64,000 nucleotides of DNA from assembly GCF_000315625.1 (NCBI RefSeq), contig NW_005434625.1:79726-143725 (forward strand), given 5' to 3'. The position numbers were made by a program, and so were the translations under genes. The notes under the pieces are model-generated. The model did no database searches and was not told the origin of the DNA. It saw only the letters and a program-made list of their open reading frames with translations. Each line of letters begins with the position of its first letter. The first letter of the stretch is position 1. Origin of the DNA: Guillardia theta CCMP2712. Its lineage: Eukaryota; Protista; Cryptophyta. This document shows positions 1 through 64,000 of the stretch, one piece after another.

Positions 1-482
1 ATGGCTTGCTTGCGGGCATGCTGGGCGGCAGCATGGGCTTGCCTCTCAGCCTCGAGGCTCTTGCGCAGCTCGTCAATCTGCTCCTTGGCTTTGCTTTGGG
101 TCGTTTCTATCGCGCCGGCCATGTCCTGCACCTCTCCAAGGCCGTCGTGTAGCGCTCGTGCTTGTTGCTGCGACTTAGCGGCTTGCTTGTCGCGGGCAGA
201 CTGGGCGCTGCGCCGACACTTGAGCAGCAGCTCCTGATACCTGACCGCCTCGATNNNNNNNNNNNNNNNNNNNNNNNNNNNNNNNNNNNNNNNNNNNNNN
301 NNNNNNNNNNNNNNNNNNNNNNNNNNNNNNNNNNNNNNNNNNNNNNNNNNNNNNCCATGCCGAGCTCCTCGTCCTCACCGTCGGAGATGATGATGGCATC
401 GCTCGCTTCATCCCCGGGCAGAGGCGCCTGCGAGGCTGTCCTGATGGCTACCCGTCCTGCTTCGTTTCCTGCTTGGCAGCAT
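1..482 (-). CDS. 5' part of array copy A (coiled-coil/PP2C gene), runs off the window and is interrupted by the gap
   Basis: ATG of MLPSRKRSR at 482; coiled-coil segment IEAVRYQELLLKCRRSAQ at 254-1. One extra G near 424 shifts the frame (possible error next to the gap). Confidence 0.65.
255..354. other. Assembly gap (100 N)
   Basis: Run of N. The equivalent interval in copy B is only ~74 nt, so the gap is a placeholder of unknown size. Confidence 0.99.
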
Positions 483-959
483 TCCAGTCTGATGAGAGCG
501 GGTGGGAAAGTGCAAGGCGATTTTGTAGGGATGGACCGGGAAGTGGGGGATGGGAGAGGAAGGGGGTGGGGTGGTGACCGTGCTGGACAAACGCGTGGTG
601 CTGAGAGGGAGAAAGACGGGTGACCGCAGGTGAGTAGATCCGGAGAGGGTGGGGGTGGTATATGCTGTGAGAGTCTCTAGGCAGTAGGAGAGGCTAGTGG
701 GGGGTAGGAGGGGTGGTAGGAAGGCTAGGGCCCGGGGTTTCTTACCACTGATTCAGGTTCAATCTCGGTACTAATGAAATGCTTTGAGTCACTACGGTAC
801 CATCAAAGGCGTTGAGTAAACTTGTCGAAGGCGAGGCGGACTCGCCTGGCTTCCGAGGCTGCCCAAGGTTGTCCGATCTATGCGATCAGTTCCAGTGATT
901 GCGGGGCCCGGCAGCCGGGAGACTGCCCGGCATCCTGTGACCGGGCACTCAGTGTCGGA

Positions 960-1520
960 TCAGTTGCGCGCGGCGGGCCCCACTGCACGGTACTTGACGA
1001 TCCCCCTTGTGACCTCGTTGACGAGGTTTATGTCACAGCCGCCCTCGCAAAGCCCCTCCATGCGGACCTCAACCCCTCTCTGCTGCTGCCCTCGACACAT
1101 GCGAGACACGATCACTGTCAGATCGTCCTTCTTCCCTATCATCGACCTATCCATCCTATTCTCCGTCCTCTCCCGCAGCCTTCCTCCAAGCCGCTCGACG
1201 AGGGCCCCGTCCCCGAAGTCACCGAGTACCTCCTCCGACATGGTCTCCAACGCCGATCTTCTCGCGCGGTCGTCTGAGCCCAGGTTCTCCCAGAAGCCGT
1301 CGCTTCCTGCCACGATGATGTCGCCTGATCGCGCACACCTCTGCTGCAAGATCTCGTTCTTCCTGTCTCTGTACTGCCGCATGTGCCCTTGGTCCATCCC
1401 CGCCTGGTACGGAGGTCTCTCGCCGTTGACCCGCGGAGAATGGAAGCGAGGGGGCGACAGGTAGTCGCAGCGAACCCTGTACAGACATGTCAGCGACCCG
1501 CGGCTTGCTGTCAAGACCAC

Positions 1521-1566
<46 letters not shown>

Positions 1567-2388
1567 CTGCGTGGAGAAGCGTCCAAGGTCAGCAGCGCCC
1601 ACTGGCTGTCGCCCAGCTCGAGAGCATCGATCATGATCTCGTCCCTGCCTCTTCCCGGTGTGAGCCGAAGCGCTACCACAGTCGAAGACGCGATTTCGTG
1701 ACAGCCAGAGGTCTGAGGCATGCGCATCCTCTGGATGCAGTACTCAAGCTTTTCAAAGAGATCGCCGTCCATGTTGACAGGCCTTGCCATGCTCTCTACA
1801 AGCTTCCTCGCAAAGATCCCTGACCGATAGCCTCCCTCTCCTACCCCGTCACAGAGCACAGTCAAGCTGTCTTTGATCTCGAAGGCGTCATCATACGGCA
1901 GCCAACCGTGATAGCGAGGGTCCATGTGCTTGCCTGGCTTGCCCTTGAGGCCCACGTACGCCTCGCTGAAGATGCAGCTTGCAGGCTCTGGCCCAGGTGC
2001 CTGGGGCTTCGCCAGCCGCGGGTCACGGGCGGGCCGTGCGTACGGCCTGGCGACTGGGAGGTCAGCTCTGGAGCTTGGGGATGCTCCGCTCTGGGCTGGA
2101 GGGACGGCCAGATGACTCTCTTGAGCAATCATGCCGTCTTGGAGCGCCATGCCGTGCATCTGCCGCATGGCTGTCTCGGGAGCTGTCCTCTGCTGCTGCT
2201 CGCTGTGTTGTTGCCTTGTACGGGGATGGAGCTGCGACAGCTCCTGCTGCCTCGCATGAAGGTCATCCTTGAGCCTTGCTATCATCTCCGACAACTGTTT
2301 GTTGAGCGTCTTCTCTTCCTGCAGAGCAGCCTGAGCATCTGCCCGCTTTGTCTGCTCGCGTGCGAGGCTGGCTTGAAGCGCTGTGAGG

Positions 2389-2430
<42 letters not shown>

Positions 2431-2981
2431 GCAGCTTGAGCCTCCAGCTCCATGCGTGTCTCTCGTTCACGGCTTAGCTCCGTCTGCAGTTTCTGTATGC
2501 AGGCCTCGAGGTCCCTGGTGGTGTCGATGGCTTGCTGGCGAGCTTGCTGGGCGGCAGCATGGGCTTGCCTCTCAGCCTCAAGGCTCTTGCGCAGCTCGTC
2601 AATCTGCTCCTTGGCTTTGCTTTGGGTCGTTTCTATCGCGCCGGCCATGTCCTGTACCTCTCCAAGGCCGTCTTGTAGCGCCTGTGCGTGTAGTTGCGAC
2701 TGAGCGGCTTGCTTGTGGAGGGCGGACTGGGCGGTGCGCCGGCACTTGAGCAGCAGCTCATGATACCTGACCGACTCGATCTGGTACTGCTTTGTCTTCT
2801 TGGTTTGATCTTCAAGCCTCTGCTCGAGTTGAAGGATCTCTAGCTTGAGCTCTTCCATGCCGAGCTCCTCGTCCTCACCGTCGGAGATGATGATGGCATC
2901 GCTCGCTTCATCCCCGGGCAGAGCGCCTGCGAGGCTGTCCTGATGGCTACCCGTCCTGCTTCGTTTCCTGCTCGGCAGCAT
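960..2981 (-). CDS. NLS/SIM-like + coiled-coil + polyQ + PPM/PP2C (PTC7-like) phosphatase, copy B (~643 aa; intron 1477-1566)
   Basis: PPM motifs YDDAF, LCDGVG, SSTVV, LGDS, PYQ, AGSDGFWENL, KKDDLTVIV. GT..CTGAC..AG intron containing (GA)n joins ASPRR/VRCDY. ATG at 2981 preferred over the upstream in-frame extension. Confidence 0.85.
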
Positions 2982-3460
2982 TCCAGTCTGATGAGAGCGG
3001 GTGGGAAAGTGCAAGGCGATTTTGTAGGGATGGACCGGGAAGTGGGGGATGGGAGAGGAAGGGGGTGGGGTGGTGACCGTGCTGGACAAACGCGTGGTGC
3101 TGAGAGGGAGAAAGACGGGTGACCGCAGGTGAGTAGATCCGGAGAGGGTGGGGGTGGTATATGCTGTGAGAGTCTCTAGGCAGTAGGAGAGGCTAGTGGG
3201 GGGTAGGAGGGGTGGTAGGAAGGCTAGGGCCCGGGGTTTCTTACCACTGCCATTCAGGTTCAATCTCGGTGCTAATGAAATGCTTTGAGTCACTACGGTA
3301 CCATCAAAGGCGTTGAGTAAACTTGTCGAAGGCGAGGCGGACTCGCCTGGCTTCCGAGGCTGCCCAAGGTTGTCCGATCTATGCGATCAGTTCCAGTGAT
3401 TGCGGGGCCCGGCAGCCGGGAGACTGCCCGGCATCCTGTGACCGGGCACTCAGTGTCGGA

Positions 3461-4021
3461 TCAGTTGCGCGCGGCGGGCCCCACTGTACGGTACTTGACG
3501 ATCCCCCTTGTGACCTCGTTGACGAGGTTTATGTCACAGCCGCCCTCGCAAAGCCCCTCCATGCGGACCTCAACCCCTCTCTGCTGCTGCCCTCGACACA
3601 TGCGAGACACGATCACTGTCAGATCGTCCTTCTTCCCTATCATCGACCTATCCATCCTATTCTCCGTCCTCTCCCGCAGCCTTCCTCCAAGCCGCTCGAC
3701 GAGGGCCCCGTCCCCGAAGTCACCGAGTACCTCCTCCGACATGGTCTCCAACGCCGATCTTCTCGCGCGGTCGTCTGAGCCCAGGTTCTCCCAGAAGCCG
3801 TCGCTTCCTGCCACGATGATGTCGCCTGATCGCGCACACCTCTGCTGCAAGATCTCGTTCTTCCTGTCTCTGTACTGCCGCATGTGCCCTTGGTCCATCC
3901 CCGCCTGGTACGGAGGTCTCTCGCCGTTGACCCGCGGAGAATGGAAGCGAGGGGGCGACAGGTAGTCGCAGCGAACCCTGTACAGACATGTCAGCGACCC
4001 GCGGCTTGCTGTCAAGACCAC

Positions 4022-4068
<47 letters not shown>

Positions 4069-4159
4069 CTCCCTGTCTCTGTCTCTCTCTGTCTCTCTCT
4101 GTCTCTCTCTGTCTCTCTCTGTCTCTCTCTGTCTCTCTGTCTGTCTCTCTCTCTCCCTT

Positions 4160-4209
<50 letters not shown>

Positions 4210-5031
4210 CTGCGTGGAGAAGCGTCCAAGGTCAGCAGCGCCCACTGGCTGTCGCCCAGCTCGAGAGCATCGATCATGATCTCGTCCCTGCCTCTTCCCG
4301 GTGTGAGCCGAAGCGCTACCACAGTCGAAGACGCGATGTCGTGACAGCCAGAGGTCTGAGGCATGCGCATCCTCTGGATGCAGTACTCAAGCTTTTCAAA
4401 GAGATCGCCGTCCATGTTGACAGGCCTTGCCATGCTCTCTACAAGCTTCCTCGCAAAGATCCCTGACCGATAGCCTCCCTCTCCTACCCCGTCACAGAGC
4501 ACAGTCAAGCTGTCTTTGATCTCGAAGGCGTCATCATACGGCAGCCAACCGTGATAGCGAGGGTCCATGTGCTTGCCTGGCTTGCCCTTGAGGCCCACGT
4601 ACGCCTCGCTGAAGATGCAGCTTCCAGGCTCTGGCCCAGGTGCCTGGGGCTTCGCCAGCCGCGGGTCACGGGCGGGCCGTGCGTACGGCCTGGCGACTGG
4701 GAGGTCAGCTCTGGAGCTTGGGGATGCTCCGCTCTGGGCTGGAGGGACGGCCAGATGACTCTCTTGAGCAATCATGCCGTCTTGGAGCGCCATGCCGTGC
4801 ATCTGCCGCATGGCTGTCTCGGGAGCTGTCCTCTGCTGCTGCTCGCTGTGTTGTTGCCTTGTACGGGGATGGAGCTGCGACAGCTCCTGCTGCCTCGCAT
4901 GAAGGTCATCCTTGAGCCTTGCTATCATCTCCGACAACTGTTTGTTGAGCGTCTTCTCTTCCTGCAGAGCAGCCTGAGCATCTGCCCGCTTTGTCTGCTC
5001 GCGTGCGAGGCTGGCTTGAAGCGCTGTGAGG

Positions 5032-5073
<42 letters not shown>

Positions 5074-5624
5074 GCAGCTTGAGCCTCCAGCTCCATGCGT
5101 GTCTCTCGTTCACGGCTTAGCTCCGTCTGCAGTTTCTGTATGCAGGCCTCGAGGTCCCTGGTGGTGTCGATGGCTTGCTGGCGAGCTTGCTGGGCGGCAG
5201 CATGGGCTTGCCTCTCAGCCTCGAGGCTCTTGCGCAGCTCGTCAATCTGCTCCTTGGCTTTGCTTTGGGTCGTTTCTATCGCGCCGGCCATGTCCTGTAC
5301 CTCTCCAAGGCCGTCGTGTAGCGCCTGTGCGTGTAGTTGCGACTGAGCGGCTTGCTTGTGGAGGGCGGACTGGGCGGTGCGCCGACACTTGAGCAGCAGC
5401 TCATGATACCTGACCGACTCGATCTGGTACTGCTTTGTCTTCTTGGTTTGATCTTCAAGCCTCTGCTCGAGTTGAAGGATCTCTAGCTTGAGCTCTTCCA
5501 TGCCGAGCTCCTCGTCCTCACCGTCGGAGATGATGATGGCATCGCTCGCTTCATCCCCGGGCAGAGCGCCTGCGAGGCTGTCCTGATGGCTACCCGTCCT
5601 GCTTCGTTTCCTGCTCGGCAGCAT
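3461..5624 (-). CDS. Coiled-coil + PP2C phosphatase, copy C (intron 3978-4209)
   Basis: Near-identical to copy B. The intron is expanded to 232 nt by (GA)/(GACA) repeats, which breaks the unspliced frame and supports the intron call. Confidence 0.85.
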
Positions 5625-6090
5625 TCCAGTCTGATGAGAGCGGGTGGGAAAGTGCAAGGCGATTTTGTAGGGATGGACCGGGAAGTGGGGGATGGGAGAG
5701 GAAGGGGGTGGGGTGGTGACCGTGCTGGACAAACGCGTGGTGCTGAGAGGGAGAAAGACGGGTGACCGCAGGTGAGTAGATCCGGAGAGGGTGGGGGTGG
5801 TATATGCTGTGAGAGTCTCTAGGCAGTAGGAGAGGCTAGTGGGGGGTAGGAGGGGTGGTAGGAAGGCTAGGGCCCGGGGTTTCTTACCACTGCCATTCAG
5901 GTTCAATCTCGGTACTAATGAAATGCTTTGAGTTCACTACGGTACCATCAAAGGCGTTGAGTAAACTTGTCGAAGGCGAGGCGGACTCGCCTGGCTTCCG
6001 AGGCTGCCCAAGGTTGTCCGATCTATGCGATCAGTTCCAGTGATTGCGGGGCCCGGCAGCCGGGAGACTGCCCGGCATCCTGTGACCGGG

Positions 6091-6263
6091 CACTCAGTGT
6101 CGGATCAGTTGCGCGCGGCGGGCCCCACTGTACGGTACTTGACGATCCCCCTTGTGACCTCGTTGACGAGGGAAGTTTATGTCACAGCCGCCCTCGCAAA
6201 GCCCCTCCATGCGGACCTCAACCCCTCTCTGCTGCTGCCCTCGACACATGCGAGACACGATCA
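6091..6263 (-). pseudogene. 3'-terminal fragment of the PP2C gene (copy D)
   Basis: Matches the last ~55 codons, has a 4-nt insertion near 6171-6175, and homology stops abruptly at 6263. Confidence 0.8.
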
Positions 6264-6998
6264 TTCAATGATTGTTGAGTAAACTGGCTAGATTTACTAC
6301 ACTCGTCAATGGCTGACACTAATAAGATTTCATGAGCGTGTATCGAAATATACGAATAACCCTACCCCATCCATATCAGAAAAACACTGATACCGGTACA
6401 CAGGGAAGAGAGCAGCCAAGAGGCGTGTAAGCCGGAACTCAAATGCTTAAAACAAATATAAAAGAGTACTGAGTGGTACAAATCATTCTGGTACAAAATT
6501 GACTAAAAACTGTATGCTTATGATCAAATTAACAGGTACAAGTGTTTGTTAAAAGGATATTAATTTATAATTGGGCATTAGTAAATGCCATGGAATGATT
6601 GGGCCGACTGTGGCTGAGCCTCATTTCGACGGTACTCAGTGCAGCGTTTCCAAGTTGCCATACTCAGTGTTCAAAGTTTAACCGTCCCACGACGGCGGGG
6701 TGCTGCCGGGCCCACCCGGCCCGGGCCCTGATCGATGATCATCGGATCGAGTCGGGGGTTCCTTGGAGCCAGGCTGTCCGGCCGCTCTCGCCCCGCTGCC
6801 GCAGTGCCGCAGTGCGGCGCCGGGACTTTTGCATCGGCGTGCTAGCCTCGGATCACCGTCCGATCAAACTGCCCGGCCCGGGCTCCGGGCCGCCCGTACG
6901 TTGCTTGCCAAGTTGGCCACTGGGCAAGGCTCGTGGCTGCCCCGTGACCGTTGAGTTCGACGCCGCTAATCTCAGCAGCTACCCTCACTGCATCTGAT

Positions 6999-9429
6999 TC
7001 ACGGGGAAACTGAGAGCTCTTCTCTTGCTCCTCTGACGATCTTGTCTGCCTCAGCTGGACTCATCGCAACATGGTAGCCATGAGACACCAGCAGGTGCTT
7101 GAGCATCTCTCTATCCGCAGACCTGACATCACGGTCAACCGCTGAGAGCATGGTACGGGCCTCCGGCGAACTCGAGCAGAGATTCAAAGTGTAGACTAGG
7201 CCCGGCACAGCGCGGCAAGTTGCAGTGCGGCAGTAGCAGCATCACCGGAAAGCTTTCTTGTCTAGGTGACAGACGACATCCACAGCTCGCCCAGCTCGTT
7301 CGAACGCGGAGGCAGAGGAGTCGATGGCTTCCAGCACTGTGCTCTTCCATCTGCACAGAAGGTCAGCACAAGCACGCGCAAACAGCAGTGCTGCTCACTC
7401 GGAGGAGGAGAAGTCAAGAGTGTAGCTTGGGAGGATGTGGCCGAGGAAAACGCCATCTTTCCTCGCCACATCGCCGTGTCTGGGTGCATAATGTCCTCCT
7501 CCCAGCCCCACAACAACTATTGCCCTGCAGCAAGTGAGATCTTCTGCGCCAAGGATGAGCAAGTTCAAGTGCTTCACTTGTCTTCTGCTGATAGCTGTTC
7601 TCCTTCCTCGTCTCCTCCCTCTATCCTCAGCTCTTCTACCAGCACGTCCGCCTGCTACCTGCTCAGGAAGCATCTCTCTCCAGCCCCTTGCTCTCACCCA
7701 ATGCATTGCAGCATCCTGGCGTGTCCACTCCGACTCCGTGCTCCCTGAGTTCATCAACGTGTGAGGGCGAGCGAGCAAGCTTATCGTCATCCTGCCTATT
7801 TCGGCGAACAAGGATGGAGTGGTTAGCCAGGGGCCATGATGCGTACCCTGCCATGAGGTTAGACTGACTCGGTGGTCCTCCTCCCCTTCCTCCTTCACCT
7901 CAAGCGAGACATCAAAGTGGCCCTTGAGATCTGACGCGGCGGTCTTCTTGTACAAAGACCTTTGGACGGGGTCAGCACCGGAGAGCTCGCAAGATTGAGC
8001 GAGACCGGTACAGAGATGCGAGTCTTGGGGAGGGAGGTGGGCACCTGCAAGGTTCACCGTCAGTACTCGCACAGGAAACGAAGAGCCAGGCGAGATGGCA
8101 GGAGGATGAGGAAAGTGATGGAAGGAGAAAGGAACAAGCAAGCCGTGAATGAGAGAGAGGAGAGGGAGGCAGAAAGAATCGAGGGAGAGGGGAAAGAAGG
8201 AAGGGGAGGAGGGGGAGGGGAGTGAGGGGGGTAACTCTGACTGACCGGTTAGGGATGCCTCCGGCTTCAGCCTCCGCTCGTCCAGGGTTACCAATGGGAT
8301 GGACCTGACAGGGCGTCCCTGTCAGAGAGTACACGTTGCCAGATGTCATACAGTAAGAGCAGGAGAACCAGAGGCAGACGCATGGCGGCTAAGGAAGAGC
8401 ACGTCATCTGGCTGAACCCCTGCTGGCAACATGAGGGGAAGATCCACAACAGGCCAAAAGGAGATGATGGGGCAGGAGCAGGAGCAGGAGCAGGAGAGGG
8501 CAGGAGCAGGAGCAAGAGCAAGAGCAGGAGCAGGAGAGGGCAGAAACGAAGAGGGAGGAGGATTCAAGAAAAAAGAATCAATCACCGGTGATCTCTTGAA
8601 AGCGCCGATCGATGTGATCTGAAGCAGGAGTAAGACAGGCTAGATGCTTCTACTGCTCCTTCCACAACCATTGCGCACCAAACCATCTTCTAGCAGCCAC
8701 ATGAACACGTTTGATCGTTTGCTGTACACGAAGGAAAGAATCAAGGCCAGCAAGATCAGAATAATCGGCTCAGACCTGCTCTGCCACATCTCTCCCTCGC
8801 AATCTCGTTCTCTCATGCTGTTCCAATTCCCAAGCATCAACTGAGCAAGCCAGATGGAGCTCCTCACCTCGTCCAGTCCGTTCGTCTTAGCAGCGCCATC
8901 GCCATGCTGAAGGAGGCCTGCACTCATGCGTCATGCCCTGTTTGGTCTCCTCCCACTCTACCTGGTCGTGAGCATCTGTCGTCGCCACCACCAGGGTGTT
9001 TTGCATGAGCAAGCTGTGCTTGTTGGAACCTGAGGAGGCGATGAGGATTAGGCAACCGAGACAGTCAGAGCTCACATCGAGCCCGAACAGATCTGACATG
9101 CATGTTTCTCACAATCGTCCTGTCACAAGCAATAAGAAGAATGGAATACACATGCTCCGCAAGCAACTAGTTTACTTCACTGGAAGGAACGCGAGCTTGC
9201 GCATGCTGCCGTCTACAACAAATCCCGAAGCTACCCCAAACAGAGCGGCAAGAGGAAGAAGCTGCCATATCAGCAAACAATCAATCAGAAGAACCATGAT
9301 GAAGATACAGAGGAGGATAAGTAGGAGAGGAGAGAAGAAAGGGCGAGGAGAGGACCAGGAGGAAACGAGCGGGTGGGCGGGGTGGGGTGGGGGGTTGGGG
9401 GGGAGCGAAGGACGGGAGCACACCTGCAT
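6999..9429 (-). CDS. GEK1: D-aminoacyl-tRNA deacylase, archaeal/plant DTD2 (DtdA/GEK1) type, with bipartite plastid-type presequence; multi-exon
   Basis: Spliced motifs TLVVATTDAHDQASF, DVLFLSRHASASGSPALTVHPIG, VSLE.THHGPWLTTPSLFAEIGSTESEW, GLGGGHYAPRHGDVARKDGVFLGHILPSY, WKSTVLEAI..HLDKKAF. N-terminus MQLLPLAALFGVASG-FVV. Confidence 0.92.
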
Positions 9430-10052
9430 GCCCACTTATATGGGCTGAACCACACAAACCATAAATAAAATTTCAAATTCCAAGTTGGCCGTCGAAATTT
9501 TCCGTCGAATCTTCTCTATCAAGTTTGTGCGAGAGAGCAGAGGGAAGGGAGATCGGCACAGTGAAGGAGCAGGCGAGTACTACGACATCAGTAGTCATCT
9601 TGACACGCTTTGTTGACCATTCAACTCTTTCTCTTGCTTCAATCCTCCTCTTCGTCGCATAGTTGCTGCTGCTGTTTCTCTATCCTCCCCGTCTTCGTGT
9701 TGTTGCTACTCATCCTCCCTCTTGATCAGCTTGTTCAGTGCTCAGCTCTCTCGTATCAGTCCCTTCTCATTCCCTCGTTGTCAGACGTATCGTCATGATG
9801 AGTTGTGATGTCACAAGCTGCCACAGAGCAACTCTTTGCAAGTTTGTTGCTCGTTGATGCATTTCGTTGCGATGCAGTCTTGTTCTCTCAATCAGCGCAT
9901 TTCTTTGTACAGTCAGCTGATTGCTCTCTCTGAGTCTCACTCACTGCTCCTCATTTCCTCAGGGTAGAAAGTCTCACATGTTGACAGGGCGAGGAGGTTA
10001 CGGCGCACGTACAGGCTGACTGAAGCTGTGTAGTCTTACGGCACCTGTTCCC

Positions 10053-10853
10053 ATGTCGATGTATAACACGGTAATCCTCCTTAACCATCATGCGGCAATG
10101 CTTGACACTCACCTCTGCATTGCCCAGTCTCTGCCGTCCTTTCTCGTCGTTACCCTCACCTTGTCGTTGCTCGGCTCCCTCGCTCTCTGTGCCCTCCCTC
10201 CGGGCTACGAAGACGAGTTGCTCTGTCCTGACGGCTCCTGTCTCGCCGCTTCCCCTCCCCCCACCTTCTCAGCCTGGTTGCAGGCCTAAGGATGAAGCAC
10301 TCGTCGGACCCGAAGTATACAGGACCCAGGTAGTTGTCTCCTCTGCCTCCCCAGGTCCTCCCAGTGACCTCGTGGGACTCTAGAAGTTCCTTCTATGAGT
10401 GTATTGATGTCAAGAGCGCTAAGGTAACGCGAGAAGGAGAGAGAGAGAGAGGACGTCGCATGCAGTTGACCTGCCTCAGTTCGTCTGTGCTCCAAGATCC
10501 TGGGGACCGAAAGTGCTGAAGGTGAGGCGGGGGGGATGAGAAAGGGGAAGAGGAAGAAGGGAGAAGAGGGAAGGAGAAGAGGGGACGAGGAAAAGGAGGA
10601 GACGACGACGAGGAGATGGTGGTGTTGGAGGAGGTGGTGGTTGAGGAGTTGGAGGAGTTTTGTTTTCTAAATGAGTATGAGGATAGGAAGTGAAAGATGG
10701 TCTTGTTGCTCAAGGTTGGCACAGCAACTTGTGCTCGGACAGTGGTGCGAACATGACAATCAGGATATGGCGGAATGAGATGTTTGTTAGGTGCCCAGAT
10801 TGTCGAGTTTCGCAGATGAAGGAGTGAGAGTCAACCTGAAACAGCTCAAATAA
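10053..10853 (+). CDS. Small Cys-rich putatively secreted protein (hypothetical); 3' end uncertain
   Basis: A hydrophobic leader followed by phase-consistent exons ALPPGYEDELLCPDGSC/LRMKHSSDPKYTGPR/SSFYECIDVKSAK/FVCAPRSWGPKVLK. Confidence 0.55.
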
Positions 10854-11754
10854 AGAAACCTGCTGTCAAGCATCATAAAAGTCTGGACGTGTGTCAGAGC
10901 TCATAGGAACCGAGCCCGAGTCAGACAAAGGCCTATCAGAAAGAAAAGACAGTTGGCTGTCTCGTACTCGTGATCGAAACCAACCTTTGCCTGGATAACC
11001 CAGGATACTCTAGTCCAGTGTGAATCTGCTGAAGAGGACCCCTCTGGACGTCTTTGTTGCTGGAACAATGTACCCGTTGGTGGCTTTCAAGCTAACAGGG
11101 CGGGTTCTCTTCCCTACGAGAGTGCAAGGTTTCCTCTCCAAGTGCTGATGGGATGTTCAAAATCTAAGGGGAGAAGCTTGTCAACCTCCAAGCAGAGGAC
11201 CCCCCTGCTTCCTTCAGCAAGGAGCACTACCCCTAGTCCATTCCTTAGCCCATATATAAGAATCAGCCTCTTCAGCTACAAGGGTCTGTTCTCTAGTAAA
11301 CTCGACATCACTACACTTCACCTTCATGTGATCCAGCAAAGGAGCCTTGAGTATTCGCTGAAGACGTCTGCAAGTCGTAAAGCTTCGGGCTGTGTGAACG
11401 TTACTTGGAACTTCAAGCAGAAGCCGTACCTTATTACATAGATCGACTCACTCAACCGAGAATAGATTAACACATCCGCCTCAAATCAATGAGTTAATTT
11501 GATACAATCAATTATGCTCACGTGTAAACTAATTTTGTTTTCCTTATCAGGTAGTTGTAACACATACCTTGTATAATGAGGTACAATGTATTTGTCTGAG
11601 AGCAAGATACGTGTAAATGTTTTTGATAGAAAATTCGACAGTGTTCTCAGTATTTTCTTTATGATTTCCACGAAAGCATTCAAAGATTATACTTCTTCTA
11701 TTGTACAGGATCTATCATTAAAATCTCAATTAAAAAACTCAATTCGTATGTTCT

Positions 11755-12069
11755 TCATATCATGCTCGCCGATGACAGATTCGTCATTGATACCCCTCGT
11801 CGCAGTATCCCCCTCCCCCTCGTCTCCTCCTCCCTTCCCAGCTCCGCAAGGTTCCTGTCGCTCTTCGACCTCATCATGAGCTTTGCCTTGGCATTCTTGA
11901 TGTTGCTCATGAGCGACTCGCCGTCTGCCTGCACCCGACACGAGCCTCGGCCGGGAGACGACAGGGTCGGAGACGCGGGGGAGCTGGAGTCGGTAGAGGC
12001 GAGTCTATCGAGGTAGGCTTTCTGAGAAGGGTTGAGGGTGAGCTTGACTTGGGGTCTTGCAGGCGTCAT
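11755..12069 (-). CDS. Small Ser-rich hypothetical protein, paralog 1 (104 aa)
   Basis: ATG in CCTCTCCACCATG context shared with paralog 2. Homology with paralog 2 ends at the stop codon. Confidence 0.55.
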   Translation of the reverse strand: MTPARPQVKLTLNPSQKAYLDRLASTDSSSPASPTLSSPGRGSCRVQADGESLMSNIKNAKAKLMMRSKSDRNLAELGREEETRGRGILRRGVSMTNLSSASMI

Positions 12070-13351
12070 GGTGGAGAGGTATTGATAGGAAGATGAATGT
12101 TGTAGAGATCCAACGAGTGACGAACAGAGGAAGAGAATCACTTGATGGAAAGACCGCAGGAGGAGGAGGAGGAGGAGGAGGAAGAAGAGGATGGACGTCA
12201 GTGAGACTTGCAGGTTATCAGGGAGATCGCAGATCCCGACTATACGATCGAAACCTCTCTTTTCATATCTCACCTCTACCCCTACCCTGTAAATGACCCA
12301 TTCTCTTGTATCATCTTGGGGGTATTTGTACATTGCGGGCCGTAAACCAGATACCAAACGTTGTGATATTCTCATGTATCTCGCGTCCGTGCCAAGAGGC
12401 TTCTGCCCGTATCGGTGTATGACTCCGAGTGCGACCTAGGTCCAGGGACCGTGACCACTGGGGGTCACTCTGAAGAAGCCGCAGCTAGCACCAGCAATTT
12501 GTGACTCACGGCCGGGAGTTGAAGGGTGGCGGATCTGCCAGTCGGCCACCGGGTCTTGCCACGTGGACGGGTGTAAGGCCCCAGAGTGAACGTGAGACGT
12601 CAGCTGACCGTTGCTGACCGAGGCGTCAGTAATACTATCTCTGGTTTTTAAAGTTTGACCGTCGCCTAGCTAGCACAGGAATTTTACGAAGTTGAGTGAA
12701 CTTCGGAACATTTGACGGTGGAGCGGGGCCGCCGCCTTGTTTCTTGCGAGACTCGATGATTCATTGCTCGTCATGATGCGGAGTGAGGCAGAGCGGACTG
12801 ACACTCAAGTCAAGTTGGAACCGTTGATGATTGCATACGGTACGGTATCCGTGATACATGTATGTGCCAGCCCCCACCACCGCCGCTGACTGAGTAGTGA
12901 CGGATGACGAGGAAGGAAAGATTGATTGCTGATCTGTCAGTACCGTGGCAGCGAAGAGCACGGAGCTGTCGGAGGCTTGAAGTTCCTGAGAGAAGATGAT
13001 ATGGAAGCCAGCGCAACTAGTAGAGGATAGGGCCCTGCGGGAGGGGCTCATATGATGCTGGAGCTGCCTCAGACCTACTTTCTATCACCATGCTTGAATG
13101 GAATCTGAGAACAGAAAGACGTACTGTACTGTAACTCGCTGTGACTTCTTTTGTGCCTATGCACCAAGGCTCGGGCTCATTCGGATTACTATGTATAAAA
13201 AGCAAAGCGAGCCGTCCGTTTGGTGACATGTAGATATATGACATGCACTAAACAAGTAGAAAGCAAACAAGCACATTTACTGCGTGTTATGTTAGTTGAT
13301 TAACTATCAAACACACAACAAACCGAAATAATTGCTTCACACAAATCCTCA

Positions 13352-13637
13352 TCATATCATGCTCGCCGATGACAGATTCGTCATTGATACCCCTCCGACT
13401 CGTCGCACTGCGCCAGTACCCCCCTTCCCGGGCCCTCGACACCTCCTCCACTCCCAGCTCCGCAAGGTTCCTGTCGCTCTTCAACCTCATCATGAGCTTC
13501 GCCTTGGCATTTTCGATGTACGAGCCTCGGCCGGGAGACGAAAGGGACGAAGACGCGGGAGAGCTGGAGCCGGTAGAGGCGAGTCTATCGAGGTAGGCTT
13601 TCTGAGAAGGGTTGAGGGTGAGCTTGACTTGGGTCAT
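13352..13637 (-). CDS. Small Ser-rich hypothetical protein, paralog 2 (apparent +1 frameshift)
   Basis: Direct repeat of 11755-12069 (QVKLTLNPSQKAYLDRLAST...RRGVSMTNLSSASMI*). ATG-to-shared-stop length is 286 nt, one base out of frame; a C run near 13419-13424 is the likely site. Confidence 0.5.
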
Positions 13638-14055
13638 GGTGGAGAGGTGTTGAAAGGACGCTAAGGTCAGGTTGTCAGGTTGTTGAGGTTGTTGAGGGGG
13701 CGAGCTAAGAGCTGGATCAGAGGGAGTGACGAGGGATGGAACCGGAACTTGTCCGATCGTCGAACCATTTTTTTGTTCTCTTCTCTTTACGCAAAGTAAA
13801 GTTAAAAATCAGTACGAGGACAATCAGGAGAGTCGAGGAGGCTTGACCCTGACACTGTCGCACTCAGGCTGCACAGGCCAAACGGCGAGAAGGGAAAAGA
13901 CAGCGAGAACCAAACCTAATCCTGCCGACTGCTGTCCCCCAAACTCATTTTTTTGTTCTATTGAACAGGGGCCGAGCCTGCCTCAGTGGATTGAGCTCGC
14001 CTAATTGATTCGATCGAATTGATTTGATTCGAATCGGTGGTTTGGGACAACGGAA

Positions 14056-16449
14056 ATGCCTCGAAGGATCGTGCCGGATGGGATAGGAAGGGCAGGCAGG
14101 CAGGCAGGAGAGAGCGGAAGGAGGGAGATGGGGAGAGAGAAGCAGACGATCAGGAGGTCAAGGAGGGAGGAGGCGGGAGGAGGAGGGAGGAGGAGGAACA
14201 TGTGCTGAGAGAAGCTGGACTAGGAGAGCAACTCAGAACCATCGGAAGGGATCATACCTGCACATGGTGAGACGATTGTTTTCAGGACTACTGTATGCAC
14301 GAGAACGCGCGAACAAGTTGACATCACACAGCATGTCAGAGGTGCTTTGACTCCCTTCCTCGATCTACCCACTTGCTGCCCTCTCTCTTGCTCCCCTGCT
14401 CCCCCTGGTAATTCTTCAGTGACCATCTCACCCTCACCTTAGGAGGCGGCGGTGATCTACTTCAAATGCTCTGAGACGCGAGTACCTCCGGTCATCCGGT
14501 ACCTTCCTCCCTCCCTCCCTCCCTTGCTGTCTCGTGCGCGTGACCACTCCGTGTGACAGGAGGGTCCTGCTGCGGAAGGGATGGGTCGAGTGGGACAAAG
14601 ACAAGGACCCTGAAGAGCTGTGGTCGCTCCACTGGAAGAGTGGGAGGTTCAAGCTCAGCGACTGGGACAGGTTGGACCCTCCTCGTCGTTTCTTCCTGCT
14701 GTGACCCCTCGGCCAGGTGCCTCTCCCACCAACGGATCAACCACTGCCCCAAGAGCAGCAACATCACAAAGAAGGACAACCTGCACCGGAACATCAAACG
14801 GCTGGCAGGCTCCTACGGGTGGGATCTTCTTCTTCCTCCTCCTCCTCCTCCTCCTCCTCCTCCTCCTCCTCCTCCTCCTCCTCCTGATTCACGTGTAGCC
14901 CGATCTTCAACTTCGTCCCCACCACGTTCGTGCTGCCCAACGAGTACGTCGCCTTCATGCGCGAGTACGCTGAGAGGGAGGAGGAGAAGCCTCTCTGGAT
15001 CTGCAAGCCGTCCGACTCGAGCCGAGGACGAGGAATCTTCTTGATCTCCGACATGTCTCAGGTCCCCTCCTCTCCTGCTGTCGCTGCGCTGACCCTACCG
15101 TACCAGCTGGTGTACGACCAGCAGTACGTGGTGCAGGAGTACATCGCCAACCCTCTGCTGGTGGGAGGGTTCAAGTTCGACCTCCGTCTCTACGTCCTCG
15201 TCACCTCGTTCCATCCGATCCGCTGCTACCTGTACAGGGAGGGTCTAGTGAGGTTCGCCACGGAGAAGTACTCCAAGGACTCTTCCTCCATCGCTAACCT
15301 GTTCGCTCACCTCACCAACTCCTCGATCAACAAGTTCTCCCCCTCCCTCGACGAGCACAAAGACACAGTGGGTTCGGGGTGCAAGTGGACGCTGACGAGG
15401 CTCAGGAAGTACCTGAGCAGTGCAGGGGTGGACGACTCGCTCCTCTTCGAGAGGATCAAGCACATCATCATCCTCACCACCCTCGCCCTCTGGCCCAAGA
15501 TCCCCCGGCAGACCTCCGGGTTTGAGCTCTTCGGGTTCGACGTGATGGTGGACAGCGAGCTGAAGCCCTGGCTGATCGAGGTCAACTCCTCTCCTGCCCT
15601 CGCCACCGACACGGAGCTCGACGTGGAGGTCAAGGACGCGCTCATCAGCGACACCATCGACCTCCTAGGCTTCGCGCCGGCGCCCAAGGAGCCCAAGGAG
15701 CCCAAGAAGAGGAAGCAGGGGATCGAGCAGACGAAGCCCCCGGCTGGCCGGCCAGACCATAGCGCGATCCTTACCTCTATGAGCTCTACGGTCAAGTCGA
15801 GGGGCCCTTGGTTGGCCCATCACAAGTCGGCAAGCGCAGGCCGGCTGCAGGTGGAGACCGAGGCGAAGAACCCTCTGAGCAGCAGCGGTAAGGTGGCGAA
15901 CAGGGATCTGTCCTCCAAGACGAAGCATGCCAGCCTGTCTGCTCGTACCCTCACGCAGGGAGCGGAGGAAGCGTCTGCCCCCTCGGTCTCCTCCCTGCGG
16001 CCTCCTCTTGCTCCTCGGCTGCGAACGCTGAGCAGGAGCGCGTCCTCCACACCCCCGGCAGGAGCGTCGAGACAGGCGAAGGAGAACGTGTGCGCACGGA
16101 ACAAGCCTGCTCAACCGGGGGGAGGGGAAGAGGCGAAGGAAGAGAAGCTGGGGGGGTTCGAGCTTGTGTTCCCCCACACCTCCGAGCTGAAGCAGCAGTG
16201 CGAGAAATGCTTACAGAGCAACTCGGTAGACATCCGACCCTTCGTGCAGGCGATCAAGGAGGCGGAGCTGAGGTCATCCCCCTGTCCTCCCCCTGCCTGT
16301 TCCCCTCCCTCCCTCTCCTCTCGCTCTCTCCTCCCTCCCTCTCCCTTCTCCCTTTGCATCGCTTCTGCAGGCGATATTTGCTTCTGACTGCACATTTCAG
16401 GTTGAGGAAAGAGGCTCGTGGCAGTCGCAAGGCAGCAGGGGAGGAATGA
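14056..16449 (+). CDS. TTLL2: Tubulin polyglutamylase, TTLL family (TTLL2-like); start uncertain
   Basis: RINHCPKSSNITKKDNL, WICKPSDSSRGRGIFL, QEYIANPLLVGGFKFDLRLYVLVTSF, HLTNSSINK, FELFGFDVMVD, WLIEVNSSPAL. Confidence 0.9.
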
Positions 16450-16748
16450 GATGAGACGAGATGAGATGTGAATGTATTATTTAACCTTCTTGCCATGGAG
16501 AGGACAATGTTATAATAAAGTGACTTAATGAATGTGAAACTTCTTAGCTCTCCCTCGCTGCTCCAACAAACATCCACCTTCAGCACCTCACAACCTCGAG
16601 AGCACGTCTTGCAGGAGCAAGACATGCTCACGTCTCAACGGCATCAACCCGAGTCACTCGCGCTCCTTTACGCCCTCGGTCTCTTGGCAGACGGCGAGCT
16701 AGAGGATCTTAATGAGTAAGAACAAGCAAAGTCCTCCTCACAGACCTC

Positions 16749-17738
16749 TCAGCAGCTTCGCAAGCAGCAGATGCTCCATCCTCCTTCCCTGAAGCTTCCA
16801 TCAATAAATCCTGAATGAAACTTTCTCCCTCCTCCCTCCTCCCTCCTACTCTATACCTCCCTCATATCTCGCTGCTTTCCCTCCCAGCTCTGCTTCTTCT
16901 CCCCAGCTGCTCTCCACCTCAGGGAGATCTGCATCCACGTCAGCCCAGCCTTCACCAGCGCATCTCTAGCTGACCGATATCAGGTCCGAAGTGGTCAAGA
17001 ATCAGCTGGCGGGCAGCAGCCTGAGCTGGGGGTCAGCTGGAAGGGGAGGGGAGGGCCGCAGACCTCTACGACTCGAGGGTGAGTAAGAGCTTTGACAACT
17101 TGATGCAACTTGATCAGTTCCAGCAACCTGGGAGCCCCTCTGCGACTGTGTCAGCAGCAGAAACAGGAGAGGCTGGAGCAGAGGCTGGAGCACAAGCACG
17201 AGCAGCTCTGCTGCTACATAGTCCTCCCGTCTCATCTCCTACAAGACAACAACAAGAGCCGCCCTGCCCCCTCACCTGCCACTTTTTTCTCTTCTGACTG
17301 TATGGCAATCGCTCATTGCCACCGAAAGAGCTTCCATGTCCCACGCCTGCCACATGCTCAGCTTGAGCTTGACAAGTAAAGAACCAACTTACAAGCCCCC
17401 TGACTTCCTCCGTCGGGTTGATCCAATCGTTGTCCTCCTCCTCCTCCTCCTCCCCGTGGTTCTTCTTGCTTGTGCGCATTGCCATCTCGTCTGTTGTCCT
17501 CAGTCTCTTCGTCTGCTCCACCATCACTCGTCCTGCTTCCCTCCTGGCCGTCTCCTTACATGCAAGTTACAGGCGACCAGCCGCACGATTCCTTCCTTCA
17601 CTCTCTCGAACGAGTCTGGAACGGGAAGATCCACCCTGACAGCTCCTCAGATCGCATGAAGAGAGACGATACACCTCCACACGCCCTCCTCCCCTTTCTG
17701 CTATCCACTTTTGTTTTACTTGGCATGTATAATGCCTT

Positions 17739-17798
<60 letters not shown>

Positions 17799-17841
17799 CC
17801 TCATCATCATCATCATCACCGACACCACAACCATCGGCATT

Positions 17842-17938
<97 letters not shown>

Positions 17939-19879
17939 TGATTCTTCTCACCATGAGTTGACTGAGATGCTGTCTGACAGAGCCTACAAGATGCGGCTCA
18001 AGGTGAGGCAAGTCAACAAGAAGGCTCTACTTCACCTCAACTTGGTGCCACCAATAGTGCGGAACGTAGAGGACCTAACGAAGCTGAACAGGAGGAGAGA
18101 AAAAGAGCAAGGAAAAAGGGGAGAGGTTGGGAAAGAGGGAAGGAGGAGAGGGAGGTAGAGGAGAGAGGGAGGGATTGAAAGAGAGAGGGGAGCAAGAGGA
18201 GAGTGGCTAGGTCGCACGACATGAACAAGGGGAAGCACAAGGCGAGCAGGGGAGGAGGAAGAGAAGGACGAGGAGGAGGACGAGGAGGAGGACGAGGAGG
18301 AGACGAGGAGGAGAAGGAGAAGAAGGAAAAGGAGTAGGAGAAAGAGAAGGAGAAGGAGGGAGTTGCGATAGGATTAGCACCTCTCCTGGTTTTAGCACAA
18401 CCTCCATGCCGCCTGGGACCTCCTTGAACAAACAATGAGCAAGCGAGCACAGCAGACTTGTCTGCTGACCCCGGCGCTCTTGAACTTGAGGTCACTGAAC
18501 ACCGAGCTCTCCTCATACGGGATCCTCGTCGGGCGCATCAGCCCCTTCCTGTCCCCTGTTCCTCAGATTTTCAGCTGCCAGCCCAGCCTCCCATCGCCAA
18601 CAAGACCAGGAGGAAACAGCAGCCAACGCTTTTCTCCGTACAGCTAGCGGTCTAACACGTCAGCCGTTCCCCCTGCTCCTCCAGCTCCCGCACCTGGGCG
18701 ACGAGGTTGTAACCGTACGTGTCGTAGTGACACTGCTTCCCGTCAACACGTCGTCTCACAACCGATGGGGTCAAACCTGAGCCTCCGACCCGGCGCTGCC
18801 ATACCAGAAGTTGCTGTGCTGTGGGCGATGGACGGGTAAGAGTTGGGAGGCAGGAGAGAAGGGCAGTGGAAGGACATCAGTATCGGGCTCACCACGTAGC
18901 CAGTAGTATCCACGCCAACGCTACTCCAGTCCACGAAACTTTCACCATCTGTCGTGGGGGGTGAGGAAACAAGAAAAAACTCTTTCAGCCTGACTCTGGG
19001 GAAAGCCGCGGAAGAGCTCGTGAAACCGTTTGTAGTCCGCGTAGCCCCAGTACGCTCCCTTGCTCCTCCTGGCGGAGCAGGATCAAAAGTCCTCAACAAC
19101 ATCCAGGTTTCCTCCCCGCAGATCACTTGACCCTCCAGCCTCTCCTACCCGCCCAGACTCCTCGTGATTTTGTCGAGGGCGGCGTTGTCCTTGCTAACAC
19201 CGTTCCCTTCCTGACTCCAGAGGAAGAAGTCTCGGAAAGATAGGGACTTGAAGAAGCAATCATTCTGCAAGCAGCCATCAACTTGCCCTTCTCCTCCACC
19301 TCTACCACATCCTCTTCACCTCTCTGGTCACTTCCTGGGATCCTCTTGCCCCGAAGCGGAAGGACGTCGTGACCTCAGCCAGGGGTCCCTGAGCCTGGAG
19401 CTGGACATCAGCTGAGAACAGCGTCTAGGTAGCCCACCAGGGAGAAAGGCGTCCATTTCCTCGCAGGCCAGCCCTCGATGAAACCGACCAGCACGACCGG
19501 ACGGTCAAGCTTACCGTCCTTGATCAGACTGACACATGCAATGAGAGAGGCTCGAAGACATCAAAGGACGTAGAACAATCGCATGCTCCCTCCGCCTCGA
19601 TTCCTCCTCCTTCTGCTCCTTTCCTCCTCTTGTCTTGTTTCCAACCTCTGCTTCTCCGCCAACTACTCCTCCCTTTTCTCTCAGCATGAAATTCTTTCCC
19701 GCGAATAACGATCCTCCGATTCTTCGAACCCTCTCCCGCCCTCATCTCCTTCCGCGCCCCATCCAGGAGCCGCCTTCTCTCTCCTCCAACCCACGATCAT
19801 CCCCTGCCATCCTCTTCTTCTCCGCTTACCTTATCGCCTCCTTGCCTTCCTCCCCTTCCACTCGCCGCACTGCCGCCAT
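16749..19879 (-). CDS. HSPBAP1: JmjC/cupin-8 hydroxylase, HSPBAP1-like; multi-exon, 3' end approximate
   Basis: Exons give PVVLVGFIEGWPARKW, CHYDTYGYNLVAQLYGEKRWLLFPP, RPTRIPYEESSVFS, VLKPGE, VLYVPHYWWHQVE, SISVNSW, WINPTEE (HxD...H iron triad present). Confidence 0.88.
17842..17937 (+). repeat. (CAG)32 microsatellite, near (CTCCTG)n, in an HSPBAP1 intron
   Basis: Direct reading of the sequence. Confidence 0.95.
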
Positions 19880-20068
19880 GGGTTTCGGAGTGGCTCTCTA
19901 CAGGCTCTTTGGAGGGATCGGAAGCCCTCATACCGACCCTTTATGTGTTCCCCTACCTCTCACAATGTCCACCGCAGCTGCAGTGCTACTGGGCACGGGA
20001 GAGGGTCGCGGGAGCCGCATGCTTGTGAGCGAAGTGAAGTGAAGGGGATCAGTAGGATGCAGTAGAGT

Positions 20069-20692
20069 ATGGCGAAGGAAGCTTCACATGTCTGCCATGC
20101 CGAGCTCTACGCCATGACCCCATTGCAGGAATTCTTCAATGCTGTGACGATGTTGTTCCCGACTATCGCGCTCTCTCACTTCGCGATGAATTGGCCGCAT
20201 CCCCTGGTGATCTTGCTGCTGCTCGGAACTGTTTCTCACCTGCCTGTCTCCTTCACCTATCACATGAGCGTCGCATTCTCCCGGTACGAGGATCGACTTG
20301 ACAACGACATGCGCCGGCTGGATCAGAGTATGCAGCATGTCTTGGGGACAGTGTTCGCATACGCTCTCTCCGGATCAATGTTCTACATGTTCATCAACCT
20401 TGTTTACAACGTGTACGCAATAATCTTGTTATGGGATGCGTCAACATCCAACGATGGCAGAAGATGGGTCCCCGTCATGATCAGCGTCTGCATGTACAAC
20501 GCTCCCATGGCGTGGAGACAAGACTACGAGAATTTCGTCATTGCTTTCCTCAGCATGGGGCTAGGAGGAATGTCCTTCATCCCCGTGCTCAACAAGAAGC
20601 TCTTCTCAGGATGGGGGCACTGCATCTTTCACGTCGCTCTCTTCCTGTATGCTCGCGCGCTGGCTCAGTCAGCCAGCAAGATTGCTCTCTAA
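20069..20692 (+). CDS. Multi-pass membrane protein, CREST superfamily (hemolysin-III/PAQR/ceramidase-like)
   Basis: Intronless 207 aa with about 6-7 hydrophobic segments and the CREST signature SxxxH (SFTYH), RLD, HxxxH (HCIFH). Confidence 0.75.
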   Translation: MAKEASHVCHAELYAMTPLQEFFNAVTMLFPTIALSHFAMNWPHPLVILLLLGTVSHLPVSFTYHMSVAFSRYEDRLDNDMRRLDQSMQHVLGTVFAYALSGSMFYMFINLVYNVYAIILLWDASTSNDGRRWVPVMISVCMYNAPMAWRQDYENFVIAFLSMGLGGMSFIPVLNKKLFSGWGHCIFHVALFLYARALAQSASKIAL

Positions 20693-21809
20693 GAGTCCGG
20701 CAGAGGTTGTTGTCTGATCTCACCACAGTCTCAATAAATCTTGTTCACACAATGTATCTCTCTCGTTGCGTTGCCCTCAAACTCTCTCACAAGTGACTGC
20801 TGCCAGTTTCGACCATGAATTTCGTTTACTCAAAGTTTTTAAGTTAAAATTCAGTACGAGGACTTTGAGTGATGAACTAAGTGGGAGGACGGCGACATCG
20901 GACGACATCGGGCCCCGGGCACCCGGCTCTCGGAACAACGGAAGGTCCTCGTGACTCAAGATCTTGGTGCCTGCCGGTCACGCTGCTACCTTCTCAGTCG
21001 TTATGAAGTACGGGTACATTTCACTGATAGAATGGGGGTGATGAGAGGGAGCCATGTTACCTTTGCGAAAGGGAGGCCATGGGGCCCAAATTTCAGTTGG
21101 CACGATCTTTTAGATCTTTTGCCCTTGAAAATATCTTTTGACATTTGTGAATTTTGGAATGAAATTTGATAGATGAATTTGATTTTGAAAAGTTGGCATC
21201 GGCGGTTGTCTCCGATGTCAGTGTCGATCGTGGCACCAAAGTCCAACTTTTGAAAATAAATCTTGAATTATGATCCGAAACAATGTGTTTTCAGCTCATT
21301 GTTCTAATGCTGACCAAGTTTACTACATCTTAAAGACCTATTTACTACGAAGGAGGCCGTACATACATTACTTTTAGCCTGCGTCTTATTTCTGAACCAA
21401 AAACCACCACCCCTATTTCCGACTGTGCTCTTAAGGGTTTCTAATGAAAAGTCGTCAGGGTCATAAATTTCTATAGATCCCTTCTATATAATATGAGCAG
21501 GGTTCATGCCATGCAGTGCATTCGAAATGCAACTACCCCACCCCTCCTGGTATTCCATTTCTGACGCCTTGGTCACCAAGCCCCACGATCGCCCCCATAT
21601 CCTTGATCCCCCACGTCCTCCACCTCGTCTCTCCCCGTCTTCATTTCTATTTATCACCTTCATCTCCTCTGCACCAGTGTACCTGCTTTCCTCCTCCTCC
21701 TCCTGCCATCCTCTGATCCTAGCTCGTCCTGCTGTGAAATGCAGAAGTGAACGTTCAACACTGGGAGACAATCAAAGGATACAAACTTGTTGCAACTCTG
21801 CTTTGTTCA

Positions 21810-22532
21810 ATGACGTCAAAAAGTCTGGTTGATGCCATCGCCGAAATTTTCCCCGATGAGATCCTTCACCCTTCCCCTCACAATGATTCTCTTCACTGCT
21901 CGATGACGCAGGATTCTACCTTGTGCTCCAGCAACTCATCGTGCTCGAGTACCTCGTGCTTCGAGTCCCCGTGCATGGAGTCCAAGACCAACTGCTTCTA
22001 CTTCCCCGAGGCAGGGCTCTGGTTTCCTCTGCCCTCGTGGGACTCTTGCGACCTCAACTTCAACCCATCGGATCTCAACGTGTGGGAGCCACCCAAGCCT
22101 CCTCCTCTTCACCTTGATGTGAGCATGCTCGACAGCAGCCGGGGATGGAACCTCGGAGGCATTGGAAGGAGTCTGATGATGCCGTCTGAGACCAAGTCGC
22201 AGATCGATACCCTCTCCTCTCCTGAAGAGGGCTTCGACTTCAGCGGGCAACATGAGCCGTGCAGCGGGGACGGGCACAAGTTCAACAAGTCCCAGTGGTC
22301 CAAGGAAGAGCACAGGAAGTTCTTGGAGGGGTTGGCCAAGTTCTGTCCAGAGGCAGAGCGAGAGGCAGAGAAAGATGGGAAGATCTCGGTGGGACTGGGG
22401 GTAGGAGTTGCTGAGCTGATATCCTCGCACGTTCAGACAAGGTCTCCGCTGCAGGTCCGGTCGCATGCGCAGAAGCATTTCTTGAAGAAGCATCGGCATG
22501 CGATGAAGAAGCAGCGGAAGGAAGAGCCGTAA
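21810..22532 (+). CDS. Myb-like transcription factor, SHAQKYF class
   Basis: WSKEEHRKFLEGL...VQTRSPLQVRSHAQKHF with a basic tail; first in-frame ATG at 21810. Confidence 0.9.
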   Translation: MTSKSLVDAIAEIFPDEILHPSPHNDSLHCSMTQDSTLCSSNSSCSSTSCFESPCMESKTNCFYFPEAGLWFPLPSWDSCDLNFNPSDLNVWEPPKPPPLHLDVSMLDSSRGWNLGGIGRSLMMPSETKSQIDTLSSPEEGFDFSGQHEPCSGDGHKFNKSQWSKEEHRKFLEGLAKFCPEAEREAEKDGKISVGLGVGVAELISSHVQTRSPLQVRSHAQKHFLKKHRHAMKKQRKEEP

Positions 22533-22704
22533 TGACCAGTAATGCAATGATGGTTTTTTTAATCCGGATCAGCATGGAAGTTTTCCAACGATGACAACTT
22601 TTTTGGGGAGCTCTCGCGAGTTCCGTATCACCATCTATTGTAACATTATTTCTTTGGAGTCTAATACATGTACAAAGTTTACAACCACGATCCCTGCAAT
22701 CTCT

Positions 22705-25700
22705 TTACCTCCTCTGCCTCTCTATACGAGCATGCACAACTTGCTGAGCCATCTCAACAACCTTGACGACTTCACACAAAACAGCAGCAAGCGCGTCAAG
22801 TTGCTGTTCCATGATCCGCATCAATTTCTTCCTGTGTGCTGACGTCTCAACCTTGCACTTCCCCTCGCGCAAGCGCTTCCCTCCCTCCTGCTGCTCCGCT
22901 GTTTCCTCTCCCCTTGCACTCACTTGAGACCCGCGCTGTCTCATCATCACATCCTCGTGCGAGACTTTGGAGAGGACGGCGTCTTGGAGTCGCCCAAGCT
23001 TGTTGCTCAACAGGAGCTGGACAGCAAAGGAGGCCCACCTCTGCTCTAGCAGCAGCTGTGCGTCAATCCTGTCCACATGACTGGCTAACGAGAAGTTTCC
23101 CCTCTTCATCCACTCCTCCTCGTGCCCCTTGCGCTTGCGGAAAGTCATCTCGTAGCCAAGGCGGAGGACAGGGTGGAGCTCTAGCGCGACCTCGTCAGGG
23201 GGAGAGGGAGAACATCAGCTGGGCACTTGCCTGGGAAGTGCTGGGCAATGTGCTGGAAGGCAGAGGAGGGAAGGAACCAGCAGAAAACCTGCCGAGGGAT
23301 ATGGTCAGACGACCAGGGAGCAGGGAGCAGGGAGCAGGGAGCAGGGAGCAGGGAGCAGGGAGCAGGGAGCAGGAGGCATCACCGGGCTGATTGCCATGAT
23401 GCTATGTCGATGACAAATGCCAGAGAGTGAAGGCAGAGTCGGGCACGATGTGTTATAGCTGAAGAGCGAGAACTCTCCCCAGAAGTCGCCTGCCCCCCTT
23501 ATGTAACCACGGTGGTAGAAACAGCAGCAGGTGCAGAAGAGAAAAAGGAAAGAAAAAGCAGCCGGGGACGAGGACGAGCACTGGAATGAGAAGAAAAGGG
23601 AGGAGGAGAAAAAGAAATAGGAGGAGGAGGAAACGAGGTAGAACCTGGGCCGAGGAACGCGTTGTCGGATGAGTTTGTTGCAATCACTTGCAGCACACCA
23701 CTGCGAACGATGAAGAGTCCTTCGCTGACTTCTCCGCTCTCGGCACATCTAGGTACAGGAGGAGAAGGGAAGAGCAGAGGAGCAGAGGAGCAGAGAAAGG
23801 TCAGAGAAGGACTATGATCAAGAGAGACTAACAATCTGAAGGGAGCAAAGGTCTTGTGCTGCAGATGCAGAAAGAGCTGCAGCAGGAAGTCCCTCCCCGT
23901 GGGGAATCTGTTGGAGAGATGAGATGGTATGGAGATAGATGAGGATGAGGAGAGAGGAGAGAAGAGCAGAGGAAGGGAAGGCAGTGGAGGGAGAGGACTT
24001 GCGCAAGCTTGCGAGCATGGGGACAGTATAAAGTTTCTCGTTGTGAAGGTACTCCAGCACCTGCGAATCGAGCTCAACGACGAAAGCTCATGGGACCGCA
24101 GTAAAAGGAGGAGTAGAAATCGCAGGCTCACTTGTTTCCTTGTGGGGTAGGGTAGTCTGGAGAGACAATCTCTCTGGATCAAGTTGTCTGATTGAACCTG
24201 TCCATCGAAGAGGATCCATTCTTTCACTTTGTCGTCCAGGACGTTTTGCCGCCCCCCCTCCCTCAGGAAGTCTCGGACTGCCGTTTGAAGGTTCAACACG
24301 CTGCCTAGGGCTCCTCCTTACAAGTTCGGGTCACCTTCCTGCAGGCGGTATGCATGCCTCCTGCTGAACTCTCGGAGATAGTCGATGATGTTTTCAACCT
24401 GAAGGGCATTAGACGGCTATGAGGCAGGGAGGAAAGAGCGAAGCAACCTCTGACAGGATAGTTGCAAACATGATGGTTCCAGTGTAGAGTGTGACGATAG
24501 TGAACAACCTTTCATCGCTGTTGCGGGGGCTGAGATCGCCAAAACCGACCTGAATGACAATCATCGACAGGACTGGAGGGGAGGGAGACAGACGCTGGTG
24601 AAGATTGTGTTGACAAAGTAGATGATAAGAACATATCTGAGATGCAAAGTCAGAAGGAGGAGGTTGATGTACCATCGAGGCTACCTGTGCCACAGAGAGA
24701 ACTGATCGTCGCACGAAGGGCAAGGAACGTAACCGATCGACGAGCCGCATCGATGATTGTTGTTGCAGATCCATCTCTTCAAGAAGTCTTCAACTTCCTC
24801 CTGAGCAGGGTAGAGCAGCACAGGTCCCGTCCAAGTCAAAGCACCACCAGCAGCCATCAAGTTATACCTCAGGTGTTGAAACCAGTTTGATGACCCAGGT
24901 AATACAGGCAGTGATATGGACTAGAAACGTAAACTGCAACATCCGTTCAAGCACCAAAATCAACCAGCTCGGGCTTCAACCCAGAGGAAGTATCGGAGGA
25001 GCGACAAGACGTTCTGAGGTATCGGGTTCCAAGAGTCCAGCACCCTGCTTGGCATGTCAGACGTCCCTTGCTCCCAGCAGCTCTTGGGCGTCGGCAGACA
25101 TTTTCCAGGAGGAGAGGAAGGTAGAAGAGCTCTGAAGGTCGTCTGGGAAGAAAATCTTCGCCATCCGGACCAGTCGAACAATCTTCAGGTAGTCAACTGA
25201 AGTTGCTCGTCACACTTGACAGGAGCGCAGCCGAGCATTCACCGATCGTGTCTGTGTGGGAGGAGCAAAAGTGTCGTGACAGGATGATTTCACAGGTAGC
25301 AGCAGGCAGGGACGTCAAAATGTCCAGCCTGCGGGCTTTGCAGTCAAACAAGCAAGAGGAAAGAGAAGAAGAAGAAGAAGATGCCGCAGCAGCAGCAGAT
25401 GCACACGCAGCAGCAGACGCAGTAAACGCAGCAGCAGCAGCAAGGATAGACACCATAGCTGTTTTCTCAAGTAAATCCTTGTAACGACGCTCCAGGAGTC
25501 AATATATCTCCCCAAGCTGCTCAGGAGCGTCATGGAACACCAACAGCCTCTCCTCGCTCTCACTGATTCCTTCCTGTGAAGCAGTGCAGGACGATGTCCA
25601 CAAGAAAAAATGCGTCGCAAAACACATCGGCCTGTATGGCAAAGTAAGAAGGGAAACTCGGAGCTCACAATGAAAAGAGGGGAAGAGAAGAACAACGGTG

Positions 25701-26550
25701 GAACAAGTCCACAGATCGGAGGAGACTGGAGGGGAAACAGGAGAGAGCAAGGGAGCGACATAGGAATGGAGGAGAGGAGGGTTAGGTGTACTTGGATAGT
25801 CGGGTAGTTGCTGCATCCTTCGAGCTTCCAGTAGAAGGCAACCATCAGAGGAGTTGCGATCATAGTATACGCCAGGACCAGCCGTCGAACCACAAAGGCG
25901 AGGATGGAGAAATAAGAGTCGGGGTGTATCAGGTGCCACCTTCCTTGCCTGAACCCCCCGATCTCAGGGCTGGAGCAAACTTTCTGCCACCAGCGTCGCT
26001 GCAAGTGTGTGTGGATGTAGTTCTGCACGGCGAGGGAGTGGATCTGATCAAGGTGCTCGCGGGGGTTGCTCGGCATGTCAAGCTGCCCGTCCATGTCGAA
26101 ATAGAACGCCTCCTGCTCGTCGTTGCCATCAAGACACCAGTCGTATCCCTCCATGACGTGCCGCGACGGAGAGGCCGGGATGAATAGCCTGAGGAAGTTT
26201 TCGTCCAGCTCTGATCGTAATAAATCTCAGTCAGTCAGGGAGAAGATACCTTATATGACAACAATTCCAACTTGTTCTTCTTTACGGCTCGTCTCCTGTC
26301 CTCTTCTGTACTGTACATTATTCTCGGTCCTCTCAATCCTGTCCTAGCCTGTCATTTCCTCTCCTCTCCAACTTGCTGAGTCGGCTGGCTCTCCTCTCAT
26401 CGGGAGTCTCCTCTCCTCCTCTCCTCTCCTCCTCTCCTCTCTTCCTCTCCTCTTCGCGACAGTTCTCCTCTTGTCGTAAGTCAACAGCGGCTTGTCCCGG
26501 CGGTCAAATGCTTCGGAAGTTCAGTGAGAGAGGAAGGCAGAGGATCATTT
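22705..26550 (-). CDS. Voltage-gated K+ channel with cyclic-nucleotide-binding domain (KCNH/CNBD family); multi-exon, start uncertain
   Basis: WHLIHPDS, S1 segment, pore IYFVNTIFTS/VGFGDLSPRN, S6 LYTGTIMFATILSE, C-linker LSRLPYPTRK, CNBD GEVSEGLFIVRSGVL and FWGEFSL. Confidence 0.85.
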
Positions 26551-26720
26551 CGGGTCAAATGTCTAGGTCTCCGATTGCTGTCTTGTGGAGCTTCTAATAC
26601 ATAAGTCTGAGGTAGACTTGATTTATTTCAAATTTTGAAGGTGGAGCAGGGCAAAAAGGCAGCGATGAGACTTATAGAGAGCAATTAGAAGATTGACAAA
26701 AGACAGCAGAGCAGTCGGGC

Positions 26721-28632
26721 ATGGCGGCGGTTGTACGTGGGAGGAGGACGAGGGGGACATGGGCAGGGCGAGGAGCGACGGGAGAGGAGCAATGCTTCAT
26801 CCTCGACAAGGACGATCTGAACCGAGAACGAGAGCAGGAGAAGAGACAAGGAGGAAAGCATAGGAAGGAGGAGGTGGAGGAATGGAACAACGCCAGGGAC
26901 GCGTTGAAGATGCAGGCGGGGAAGGGAGAGAGATTCATGGACGAGAATCGAGGAAGGGGAGTCAGGGGGCGGACAGAGAGAGACCTGCTGAAGGCCGACC
27001 CCAACGCTCTCGTGCTCGCACTCCATGGAACTCCGAGGGAGAGAGTGCGAGGAGGAGGGAGGGAGGTCAGAGACATCGTTCGGCCCTTGCAAATGGTGCC
27101 ATGGAGGAAATCAACAGTTCAGGCGCACGTGCTGGAAGGAGCACAGCAGGAGGAGAGAAATCTGTACAGGAGGATTTCAGAGAGACTCTTCGCTCTACAT
27201 GCTCCTGGGAGGCTCGACAAAGACGTTATGACGCTGCTCCGAGCCATGGACGAGGAAGGGGAGGGGAGGGTGGACAGCAAACTGTTCGAGCGGGCTCTGG
27301 GCTCCATCAACATTTTTCTTGGCAAGGAAGAGAGGAGGAGACTGTTGCAGCGGCTCGACCTGAGAGAGGATGGGACCATCGACATCCAGCTGTTCCAGCA
27401 AGTGTTCGATGTCGACCAGGTTGTGCTCCTTCTCCTCTGCTGCTCCTCTGCCATGTCCTCATCCTCCACTCCTCCTTTCCAGTTCCTGCTCACCAACAGC
27501 GTTGTTGTTTCCTTCTCACCTTCACCCTCATCTTCACCCTGATGTTTCATTGTCATTTCAATCGTCCCATCGCAATCTTCGCTTGTTCAGCGCAACATTA
27601 AGTCCGGTCGCACACTGACAGCTCTGTGCCTCATGTGCAGAGAGTTGCAACATCCGAGATGGAGCCTGAAGTGATCGGAAAGGACAAGGCCAGGGAGCAG
27701 GAAAGAGCGCAGCACAAGAAGAGGGAGAAGGAGGAGGAGGAGGATGTGAATGGAGCATCGAACCCTGAGCTGGCAAGGGAGAGGTATCTTAGGCGGCTCC
27801 TGCAGTCGCAGGGAGCTGGAGGAGGAGAATTTCGCGTGATACGCAAACTTGTCAGCCGGTTGGACGAGATGAAGCTTGACCTCGAGCGAGTCCTCCGGCA
27901 GGAGCAGAGTTGCCGACCTGTCGCTAGGATGCGGGCGCGAGATATGGAACTGATGCTGCGGAGGTTGGGGATCGGGATGGAGCAGGAGGAGTACAAGATG
28001 CTGGTGAGCGTCTTCGATCATGATGCGAGTGGAACGGCAGACCTGCAGGAGATGTTCCGGTCGCTGAGCCTGGAGGCGTGGAAGAGGAGGGAGGGGAATG
28101 AGCCTTTGCTGGGAAGGACAGGGAGGCTGGAGGAGGCGGATAAGATGTACGAGATGCAGCAGGTGCAGCGGCGGATCCTGCAAGGGAAGGAGAACCACGT
28201 TTGGATGCTGTTCAAGAAGATCAAGAGGAGACTGGAAGAGCTCGAGCTCAAGGCAGAGAAGCTCGTAATGAACATGGACGTGAACAAGAACGGGGTGGTG
28301 GACTATAGCGAGTTCAAGAGAGGGCTGAGGCATGTTGGGGTATACGTTGCCGAGGCTGAGATGAGGTAAGAGACGATTGTTTGACACGTGATGCTGATGA
28401 TGACGGCAGATGTATCTTCGACCTCCTTGACAGTGACAAGACAGGAGAGCTGGATCTGTTCGAGATGTGCTATCTGTTTGAGATCAAGGTTGCCAATGCC
28501 CAGGCCTTTCACGACATGAAGCAGAAGGTGATGAGAAAGTCTCAACACAGGTCGAGCAAGACTCGTGACGATTATGATGATGAAGCTCCCCTCCCAAATG
28601 TTGACATCGGTGAAATTCCTGTCTCTCCTTGA
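26721..28632 (+). CDS. Multi-EF-hand calcium-binding protein
   Basis: EF loops DEEGEGRVD, DLREDGTID, DHDASGTADLQE, DVNKNGVVDYSE, DSDKTGELDLFE; introns near 27420-27640 and 28366. Confidence 0.8.
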
Positions 28633-28791
28633 GAGTTACTTTCATTGTTTCTTTGAACAGTATTGTATGATAAATCTCGTGTAAGATAAAAGAAGTAATG
28701 AGCGAGATAGATTGTTGATTTTTATTCTCATCAACAATATGGAGGCGCTTGTTGCGCCTCAGGGATGTCAGTTCTGAGTTGTTAGTATGCG

Positions 28792-28949
28792 TTACACGTA
28801 AGCTGTTTGCACAAGTCGGCCATCTGACATCGACATTTGGACAGAGAGGTGAGACGGCCTCCTCTTGTTCTCGATGTAGCTCTGTTGACAACCCAATTAA
28901 ACTCATCATGATTGACAAAAGCATCATTATCAACAACATAATCCACGAC

Positions 28950-28983
<34 letters not shown>

Positions 28984-31172
28984 ACATTCTACATCATCGA
29001 GCACTCACCACAATCCTTGTCAACACTCCAGGAATGTTGTTATTGACGCCTCCAAATCTCGGAGACCTGGACCTGGTTTCAGCTGCTCTCTCCCTCTCCA
29101 CAAGCCTCGTCACCCATATTTCAGTTGCATGGCCGAGCTCAAAGGTCGCCCGGCTCTATCCTCGAGCTTGTCGGCTATCATCTTGACCTCGTACCTCGAG
29201 TATCCTGTTAAGCTCCGTCATCCCCTGCTGCCCCGGTCGCTCCTCCTCCCTCCGCACACCCGTGTAGTAGGCGAGCTTCTCCGTCCACTCAGAACGATTC
29301 AAAACCCTCAAGGTGCACATGATCGCTAAATGACCGTCAGGGCATAAGGCAACTGAAAGAGGAACGAGCAAAAATGAAGGAGAAAGTGGGGGGAGAGAAA
29401 GAAAGGGAGGGAGGAGGGATGGAGAGTGATGGAGAGCTTACCAGCAGCAGCGATCAACGAAGGTTTGGTGCCGCAACAGGTGTAGTCGAGGAAGGAAACG
29501 TCGATGAAGAAAAGCGTGATGCTGTGTGAGACCGACATCTTCCCGTCAATCCTCTGAGTTGTCTCAAGGCCCGCAGCCTGCGACAGCGATGAGAAGAGAT
29601 CAGGAGGAGCAGGGGGAGCAGGAGGGAAGGAGGTTCTTACCTTAGAGAATCTTTCAAGGAAGCAAGATGGTTTGGGCTGGACGAGATCTGACGCATCAAG
29701 ATCAGACATGACCATCGATGGCAGCTCTTCTTCTCACCGAACCCCAGCTGAAGGAGCATTTCTCGCTCCATGTCCACGATGTTCTGCCGGGTAGAGGAGT
29801 ACTCGGTGATGTACGACAAGTCCCCGACGTGAGGGTTTTGGCGCTCCTCAAACTGAGAACTTGTCACATGCTTCCTCCCTTGTTCGCTGCCCTACCTTGC
29901 AGCCGAGAAGAAAGGCAGTCACACCCGCAGTCTGGTACCTCCTCCTCGGCACAACACGACGAGCGAGGAAACGATCCAAAAGCTGCAAAAGCAAGTCAGA
30001 CAGGATAAACCAGATGATTGAAAAAGAGCATTCGCAATCAAAAGTTTGGGTGAATCGATCCAGAGAGAGAGAGGGGGGGGGGGGGGGGGGGGGAGAGGTT
30101 TCTCATGACAAAGAAAAGGAAGCAAGCATGGATGGTGCGGTCAAAGATCAAAACAGGGGGCCGGATTGTGGGTGGGAAGCAAGGAGGAGGAAGGGAAAGA
30201 GAATGATGAGCAACTGAGACAGCAGAGCAGTAGCAGGGGCAGGGGCATCAGCAGTACCTGTATGGTGAGGTGTAGGCAAGGCTCTCTGTATCGGAACTTG
30301 AAGTGAACTTCGATGAGCCAGTTGACCAGCACAGTCCTCATCTCCTCTGTCACAGTCTCCTGCCGTGACAGATGCGTCCTCATAGAGCACGCGTGCGACT
30401 GCGTCCAGATGTTGTTCTCAAGCCTCCTGTTGGTCAGCAGGAGACTCTGAGCGTCAAGGCCAGTCTGAAGCTCCTCGCCTTTGAGGTTGGCCTCTAGCGG
30501 CTGAAGGTTGGCGTCTGAGACCAGCTTCTTCCAGGACTTGCACACGAGACGAGCGTTGAGAGCGGTATTCATGTCCATGAACTTCATCACCAGCGCCATG
30601 ATGTCTTCCGACAGACAGATGTTCCTCTGCCGGCACAACCTTCGTCAGTTTCTTCTCCTCTTCCCCTCCCTCTTTCTTTGCCCCCGCCACCTCCCCTTTC
30701 CCGCCCTGAGCCTAATACCTCGATGCTTCTGGCAGGCTGAGGCACATCGTCGTAGAAGATCTGAAGGTCGATGGAAGGAAGCGCGTCATAGTTTCTTGCA
30801 GGGCATTGCTGAACAGAAAATCAGGTGCTATCCAACCATTGTAACCCTCCCCATCTCCTCCCCCAATGCTCTTCTCCTGTCTTGACCTCTCTGCCCCTCC
30901 CTTGACCTCTCTGCTCCTCCCTTTACCTTCTTGGCCGAGGACCCTCGCTCCTTCTTAGCGGACGAGACTTTCTTGGACGCAGAGCCTGGAGCCGACGAGT
31001 CCCCAAGGAAGCTTCTGATTCTCTGCATCACGTTCACCTTGACCGGGTGGAGGGCGCGTCTTGCAGGAGAACTTGTATCGGTTTGCTTCGCAACCACCAT
31101 CGGGTTACGATCGCTACGTATGTTCAGCAGATTCATGTCTGCAAAAACAAACACATCAGAACCTTCCTCCAT
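28792..31172 (-). CDS. Cyclin (A/B-type cyclin box) with N-terminal D-box and an F-box
   Basis: RRALHPVKVN D-box. The F-box LSEDIMALVMKFMDMNTALNARLVCKSWKKLV and the cyclin box MRTVLVNWLIEVHFKF lie in the same ORF (30141-30638). Then LLDRFL, AFLLGCK/FEE, MEREML and KPSLIAAA. Confidence 0.88.
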
Positions 31173-32337
31173 GCCTCACGGGATCGTTTCATCCCATCAC
31201 AAGCAGTTGCCTCTCGCACACACGCGATATCATCCATTAACTTTGAATCTTGCCGTCTTTGATGAAGAAAGATTGCTACTGCCTTGTGGGATTTGCATTT
31301 TTAAAAGAAATCAATTGACTACAACCCTCCCACTCATTTCTTGTCTCCATTCATCAGCATGAATGTCTTTTGAACTGTCTTCGCTCTATTCACACACGCT
31401 TGACAGTCCCTCATCTCCTCCTCATGAATTGATCAAATCACCCTGTACATTCTTGTCCTTGTACTTGGTCCATTCTTGCCTTTTCAAGTTCGCCTCCACC
31501 TCCGCCAACCTCATGCACTTGAACTTGAAGATTCTCTCTTCCAGCGACTCTCCCTCCTTCCTTCATACCTGCGCTCCTCTCCTCTACTCTCATCTCATCT
31601 CATCTCATATTCTCTCCTCTCCTCTCCTCTCCTCTCCTCTCCTCTCCTCTCCTCTCCTCTTCGTCTCCCTCTCGCTCCTCCTCTTCTCCCTTCCGTCTCC
31701 CTCCCCTTTGCACTTCACACGCCTAATGGATCCTCCCCGACGATCTACTTGTCTACCGTTTCAGCTTATTAATTACACTCCTTCTTTAATAAAACCTTTA
31801 GTTGCTTATTAGAAAATATATCTGCTAATCAGCTCCATGTTTCCTATAACGAGATCTTAACTTATGTCTTATTTAAGGAAACTTTATTTTATTTGAATGA
31901 TGATTCTTTATTAACACATTATTCTACTAATAACCTGTCAACGGCATTTTCAAAGTTCCCACCAACACCCACCCTCATTTAGACGAGGACCCTACCCTTT
32001 GAACATGAACCCACCCCAATGAGTCGATTGGGAGCCCACCCTGCAGTATTGATACCCCTCCCCCACCCCTTGCCTTTCCTACACCCCCTCTTCCTCATTT
32101 CAGACCCCGTAAAATATTAGTGCCCGGGCCACAGCGGCCCGGCCGGGGCGGCGGGAGGGCGGCGGCCTGGTCGGGATTGAATGACTCAGATGCCATGATC
32201 TGCCAGTCGAAGACTCGGGGGTGGCACTGCCAGGTTGAGCAGATACTTTACAGAAAAACAATGAGTCCAACTAATTGTACAAATACTACGGTAACTAGCG
32301 ACAGCAGAAGAATCTTTCACAATGAAGTTGAGCTCAG

Positions 32338-32532
32338 TCAAGACAATGAATCCAGCAGTTGCTTCACATTCACTCGCTCGCGAGGAAGCTCGATCGGCTG
32401 CTTGTCCCTCGTCTGCAGCCTCTCGTCATGCTATCACCCTTCACGTGGCCCTTCACGACTCACCTTCCAGATCTCTCCCAAGAAAGCCTGTCGGGGGACG
32501 CAGTGCGCGCCGAGGTCCAGCTGCAGCACAAT

Positions 32533-32564
<32 letters not shown>

Positions 32565-34270
32565 GCATGCTTGACCTTGTACTTGAGCGTCATCCCCAGA
32601 TCCCAGAATGCTGCCCCCGCTACAAGGGCGACGTGAGGAAGAGGCGCTGTCTTTACAACTCTGCTCACCTTGCTGCAGCAACTTGGCTGTCCCTATGCAT
32701 TGAACGCTCCCTGCAGACATGTACACTGATCATTGTATGCAACGGGACCGAGCGGGGAGAAGAGATCTTCACCAGCAGACTTGACCGTGTAGAAACCAGA
32801 GAGGCTGCAATGATTCAGTCACTGCAGTAGAAGCAGCAGGAGAGGAATCACCTGGTGTAACATCCGCCAACAGAGTATCCCATTTCTCCTGCCACCATGG
32901 TCCCGTTTTCCCACAGCTGCACCAACAAACGATGAATTTCCTCTCCCCAAGAACAGCGTCCAACCTCGAAAGAATGTATCCTTACACCGTTGATTCCTCC
33001 CCGTTCGAGAATCTCCTGCGCGCAGCAAGCTTCAACAACGCAACCCTTCCTCGACTAGTGTAAGCTACCTTGAGGACGCTGATGAAGGGAGGGTAGAGCC
33101 AGTTCTCGCCATGCTGTCTTAAACATCCCTGCCAGGAATCTCAGCCAATGTCTCAACAACAACTAGACGGACCTGCACCACCTCGTCGAACGCCCTGTCA
33201 CACGTGATTTCGAATCGCGAGGATCTCTTACGGAGCTGCACAGAAGTGAACAAAGGCGAGCAGAGGGAAGGCAGACGATGGGCAACCTTCTTGCGCACGT
33301 GCAGGTCTTCGAACTTCAATATGCATCTGCAACAGGCAACAGATCAGCGGAGGAAAGCAAGCAAGGAGAGCGAAGGACCTTTGATGATGCATCTTGGGCA
33401 AAAGAACAAACTTGGCAGGTCCTTCCTTCGTCATCTGCAACATCGTCAGCCAATCAAGCTCCTATATGCAGGCTGAAGGCTCACCTCTGCCATGGGAAGG
33501 TAGCCCTCGTACATGAGAGCAGCGAGAAAGTCCGCATCGAAACAGGTAGACCAGCAGTACTTCCCCTGCATCCTCAACCTTCAATGGTTGTAACTTGTTT
33601 CTGGCCTCTACCCCACCTTGTACTCCAGCGCCAGGTTTGCTGCCACATGATGAATATCTGGACCTGACAGATGGCATATGAGTCGACAAGATGATTGCAA
33701 TGTTCGAGTCGAGGAACCTGGCATCAGGAGAGGAAAGTTGGTCAACCAGGGATTACTTCTCAACACCAGCTTGTGGAGATCGGATAGTCGCTCATCAAAT
33801 AGAATCTCGGATGGCAGCACGACCGAGTCCTCTACTGCATCTCAAGTGTCACGAGCAGCCATGTTTGGCATCAAGGTTCCACCAATGTCTTCTTCACTAT
33901 GAAAAATTTCGCTAAGAGCTGCAATCGTCAAAGCTGTTTGATCCACTTGGCCGGAGTGAGCTGGGAGATACAAATGTCAAAATCAACCGGAACAAACTCA
34001 CTAGAATATGCTGCTCACCGTTCAAAAGCTGAGTGATTGTCGACTCGGGAAAAGTCGGAAACATTTGCCGAAGTTCGTTCACTCCTCTACACAGCAGTGG
34101 TCAGCCAAGATACAGTTGGACAACGAATATTCCACCGTTGTTGCACATTCGCATCAGCCTGAGTCACGCCTACAGTACAGGTAAGTCCTGCCTGCAACTG
34201 AACACACGAAACTAAACCGGGCTGCAAGACATTGTGCTGTTTGTTCCAAACATCGCTGAATCGAACCTTC
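32338..34270 (-). CDS. Leucyl/phenylalanyl-tRNA--protein transferase (Aat-like) with an upstream CUE domain; 5' exons may extend to ~35100
   Basis: ALMYEGYLPMAE, LLPKMHHQR/CILKFEDLHVRKK, FEITCDRAFDEVVQ, HGENWLYP, GAAVG, FWDLGMTLKYK/LDLGA. CUE: ELRQMFPTFPESTITQLLN/AHSGQVDQTALTI. Confidence 0.85.
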
Positions 34271-35489
34271 AAAACAGTCAAATACAGCAAAACTGAGCGG
34301 TCCATGCAAATGCGAACGAAGCTGCGACAAGACAAGTCAAGATTTCTCACCAAAGGGGTCGCGCTTGGTAGCGATGTAGGCACAAGATGCGCTAGATACA
34401 CAAGGAACAAGAGTTGCGACAGAGACGACCAGCTTGCGACCTCCATGTCCACCATCTCAGTCCGGAGGCCCTACAAACGCCCTCCCACAGAACTTGCCGA
34501 CAGAAATCGATTTCTTGTCTCAAAAACAGGGATTACTGTCGATCTGATGTTAGATTTCCGTCATACGCAGGTTCAAGGGTCACCTAGTTGAATCGCGGAA
34601 TGATGACTTAGGATATCGACCAAATATCATTGCAGATAAATAAAACAGGGTTGCTTTATCTCACTCTCATAGAATCAGTTCCTGAAAGTCAAACATTAAC
34701 TCGATAACTTCATCAAGCTTGTTGCAATAGACAGGCATTGTGAAGATCACAAAGTACGTCCTTTTTGCATTCGATCTATCCTCGCTCAAGAAGGGTAATC
34801 CAGTGGATCAATCTCGCAGCTGCTGATGAGCCTCACTCGGGCATCTCCTCACACCCGTGCCTTCCAACAACTACACATTCACGCTGTCCCTCCATTTCAT
34901 CTGTCGCACAAGAAAAAGAACGGAGCTGCAGCTTTTGAGGGGGTGACAGCCTCCTGGGACTATTCCACTAGGAGCACATGACACTTGTGAATCTCCTTTT
35001 GCATACCTTCACCCCAATTATTCTTTCTTGCAATTCTTCTACTTCTTTCCTCGCCGTCACCTTCCCCACTCCACCTGCTTTCTTCAATTGATTTGTCTGA
35101 CTTCATCAATTTCCTTGTTTGTTCCTACTAAAAGATTTTCTCGTCGTTCTTTTCTCAACGTAATTTCCACGTGATAGTTCCCTTCTTATTGCATATTTCA
35201 GTCTCATATTCCCTTCCTGAATCCTCCTCATCACGACCTTTCTCTCCAATTTCTTTTCTTCTTCCTGATTCATTCTCACGATCTCCGTCGCCACTACCAC
35301 CACATCCTCCGCAACCACCATCATGACCATCGCTAATGCCGTAACTTCACCTGCACCTGCAACTGATCAACTTGAATGACATCAACAACATGTTCAACAT
35401 CATCATTTTCATTTTCTATTTCTGATCTTCCTTTTCACCCTCTTTCGTGCTCTTTGTAATCATCCATCTGCATCCTGTCCTTGCCGCTG

Positions 35490-36735
35490 GATATTGCAGC
35501 ATTGTCGAACACCTACCCACCCTTGTCTCTCCACCACTCCTCAATTATCCCACCACCCGCTTGATTTGGGGTGCAGCACAGTCCCAGTCATGCTAGAAAG
35601 TACCGGTAGTGAAGATACCCCACCCCTCAAGAATTTCATTTCGTTTGGACCACCCACGTCGCAGCTAACCCAGGGAATTACCACCCTACCCCAATATTCC
35701 AAGAAAACAGTACCCTACCCTACAACAAAACTTAGCACCCACCTTGTCTTCGCCCGCATCTCGTCATACCGTTGACGAACCCTACCTCCCAATTTCACAA
35801 CAGAATACCCCACCATTTAGCTGTCTTAACCCCCCAGGCGGATTCTTCAGAGTACCACCACCCATCATGGGTACCCCATTTCTGCCCCACCCCGTACCCC
35901 CCAAATGTATCCCAACCATCTCCTGGGGAGCTTGCATTTAATAAAACTATTAAATAAAAACAATTATAATTCTTCGTCTTCAAGGGTGGGGTAGCTGAAA
36001 TGATCTCGACCGATGGGTGGGTAGAATAGAAGGAGGGGTGGGGAAACTTTTCAGTAAAACCACGTGGTACAGCTACCAATGAGACATTGTAGCAGGGGTG
36101 GCACAAGAAAAGGGGGTATCCTCCTACGAAAGGGGGCTCCGGTACAATACAACAGTACCAAGTCGTTTTGTCATCACCCAATGGTAGAAATAGCCTTTAT
36201 AAATTTGTATTTATAAAACTATTTATTTTAGTCTCGGCGGTGAGGAAGGCCCCGGGCCCGCCACCGGACGGTGATCGGATCGGACTCAGCACCGTGACTG
36301 CGGCACCTGACGTCACTGAGTGACTCGTTCCCGGACGCTCAATTGGCCAGGGCCCAGCGGCTCGCAAGTTCGGCGTCCGGCGACAAGGATAAAGTGGACT
36401 TGATGTCACTGAGTCAGGTCCGGGACAACCGTGATCATCGGATGTACGGTCACTGAGTCACAGTCAGGTTTACACAAATCATCGGCGAATCACTCAGGCT
36501 GAGCAGTTTGGTAGTTTAATCTGATTGCAAGAAGAATTTTGACTCTGCAGGCGCGGCGCGCTTGTTCTATGAAAACTCAGTGTGTATTGCGCCGCCGGCA
36601 GGCGGGAGTCAGTTTCAGTCTGACAACGGACCGGGTCGCCGACTCGTGATCCGACTCGAAGTTGGTGACAGTGCGGGCCTCGGCGAACTTCGGAACTTAG
36701 AAGTTTTGGCCCGGACGCCGGAACTTCACTGAGTC
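35490..36735. promoter_or_regulatory. Intergenic module: ACCCC/GGGGT-rich block (35490-36190) plus GC-rich motif mosaic (36230-36735)
   Basis: The same two-block composition recurs in several other intergenic gaps (see findings). Function is inferred only. Confidence 0.4.
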
Positions 36736-36739
36736 ACTG

Positions 36740-37500
36740 AGTTTGAACGGAAAAAGAGAAGTAGAGAACGAGTTTTACTAGCACACTCCCACACCACTGC
36801 CTCTGCCTCACCCTCTCTAGAACAATTGACCGTCCTCGTTCTGACCTTGTACGATATAGTCGCGGGGAAGGAGTTTGAAATCTTGCCGTGAGAGTTTGAA
36901 AGCTACCAGAAGAACAACAGCAGAACATCTCCGCAACCGCTTCGTAACATTTCGCACCCACTCGCAAGATTGTTGAGCTTGAAGCAACAAGTACTTCACT
37001 GTTAAAGTTAAGAGAAAGCAAGCAAGCGCTTACACAAAGATCAATGTCGATGCAGAGCGTCGTTAAAGTCGCACACCATCTTGCGCAAAGCAGGCGCTCG
37101 TAACTCAGAAGATGGGATCCAAGAATCTTGAGTAGGATCATCAAAGCTCTCCCAGCGAACAAGATATTCTGTACGATTGCCTGAGCCACGACGACGCAAA
37201 ATCTTTTTCACTTCGTAGAAGTCACCATCTGCCGTGACGATGGGAGCAGGAGGCTGGGAGCGATCATCCAAGGTAGGATCACGAAAGTAGTAAGGACGCA
37301 GCTTTGAAACATTGTACACTGCATCCTTGCGATGCCGAAAGCTCGGAAGAAAAGCCTGACAAATGTACTGCACTGTCAGACTGCTTTTTCAGTATCCGCA
37401 AAGGTCCAATAAATTTCATACGAAGCTTCCGATCGCCTGAAGGAGATTTTGGAGATGCTTGATGAGTTGCTGAAGCAGTTCGTTTAGACAGGAGCATTTC
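36740..37500 (-). mobile_element. Ty3/Gypsy chromovirus 3' remnant (integrase C-terminal GPF/Y region + chromodomain + PPT + partial 3' LTR)
   Basis: RKLRMKFIGPLRILKK is frameshifted relative to VYNVSKLRPY..FYEVKKILRRRGSGNRTEYLVRWESFDDPTQDSWIP. A purine-rich GAGTGGGTGCGAAA is followed by TGTTAC at 36949. Confidence 0.85.
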
Positions 37501-39399
37501 TTCGACATGCTTGAGTCCCTCAAGGCCCGGCGTGACGAGTTCGGAATGGCGAAGTACTGTACGTCACTGACAGTAGCGTACCGGTCATGTACGAGGGATG
37601 CATAGTGAGGAGGTCCGACGCTCGCTCGGCGCTCGTGCATGAGCGGAGCGGCCTCACCACCCCTAGTAGTTCCTATCGACTATAAAAGGATCATCGACAA
37701 CTGCTAAGGTGGTCTGTCTGTCCTTCCCCTTGCTGTGTGTGCCACCAACCCGGATAGTGCGTTGGAGTTATCAAATAAACGGAGGTGCCTTGAGTATTCG
37801 CTGTCGACGTCTGCAACCCGTAAAGCTTTTCCACCTGGAGGGAACTACAGGGTGGCAAGACCGTGAACACAGTCAAAGAGGAATAGAACAGCGTGCCAAC
37901 TGGAATGGCCCAGTTCTATTCCTCTTTGCAGTTCTATTGGTTACCCTTTTAATTCGTATGCAATGTGCAATTACACTGTTGTCAGACTGTCTATTATTGC
38001 AAACAACATTTAAATTCCCATATACCACACTGCTCGTGGTTATTTGCCATTTCTGTCTTGCTTCAAGTGCCATGCCATGCCATGCCATGCCATGCCCTGA
38101 ATGAAAGTTCCATTCCTAACTGCTTCCTGAAAGTTCTTCTGGCGTCTCTCCTTGTCCTCCATAAAACAAGTTCTGTATCGTTTCGTAGCTGCTTGCAGAG
38201 CCTCCTCCTATGCCCACTGTCTTGGTTGCATCCTTTCTCTTTTTCTACCCCCGCGTTTCCATCTCTTTCCCTTTCCCTTGCTCCGCCTCGAACCTTTGAG
38301 CGTCATCGCAATGCTCAGATATGTCCAATGGGGCAGGGTCACACCAGCAACCCCACCCGACCCCTCCCAACTTCCTTTAGAACTCCTTGGAGGTAGAGAG
38401 GGGTAGGGGTGGGGTGGTCGCATCCTGGAGTCGCAAGACTTGGTTATCTCAGTGGAGATCAGTTCGAAAGAATGTCTTTTCCCTTCTTAAAAATTCTTTT
38501 CTCAAAGTAAAAACAAATGTAACTGAGATCTGAGGGAGATGACAGGTCACCATACTGGTGCACTGCGGATGGATATGGGGTGGGGGTTCCGGGGGCTTGA
38601 GTAGTGACCCATGTCATTGGGCGAGCAGAGGTATAGGGGAGGGTGTGGTGTCAACACCCCTCATGCAGTAGCGTTCGAAATGCAGGTTTTTAGGGGGGTG
38701 ATGGAATGGGGTACTTCTTTACCACCAAGGGCGAAAATGCGGAAAGGACCTAGAAGAATGGGTTACAAACATTACCCCTACCCCACCCTGTCGTTCCCTC
38801 AGTTGTTTTAACGAGTACCCGTCATTCTTCCATAATTCGTATGCCGTCTTGGTACTAAAATCAACCACCCACCTGAGATGAGATTAAGAACAGACTACCC
38901 CTACCCCATGTGTGTATTTTCCTTGCGATCCCCACGGCGGGCGAGGCGAAAGAAATGCAGATTGAACGGGGATGTACCATGGAGAACGTTAGTCAGGAGA
39001 AGCGCGATGAAAAAACATAGATTGTTTGCGAGAAAGATTACAGTAGAGGAAACAGTGGCACAGAGAGAGGGATGGCTTGACGAGGTGAAGAAAACAATGT
39101 GAACTCAACGCAAGGACTAGCGAACAACGCAGGAAGGTGGTGTTGGATAGTTGTTTGTATTCCCGATTCTTGAAATATTCAAAGTCAGCATGTATAATCA
39201 TGATCGGAATAGACCTAAACGGCTCCACATACTTTTCCTGCCTCACTAACCTGTTGCCCTAATCCGATCATGTTCGTGTTTCGAGACCAATCTGTTCTCT
39301 CATACTATTGGCAGTTGACCAACAAATAAACTTCAAAATGCGATCTAGACACTGCACAAATAGTTTGAGGTGACAGAAATTACACGAGCTAAAGGATCC

Positions 39400-40640
39400 A
39401 TGAAGATGATTACTGATCCGTTTGAGGTAACTTGCGACACTGGGGCTGTACGGTTGACTGATTGAATTCCTTGATTGTTTGGCACTCCAGGAGTTTGAAC
39501 GACCGCAGTTGATAGTTTCCAGCCGGAATCCGTTTTCAATCATGCAAGTGAATCAAGCATGGATTGAAATGTGGGGTATAGAGGCGCATGAAGCTATCGG
39601 GTCTTCGTTAGCTATACTGCAGGTTGTTCTTGGCTTTGAAGCTGCTCTCCCCTTCTTTTCACCATATTTTGACAGGGGGGCAGCAAGCAAGTTATAGATA
39701 CAATGGAAGATATCATAAGCCAATTGTCTACAAACAGACTTCAAACAATCACTTTGGAGATGATTGGATATACAAAGACTGGAGTTGCCATACACAACAG
39801 ATGGTACGTGTACCCAGCCAATGCTCAGTGCATTGAGGGTAGTTTCTATCTAATCGTCGTCACGATGGAACAAATTCAGAATCAAGAAGATCGCCTGAAT
39901 CCTCTCATCACTTGTTATCGCGAAGGCAAAGGTGGTCATTGCTCGATGGGTCAAGCGAGCAATTCGGAGACCCTCAAGGAATCTCAACAGCTTGAAGACA
40001 AGTGGAATCAGCTCAATATCAACGATACCAAGGAGAACAACAATTTGGCAACGGCATCAACTATCAGCAATCACCGAGACGCTAGCAGAAAAGGTGAAGA
40101 AGTGTGCGGTGAAGAGGAAACGGACCCTTGGAGATTTGTTTTCTTCCAAGAGGTCGAACTTTCAATCCCCTTAGAAGTGTTATGCTCAGAAGCCTCAGTC
40201 TTTGGCCTCGAGCGAGCGATCCGTCGCATGCAGGACATCCACCTTGTAGAGAGTTTTGCTTTCGGCAACAGAGGGACAGAGAACATGGACATAACACTGA
40301 AGCTGAAAGTGGACCTGGAGCTGTTGCGAGCTCATATGCATGACTGCCAGGTGAGGTCCAAGTTGCGGTTTGCTGGTTGAGGTCTCACGGGAAATGTTGG
40401 GCACAGCTCTGCGTTCCCCAGGAGGAGCTTACATGGGATGTCTGGTGGCGAGCAGCTTTCTGTCTCGAGGAGTACCTCAAGGGTAACGACAGCACGGTGA
40501 GCTGGACGGGGAGGCGCAACTTCATCTTCTTCGTATTCAATGGTGTGCAGGACGGTGAGAGCTCTCGGCGGAAGATGATAGATCATCTGGTTTGCCCAGA
40601 TAAGGGATCTGATCTTTCTTTCTTGATGGAGGACGAATAG
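39400..40640 (+). CDS. PAS-domain protein with uncharacterised C-terminal domain
   Basis: MKMITDPFE/EFERPQLIVSSRNPFSIMQVNQAWIEMWGIEAHEAIGSSLAILQ...GYTKTG matches the PAS pattern; GT-AG introns are phase-compatible. Confidence 0.7.
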
Positions 40641-40899
40641 CGAACAGGTCTCCCCCTAACACCTCGCCTGTAATTTGTTATTTCTAGAATCCTAGTGTTT
40701 TTTCCTGTAGACTTGGCTGCCAGTATGTTGGCCGTGGTGATTTCGGTCACTTTCGAATGTAATTTTGTTCAAAGTTCTTTATCTCCTCTGCGTGGTCATC
40801 TCACACCCAGTCTTCCCTATAGCCTCTCCTCTTGTTCTCGCGCGAGTCGAGATGAAACTTCGGACTCCTGTCATAAGACTCAGCAGGTACCGTGGCAGG

Positions 40900-43800
40900 C
40901 AAGGTAGGGGGAGGATATTTCACGATACAAGTCTCAGACCCCTGCACAAGAGGTTTTCTTCACGAGCTCAAGGCTGCAGAGAGACGACGCTCCCCCGCAT
41001 TGATCGAGAGAAAGTAGAACAATCATCATCATCGACTTGGGTGATGGAAATTCAGAAGAAAAGAGGATTTTGACCAGGCATGAAAGATGGAGGAAGTTCA
41101 GTGACATTGCAAACTTACATATGTACAAGCCAACCTCCCTCCTGGTCATTCGCATCTTCACACAGCCTTGAATCTACTTGCTTGTATCCCCTTGGTATTT
41201 CATTTTGCCGCTCCTCCCAGCCCACGGTCGCACGCAGCAGCATGTTTGATTGGTCGGTCTTGATGGCAGACCTTGAGGATGATGGTGATGATTGTGAGAG
41301 AGCAGTACATGCCTCACAGGGTCTGTCTTCATCGCATCCTCTCCTCTCCCTCCCTCCGCCAGCCGTCTCTTGTCCCTCCTTCCTCTCACCATAGATTTGC
41401 GTCCATGACCCGGAGCGTCGAGGCCGGCCGGGCCCGGAGGCTCATGACCCTAACTAACGTAGCGTCCCTGAGGCGGGCTAACCTACAGTAGTGTGGTCGA
41501 TGCTGGAAGAAATGGAGGGAACGACAAGGGGCTGAAGCTCGAGGTCATGCTGATAGAGACAAGAGGTAGATTTGCTATCCTCCCTCCTCTTCCTCCCTCC
41601 TCCCTCCTCCCTCCTCTTCCTCTTCCTCTTCCTCTTCCTCTTCCTCTTCCTCTTCCTCTTCCTCTTCCTCTTCCTCTTCCTCTTCCTCTTCCTCTTCCTC
41701 TTCCTCCCCCTCTCCCTCCCCCTCCCCCTCTCCCTTTCCCTATTCCTCTCCCTCTCCTCAACTCAACTCGTCTCCCCTCACCTTATCTCCCCTCCCCCTT
41801 CTTTTCCTCATCTCCTCTTTCCTCCTTGCCCTCCCTTCTCCTCACTCTCCTCCCTCCTGGTTGCTCAAGTTCGTGTCCTTTTAGCCTTTCTCTTGGTTTT
41901 CCTGGCATTTCCTTACGACTCAGCGGGCTGGACGTGTCTGCCTCGAGTAATCTCACCTCCTCCAGCTCATCCTCGTAACTTGCCCTGCAGGTTTCCCAAC
42001 TCCATTGCGAGCCTTTGACGCTTTCTGCGTTGCATCCCTCCACTAAAGGTTTCACCTCTTTCCTCGCATCTTCTCTCACCACCTGCAGCTCCACTGCACT
42101 GGCGATCAAGAAGCCACTGCGATGTCCGCGTGAGAGCGGCGAACGGGCAAGGTAACCTGAGAGGGGACGGATGAAGACCAGGAAGAGGACGATGAGAAGG
42201 AAAGTGGCGAGCTGATTTGGCGCCTGCAGGGGATGTGAGCAAGAACTCGGAGCTGCATGTGCGACAAGGCCGGCGGTCAAGTCGAGATCCTGACAGCCGC
42301 CTGAGCGTGCGTCCCTCCAACAATGGGACTGATGCGGCTGAAGCTCGCCATTGGTCCATGGAGGCTGAACCATCCCTGGAAGTTCACTCGCTCTGGGAGC
42401 TCACGATGGGGGTGCCGGTGCTGGACAACGCCAAGGAAGAAGTGGAGGAGGGAGAGTTCTTCGAGGAGAGCCTCAGCCGCGTTGTCGACCCATCCTCGCA
42501 TGGCCCTCGCACCTTCGGTCGATGGGAAAAAAGGCAGCCAACAATAGAAGAGGTCAGAGCAGGGATGAGAAAGGTCGAGCAAGCGTTGGATGCGTGCGCG
42601 TGTGAGAGAGAAGTGCAGGTCGGGATTTGCATCATCCCTCCTCACTCCAGTTGGGAGCAGATCCAGACCATCAGGTCGAAGCACGACAGGCATCACCTGC
42701 GGTGAGAAGGAGAAGGAGAAATGGAGGAGGTGACAGCAGCACGAGCCGCTTGTTGACTCTTGAGGCAGGTGGATGCCGCATCTCAACCTGCTGTATCCTC
42801 TCCTGCTCACTCAGGTTCTCTTCCTCCTCTTGTCTTGATCTCATCCTCTTCCAGGAGGAGCTCGACGCCTTGCCGCAGCGTCTTCAGTCAGTCACACGGC
42901 AGGGCGGGGGAAGCTTCTGCGTGAGCCTCAGCACCATCGGCGTCTTCCGTCATCCTCTCAGTGTCATGCTGTGGGTGGGGCCGAGCAAGGAGGCCAAGGA
43001 GAAGCTTGTGGCGTTGCAGTCTTGTCTCAAGGTGTTTAACCTCCACTCCTCCCCCTCCCCCTCCTTCACCAGCACCCCAAAACGTTTCGCTCCTTCTTTT
43101 TGACCCACGACGCAGAGCACGTTGGACGGGTTCATCCCGCGCGAGAGAAAGGAGGCGATGCTATTAAAATTCAAGAATGCGAGCGGCAGCTCGAGGATGA
43201 CGGACCTCAAACCTTCACTTACTATGGAAGAGTCTGAAGACGACGATGACGTTTATGACGACGTTGATTTCACCCCCCACGTGTGTTTGGGCCAGTGGAA
43301 GTCCTTGGAAGAGGTAGGAACATATGAGAGGGGCAGCCGTTGAGAGCTCCTTCCAGGCGGAGGAGGAAAGGACGAAGATCGCCGAGCATTGGCAACCGAT
43401 CGAGGTGGGAGAAGGAGGCGGGAGGGATGGAAGCGACTGACTCTGATGCTCTCAGTGGAATCTCTCTGCGATCTTTGTCATCGACACGGATGAGAACGGC
43501 ACGCACAGCGTTCACTCCACGCTTCCTCTCTCGCCGCATGGCTCGCAGACCTCGTGGACAGACTTGAGTCGCAGGCTCGAGGGCTCGCGAGAGCTTTCTC
43601 TGGGACGATCATCTCAGGAAAAGGGGAAGAAACAAAGCACAGCAGTCGAGAGACCCAAAGTTGCTGACCGAAGTCCGAGGTGGCAGAGAGGAGAATTATT
43701 TTCAGAGGATAAGGAGCATAAGGAGGATGAGACGGTTTGATCAGGAGGGTGAAGAGGAAGCTGCTGCTCACCTCTCGGTCTACAGGTCAGCCTTGCCGAT

Positions 43801-45649
43801 GCTCAGCTTCAACTTCCTTCTCTGGAGCGCAAGACAACAAGACGCAACGGCACTGCCGCTGATCTCTCTTCCTCCTTCCCTGCCTCAGTCCTGCTGCCCC
43901 CCAGCTCCTCAAGTGTGATCGGCGCATTCGTGGGTAAGCTAGGAAACCAGATGCTTGGGAGTCTGGGCTGGAGGCCAGCTGGGTCGCAGCTCTTGGGGCC
44001 TTCGCCTCTCAAGTTCGCTCAGTACGTTCGAGAGCTGCAGGAGGAGAACCGGAAGGTGCAGGTGAAGCAGCCGCGACGCGAAGAGGATCAAAGCTCGTCG
44101 CCCTCCTATGAAGATTATTACCAGGCCGGTGACTCCGCAGAGCTCCGCCGCCTCTGACTTGCTGGCAGGAGTCCTCCCCATTTCGTGCCCCCCTGGCCCT
44201 CACAGCGCCGACTGGTCTCACGCTCCTCCTCCCTCCTCGTCTGATGCCTCGCAGTCTTTCCCAAGGCGGAGAGCTTGCGGCCGACCATCTTCTCGGACTT
44301 AGACGATCAGATGATGATGTTGGCGTCGAGGTCGCCGGACTGTCTTGCCCTCGCTCTGGCTCATCGCTACTGCAGATATCAGACAGCAGGAGGCTCAGCT
44401 GAGCTCGGGCTATGGCAACGGAAGCCTCCTCTCGAGATCCTTCTCCTTCAACACGGTGACGTCAAACCCTCCCTCCTCTCTCGCTCATCGTGCTGCCTCC
44501 TCACACAATCCGACGCAGCCACCAAGTCCTTGCACGGCATGAAGTCAAGGCTACAGGCTCGCTTGCTTCTCAGCTCTTCTCAGCTGATCGCTTGCTCAGC
44601 CTGCCGCTGCTCGCATCATCGCCTCCGGTACTCAGTTGGAGCAAGAGCGTCTCACTGAGTTGCTCAAAAATCGCAAGTGAGGGAGAAGAGGAGGGAGAAG
44701 AGGAGAGGGTTGAGTGACGTCACGTTTACAGACAAATGGTGTGGAAGAGAGAAATGGCACTGGAGTCTAAAAAGGTGTCAGACCTTGTTCTCCCCCTCCT
44801 CCCTCACCTTTGCGTCCTCCCCTCCTCTTCTCCTCCTTGTCTGAGATGTCTTTGCAGGTCTTCAACAGAAAAGTTGCCAAGGAAGTTGGGGCCCTGCGAG
44901 GCGAGGTGAGATGAGGGGGAGAGGCGCATGGGACCAGGGGGAGATGCAGAGGTCTGAGGGAGTTTGATGTCGCCAGGTGTCACTGAAACAAGTTCGAGAG
45001 CATCGATGGAACGAGGTGATGTGAACGAGATCTTCTCATCAGCTTTCTCAAGTTTGTATGACCTCAGGCCATCAACGAAGCTCGACGCGATGTCTCCTTC
45101 CTCTCCCCTCTCCTTGCGCTCATTCGCTCGTTGCAGTTTCGGGTCAACAAGCTCAAGTTGGAGGCGTTTGAGAGCAAGGAGCAGCAGGTCTCTCCCTCGC
45201 AGACTTCAATGTTTCTCCTCAACCCCTCGCAGGCCCGTCGCTGGTGCAACTCGATGGCTCGCGACATCGTTCAGACCCTCACGCTCATGGACAAGCAGCA
45301 GGTGACCAGCTGAGCTCTGCTGTCTTGACGTCCTCACTACTGCCCGGCAGGTCATGGAGCTGGTGCGGGACAAGGACAAATGGTCGCGCGTCAAGGACGT
45401 GCTGCAGGCAGCCGCTGGTTCCTTCCTGACCGAGACGTTGACGAGGATGCGGCAGACGCAAGGGAACCTTCGGTTGGACTACAGCTTGCTATGGCTGCTC
45501 GAGAAAGCAGACATCGAGGCTTCGAGCCAGCTGGCGTTCGATTACGTCATGACCATGACCGATTTCGGCGCAAGGTAGCGGCTGAGCCTCCTCGCTCGTT
45601 CGCCTTGACGAGCCCAGCAGGAAGGGGTCCGGGTGGGACAACCACGTGA
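40900..45649 (+). CDS. Large multi-exon gene with central 2H phosphoesterase (LENG9/2'-5' RNA ligase-like) domain; ends approximate
   Basis: GICIIPPHSSWEQIQTIRSKHDR, RWMPHLNLLYP, IGVFRH..LWVGP, FTPHVCLGQW, WNLSAIFVI. Flanking exons are unassigned. Confidence 0.65.
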
Positions 45650-45798
45650 ACACAGACAGGCAAGTCAGAGTCATGTCGCCTGCTCGCTCTGATGGGTTGC
45701 TCAGAGCGTCATCGGAGTTCAAGCTCGACGTGGGAGACGTTCCTGGTTTTTATGTATATTACGACATGTACGGCTGGTGCTAGAAGCAATGAAAGCCC

Positions 45799-48061
45799 TC
45801 AACGCGCAGAGTTTTCATCGAGGCCGAGAATCTTCTCGAGCCTTTCAATCTCCATGTCTGCCGCTGACTTCACTTTCTCCTCGGCTCCTCCCTGCTCTCC
45901 CTCATGAGCTCTCTTCTTCGCGGGAGGTTTCCGAGCAGCGTCAGCGCCTGCTGAGCCAGAAGAAGCAGCCGCCTTCTCCTTGGACCTCACCTCCTCGGTC
46001 TTGCGCAGATTAGGAGAGAGTTTCAAGCAAAGGACTCCTCCTCTATCATCGCCGACAAGTAGCAGCGGCTGCTTGGGGTTGAAGACAACATGCGTGAGCT
46101 TGCTCTTTCGGACCACCTTCTGATCGCACATGGGCTCGTGCTTGTTCTCTGCGAGGTCAAACACGTGCACCTTCCCGTCATTGGTGACAGCCGCAAAGAC
46201 AGAAGATGAGTAGGGGGACCAAGCTGCATCGCCCACAGCGTTGCCAAGGTCGAAGGACATCAAGGGCTGTTTCTGCGTGTGATCCCAGATCTTGACTGTC
46301 CAATCAGCACTCGCCGTGAGGAAAATGCGAGGATGAAACTTGTTCCATCTGACCGCATAGATAGACATGTAGTGACCGTTGTACGTCTCGAGATATTGAC
46401 TGTTGTAGGCCTTGGAGCACTTGTGTATCTTCCCTTCCTCTGTTCCAACAACAAACAAGTGCTCGCTTGACCCGTGAAAGTCGAAGCAGCTTCCTCCAGC
46501 AAGGCCAACCAGCGAAGTTTCCTCACTGTTGTCGTCCGGCCCGTGGGTGATGCCGACTAGCTTGAGCTCCATGACGTCGGTGTACTGCAACTCGCTCTTG
46601 CTCATCGTCCACAAGGTGACTCTGCCGTCAGACGAGATGGAGAAGAAGTTGAGATTCTTGGCGAGATCTTCTTCCTGCCAGCTAACTTGCCACACCGGGT
46701 CTGTGTGCTTGCCGTTCTTGACCGTTGAGTAGAAGATGGGCTTGTTGAGCTTGTTTCTGATGTCAAAGATCATGACCGTGCCGTCATAACATCCCACAGC
46801 CAGGAGGGAGGAGTGCTGCGGGTGGAAGTCAAGGCACATCACTCCGGTCTCAGTGGTGAAAGAGTACTCCGGGTGAGAAGGGTTTTTCAGCGAGAAGCAG
46901 CAGATGACTCCCGACCCTTGCTTCATGAAGTCATAGCTGCCGTAGCCCACCGCAAACAGATCGTTGTACTCCGGGTTCCAACAGAGCGCCGTTACATGCT
47001 TTCTCCTCACTTTCTCCGTCCAAAACTTCCAGAGGGGAAGCAAAGTTCCCTCTCCCTCCTTGAAGGAATCTGACTGGTCGTCCCAGTACTTGTAGTCCTG
47101 AGCGATTTCATCCCATGTGTTCTGATTCACCATTCTCTCCATGATCTTGAGAGATCGGCTCATCGCAGCACTATGCACAATGTCCGCATCTTTCGCGCCC
47201 TCCTTCATGTCGCCGTCGTCATGATCATGCTCAGCATCGTCTTTGTTCGCTACTGATTTCTTTGCTTGCTGCTGGCTTGCCGCGCGCTCCTTGAGCAGCT
47301 TCTGACGTTCGACGTCTTCCACGTAAGCGTCAAAGATTTCCCACTGGTTGACCTGGCAATTGATGGTCAGGCTCGGAGGAGGTTCAGTGATGGTGGCTCG
47401 TTCGCGCAGGGGCTGGTTGAAGGTTTGGCAGGCTCGTTCCGAGTAGTTGAACTGATTTCTCAGCTTCTTTGACTCGCCCCCTGAAAACTCCGTGCTGGTT
47501 TCCGGCGCTCCCATCTGAGCCATCTCTACAGCCCTCTGCTCAGCAATCTTCCTTGCCTCTACTTCTGCCACGATGCGTTTGCCGTCCTCTGACTCTCTGT
47601 GCAACAGGTTTCCTTCCATCTCAAAGTGCTGGGCGCATTGCTCCACTGACGGGTCGAGCTTGTACAGGCGCTCTTTGAAACTAAACCTGACGATGTTCTG
47701 AGGTGCTACCGGATCCTACACGGAGGTCAGAGTGAACGCTTCTATGCTCTCGCATGTCCACCTTCGCACTCAAAACTCTTGTGAACTCTTGCTCGAGCTC
47801 TTTCTCCGTCAAGTTTAACTGATCTGGAGGTTTTACGATCACCGTTGTTGGCTCAACCCTGTCCATTCTTGTTCAGCAGCATGTTCGTCTCAAGCTGCGG
47901 ATGGCATACCATGTAGATCCTCCGTCGCCATTGTCTGTCCCCTTTCGCAGTTTCTCGAGACTTTCTAAGAGCTCTGAGTCACGATCATGATGTGACAACA
48001 ACAACATGTCACCTGGTTTCACTTCCGTCGAATGTCGTTTCGAAACTTTTTTAGGCGCCAT
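45799..48061 (-). CDS. DNAI1: Axonemal outer-arm dynein intermediate chain 1 (IC78/ODA9 type)
   Basis: MAPKK start, KLRNQFNYSERACQT, KIMERMVNQN, LLPLWKF, DLFAVGYGSYDF and WD40 repeats (HTDPVWQV, LVGTEEGKIHKCS-like). Confidence 0.95.
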
Positions 48062-48123
48062 CGGTAAACCCTAAATCACCTTGACACAGATGTGTGGTGT
48101 CAATCAACAATCGATTCACACAC

Positions 48124-48738
48124 ACACATCTGAGCGACTTGCTGTCGTTTGTGATCCTTCATTTCTAATCTGTCTCGTCAACACATCTGAGCGACTTGCT
48201 GTCGTTTGTGATCCTTCATTTCTAATCTGTCTCGTCAACACATCTGAGCGACTTGCTGTCGATTGTGATCCTTCATTTCTAATCTGTCTCGTCAACACAT
48301 CTGAGCGACTTGCTGTCGATTGTGATCCTTCATTTCTAATCTGTCTCGTCAACACATCTGAGCGACTTGCTGTCGATTGTGATCCTTCATTTCTAATCTG
48401 TCTCGTCAACACATCTGAGCGACTTGCTGTCGTTTGTGATCCTTCATTTCTAATCTGTCTCGTCAACACATCTGAGCGACTTGCTGTCGTTTGTGATCCT
48501 TCATTTCTAATCTGTCTCGTCAACACATCTGAGCTACTTGCTGTCGATTGTGATCCTTCATTTCTAATCTGTCTCGTCAACACATCTGAGCTACTTGCTG
48601 TCGTTTGTGATCCTTCATTTCTAATCTGTCTCGTCAACACATCTGAGCTACTTGCTGTCGATTGTGATCCTTCATTTCTAATCTGTCTCGTCAACACATC
48701 TGAGCTACTTGCTGTCGTTTGTGATCCTTCATTTCTAA
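48124..48738. repeat. 57-bp minisatellite, ~10.8 copies
   Basis: Unit acacatctgagcgacttgctgtcgtttgtgatccttcatttctaatctgtctcgtca; two variable sites only. Confidence 0.97.
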
Positions 48739-48910
48739 CTTTTCTCGCCATTGCCATGTCTCATGTCGGCCCGTCACCTCTCGTAGTACGGCCAATAACC
48801 GAAGAACCGACCGTTGGCCCGAGGCCGACTCAGTGACTGACCTCAGTGGTCCTGGGGCCCGGTCCGGTCGGATGCTCCGGGACTGCCAGTGCGGTTCCCC
48901 CATCCCCACC

Positions 48911-50174
48911 ATGCCCGAATTAGATCGCTACTCCATGCCGCGCAGTGCTGTCAGATTCTCCTGCGCAGCAACGATGGGGATGCTTCTGCTCGTCGCCTGT
49001 TGGGAGTGGCAGAGCGAGGAAGACGACTCGAAGGTCCGCTTGTTGTTGGATGACGCCCAAGTAAGGAAGGCGCAACTGAAAGTTCTGGCGAAACGAAGAG
49101 CGCTTGCTGCACAAGGTTGTTATTGATTTACTTTTCTCGAGACCTTGTAACCTCTAAACCTGTTCTACTGCAAATACTTGCACCCTCCACCATCGGTATG
49201 CTTTCAGTACTGACGCATTTGTGTGCTGCAGGTCTAATCAGGTTGACTGCTCCCATACAAGAGGAAGACGAGCAGCGAGCAGATACAGACGTGGCGAAGA
49301 TTTCGAATCCACAGATTGCAGAGACGAGATCTGGAAACTATTTCAGACATGATGAGGCGGATGAAACTGTCAGTGATGCAGATCGAGAAAGTGTGTATCT
49401 GATACAGCATTTTTATCAGGTCGATCAGGACAGATTGTTCAACTTGTTCATCAAGGGGCCAAAGACAAGGAAAAGAACGTCCCCCGACCGATTTCACAAT
49501 GACCAGGAAAGGAGCCTTGAAGACAAGCTCTTCTCGACATCTGAGTCATCTTCGAAAAATATCAAGGAGCCACATATGGTGTGTAAAGCTGTGACAATCC
49601 ATCGTTGCTCTGATGCTGCTCATTTCCTTGATTTTTGTGTTTCAGCCCCAGTTGCAGGATAAAAGTGACTCCGGGCAGGCTGTACATAAATCTGTTGCCC
49701 AACTTGCGGATGGGGGGTTTTATGCCATGTGGAAGCATGCTGGAACTGAACATCAGCAGGTTTTTGAAGCTTTTCAGTTGAATTGCAATTTGATGTTGTT
49801 CACAGAGCCATCAATCAATGGGTGAAGCAGGAGAAAATGTTTTCGATCACGCCCAGGCTTGTCCACTGGCCCTGAATTGAAGTGTATTGACCGTGATTGA
49901 CAGAATCCTGGGGAGACTCAACTAGATAACAGCATCTTCAGTGCTCGCGGGATGGTATATGCCTGATTCTAAATTTCAAGCATCAATGATTTTCGCTGAT
50001 AGGCAAATGGATCTTCGAAACATGGAGGATCGGTGCTTGAGTATTTGGACCAACAGGTCGATTTTGTTGTCTGTAATGTGGGTTGAGAGGTTGTGCGGCA
50101 GGATGGTGAAAGACTCGCCCGGGAAAAGAATGGTGAAGCTGTCCTCGGGGCCTGTCATATGCTCACTCGAATGA
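48911..50174 (+). CDS. Hypothetical spliced protein with N-terminal hydrophobic anchor; 3' end uncertain
   Basis: ATG 48911, TM-like TMGMLLLVACWEW, a long acidic exon at 49232-49578 and GT-AG boundaries. No recognisable domain. Confidence 0.45.
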
Positions 50175-51708
50175 TTTGACAGGCAACAAGCATGCCCACA
50201 AGACATATTTTGGTATTCCAATAAGCGGTGCAGCAGTCCCTGTGTGAGGTTTTAGCCTGCGACTACTGTGATCGCCGGCCCGACGCGTGCCCGTGGCAGT
50301 GGCCCGGGCTACAGGCGGTGTGCAGGCGGACTCCCTTCATGTCTTGGCAACCCTGCCATATTCTATGTAGACTATACCCACTCATTTCTCTTGACGAAAC
50401 TTTTAACTGAAATAAGTCTAAATTCCGAAGTTCCATCATGATCCGGGCTCGATGATTGAATCACGGTGGCCCGCCCCGGCCCGGCGGGCGGCGCCGCAGC
50501 CTGTGAGATCGGACCGTCCGTCTTGTACCGTCCGATCACCGGGTACCGTCGGCCGCCCGGCCCTGACTCGCCAGTCACTCGGATGCAGCCTCGCCGCGGG
50601 GGCCCGCTCGTACTCCGGCGGGACATCAGTACGGTAGATGCAGCAAAGTTTGCTCGGATCGGACTCCGGGACTCGGAGTCACTGCCGCAGTGCCGCAGTG
50701 CCACGGTGCGGCCAGACGGACGGACTCCAGGACTGTTTTAAGTACTCGATGTCAACGGCCGCCCGCCCGGCCATGGCACTGCCGGCGGCGTCCGCTGAGG
50801 AGACGGTGAGGCTGAACTTCCGAACTTCGGGCCGAACAGTGAGTCTGCGGCGAGTGACTCTGCAGTCACGGTGCTGCAGTGCCGACTCTCAGAACCTCCC
50901 GCCGCCGGGTGGCCGCTGACAGGCTTTTACCAGAAATGTTTCAGAGTAAAGTAAACTTGGTTAAAATCTTGTTCGAAGATTCTGGACACAAGCTGCCAGA
51001 TGGCGGTTTTAACTATGAGTACGAAAAGAAATGTTTTCAAGCACATATAGCTAGCTAGCGTCCGTCCATCGCATCATTTCGAGTATATAGATATTAAAAT
51101 CGATCTCAGAGCATCATAGAAGAATTTCGACTGGTCTAGAAGCTTCTAAGTACTGAATTGCGACCTCTGGGTGCGCCTCATACATGACGTGAGCAAGATC
51201 GATCATGGTTTGTTCGCCTCCGATGACCCTACCACCCCCTCTTTTCCCTTCCTTTAAACCCCTACACTCTCGGTCCTTTCACATGTAAGGCTCAGCAGCG
51301 ACCCCACGGAAGGAGGGGGATGAGGGTGAACTAGGCAAAACCGATTATCGCTAGATGGGTGGGGTCATCATGGGGATTACTCTTTGTGGGTGGGTAGTAT
51401 TGAGATGGGGTTATGATATGATACAAAATAGGGGTGATCTGAGATTTTGTCTGTGATGGTTAGGGTACTCAGAAGGTATGGGGTCAGTTTTGGATTGATA
51501 GGGTGGGGGGGGTTCGGAAAGGGCCAAGGGATAAGAGAAGGGGAAAAGCAGCAGGAATCCAAGAACCCAACACGAGCACAAGCATACACACGCGTAAAGA
51601 GGAACCAGAAGCACTGAAGAAGCACTGATTATTGCTGATTGAGATCATCTTGTTTCCTACTACCTGAGGACGGCAGTTGCTATCGCGTCCGAAAACATAC
51701 AAGACCTC

Positions 51709-52308
51709 ATGACAAGCGTACTCGCCGAACATCAAACAATGCTGGAGCTAGGGGTGGAACAATACATAGAGAAGATCGCATCGGACCATGCCGTCCGAAA
51801 GGGCCGAATTGTAGTAGAGCCGCGTGACCCCTTCTTTGTCACGAGCATCGATGGCCCTGGAACTGCTTTGCTTAGCAGATCTTCGTCAAGGATCACAGGA
51901 AGGATGCTGAGAACCCTGGATTGGCCCAATGCTGGAGCCAAGCTTTACGATGCCGCGAAGATAGTGGAGAAGTCTTGCAATCCGATCTTCCTCTGCCTTC
52001 CTCGCCCCGTAGGCTCCGAGGACATTATTGTCTGTGTACGGAAATGCCTCAACTGCCCGTACAGCTGCATTGAGATCATTCTATACCCCACCGACCAGTG
52101 CAACATCCTGTCGCTAGCGAGGGCAAGACAACAGTACGACAAGATCAAAGAGATGTCGCAGGTGAACAGCGGAAGGAACTCTCCCGAGAAAGATCTCGAA
52201 ATCTCTGATTCAGAGATGCGAGTGTCCTTCGATTACAGCCCAGCCATGATGAGCTATGACCTCGCGATGGTGCCGTGTTCGATCGATCTGGACCAGAGGA
52301 AGGGATGA
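51709..52308 (+). CDS. Hypothetical 199-aa protein, degenerate PAS-like
   Basis: Intronless ORF; RIVVEPRDPFFVTSID..ALLSRSSSRITGRMLRTLDWP resembles the PAS start seen at 39500. Confidence 0.55.
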   Translation: MTSVLAEHQTMLELGVEQYIEKIASDHAVRKGRIVVEPRDPFFVTSIDGPGTALLSRSSSRITGRMLRTLDWPNAGAKLYDAAKIVEKSCNPIFLCLPRPVGSEDIIVCVRKCLNCPYSCIEIILYPTDQCNILSLARARQQYDKIKEMSQVNSGRNSPEKDLEISDSEMRVSFDYSPAMMSYDLAMVPCSIDLDQRKG

Positions 52309-53372
52309 GTGCTGGAAACACACACAAACAACACACACGAGCTGTCTCTAGGACAAGCCATGTAGATAACAACGATATTCTTTCTGTGTATGTAAATAGT
52401 CTCCTTTCAATCGTGCCTGGTCTAGGATTTTGAGGAACGTACACACTTGCACTCAGTCCAAGTCAAGTTAGCAGAATGCATCCTATGCGTCAGTGACCCG
52501 TCCCTCTTCCTTGATCTCCTTATTTTGTCCTATCTTCATCTTTCTCATGGCTGGTGTGCATTCCCAACCGCGCCGAGTCACATCAACCTCTTCTGAAATG
52601 TCACACAGGTGAGTTTCTGAGTGGTCTATGTTTGTTTGGATTTGAATCAGTTGACCTCCAAGCTCTTTATACTCATTATCATTGCATTCTTCAATACAGG
52701 CGGTACAGGAAGTATCAACGCACTGACAACCGATCGGACGCCATCATGTGCTGTCATCCTTGAAGGAAGCACGGCCACCAAGGCGAGCCTCCATCAGACT
52801 AGCTTCACAGTGACGCCGTTGATTACATCAGAAATTACATCAGACCTCTCATCTGCAGCATGTTTTCTTACGCGCCGTCCACCCTTCCTCAACCTTTGTA
52901 CGAGAGGAAAGAGAAACTGAATGAAGGCCGATGGCCAACCACCTCACGATCGCAACTTAAACTCGCTCTCATTTCCCTCTAGTGTTTCCCCTTTCCCTTG
53001 CAGTCACACTACCGAGGCCTCCCCTCCCACCTGCTTCTTTCCCTCATTTTCTCTTGCTTCTGCTTCCTCTTACCCCCTCACGCCTTCCCCTCGCTCTCTG
53101 TTTCCTGATCCTTGCTTCACATTCCTCTCTTGCTCTCACCCCCCATCCCCATCCTTCTCCTCGATCACACTGCACGCCCCTCAACTTCTACCCTCCCTCC
53201 CTCCCTCCCCGCCTCTCTCTTCGCCTCCCTCGTTTCCGAGCTTTTCTCCCTCAATTCCTTTTGGTCAACCCTCTGCCTCATTCCTGCCCCTTGCGTTTGC
53301 TGCTATCAGCTCGCACGCGTCTGTGCTCAACCCGTTGCCCTCGCCCCCTTTCCTCCTCCTCCTTGCTACCGA

Positions 53373-53996
53373 GATGCAACAAGCATGGCGAGTTAGTCTC
53401 CTGTACTGCATGGTAATTTCCCTGATCCTCCTATCATCCTTGCGCGATTTCTCGTCGTGAGCGTCGGGTTTTGAGCAGGTTGTCTCTTCCCTGCAAGTGA
53501 AACTCCCCGAGGTGCTTGTCAAGGGAGGGGGAGTAGGAGGATGTTGAGTTGAGGCTGAGCAGGAGGAGAGGAGAGCTGCGTCTACGCAGACGCTCAAGAG
53601 GATCAACTTGGACTTGTTGGTCTACCCCCTCGCTCGATGCAACGATGGGTCAGGGGGGCGTACTACTTCGCTCCTGCTAGCAGGTATGCTGCCTGCATGT
53701 GAAGTGCAGATTACATGACGTGGAGGTCTCAGTCGAGGAGGAGCCATGGCGAGGACTGACATGTGGTTGGTGTTCCTGATGGGAGGAGGATGGTGTTGGG
53801 ACGAGACGTCCTGTGCTTCGAGATACTCAACGAGCCCTTCTCTCATGTCAAGGTTGCGATGACTCGCGAGGTTTGAGCTCCTTATGATGATGCAGCAAAC
53901 AATTTCCAGAGGAAAGAGAAGTAGATGGGGTGAGATTGACAGTAGAATCGACACTGCGAGCGTGATGCTGAAAATGATGATTATGGAGATGATGGA

Positions 53997-54059
<63 letters not shown>

Positions 54060-54487
54060 GAAGGATAGATGGAAATTGCGATGACGATGTCAATATTTCA
54101 GATCTTAAGTGCGGATCCAACAATTTCACCCCTTGCAACAGCCAACAAGGTTTTAGCAAAAAGATGCTGCTATCATTTTCTGACTCTCCTGATCCTTTTC
54201 CTCTTCCCGCTCACCTTCATCCTCATCTCCATCATCTCCATCATCTCCACCGCCATCATCACCATCGACATCACAACGACCTCCATCTTCTGATTACAAT
54301 CGTCATCGTCATTTCTCGTTTTCCTGCTCCTCATGCAGGTGTATGTACCGTACTGCTCGTCAGATGCGTATGTTGGAGACGCACAAGCATCAGACGCAAC
54401 TTATGGCTGGCATTTCCGCGGGTAAGAGCACATGGAGGTCGAGGTGAATGGAGAGGGAATCTACCACACGGCACAGGAGATCAGGAG

Positions 54488-54536
<49 letters not shown>

Positions 54537-56099
54537 GGGGTGCTTAACGTGGCTTTGGTGTAGGCAGGAGCTGATCAGAGCAACTCTCAAGGAGATTTCT
54601 CGGGCTCATGGGCTGAGCAAGGGGCACACGTTGATATTCGGGGGCTGCTCTGCAGGAGGGAGGTGAGGGAGGGGAGGAGAGGAGAAAGAAGGGCTAAGGT
54701 CAAGCGTAGAGGAGCGATGTTCAACTTGGAGTACCTCCCTGAGTTTATTCCTCAAGGAGTCAAGGTAAGCCGACCCTGCTTGTCCCTGCTGACCCCCCCT
54801 CGCCTCCTTCACTCGTCTCCGCCATGTCGTTCATGTCCTCGCCTCTCTGGGCTCACATGGAGCAACTAGATCGCCGGATTCTTTGATTCGCCGATGTGGG
54901 TGGATATGGAGCCTCTCGACGCGGGAGCTGTTTCCTTTCAAACTCAGACTGCTGCTGTCTTCAAGATGACAAACGCGCAATCCCGGTGAGACGAGGAGGG
55001 AGCAGATGTGAACATCTAAGACAGATCCCGCTCCTGCTGTTCCACGGCTCTTCGTTTGACCTTCTTGCAGAATGGGTACTCGGTGTGCCTCCATCTACAC
55101 CAAGGAGAGCGAGCAGTTCAAGTGCTTGTTCGGAGAAGTACAAGGAGGATAAACTAGATTTTTCTCACCGCATCTTTCAGTACAGAGCTCCGACCATCGA
55201 CCTTCCGTTCTTGGTGGCAGCATCTCAGTACGACAGGCAGAGATGACCTTGCGAGATAACTTGCTTCTTACTTTGATGCTCTCAGTTTTCAGATACGTTC
55301 CAACACTGGTGTTTCACCACCATATGATGCTGATCAACTTGCGTACGTTGAGAGGGTTCGATCGTGTGTTTAATCCACGTACCAATTAACCTGTTGAACA
55401 AGTTCCGTCAAAGAGTGCAACAAGCCATGATGCGCCTGAACGTCTCTCATGTTGCATCTTTTGCTTATTCTTGTTATGGGTATCAGGCCTGCCTCTTTCA
55501 CTTGATTTGATCTTGACGCTCTTGCTGCAGACACTGCATCTCTGAGGGAAAGACTTTCTGGACGCAACAAGTGGCTACTAATCATCGTCGACACCAACTG
55601 AACTTGTCGTAGGTGACTATTGGGGGCACGAAGAAAAGTCTGTATGATGTGACATCTGAGTGGATGAGGAAACAATTGGAAGGAGAACAGGTTGGCTCCT
55701 TGCGTTGAGCGTCTTGTCGTTCAATCCCCTCAGGTTATCGACAAGTGCGGGGGGTTTGACTGCGGCTGTTCTTGTAACTCGTCGCTTCTCAATGATCATG
55801 GTGTTCGATCGTCCCTCGTTGTTCCTGCTGACATAGCGAGACGTCAGGGTATCAGGCGGTCTGCAAGACTGGCGGAGGAGGTTGAGTCTGCTGGGTCCGT
55901 CAGTAGTTTAATGCACTCCTGCTTAGGACGAAGCTTTCCTTTCCTCTCCCTCACCCTATCGGCCGCATGTCTCTTGAGTTTCCTGCTTGTTTGTTCAGCA
56001 GGGTCCCGGCATGCGAGGCAAGCAGATGAGATGAAGGAAAGTTCGATGTGCGAGGTGCCGGCGCAAGGAGCATACATGATGGGGATGAGATATCAATGA
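53373..56099 (+). CDS. Pectinacetylesterase/Notum-family hydrolase
   Basis: ARCNDGS, WLVFLMGGGWCWDETSC, NKVYVPYCSSDAYVG, WHFRG, catalytic GCSAGG, FFDSP; C-terminal hydrophobic segment. Apparent 1-nt loss in a G6 run at 53653-53658. Confidence 0.88.
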
Positions 56100-56130
56100 T
56101 TTCATATGCGCGTCAAAATGAAGAAGCATG

Positions 56131-56257
56131 AAGTATGAATGAAGAAGCGTCAAGTATGAATGTGAATGAAGAAGCGTCAAGTATGAATGAAGAAGCGTCA
56201 AGTATGAATGAAGAAGCGTCAAGTATGAATGTGAATGAAGAAGCGTCAAGTATGAAT
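56131..56257. repeat. 21/27-bp minisatellite (aagtatgaat[gtgaat]gaagaagcgtc), ~5 copies
   Basis: Direct reading of the sequence. Confidence 0.9.
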
Positions 56258-56467
56258 CAGCCACAAGCTCGCGCGTGTCTCTCTCACCCTTGTCTTGCAT
56301 CGCTCACTTATCTGCTGCATGTGAGGCGTTGCTTGCTTGCTCTCCTGTCTCGCCCCACAGATAACGGCAGTAACGGCGAAGAACATTTCATGATCCCCAT
56401 GATCGAAAATAGAATGAGAGGAGAGGGAGAGGAAGGGAGGAGGACAAGCGATGTGAGGGAGATAGTT

Positions 56468-56733
56468 GAGAGGAGTATCTTCTCTTAGCTAGATGAGAGG
56501 AGTATCTTCTCTTAGCTAGATGAGAGGAGTATCTTCTCTTAGCTAGATGAGAGGAGTATCTTCTCTTAGCTAGATGAGAGGAGTATCTTCTCTTAGCTAG
56601 ATGAGAGGAGTATCTTCTCTTAGCTAGATGAGAGGAGTATCTTCTCTTAGCTAGATGAGAGGAGTATCTTCTCTTAGCTAGATGAGAGGAGTATCTTCTC
56701 TTAGCTAGATGAGAGGAGTATCTTCTCTTAGCT
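56468..56733. repeat. 27-bp minisatellite, ~10 near-perfect copies
   Basis: Unit gagaggagtatcttctcttagctagat at 27-bp spacing. Confidence 0.97.
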
Positions 56734-56776
56734 CGTTGAGAGGATTGAGGATGCTGGTGTCACGTTGGTGTCGCAG

Positions 56777-57188
56777 GTGGTTGAAGTTGTCATGCATCTG
56801 CAGCATGTCTAAAGGTTTGGAGCTCTGGGATGTCACTGCCGTCATAGCCGCCAGCGTCACGTGCTCCATCCTGACTTCCCTCGTCTGTCTTGCAGCGTGT
56901 CTGGCTCGGCGCCAGCTCTCCTATCCTTTGTGCTCTTGCCATGCCTCGAGCTTCTTCCTCCTCCTCTTCTCCATCTTCGCTTGCTGGTGTCTCCATTGGT
57001 CTCACATGCAGACTTCGCCAGCTCCAGCTCAGGGTTACGCGCTTGCTGCTGGAGTGCTGGGGGGTACCAGCCTGACCCTGTCGGTCCTGCTGCTCCAGCA
57101 CTGCTGCCTGCACCTCCTCCCAGGGAGGAACCCCTACGGGATTGTCAACCTAGGGGAGGAGGAGGAGGAGGAAGGAACAACAGGCTGA
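56777..57188 (+). CDS. Hypothetical 3-TM membrane protein (terminal exon or small gene)
   Basis: Three hydrophobic segments and an acidic tail; candidate acceptor at 56776. Confidence 0.4.
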
Positions 57189-57262
57189 CGACAAGATCGA
57201 TGTGATCGCTCAGAATTCATTCACGAGGCTGCGATAGATATCTCCTCTCCTCCTCCTCCTGC

Positions 57263-60200
57263 TCAGATTGCGCAGCAGAGCCAGTCTGACTGTTTGGTGG
57301 CCGACGGAAAATGCCACATCGCCTGCATCACAGGCGTCAGGAGCAGCAGCAGTGAAGATCCGTCACTTGATCGTCTTGCCGCGGCTGCATGCGGTAGGAG
57401 TAGTCCGAGGGGAACGCCAGGACGGGGTCAGAGGCGCCTGCGACCAGTCAGTCGGTCTGATGGAGCAGCGCTCCTGCTCACCATGACGTTCGTCGAAGTG
57501 AAAGTTGACCCAATGCCTGCAGACTGTGAGTGAGGACGCAAAAGAAGACGCAAGGAGGGCAGAGCATGTGCCCTGAGAAAAGGAACCTCTCTCTCCACTT
57601 CAAGAAGCGTTTTGACGACAACATCTGCGTGTTGTTCAGAAGTTCTCGAGTGAAACACACGAAAAAACGAAGAACAAGAATAAGACAACAAGACACGACA
57701 AAGATGAGAACTGAAAGAGAGAGCCTGCAGAACGAGAAGGACAAGACAAGATCAGACAACAATCACAAACTAGATGCCTGGAAATGATGATCTCGCATCT
57801 GATCGTTGCTGACAATGAAAACTTTTCCTGAGCAACTTTCAGTGCGATCAACAAATGATCTCAGTTGACCTTTCTGCTTTGAACACCATGCTCCAGCATA
57901 CAACCAGAACCAATCATCGTTCATCTGTCACGCCATCAACTTTAAAACAGGAAGAAGGTCCGTCTCCCATCTACTCTCTACTGCCTCCTCCATGGCCTCC
58001 TCCATCCTCGCTCCCATCAGCATCTGCACCAACCTTGGGAGGGGTTGAGTAAAGAATCTTCTCATCTCTCCACCTTTGCACAACCGAAGCTTCTTGCGGC
58101 TGAGACGCGAGTGAGGGCACGACAGTCAAGTACCGACGACTCACTTTGTCTTTGAGCGCGTCTTTGTGGAAATGGCGCTGTGGAAGAGATTCAGACTCTA
58201 CAGACGAGGGTTGAGATCACCGAGTGCATGACAAGCAGAGGCTTCATCTTCCTCTCCTTGAACCATTGAACGATCTTGTCGACCTGGTTGTTTGTTCACA
58301 CAACCCCACCAGCCTCCTCGATCCAATCAAATACCTGCATGTAGCTGAGCTTTTCTCCTTGATCTGGTCGCAAGCTGTAATCCATAGTCATGCTCGATGT
58401 CTTTCGTTATCTCTCGTCGTGTTTCTTCTCTGCCCTCTCTCTCCTGTTGCTCCACCTGTAATATCCCACGTTGGCTCCATCGATGATCACATCCGGGAGA
58501 CTCTGACGTAACAATGAAATCAAGGTCGATAAATTTTAACATTTCTATCATCATCTCCATCATCGTATCGGTATCATCGTAATCATTATACATCCTCATC
58601 ATCCTCTCCACCACCACCACCATCGTCATTGTTATCATTCTTGTCACAATCATCATTATCATCCCCATCATCGTAGTGTACATGTCAGCTCACCGATCTG
58701 TTAAGCCAGCTCTTGAAAGCATCGAAGGCAGCGGACTAGCGGTAACTTCATTTCTCTTCGTCTCTCCTCCTGTCAGATGCTCACCTGAGCATCTCCAACT
58801 CGAGCGAGCGAATTAATTTGGTCACAGAGCTGCGACAACTCATCCTGAAACCAACTGATGAGGGCGAGTAGCATGTCCTAGTCGGGAAAAACAAGCGGAA
58901 GAAGAGGAGAGGGAAGAAAAGAGAGATGGTGAGGGGATGTGAGGGAGACGAGTAGGGGGCGGAAGAATGAGATACTCGAAGCTCAGGAGAGCAGGGGGGG
59001 GCAGGGCAAGAGGAAATGCAATGGGGGGAATGAAAAGGAAGGAGTGGGCAATGCTCATCATCATCACCACCACCATCACCATCACCGAAGTCCTCTTCCT
59101 AATCAACATCATCTCCATCATCATCTTCTTCTTAATCGCCATCTTCTTCGTCATTTTCCATGATATTCATCATCATCTCCATCATCATCCATAATTGTCA
59201 TCACTGAAATCTTCCCAATGAGATGGTTATCATGTACCTTGGTGAGATCCAGAGAAATAAGATTTTTCTTGCATTCAGGACAAAATCCCTGGAGCAAGAG
59301 CGTCACTTATTCCTTCATCTTCATCTTCATCTTCATCTTCATCTTTTTATTATCGAGCCTGATCTACGCCTCACCTTCGGGTCGTTAATGTGAGTGAATT
59401 TACATCTGTGAAGCCAGTCAGAGGTCGGAGAGCATTCAAGGGAGGTAGATGAAAACAAACATACCTTCGGTCCATCGATTCAAAAACTTGCTGCAAGCAC
59501 AAGTTGGTGAAGAATCGCAAGATGCAGAGAGAGAACCTTGAGAGATTGAAGAGTTTCAGGTTGGAGGGAGTAGATAAGCTCCATCATTGCTTCCAACACC
59601 TAGACATCGAAGTCAGCAGCACAGAGAGACAAGACGAGGAAACGAGGTTTCTCTGTCTGTCAATCTTCTCCTTACTTCAAAGATGCGCTTTGTCTTTTTA
59701 GTTGCTACACAAGCCTTCGATGAGAGGTGAGGTATGCATCTTGATACTTCAAGATCACCTTGATAATGTTCAAGAAATCCTCTTCGAGGAGGTCCACGTC
59801 CTTGCCAGCACCTCTCATCTCTCACACCATAAGACCGTCGCTGTGCTTACCTCAGTCTGCGAGTCCTTGTACACGTCGAACATCGCTTCCATGTCTCTGT
59901 TTGTTGCATTGGTCCTTATCATAATCACTCCCTTGCTCACCTGCCGTCGCTGAGAAGCGCAAATAGCGGCCCGTAAGTTCGCCTGAGATGCTGATTGAGT
60001 GGAGATCATAATAAGAGTCAAGGTGCACATGAACATCACAACAAGACCAACAGCAGCATCATGTTTGACTTCCACGACATCAAAAGATCAACCAAAGTAA
60101 TTCTACAACCCTAGGCTGACCTCTTCCTATTCACCCGCTCCTCCACCATTCGCGTCCAAGTTTCAAGAGCTTCTTTGTGTTTGCCTGGAGCGACCGGAGG

Positions 60201-61600
60201 AGGAATAAATATCCTTCACAACAGGACATCATGCTCTGTCACCTGTACACGAACAAAACTTGACGATGCCGGACGCCAAGTTCTTTTCGTCGTTAGAGGT
60301 CTGGTGATGGAAGACAAGACAAGACAAGACAGAGACACACCTCTGTCAGTTTGCTTTCTCTCATTTCCCGGTTCAACTTGTCAAGCATCTTCTCGCCTTC
60401 CTGAAGACCCATCGAGAAAAAATGAATACATGCAATGAAAGAAAAACGATGGGCGGAAAAGCAGAATGCCAAAACATGGAGAATCAGGACAAAGAAATCT
60501 CACAACAGGGCAAGGAAACATTATAACAAGACCAGGTAACATTCAGTAGATAGAATTCACCAATATCTCTCAGTAGATAGAATTCACTAATATCCCTCAG
60601 TAGATAGAATTCACCAATATCTCTCACCTTCCAGTCATCCTCTCCAGAAGAAGCGCACAGGTTGAACATTTGAGCGTATCTATACAGTATCAAGAGTGTC
60701 AAAGAATCAGTAAGAAACTTGTATTGTCTACTGCTGCTGATCAAGTGTAAAGTTTTCTGTTTCCATGTCCTTGACGATCTGGTCAGAACATCGTCATCAA
60801 CACATGAGACACAAGTCATATTGTCACTTCAATCGCTTTCTTGAAGTCTGCATTCCTCATACAACAATTCAACTTATTCCTGCAACAATATTTCATGGAG
60901 ACTAACAAATCTTCGGAGTCAGCAAACCGGAATTCATTTCTTCTCCTATCCTCTTCTGACAGATTTGCCTTGCCACAGGCTCACTCAAGGCAAAACAATT
61001 CAAAGCAAAGTCACGTTCTTCTTTTCACGTCTATTTGCTGTAAACCCGCAACGACAATGTTAGGAAAGTCATTGCATATGCTTGTCTTCCTCACGTCGTT
61101 CTGCAGCTTGTGAGCTGACATCATCACCATCCTTGCGAGGAGTCTTTATCGGGCGAGATGCTGAGAGTGCAATCAGCAATGACACAAATGTTCCAAGGTT
61201 TCTCATGAAGTCAACATCAACATCAACCTCTCCCCATCCATTCATCTCCAATCGTCCTAGATCTCACCGTCATCGATCGCGTCAAGTCCCTGCTCGCGCT
61301 GACGTTTCAGCCTGTTCCTTTCCTCCCTCATCGCTTGCTGATGTTTCCTTTCCTGAAGCAGCGTAAGATAGACAGGTACGACCTGGAACAACCTGCTTCT
61401 CCTTCTTTTTCCTTTTGATCTCTTCCGGTGTTGATTTCCCAAACCCTTCCTGTATTACAAGAGGCATCAGACCCGCAACTTTCCCCTCAAGGTTCCCCGC
61501 CTCCTGTCCTCCTCCTTCCTCGCTTCCTCCCTGAGCTCTCCACTCCTTCTCTCACCATTGTCTTGTGCCCTGGAGCAAATTTTGACGGAAGCTCCTGGCA
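57263..61600 (-). CDS. PRORP: Proteinaceous RNase P (PPR + Zn + NYN nuclease); 5' end uncertain, may extend to ~62583
   Basis: Exons give YAQMFNLCA (PPR-like), GFCPECK, PDVIIDGANVGYY, QVDKIVQW..PLLVMH, NDDWFWLYA, IVSNDQMRDHHFQ, RFLKWRER, WHFP..WLC. Confidence 0.9.
60544..60627. repeat. 27-bp tandem repeat x3 at the 5' end of a PRORP intron
   Basis: cagtagatagaattcaccaatatctct at 60544, 60571 and 60598. Confidence 0.9.
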
Positions 61601-62329
61601 TGCCGGATAAGCAATCACAATCAACTTCGAATCATTCACACAGATTTTCTGAATTGTTTGCCATCTGGGACATCTTTGCCTGTGGCAAATGATCACAGCT
61701 TGGAATCAATATACGTCGTTATACCATGTTGTACCACGTGCTAGCATACAAAGAAATCAGTATGAAGATAAAATTGAGGATGTGACATTTGTATCAAAAC
61801 AAATATTGCGACGTGCAAGAAACAGGGCGGAGGAGAGGAGAGCGAGAGGGGGGGGAACGACAAAGTACATGGCAGAAGAGAGGTGCGAGGAGAGACAACG
61901 AGATAAGCGAACAGGAGCTGAAGGGAGGGGAGAAATAAGTTGATGCGAGGTGCGGCGAGGCGACGAACAGAGACAAGGATCAATATGCACAACCTGCTTC
62001 GCTCTTTCCATCCTTCCTGTGACGTACAGAGATCTTTTCAGACCTTCATATAATCCTCCACGGAAAACGAGGAAGTAGATGGAAACAGCAAGACCAAGCA
62101 CGATGTGCAAAGATATGCTCTCGTTTGCTCGCAACGACCCCGGATATGTCCACTGCAACTTGAAGCCGTATCAGTACCATGTGTTTCACGTAGTTGGATG
62201 CATCACCCTTACCCTCCTGCCCTCCTCCGTGCTATCCCTCTCTTAGCCGTTTCCTCCTGGCTATCCCTCTCTTCTCAGATACTTGCTCGTACTTCTTCAT
62301 TGCCCTCTCGCTCTTTCCTGCTACCTTTT

Positions 62330-62530
62330 CCTTCGCTCTCCTCCTCCCTCGCTCTCCTCCTCCCTCGCTCTCCTCCTCCCTCGCTCTTCTCCTCCCTCGC
62401 TCTTCTCCTCCCTCGCTCTCCTCCTCCCTCGCTCTCCTCCTCCCTCGCTCTCCTCCTCCCTCGCTCTCCTCCTCCCTCGCTCTCCTCCTCCCTCGCTCTT
62501 CTCCTCCCTCGCTCTCTCGCCCTCGCTCTT
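62330..62530. repeat. Degenerate (ctcctccctcgct)n pyrimidine minisatellite
   Basis: Direct reading of the sequence. Confidence 0.85.
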
Positions 62531-62632
62531 CCTTCCTTCCACTTCTGGCTACTTGAGGCGACAGCCTGCGCCGCACGTGCCATTTCTGCTGGGATCCCCC
62601 AGCACTTGAGTACTGCAAGTTTAGCTCAAATA

Positions 62633-62729
62633 AGTAAAGGCAGAGGAGTAAAGGCAGATGAGTAAAGGCAGATGAGTAAAGGCAGATGAGTAAAGGCAGA
62701 TGAGTAAAGGCAGATGAGTAAAGGCAGAT
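62633..62729. repeat. 14-bp minisatellite (agtaaaggcagatg) x7
   Basis: Direct reading of the sequence. Confidence 0.95.
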
Positions 62730-63059
62730 ATCGGAGTCCTTGAAACCTCCGCCGGTGTCTTGCGGTTCTTCTGTTTTCACTGCTCGGCGAGGCTCCCGGC
62801 GGGCCCCGGGCCCCGGGCCGGATCTTGCCTTAGTCACGCTGATGTGCTACTTGAACCGGCCCTCACTAAAAAAAAACCATGACCGTACTCCCCCCCCCCC
62901 CCCAGAGTACCCCCACCCACTTGAGTATGTAAAGAGAAGTCTCGAATGGACGGGTACGAAAGTTAAATTGTTGATGTGCCTCACCACCACCCCTCTCTCT
63001 GCAACCACCTCTTTCCGTCTGCTGCCCCGACGCCCCAGCATCACCTCTTCTTCGCTCAG

Positions 63060-63851
63060 ATGCATGGCGATCACCTGCGATTGAACGAGGCTGCTTCCAT
63101 TGCTCTCGATTTGTATTCATCAACCCAACAGCTGGATCAATACGAAAGACCTGGACAAGATGAGATGAACAAGGCAGAGATAGAAACATTGCCGTTCGTA
63201 TCAGTATGGACCGAGGACGAGGCGGTCATGGATTATTCCTTGGATCACTTTTTAAATCCTCTTCCAGCAATTTCATCCGAGGAAGTGGGGCTCCAAGGCT
63301 CGTGCTCCTCGTCGGTCTGGTCCAGTCAGTCTGCAGAAACTTCAGCTGACATCTCTACGCAATCATCAACCATGTCAAGCTCCGGATGCTGGAGTGACGC
63401 CCGCCGAGCAAAGCATAGCATCTCCTGCCGCAGCAAGACTAAGCTCTCTATCGCCGAGAAGCTCGCAATCGTCAGCGACTTCGAGCTCAATCGCACCCCG
63501 CAGTCCGTCCTTGCTGCTCGCTTCGGAAAGAGCAAGTCTGCCATCTCCAAGATTCTGCGACCAGACAGCGTGGCGAGGCTGAGGTCGATAGAGAGGATGG
63601 GGGTCGAGGCGTCGCAGAGCAGCTGCGCGAGGTCGCACAACGAGGAACTCGAGCGCAGGCTGCACGAGTACGTGGAGGCCAACCAGCGGGAGTCGCAGTG
63701 GAGACTGGAAATACGCAGGAGGGCGGAGGAGGTGGGAAGGGAGCTTGGATTGCTGGGGTTTCACGCCACCAAGGGGTGGTGCGACCGGTTTATCAGGCGA
63801 CACGGGTTCGAGCAGAGAGGATGGGGACCGAAGGGACCCACTGCAACATGA
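63060..63851 (+). CDS. CENP-B/pogo-type bipartite HTH DNA-binding protein lacking a DDE domain
   Basis: LSIAEKLAIV..VLAARFGKSKSAISKIL (CENP-B_N/psq HTH) plus ELERRLHEYV..IRRRA..FHATKGWCDRFIRRHG (Tc5 HTH). Stop follows shortly after; acidic/Ser-rich N-terminus. Confidence 0.85.
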   Translation: MHGDHLRLNEAASIALDLYSSTQQLDQYERPGQDEMNKAEIETLPFVSVWTEDEAVMDYSLDHFLNPLPAISSEEVGLQGSCSSSVWSSQSAETSADISTQSSTMSSSGCWSDARRAKHSISCRSKTKLSIAEKLAIVSDFELNRTPQSVLAARFGKSKSAISKILRPDSVARLRSIERMGVEASQSSCARSHNEELERRLHEYVEANQRESQWRLEIRRRAEEVGRELGLLGFHATKGWCDRFIRRHGFEQRGWGPKGPTAT

Positions 63852-64000
63852 TAAGAGTCCTCAGCAGGTTGTAGACTTAGATGGTTTGCAAGTATTGAGC
63901 AAATCGAAGGAGAGGAGAAACAATGACATAAGAAGGAGGAACGAGGAGTATGAAGGCTGGAATGAAAGAGAAAAGTTGTGCTCCTTATACCTTACCTTGT

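What the first reader, a model, noticed from the sequence alone, without database searches (positions are those of the whole stretch)
32338..34270. Ubiquitin-binding CUE domain fused to a bacterial-type Leu/Phe-tRNA-protein transferase: candidate new N-degron branch
Seen: exons at 34086-34020 and 33960-33883 splice in phase (AAC G|gtgag..cccag|CT CAC) to give GVNELRQMFPTFPESTITQLLNAHSGQVDQTALTIAAL, with the MFP motif of CUE domains. Further phase-consistent introns join this to the Aat-like catalytic domain. Known: L/F transferases add N-terminal degrons for ClpS in bacteria; a Plasmodium homolog transfers Arg; CUE domains bind ubiquitin. Inference: an aminoacyl transferase recruited to ubiquitinated substrates, coupling a prokaryote-type N-end enzyme to the ubiquitin system. 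More upstream exons (VVVGRHG near 34870) may add another module, weakly FHA-like.
Basis: partly seen in the sequence, partly recalled or inferred. Interest (0 to 1): 0.8.

Follow-up and report, generated by a model that had tools for sequence, protein, structure and literature searches.

The report
Organelle-targeted CUE-fused arginyl-transferase in cryptophytes
This is a real, expressed gene of the alga Guillardia theta for an enzyme that probably tags proteins with arginine for destruction; it carries a ubiquitin-binding-type domain and a previously missed targeting signal that may send it into the leftover cytoplasm of the alga's captured red-algal cell.

Summary
Fusion confirmed. RNA contigs from three studies splice 19 introns into one transcript with one 387-aa frame (34455-32338). 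The CUE exon passes Pfam's cut-off alone, and the domain folds as a CUE bundle. The gene is G. theta GUITHDRAFT_110985; its Hanusia ortholog has the same domains, and both are already auto-labelled 'CUE domain-containing'.

Corrections: (1) The enzyme is not a bacterial Leu/Phe type. It belongs to the Aat-fold subfamily common in protists, and its pocket charges are swapped (M144->E, E156->L, W59->K), which fits Arg transfer to Asp/Glu. (2) The FHA-like piece is non-coding leader. (3) The CUE di-leucine is Ile-Ala, so ubiquitin binding may be weak.

New here: a signal-peptide-like N-terminus, missed by the JGI model, in all six complete members of this paralog clade, with no Phe at +1. A second G. 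theta paralog lacks it. The likeliest destination is the periplastid compartment, which has ubiquitin and a proteasome. CUE is not general in the clade; a separate group of marine proteins carries a probably independent CUE fusion. Activity, location and binding are inferred. No earlier scan note covers this.

The parts
34456..35510 (-).
   Evidence: RNA contigs of three studies end at 35489-35510; frames and ATG count; single-copy in the genome. Contigs cannot fix a start site, so a shorter main leader is possible
34360..34455 (-). Start codon and signal-peptide-like stretch (aa 1 to about 32; hydrophobic core aa about 14-25)
   Evidence: In-frame stop just upstream; hydropathy; same stretch and upstream stop in the Hanusia transcript; absent from the JGI model, which starts inside intron 34350-34267
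34136..34359 (-). Low-confidence spacer, aa about 33-62, over three small exons (to 34351, 34266-34218, 34169-34136); transit-peptide-like position, no conserved Phe
   Evidence: Exons from record coordinates; pLDDT under 50 in the Hanusia model
33905..34086 (-). CUE domain, aa about 63-104, on two exons (34086-34019, 33960-33883); MFP at aa 71-73, di-leucine position reads Ile-Ala
   Evidence: Pfam CUE over cut-off; three-helix model with pLDDT about 90; nearest solved relatives CUEDC1 and Tollip CUE; motif register
33835..33904 (-). Acidic linker between CUE and core (end of exon 33960-33883, then an intron)
   Evidence: Translation; low pLDDT at aa 111-130 of the ortholog
32338..33834 (-). 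Aat-fold aminoacyl-tRNA-protein transferase of the ATEL1-like subfamily, 14 exons; key residues K207, E294, L306, D336, G338
   Evidence: Ortholog P0003: Pfam Leu_Phe_trans E 1e-25, Foldseek to E. coli L/F-transferase E 4e-15, alignment to E. coli, conservation in 91 homologs; introns
32228..32337 (-). 3' untranslated region and poly(A) site at about 32235-32228
   Evidence: Poly(A) loose ends in raw reads and in one contig

Best explanation
G. theta has two ATEL1-like transferases. This one is the organelle copy. SHOWN: one spliced 387-aa frame of hydrophobic leader, CUE domain, acidic linker and Aat-fold core; a clade of orthologs whose complete N-termini all carry a hydrophobic leader; a leaderless second paralog. 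INFERRED: (1) the leader is a bipartite signal without Phe at +1 and takes the protein through the ER into the periplastid compartment (PPC), the remnant red-algal cytosol, which has charged tRNA, ubiquitin, a Rad6/Ubc2-type E2 and a proteasome; (2) the core moves Arg from Arg-tRNA onto N-terminal Asp/Glu, making an Arg/N-degron; (3) after removal of the leader the CUE sits at the N-terminus and binds ubiquitin weakly, raising the enzyme's concentration near ubiquitinated proteins or ubiquitin machinery. The CUE is an accessory, since other orthologs lack it. Rough odds per step: Arg transfer 0.75, PPC location 0.55, ubiquitin binding 0.55; the confidence given is for location plus activity.
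For: Splicing and frame. Two loci only. Clade of 10 rows at 100/99 support, leaderless cryptophyte clade of 7 rows at 100/100. Hydrophobic N-terminus (10-residue mean 1.86-2.71) in 6 of 6 complete clade members against 8 of 63 others at 1.84 or more; L001 has one as well. Paralog start has an upstream stop and no hydrophobic stretch. Two ClpS genes of this genome show the stroma pattern with Phe after the signal, for contrast. Rule that a non-aromatic +1 marks PPC proteins: PMC5443833. PPC proteasome and Hrd1: PMC6559170; nucleomorph Ubc2-type E2: PMC12412216. Pocket: E. coli M144/E156/Q188 roles from PMC4964394; here Glu or Asp in 90 of 91 at the M144 position, Leu/Phe/Met/Tyr at E156, Lys in 88 of 91 at W59. 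The Plasmodium sequelog transfers Arg: PMC6135404. A bacterial homolog is fused to N-terminal glutamine amidase, which makes N-terminal Glu.
Against: No signal-peptide predictor was available; cleavage sites and +1 residues were read by eye. The G. theta n-region is acidic and the core holds a His; the spacer is not rich in Ser/Thr or basic residues. Clade members are kin, so 6 of 6 are not independent, and most are unlabelled environmental sequences. No PPC-targeted UBR-box ligase was found: the two UBR genes whose starts could be read have no leader. The P. falciparum protein itself was not aligned. Bacterial homologs share the same pocket although bacteria read Leu/Phe degrons. Di-leucine is Ile-Ala, and CUE domains can bind other ligands (PMC6688830).
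Confidence: 0.45

Rival explanations
1. The hydrophobic stretch is an uncleaved membrane anchor that holds CUE and core on the cytosolic face of the host ER, like yeast Cue1 (anchor plus CUE; from memory); the enzyme arginylates ERAD or ER-escaped substrates with host Arg-tRNA.
For: Cytosol supplies tRNA, ubiquitin and three UBR-box proteins; the spacer after the hydrophobic stretch is a poor transit peptide.
Against: The hydrophobic core is only about 12-14 residues with polar breaks, short for a membrane span; three orthologs share a cleavage-site-like Gly-Gly/Cys-Gly then (Ile/Leu)-Gln pattern right after it.
Confidence: 0.2
2. The enzyme goes to the plastid stroma and feeds the ClpS/ClpCP pathway (adding Leu/Phe, or Arg as a first step); the CUE then has no ubiquitin to bind and is a docking module or relic.
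For: The genome has ClpS genes with stroma-type leaders; bacterial members of the subfamily exist in ClpS-using phyla; G. theta has a Phe at aa 38, near the possible cleavage site.
Against: That Phe is Val in Hanusia, and no ortholog shows Phe directly after the hydrophobic stretch; the acidic residue at the donor pocket argues against Leu/Phe; MFP is kept in both genera.
Confidence: 0.12
3. The CUE is a lineage-specific add-on in Guillardia and Hanusia that no longer binds ubiquitin (or binds another partner), and the enzyme works as in CUE-less orthologs.
For: Di-leucine is Ile-Ala and a second helix-3 contact position is Ala (that contact is from memory of the Cue2 structure); other members of the clade have no CUE.
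Against: The CUE is nearly identical between the two genera while the leader has drifted; a second group of transferases also carries an N-terminal CUE, which suggests repeated selection for the link.
Confidence: 0.15
4. One reading: a cytosolic, prokaryote-type Leu/Phe-transferase recruited by CUE to ubiquitinated substrates, with an FHA-like module upstream.
For: Pfam family name and Aat fold; real CUE.
Against: Pocket residues swapped; leader present; FHA-like piece non-coding in G. theta and without counterpart in the Hanusia transcript.
Confidence: 0.06

Closest known systems
Plasmodium falciparum ATEL1 (Aat sequelog with Arg-transferase activity; Graciet et al. 2006, as cited in PMC6135404) and the protist 'Leu/Phe-tRNA protein transferase, putative' cluster
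   Same: Same subfamily by sequence and model: Atlas cluster of 590 members, 86% eukaryotic, commonest Apicomplexa; 36% identity over 280 aa to the apicomplexan Cardiosporidium homolog; shared PK[LM]H, AGE and WDLGM motifs.
   Different: Carries a CUE domain and a signal-like leader, and exists beside a leaderless paralog. The Plasmodium protein itself was not compared here.
E. coli Aat (L/F-transferase, PDB 2dpt, 2z3k)
   Same: Fold (Foldseek E 4e-15, TM 0.78 by target); W111 and D186 kept.
   Different: About 21% identity; M144->E, F153->Y, E156->L, I185->W, Q188->G, W59->K; no CUE, no leader.
CUE domains of CUEDC1, Tollip, Vps9, SMARCAD1
   Same: Three-helix bundle, MFP motif, conserved Gly before helix 3.
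   Different: Di-leucine reads Ile-Ala; fused to an enzyme of N-terminal tagging, a pairing not found in the searched literature.
Eukaryotic ATE1 arginyl-transferases
   Same: Inferred reaction; distant structural match (E 6e-6).
   Different: No sequence family match (Pfam ATE_N/ATE_C not hit).
Nucleus-encoded PPC proteins of cryptophytes (e.g. nucleomorph histone H2A, PMC5443833)
   Same: One paralog with a signal-like extension lacking Phe at +1, beside a paralog without extension.
   Different: Location not shown here; leader judged by hydropathy and conservation only.

Membership tests
CUE domain (PF02845) | Score over the Pfam cut-off | tested here: met
   21.7 bits for one exon; 25.9 for the Hanusia ortholog; cut-off 21.1
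CUE domain (PF02845) | Three-helix bundle | tested here: met
   AlphaFold2 on the ortholog, pLDDT about 90; top Foldseek rows are CUE domains, rmsd 0.6-0.9, though E-values are weak at this size
CUE domain (PF02845) | MFP motif after helix 1 | tested here: met
   aa 71-73
CUE domain (PF02845) | Di-leucine (LL, iL or ih) in helix 3 | tested here: inconclusive
   Ile-Ala in both genera; first position fits, second is a small residue (definition PMC6688830)
CUE domain (PF02845) | Binds ubiquitin | not testable with these tools
   Needs a binding assay
Leu_Phe_trans superfamily (PF03588) | Pfam match and Aat fold | tested here: met
   Ortholog: 90.7 bits, cut-off 22.7; Foldseek E 4e-15. Window exons alone gave only E 0.1
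Bacterial Aat L/F-transferase (Leu/Phe onto Arg/Lys) | Hydrophobic donor pocket M144, F153, L170, F173, I185 | tested here: not met
   E, Y, C, T, W at these positions (PMC4964394)
Bacterial Aat L/F-transferase (Leu/Phe onto Arg/Lys) | E156 and Q188 that anchor a basic acceptor residue | tested here: not met
   Leu and Gly
ATEL1-like subfamily | Closer to protist/spirochaete-type homologs than to E. coli Aat, with shared motifs | tested here: met
   354 representatives at E under 1e-30 against E 2e-7 for E. coli Aat; motifs near-invariant
ATEL1-like subfamily | Transfers Arg to N-terminal Asp/Glu | not testable with these tools
   Inferred from pocket residues only
PPC-targeted proteins | Cleavable signal peptide | tested here: inconclusive
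   Conserved hydrophobic stretch; no predictor available
PPC-targeted proteins | Transit-peptide-like part with non-aromatic +1 residue | tested here: inconclusive
   No conserved Phe in any ortholog, but cleavage sites were read by eye and the spacer is weakly transit-like
PPC-targeted proteins | Experimental location in the PPC | not testable with these tools
   Needs GFP or immuno-EM
FHA domain | Coding exons in frame with the protein | tested here: not met
   Motif lies in the unspliced leader, closed by stops

The most novel reading that the evidence does not exclude
Cryptophytes keep a separate, host-supplied Arg/N-degron pathway inside the periplastid compartment, and in Guillardia and Hanusia its transferase uses a CUE domain to dock on ubiquitinated proteins there (SELMA import intermediates or proteasome substrates); CUE fusion to this enzyme arose at least twice in protists.
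Probability: 0.25. Interest if true: 0.75.

Novelty: new variant of a known kind. Interest (0 to 1): 0.55.

Why it matters
How proteins are marked for turnover in the periplastid compartment is largely unknown, and how ubiquitin for import is kept apart from ubiquitin for degradation there is an open question. A nucleus-encoded N-terminal tagging enzyme with a PPC-type leader is a concrete, testable candidate. Apart from location, an arginyl-transferase with its own ubiquitin-binding-type domain reverses the usual order (tag first, ubiquitin second) and recurs in a second protist group. The domain pairing is already visible in automatic UniProt/Pfam labels, and the enzyme subfamily is known, which caps the novelty.

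Tried and rejected
FHA-like upstream exon: rejected. Separate transcripts for CUE and core: rejected. JGI start codon (370-aa model): lies in an in-frame 84-nt intron that contigs of three studies splice out. One origin for all CUE fusions: not supported; the two CUE-bearing sets sit in different starred groups and a profile of the second group's CUE scores two unrelated G. theta CUEs higher (20.0, 18.2 bits) than this one (12.5-14.6), but an AU test did not reject joining them (p 0.11 and 0.34). Duplication of the two paralogs within cryptophytes: allowed, not shown (p 0.65). Hidden CUE in other clade members or upstream of P0008: none found. ATE1 in the genome: not found with PF04376/PF04377, but the same kind of search also missed both known transferase genes, so the blank says nothing. 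Taxonomy of the environmental homologs could not be fixed. Graciet 2006 and Stork 2012 were not held; they are cited through other papers or not at all. Bacterial genome scan with an exon query found nothing.

Full report
Source. The window is on contig C49 of an 87.1-Mb, 669-contig genome. Database records of this gene name it Guillardia theta CCMP2712 GUITHDRAFT_110985 (XP_005829919, UniRef L1J477, 'CUE domain-containing protein').

Observation. Contigs from three studies (RNA by guess, but spliced and one with a poly(A) end) and one raw-read RNA run were laid on 31900-36300. They show a minus-strand transcript from about 35510 to a poly(A) site at about 32235. Fifteen joints are listed directly; four more follow from the record coordinates. 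All 19 resolve to GT-AG introns of 44-84 nt, and the spliced length matches the longest contig exactly. One frame is open for 387 codons from ATG 34455 to the stop ending at 32338, with an in-frame stop just upstream. A deposited transcript-derived protein of the same length exists (P0017). The first alone passes the Pfam CUE cut-off. The FHA-like motif near 34870 lies in the unspliced first exon in a short closed frame, and the Hanusia transcript has stops upstream of its ATG and no similar leader.

Method note. Window searches were exon by exon, by reference; the joined frame was only translated inside a script to check phase. For full-length searches and folding I used the deposited Hanusia phi ortholog (P0003, 84% identical). 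The deposited G. theta record P0017 was used only in local alignments and trees. The large protein search was run once, because exon-sized queries cannot find full-length proteins in the word search and the claim rests on how the domain pairing is distributed.

The CUE domain. The ortholog scores 25.9 bits on Pfam CUE. AlphaFold2 gives three helices at pLDDT about 90, separate from the core by a low-confidence acidic linker. A profile of six such domains finds CUEDC1 (E 6e-7), Tollip and Vps9 in the PDB, and Foldseek's top rows are CUE domains. MFP is intact, but the di-leucine position reads Ile-Ala. Both motifs are described as needed for ubiquitin binding, and SMARCAD1 CUE1 binds a non-ubiquitin partner (PMC6688830). 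So ubiquitin binding is likely but may be weak; it is not shown.

The enzyme. The core has the fold of E. coli L/F-transferase at about 21% identity, but it belongs to a different, large subfamily: 354 representatives at E under 1e-30, an Atlas cluster that is 86% eukaryotic and commonest in Apicomplexa, with spirochaete and deltaproteobacterial members. In E. coli the donor pocket is hydrophobic (M144, F153, L170, F173, I185), and E156 and Q188 hold the basic acceptor residue (PMC4964394). On the HMMER alignment these positions are E294, Tyr, Cys, Thr, Trp, L306 and G338, and W59 falls on K207. Across 91 homologs the M144 position is acidic in 90 and the W59 position is Lys in 88. An acid in the donor pocket and a base near the acceptor fit Arg transfer onto Asp/Glu, the activity measured for the Plasmodium sequelog (PMC6135404). 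One bacterial homolog is fused to N-terminal glutamine amidase, which produces N-terminal Glu. This is inference from sequence; the Plasmodium protein was not aligned, and the W59-to-Lys mapping extends the alignment four residues by eye.

The missed leader. The corrected protein begins with a hydrophobic stretch that is also present in Hanusia. The JGI model lacks it because it starts at a Met inside an in-frame intron. The genome holds exactly two loci of this subfamily, 264 kb apart. The second, GUITHDRAFT_163996, has no hydrophobic N-terminus. In the tree the two fall in separate, fully supported groups: 10 rows with this gene, and 7 rows with the paralog and Hemiselmis. All six members of the first group with a complete N-terminus have a charge-free hydrophobic stretch, against 8 of 63 other homologs at a similar score; these six are kin, and four are unlabelled environmental sequences taken to be cryptophyte from the tree. 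None shows Phe right after the stretch, whereas two ClpS genes of the same genome do. In cryptophytes a signal peptide followed by a non-aromatic residue marks proteins for the periplastid compartment rather than the stroma (PMC5443833). The ER lumen and secretory route have no charged tRNA (established knowledge), so they are poor destinations for this enzyme. The PPC of G. theta has a 26S proteasome and Hrd1 (PMC6559170), and cryptophyte nucleomorphs encode a Ubc2-type E2, the class used by N-degron ligases (PMC12412216). Against this, the leader was judged without a predictor, the spacer is weakly transit-like, and no leader-bearing UBR ligase was found.

Distribution of the fusion. Within the leader-bearing group only Guillardia and Hanusia have a CUE. 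A second set of five proteins from environmental or unlabelled sequence data (P0125, P0130, P0254-P0256) has an N-terminal CUE, a linker (acidic in most) and the same core, and no leader; upstream stops were checked for two. Their CUEs score below the Pfam cut-off (E 8e-4 to 0.03) but align cleanly. The four with a full core group together (97/94, with two CUE-less rows inside) away from the cryptophyte group. Their CUE profile is no closer to this CUE than to unrelated G. theta CUEs. Independent fusion is the simpler reading; the AU test does not exclude a common origin. No paper in the held library joins CUE with this enzyme family.

Verdict. It is a new variant of a known enzyme subfamily: most likely an arginyl-transferase, most likely sent to the periplastid compartment, with an accessory CUE that probably binds ubiquitin weakly. 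Each of these three steps is inferred and each can be tested directly.

Noticed in passing
P0168; L028:991-2373 (bacterial assembly GCA_001276615.1): N-terminal glutamine amidase (NTAQ1 family, E 4e-47) fused to an ATEL1-like transferase in a bacterium: a two-step N-degron module (Gln to Glu, then tagging) in one chain.
   Followed up: partly
P0125, P0130, P0254, P0255, P0256 (L004, L005-L007): A second, leaderless family of CUE plus transferase proteins from unidentified eukaryote-like sources; their CUEs are below the Pfam cut-off and so unannotated.
   Followed up: partly
P0180, P0187, P0161: Other fusions of the same core: MYND-type zinc fingers at the N-terminus; TPR repeats plus a tubulin-tyrosine-ligase domain at the C-terminus.
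   Followed up: no
L033 (G000:C8:761381-761461, minus): A ClpS-like gene whose frame starts with a signal-like stretch not followed by Phe; a possible N-degron reader for the periplastid compartment. L031 also lacks an obvious Phe at +1.
   Followed up: no
G000:C49:about 376340-377650 (L025): Leaderless paralog GUITHDRAFT_163996 on the same contig, with a C-terminal extension shared by environmental orthologs and not matched by Pfam.
   Followed up: partly
window 34456-35510: About 1 kb of single-copy transcribed leader with 31 ATGs and a 74-codon purine-rich ORF (35330-35106); either strong upstream-ORF control or an overlapping transcript merged in assembly.
   Followed up: partly
window 32464-33172 and 34267-34350: Deposited transcript proteins show frequent intron retention in the 3' half (P0006, P0018-P0021); three introns (84, 51 and 48 nt) are in frame without stops.
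   Followed up: no
window 37041-37497, minus: Fragments resembling the integrase end and chromodomain of a Ty3/gypsy retrotransposon upstream of the gene (by eye).
   Followed up: no
P0068, P0101: Two homologs that fall inside the cryptophyte groups are deposited at NCBI under an archaeal MAG (Promethearchaeia); probably mis-binned eukaryotic contigs.
   Followed up: no
Atlas cluster, row 3: Spirochaete proteins that fuse Leu_Phe_trans with ATE_N and ATE_C domains (51 members).
   Followed up: no
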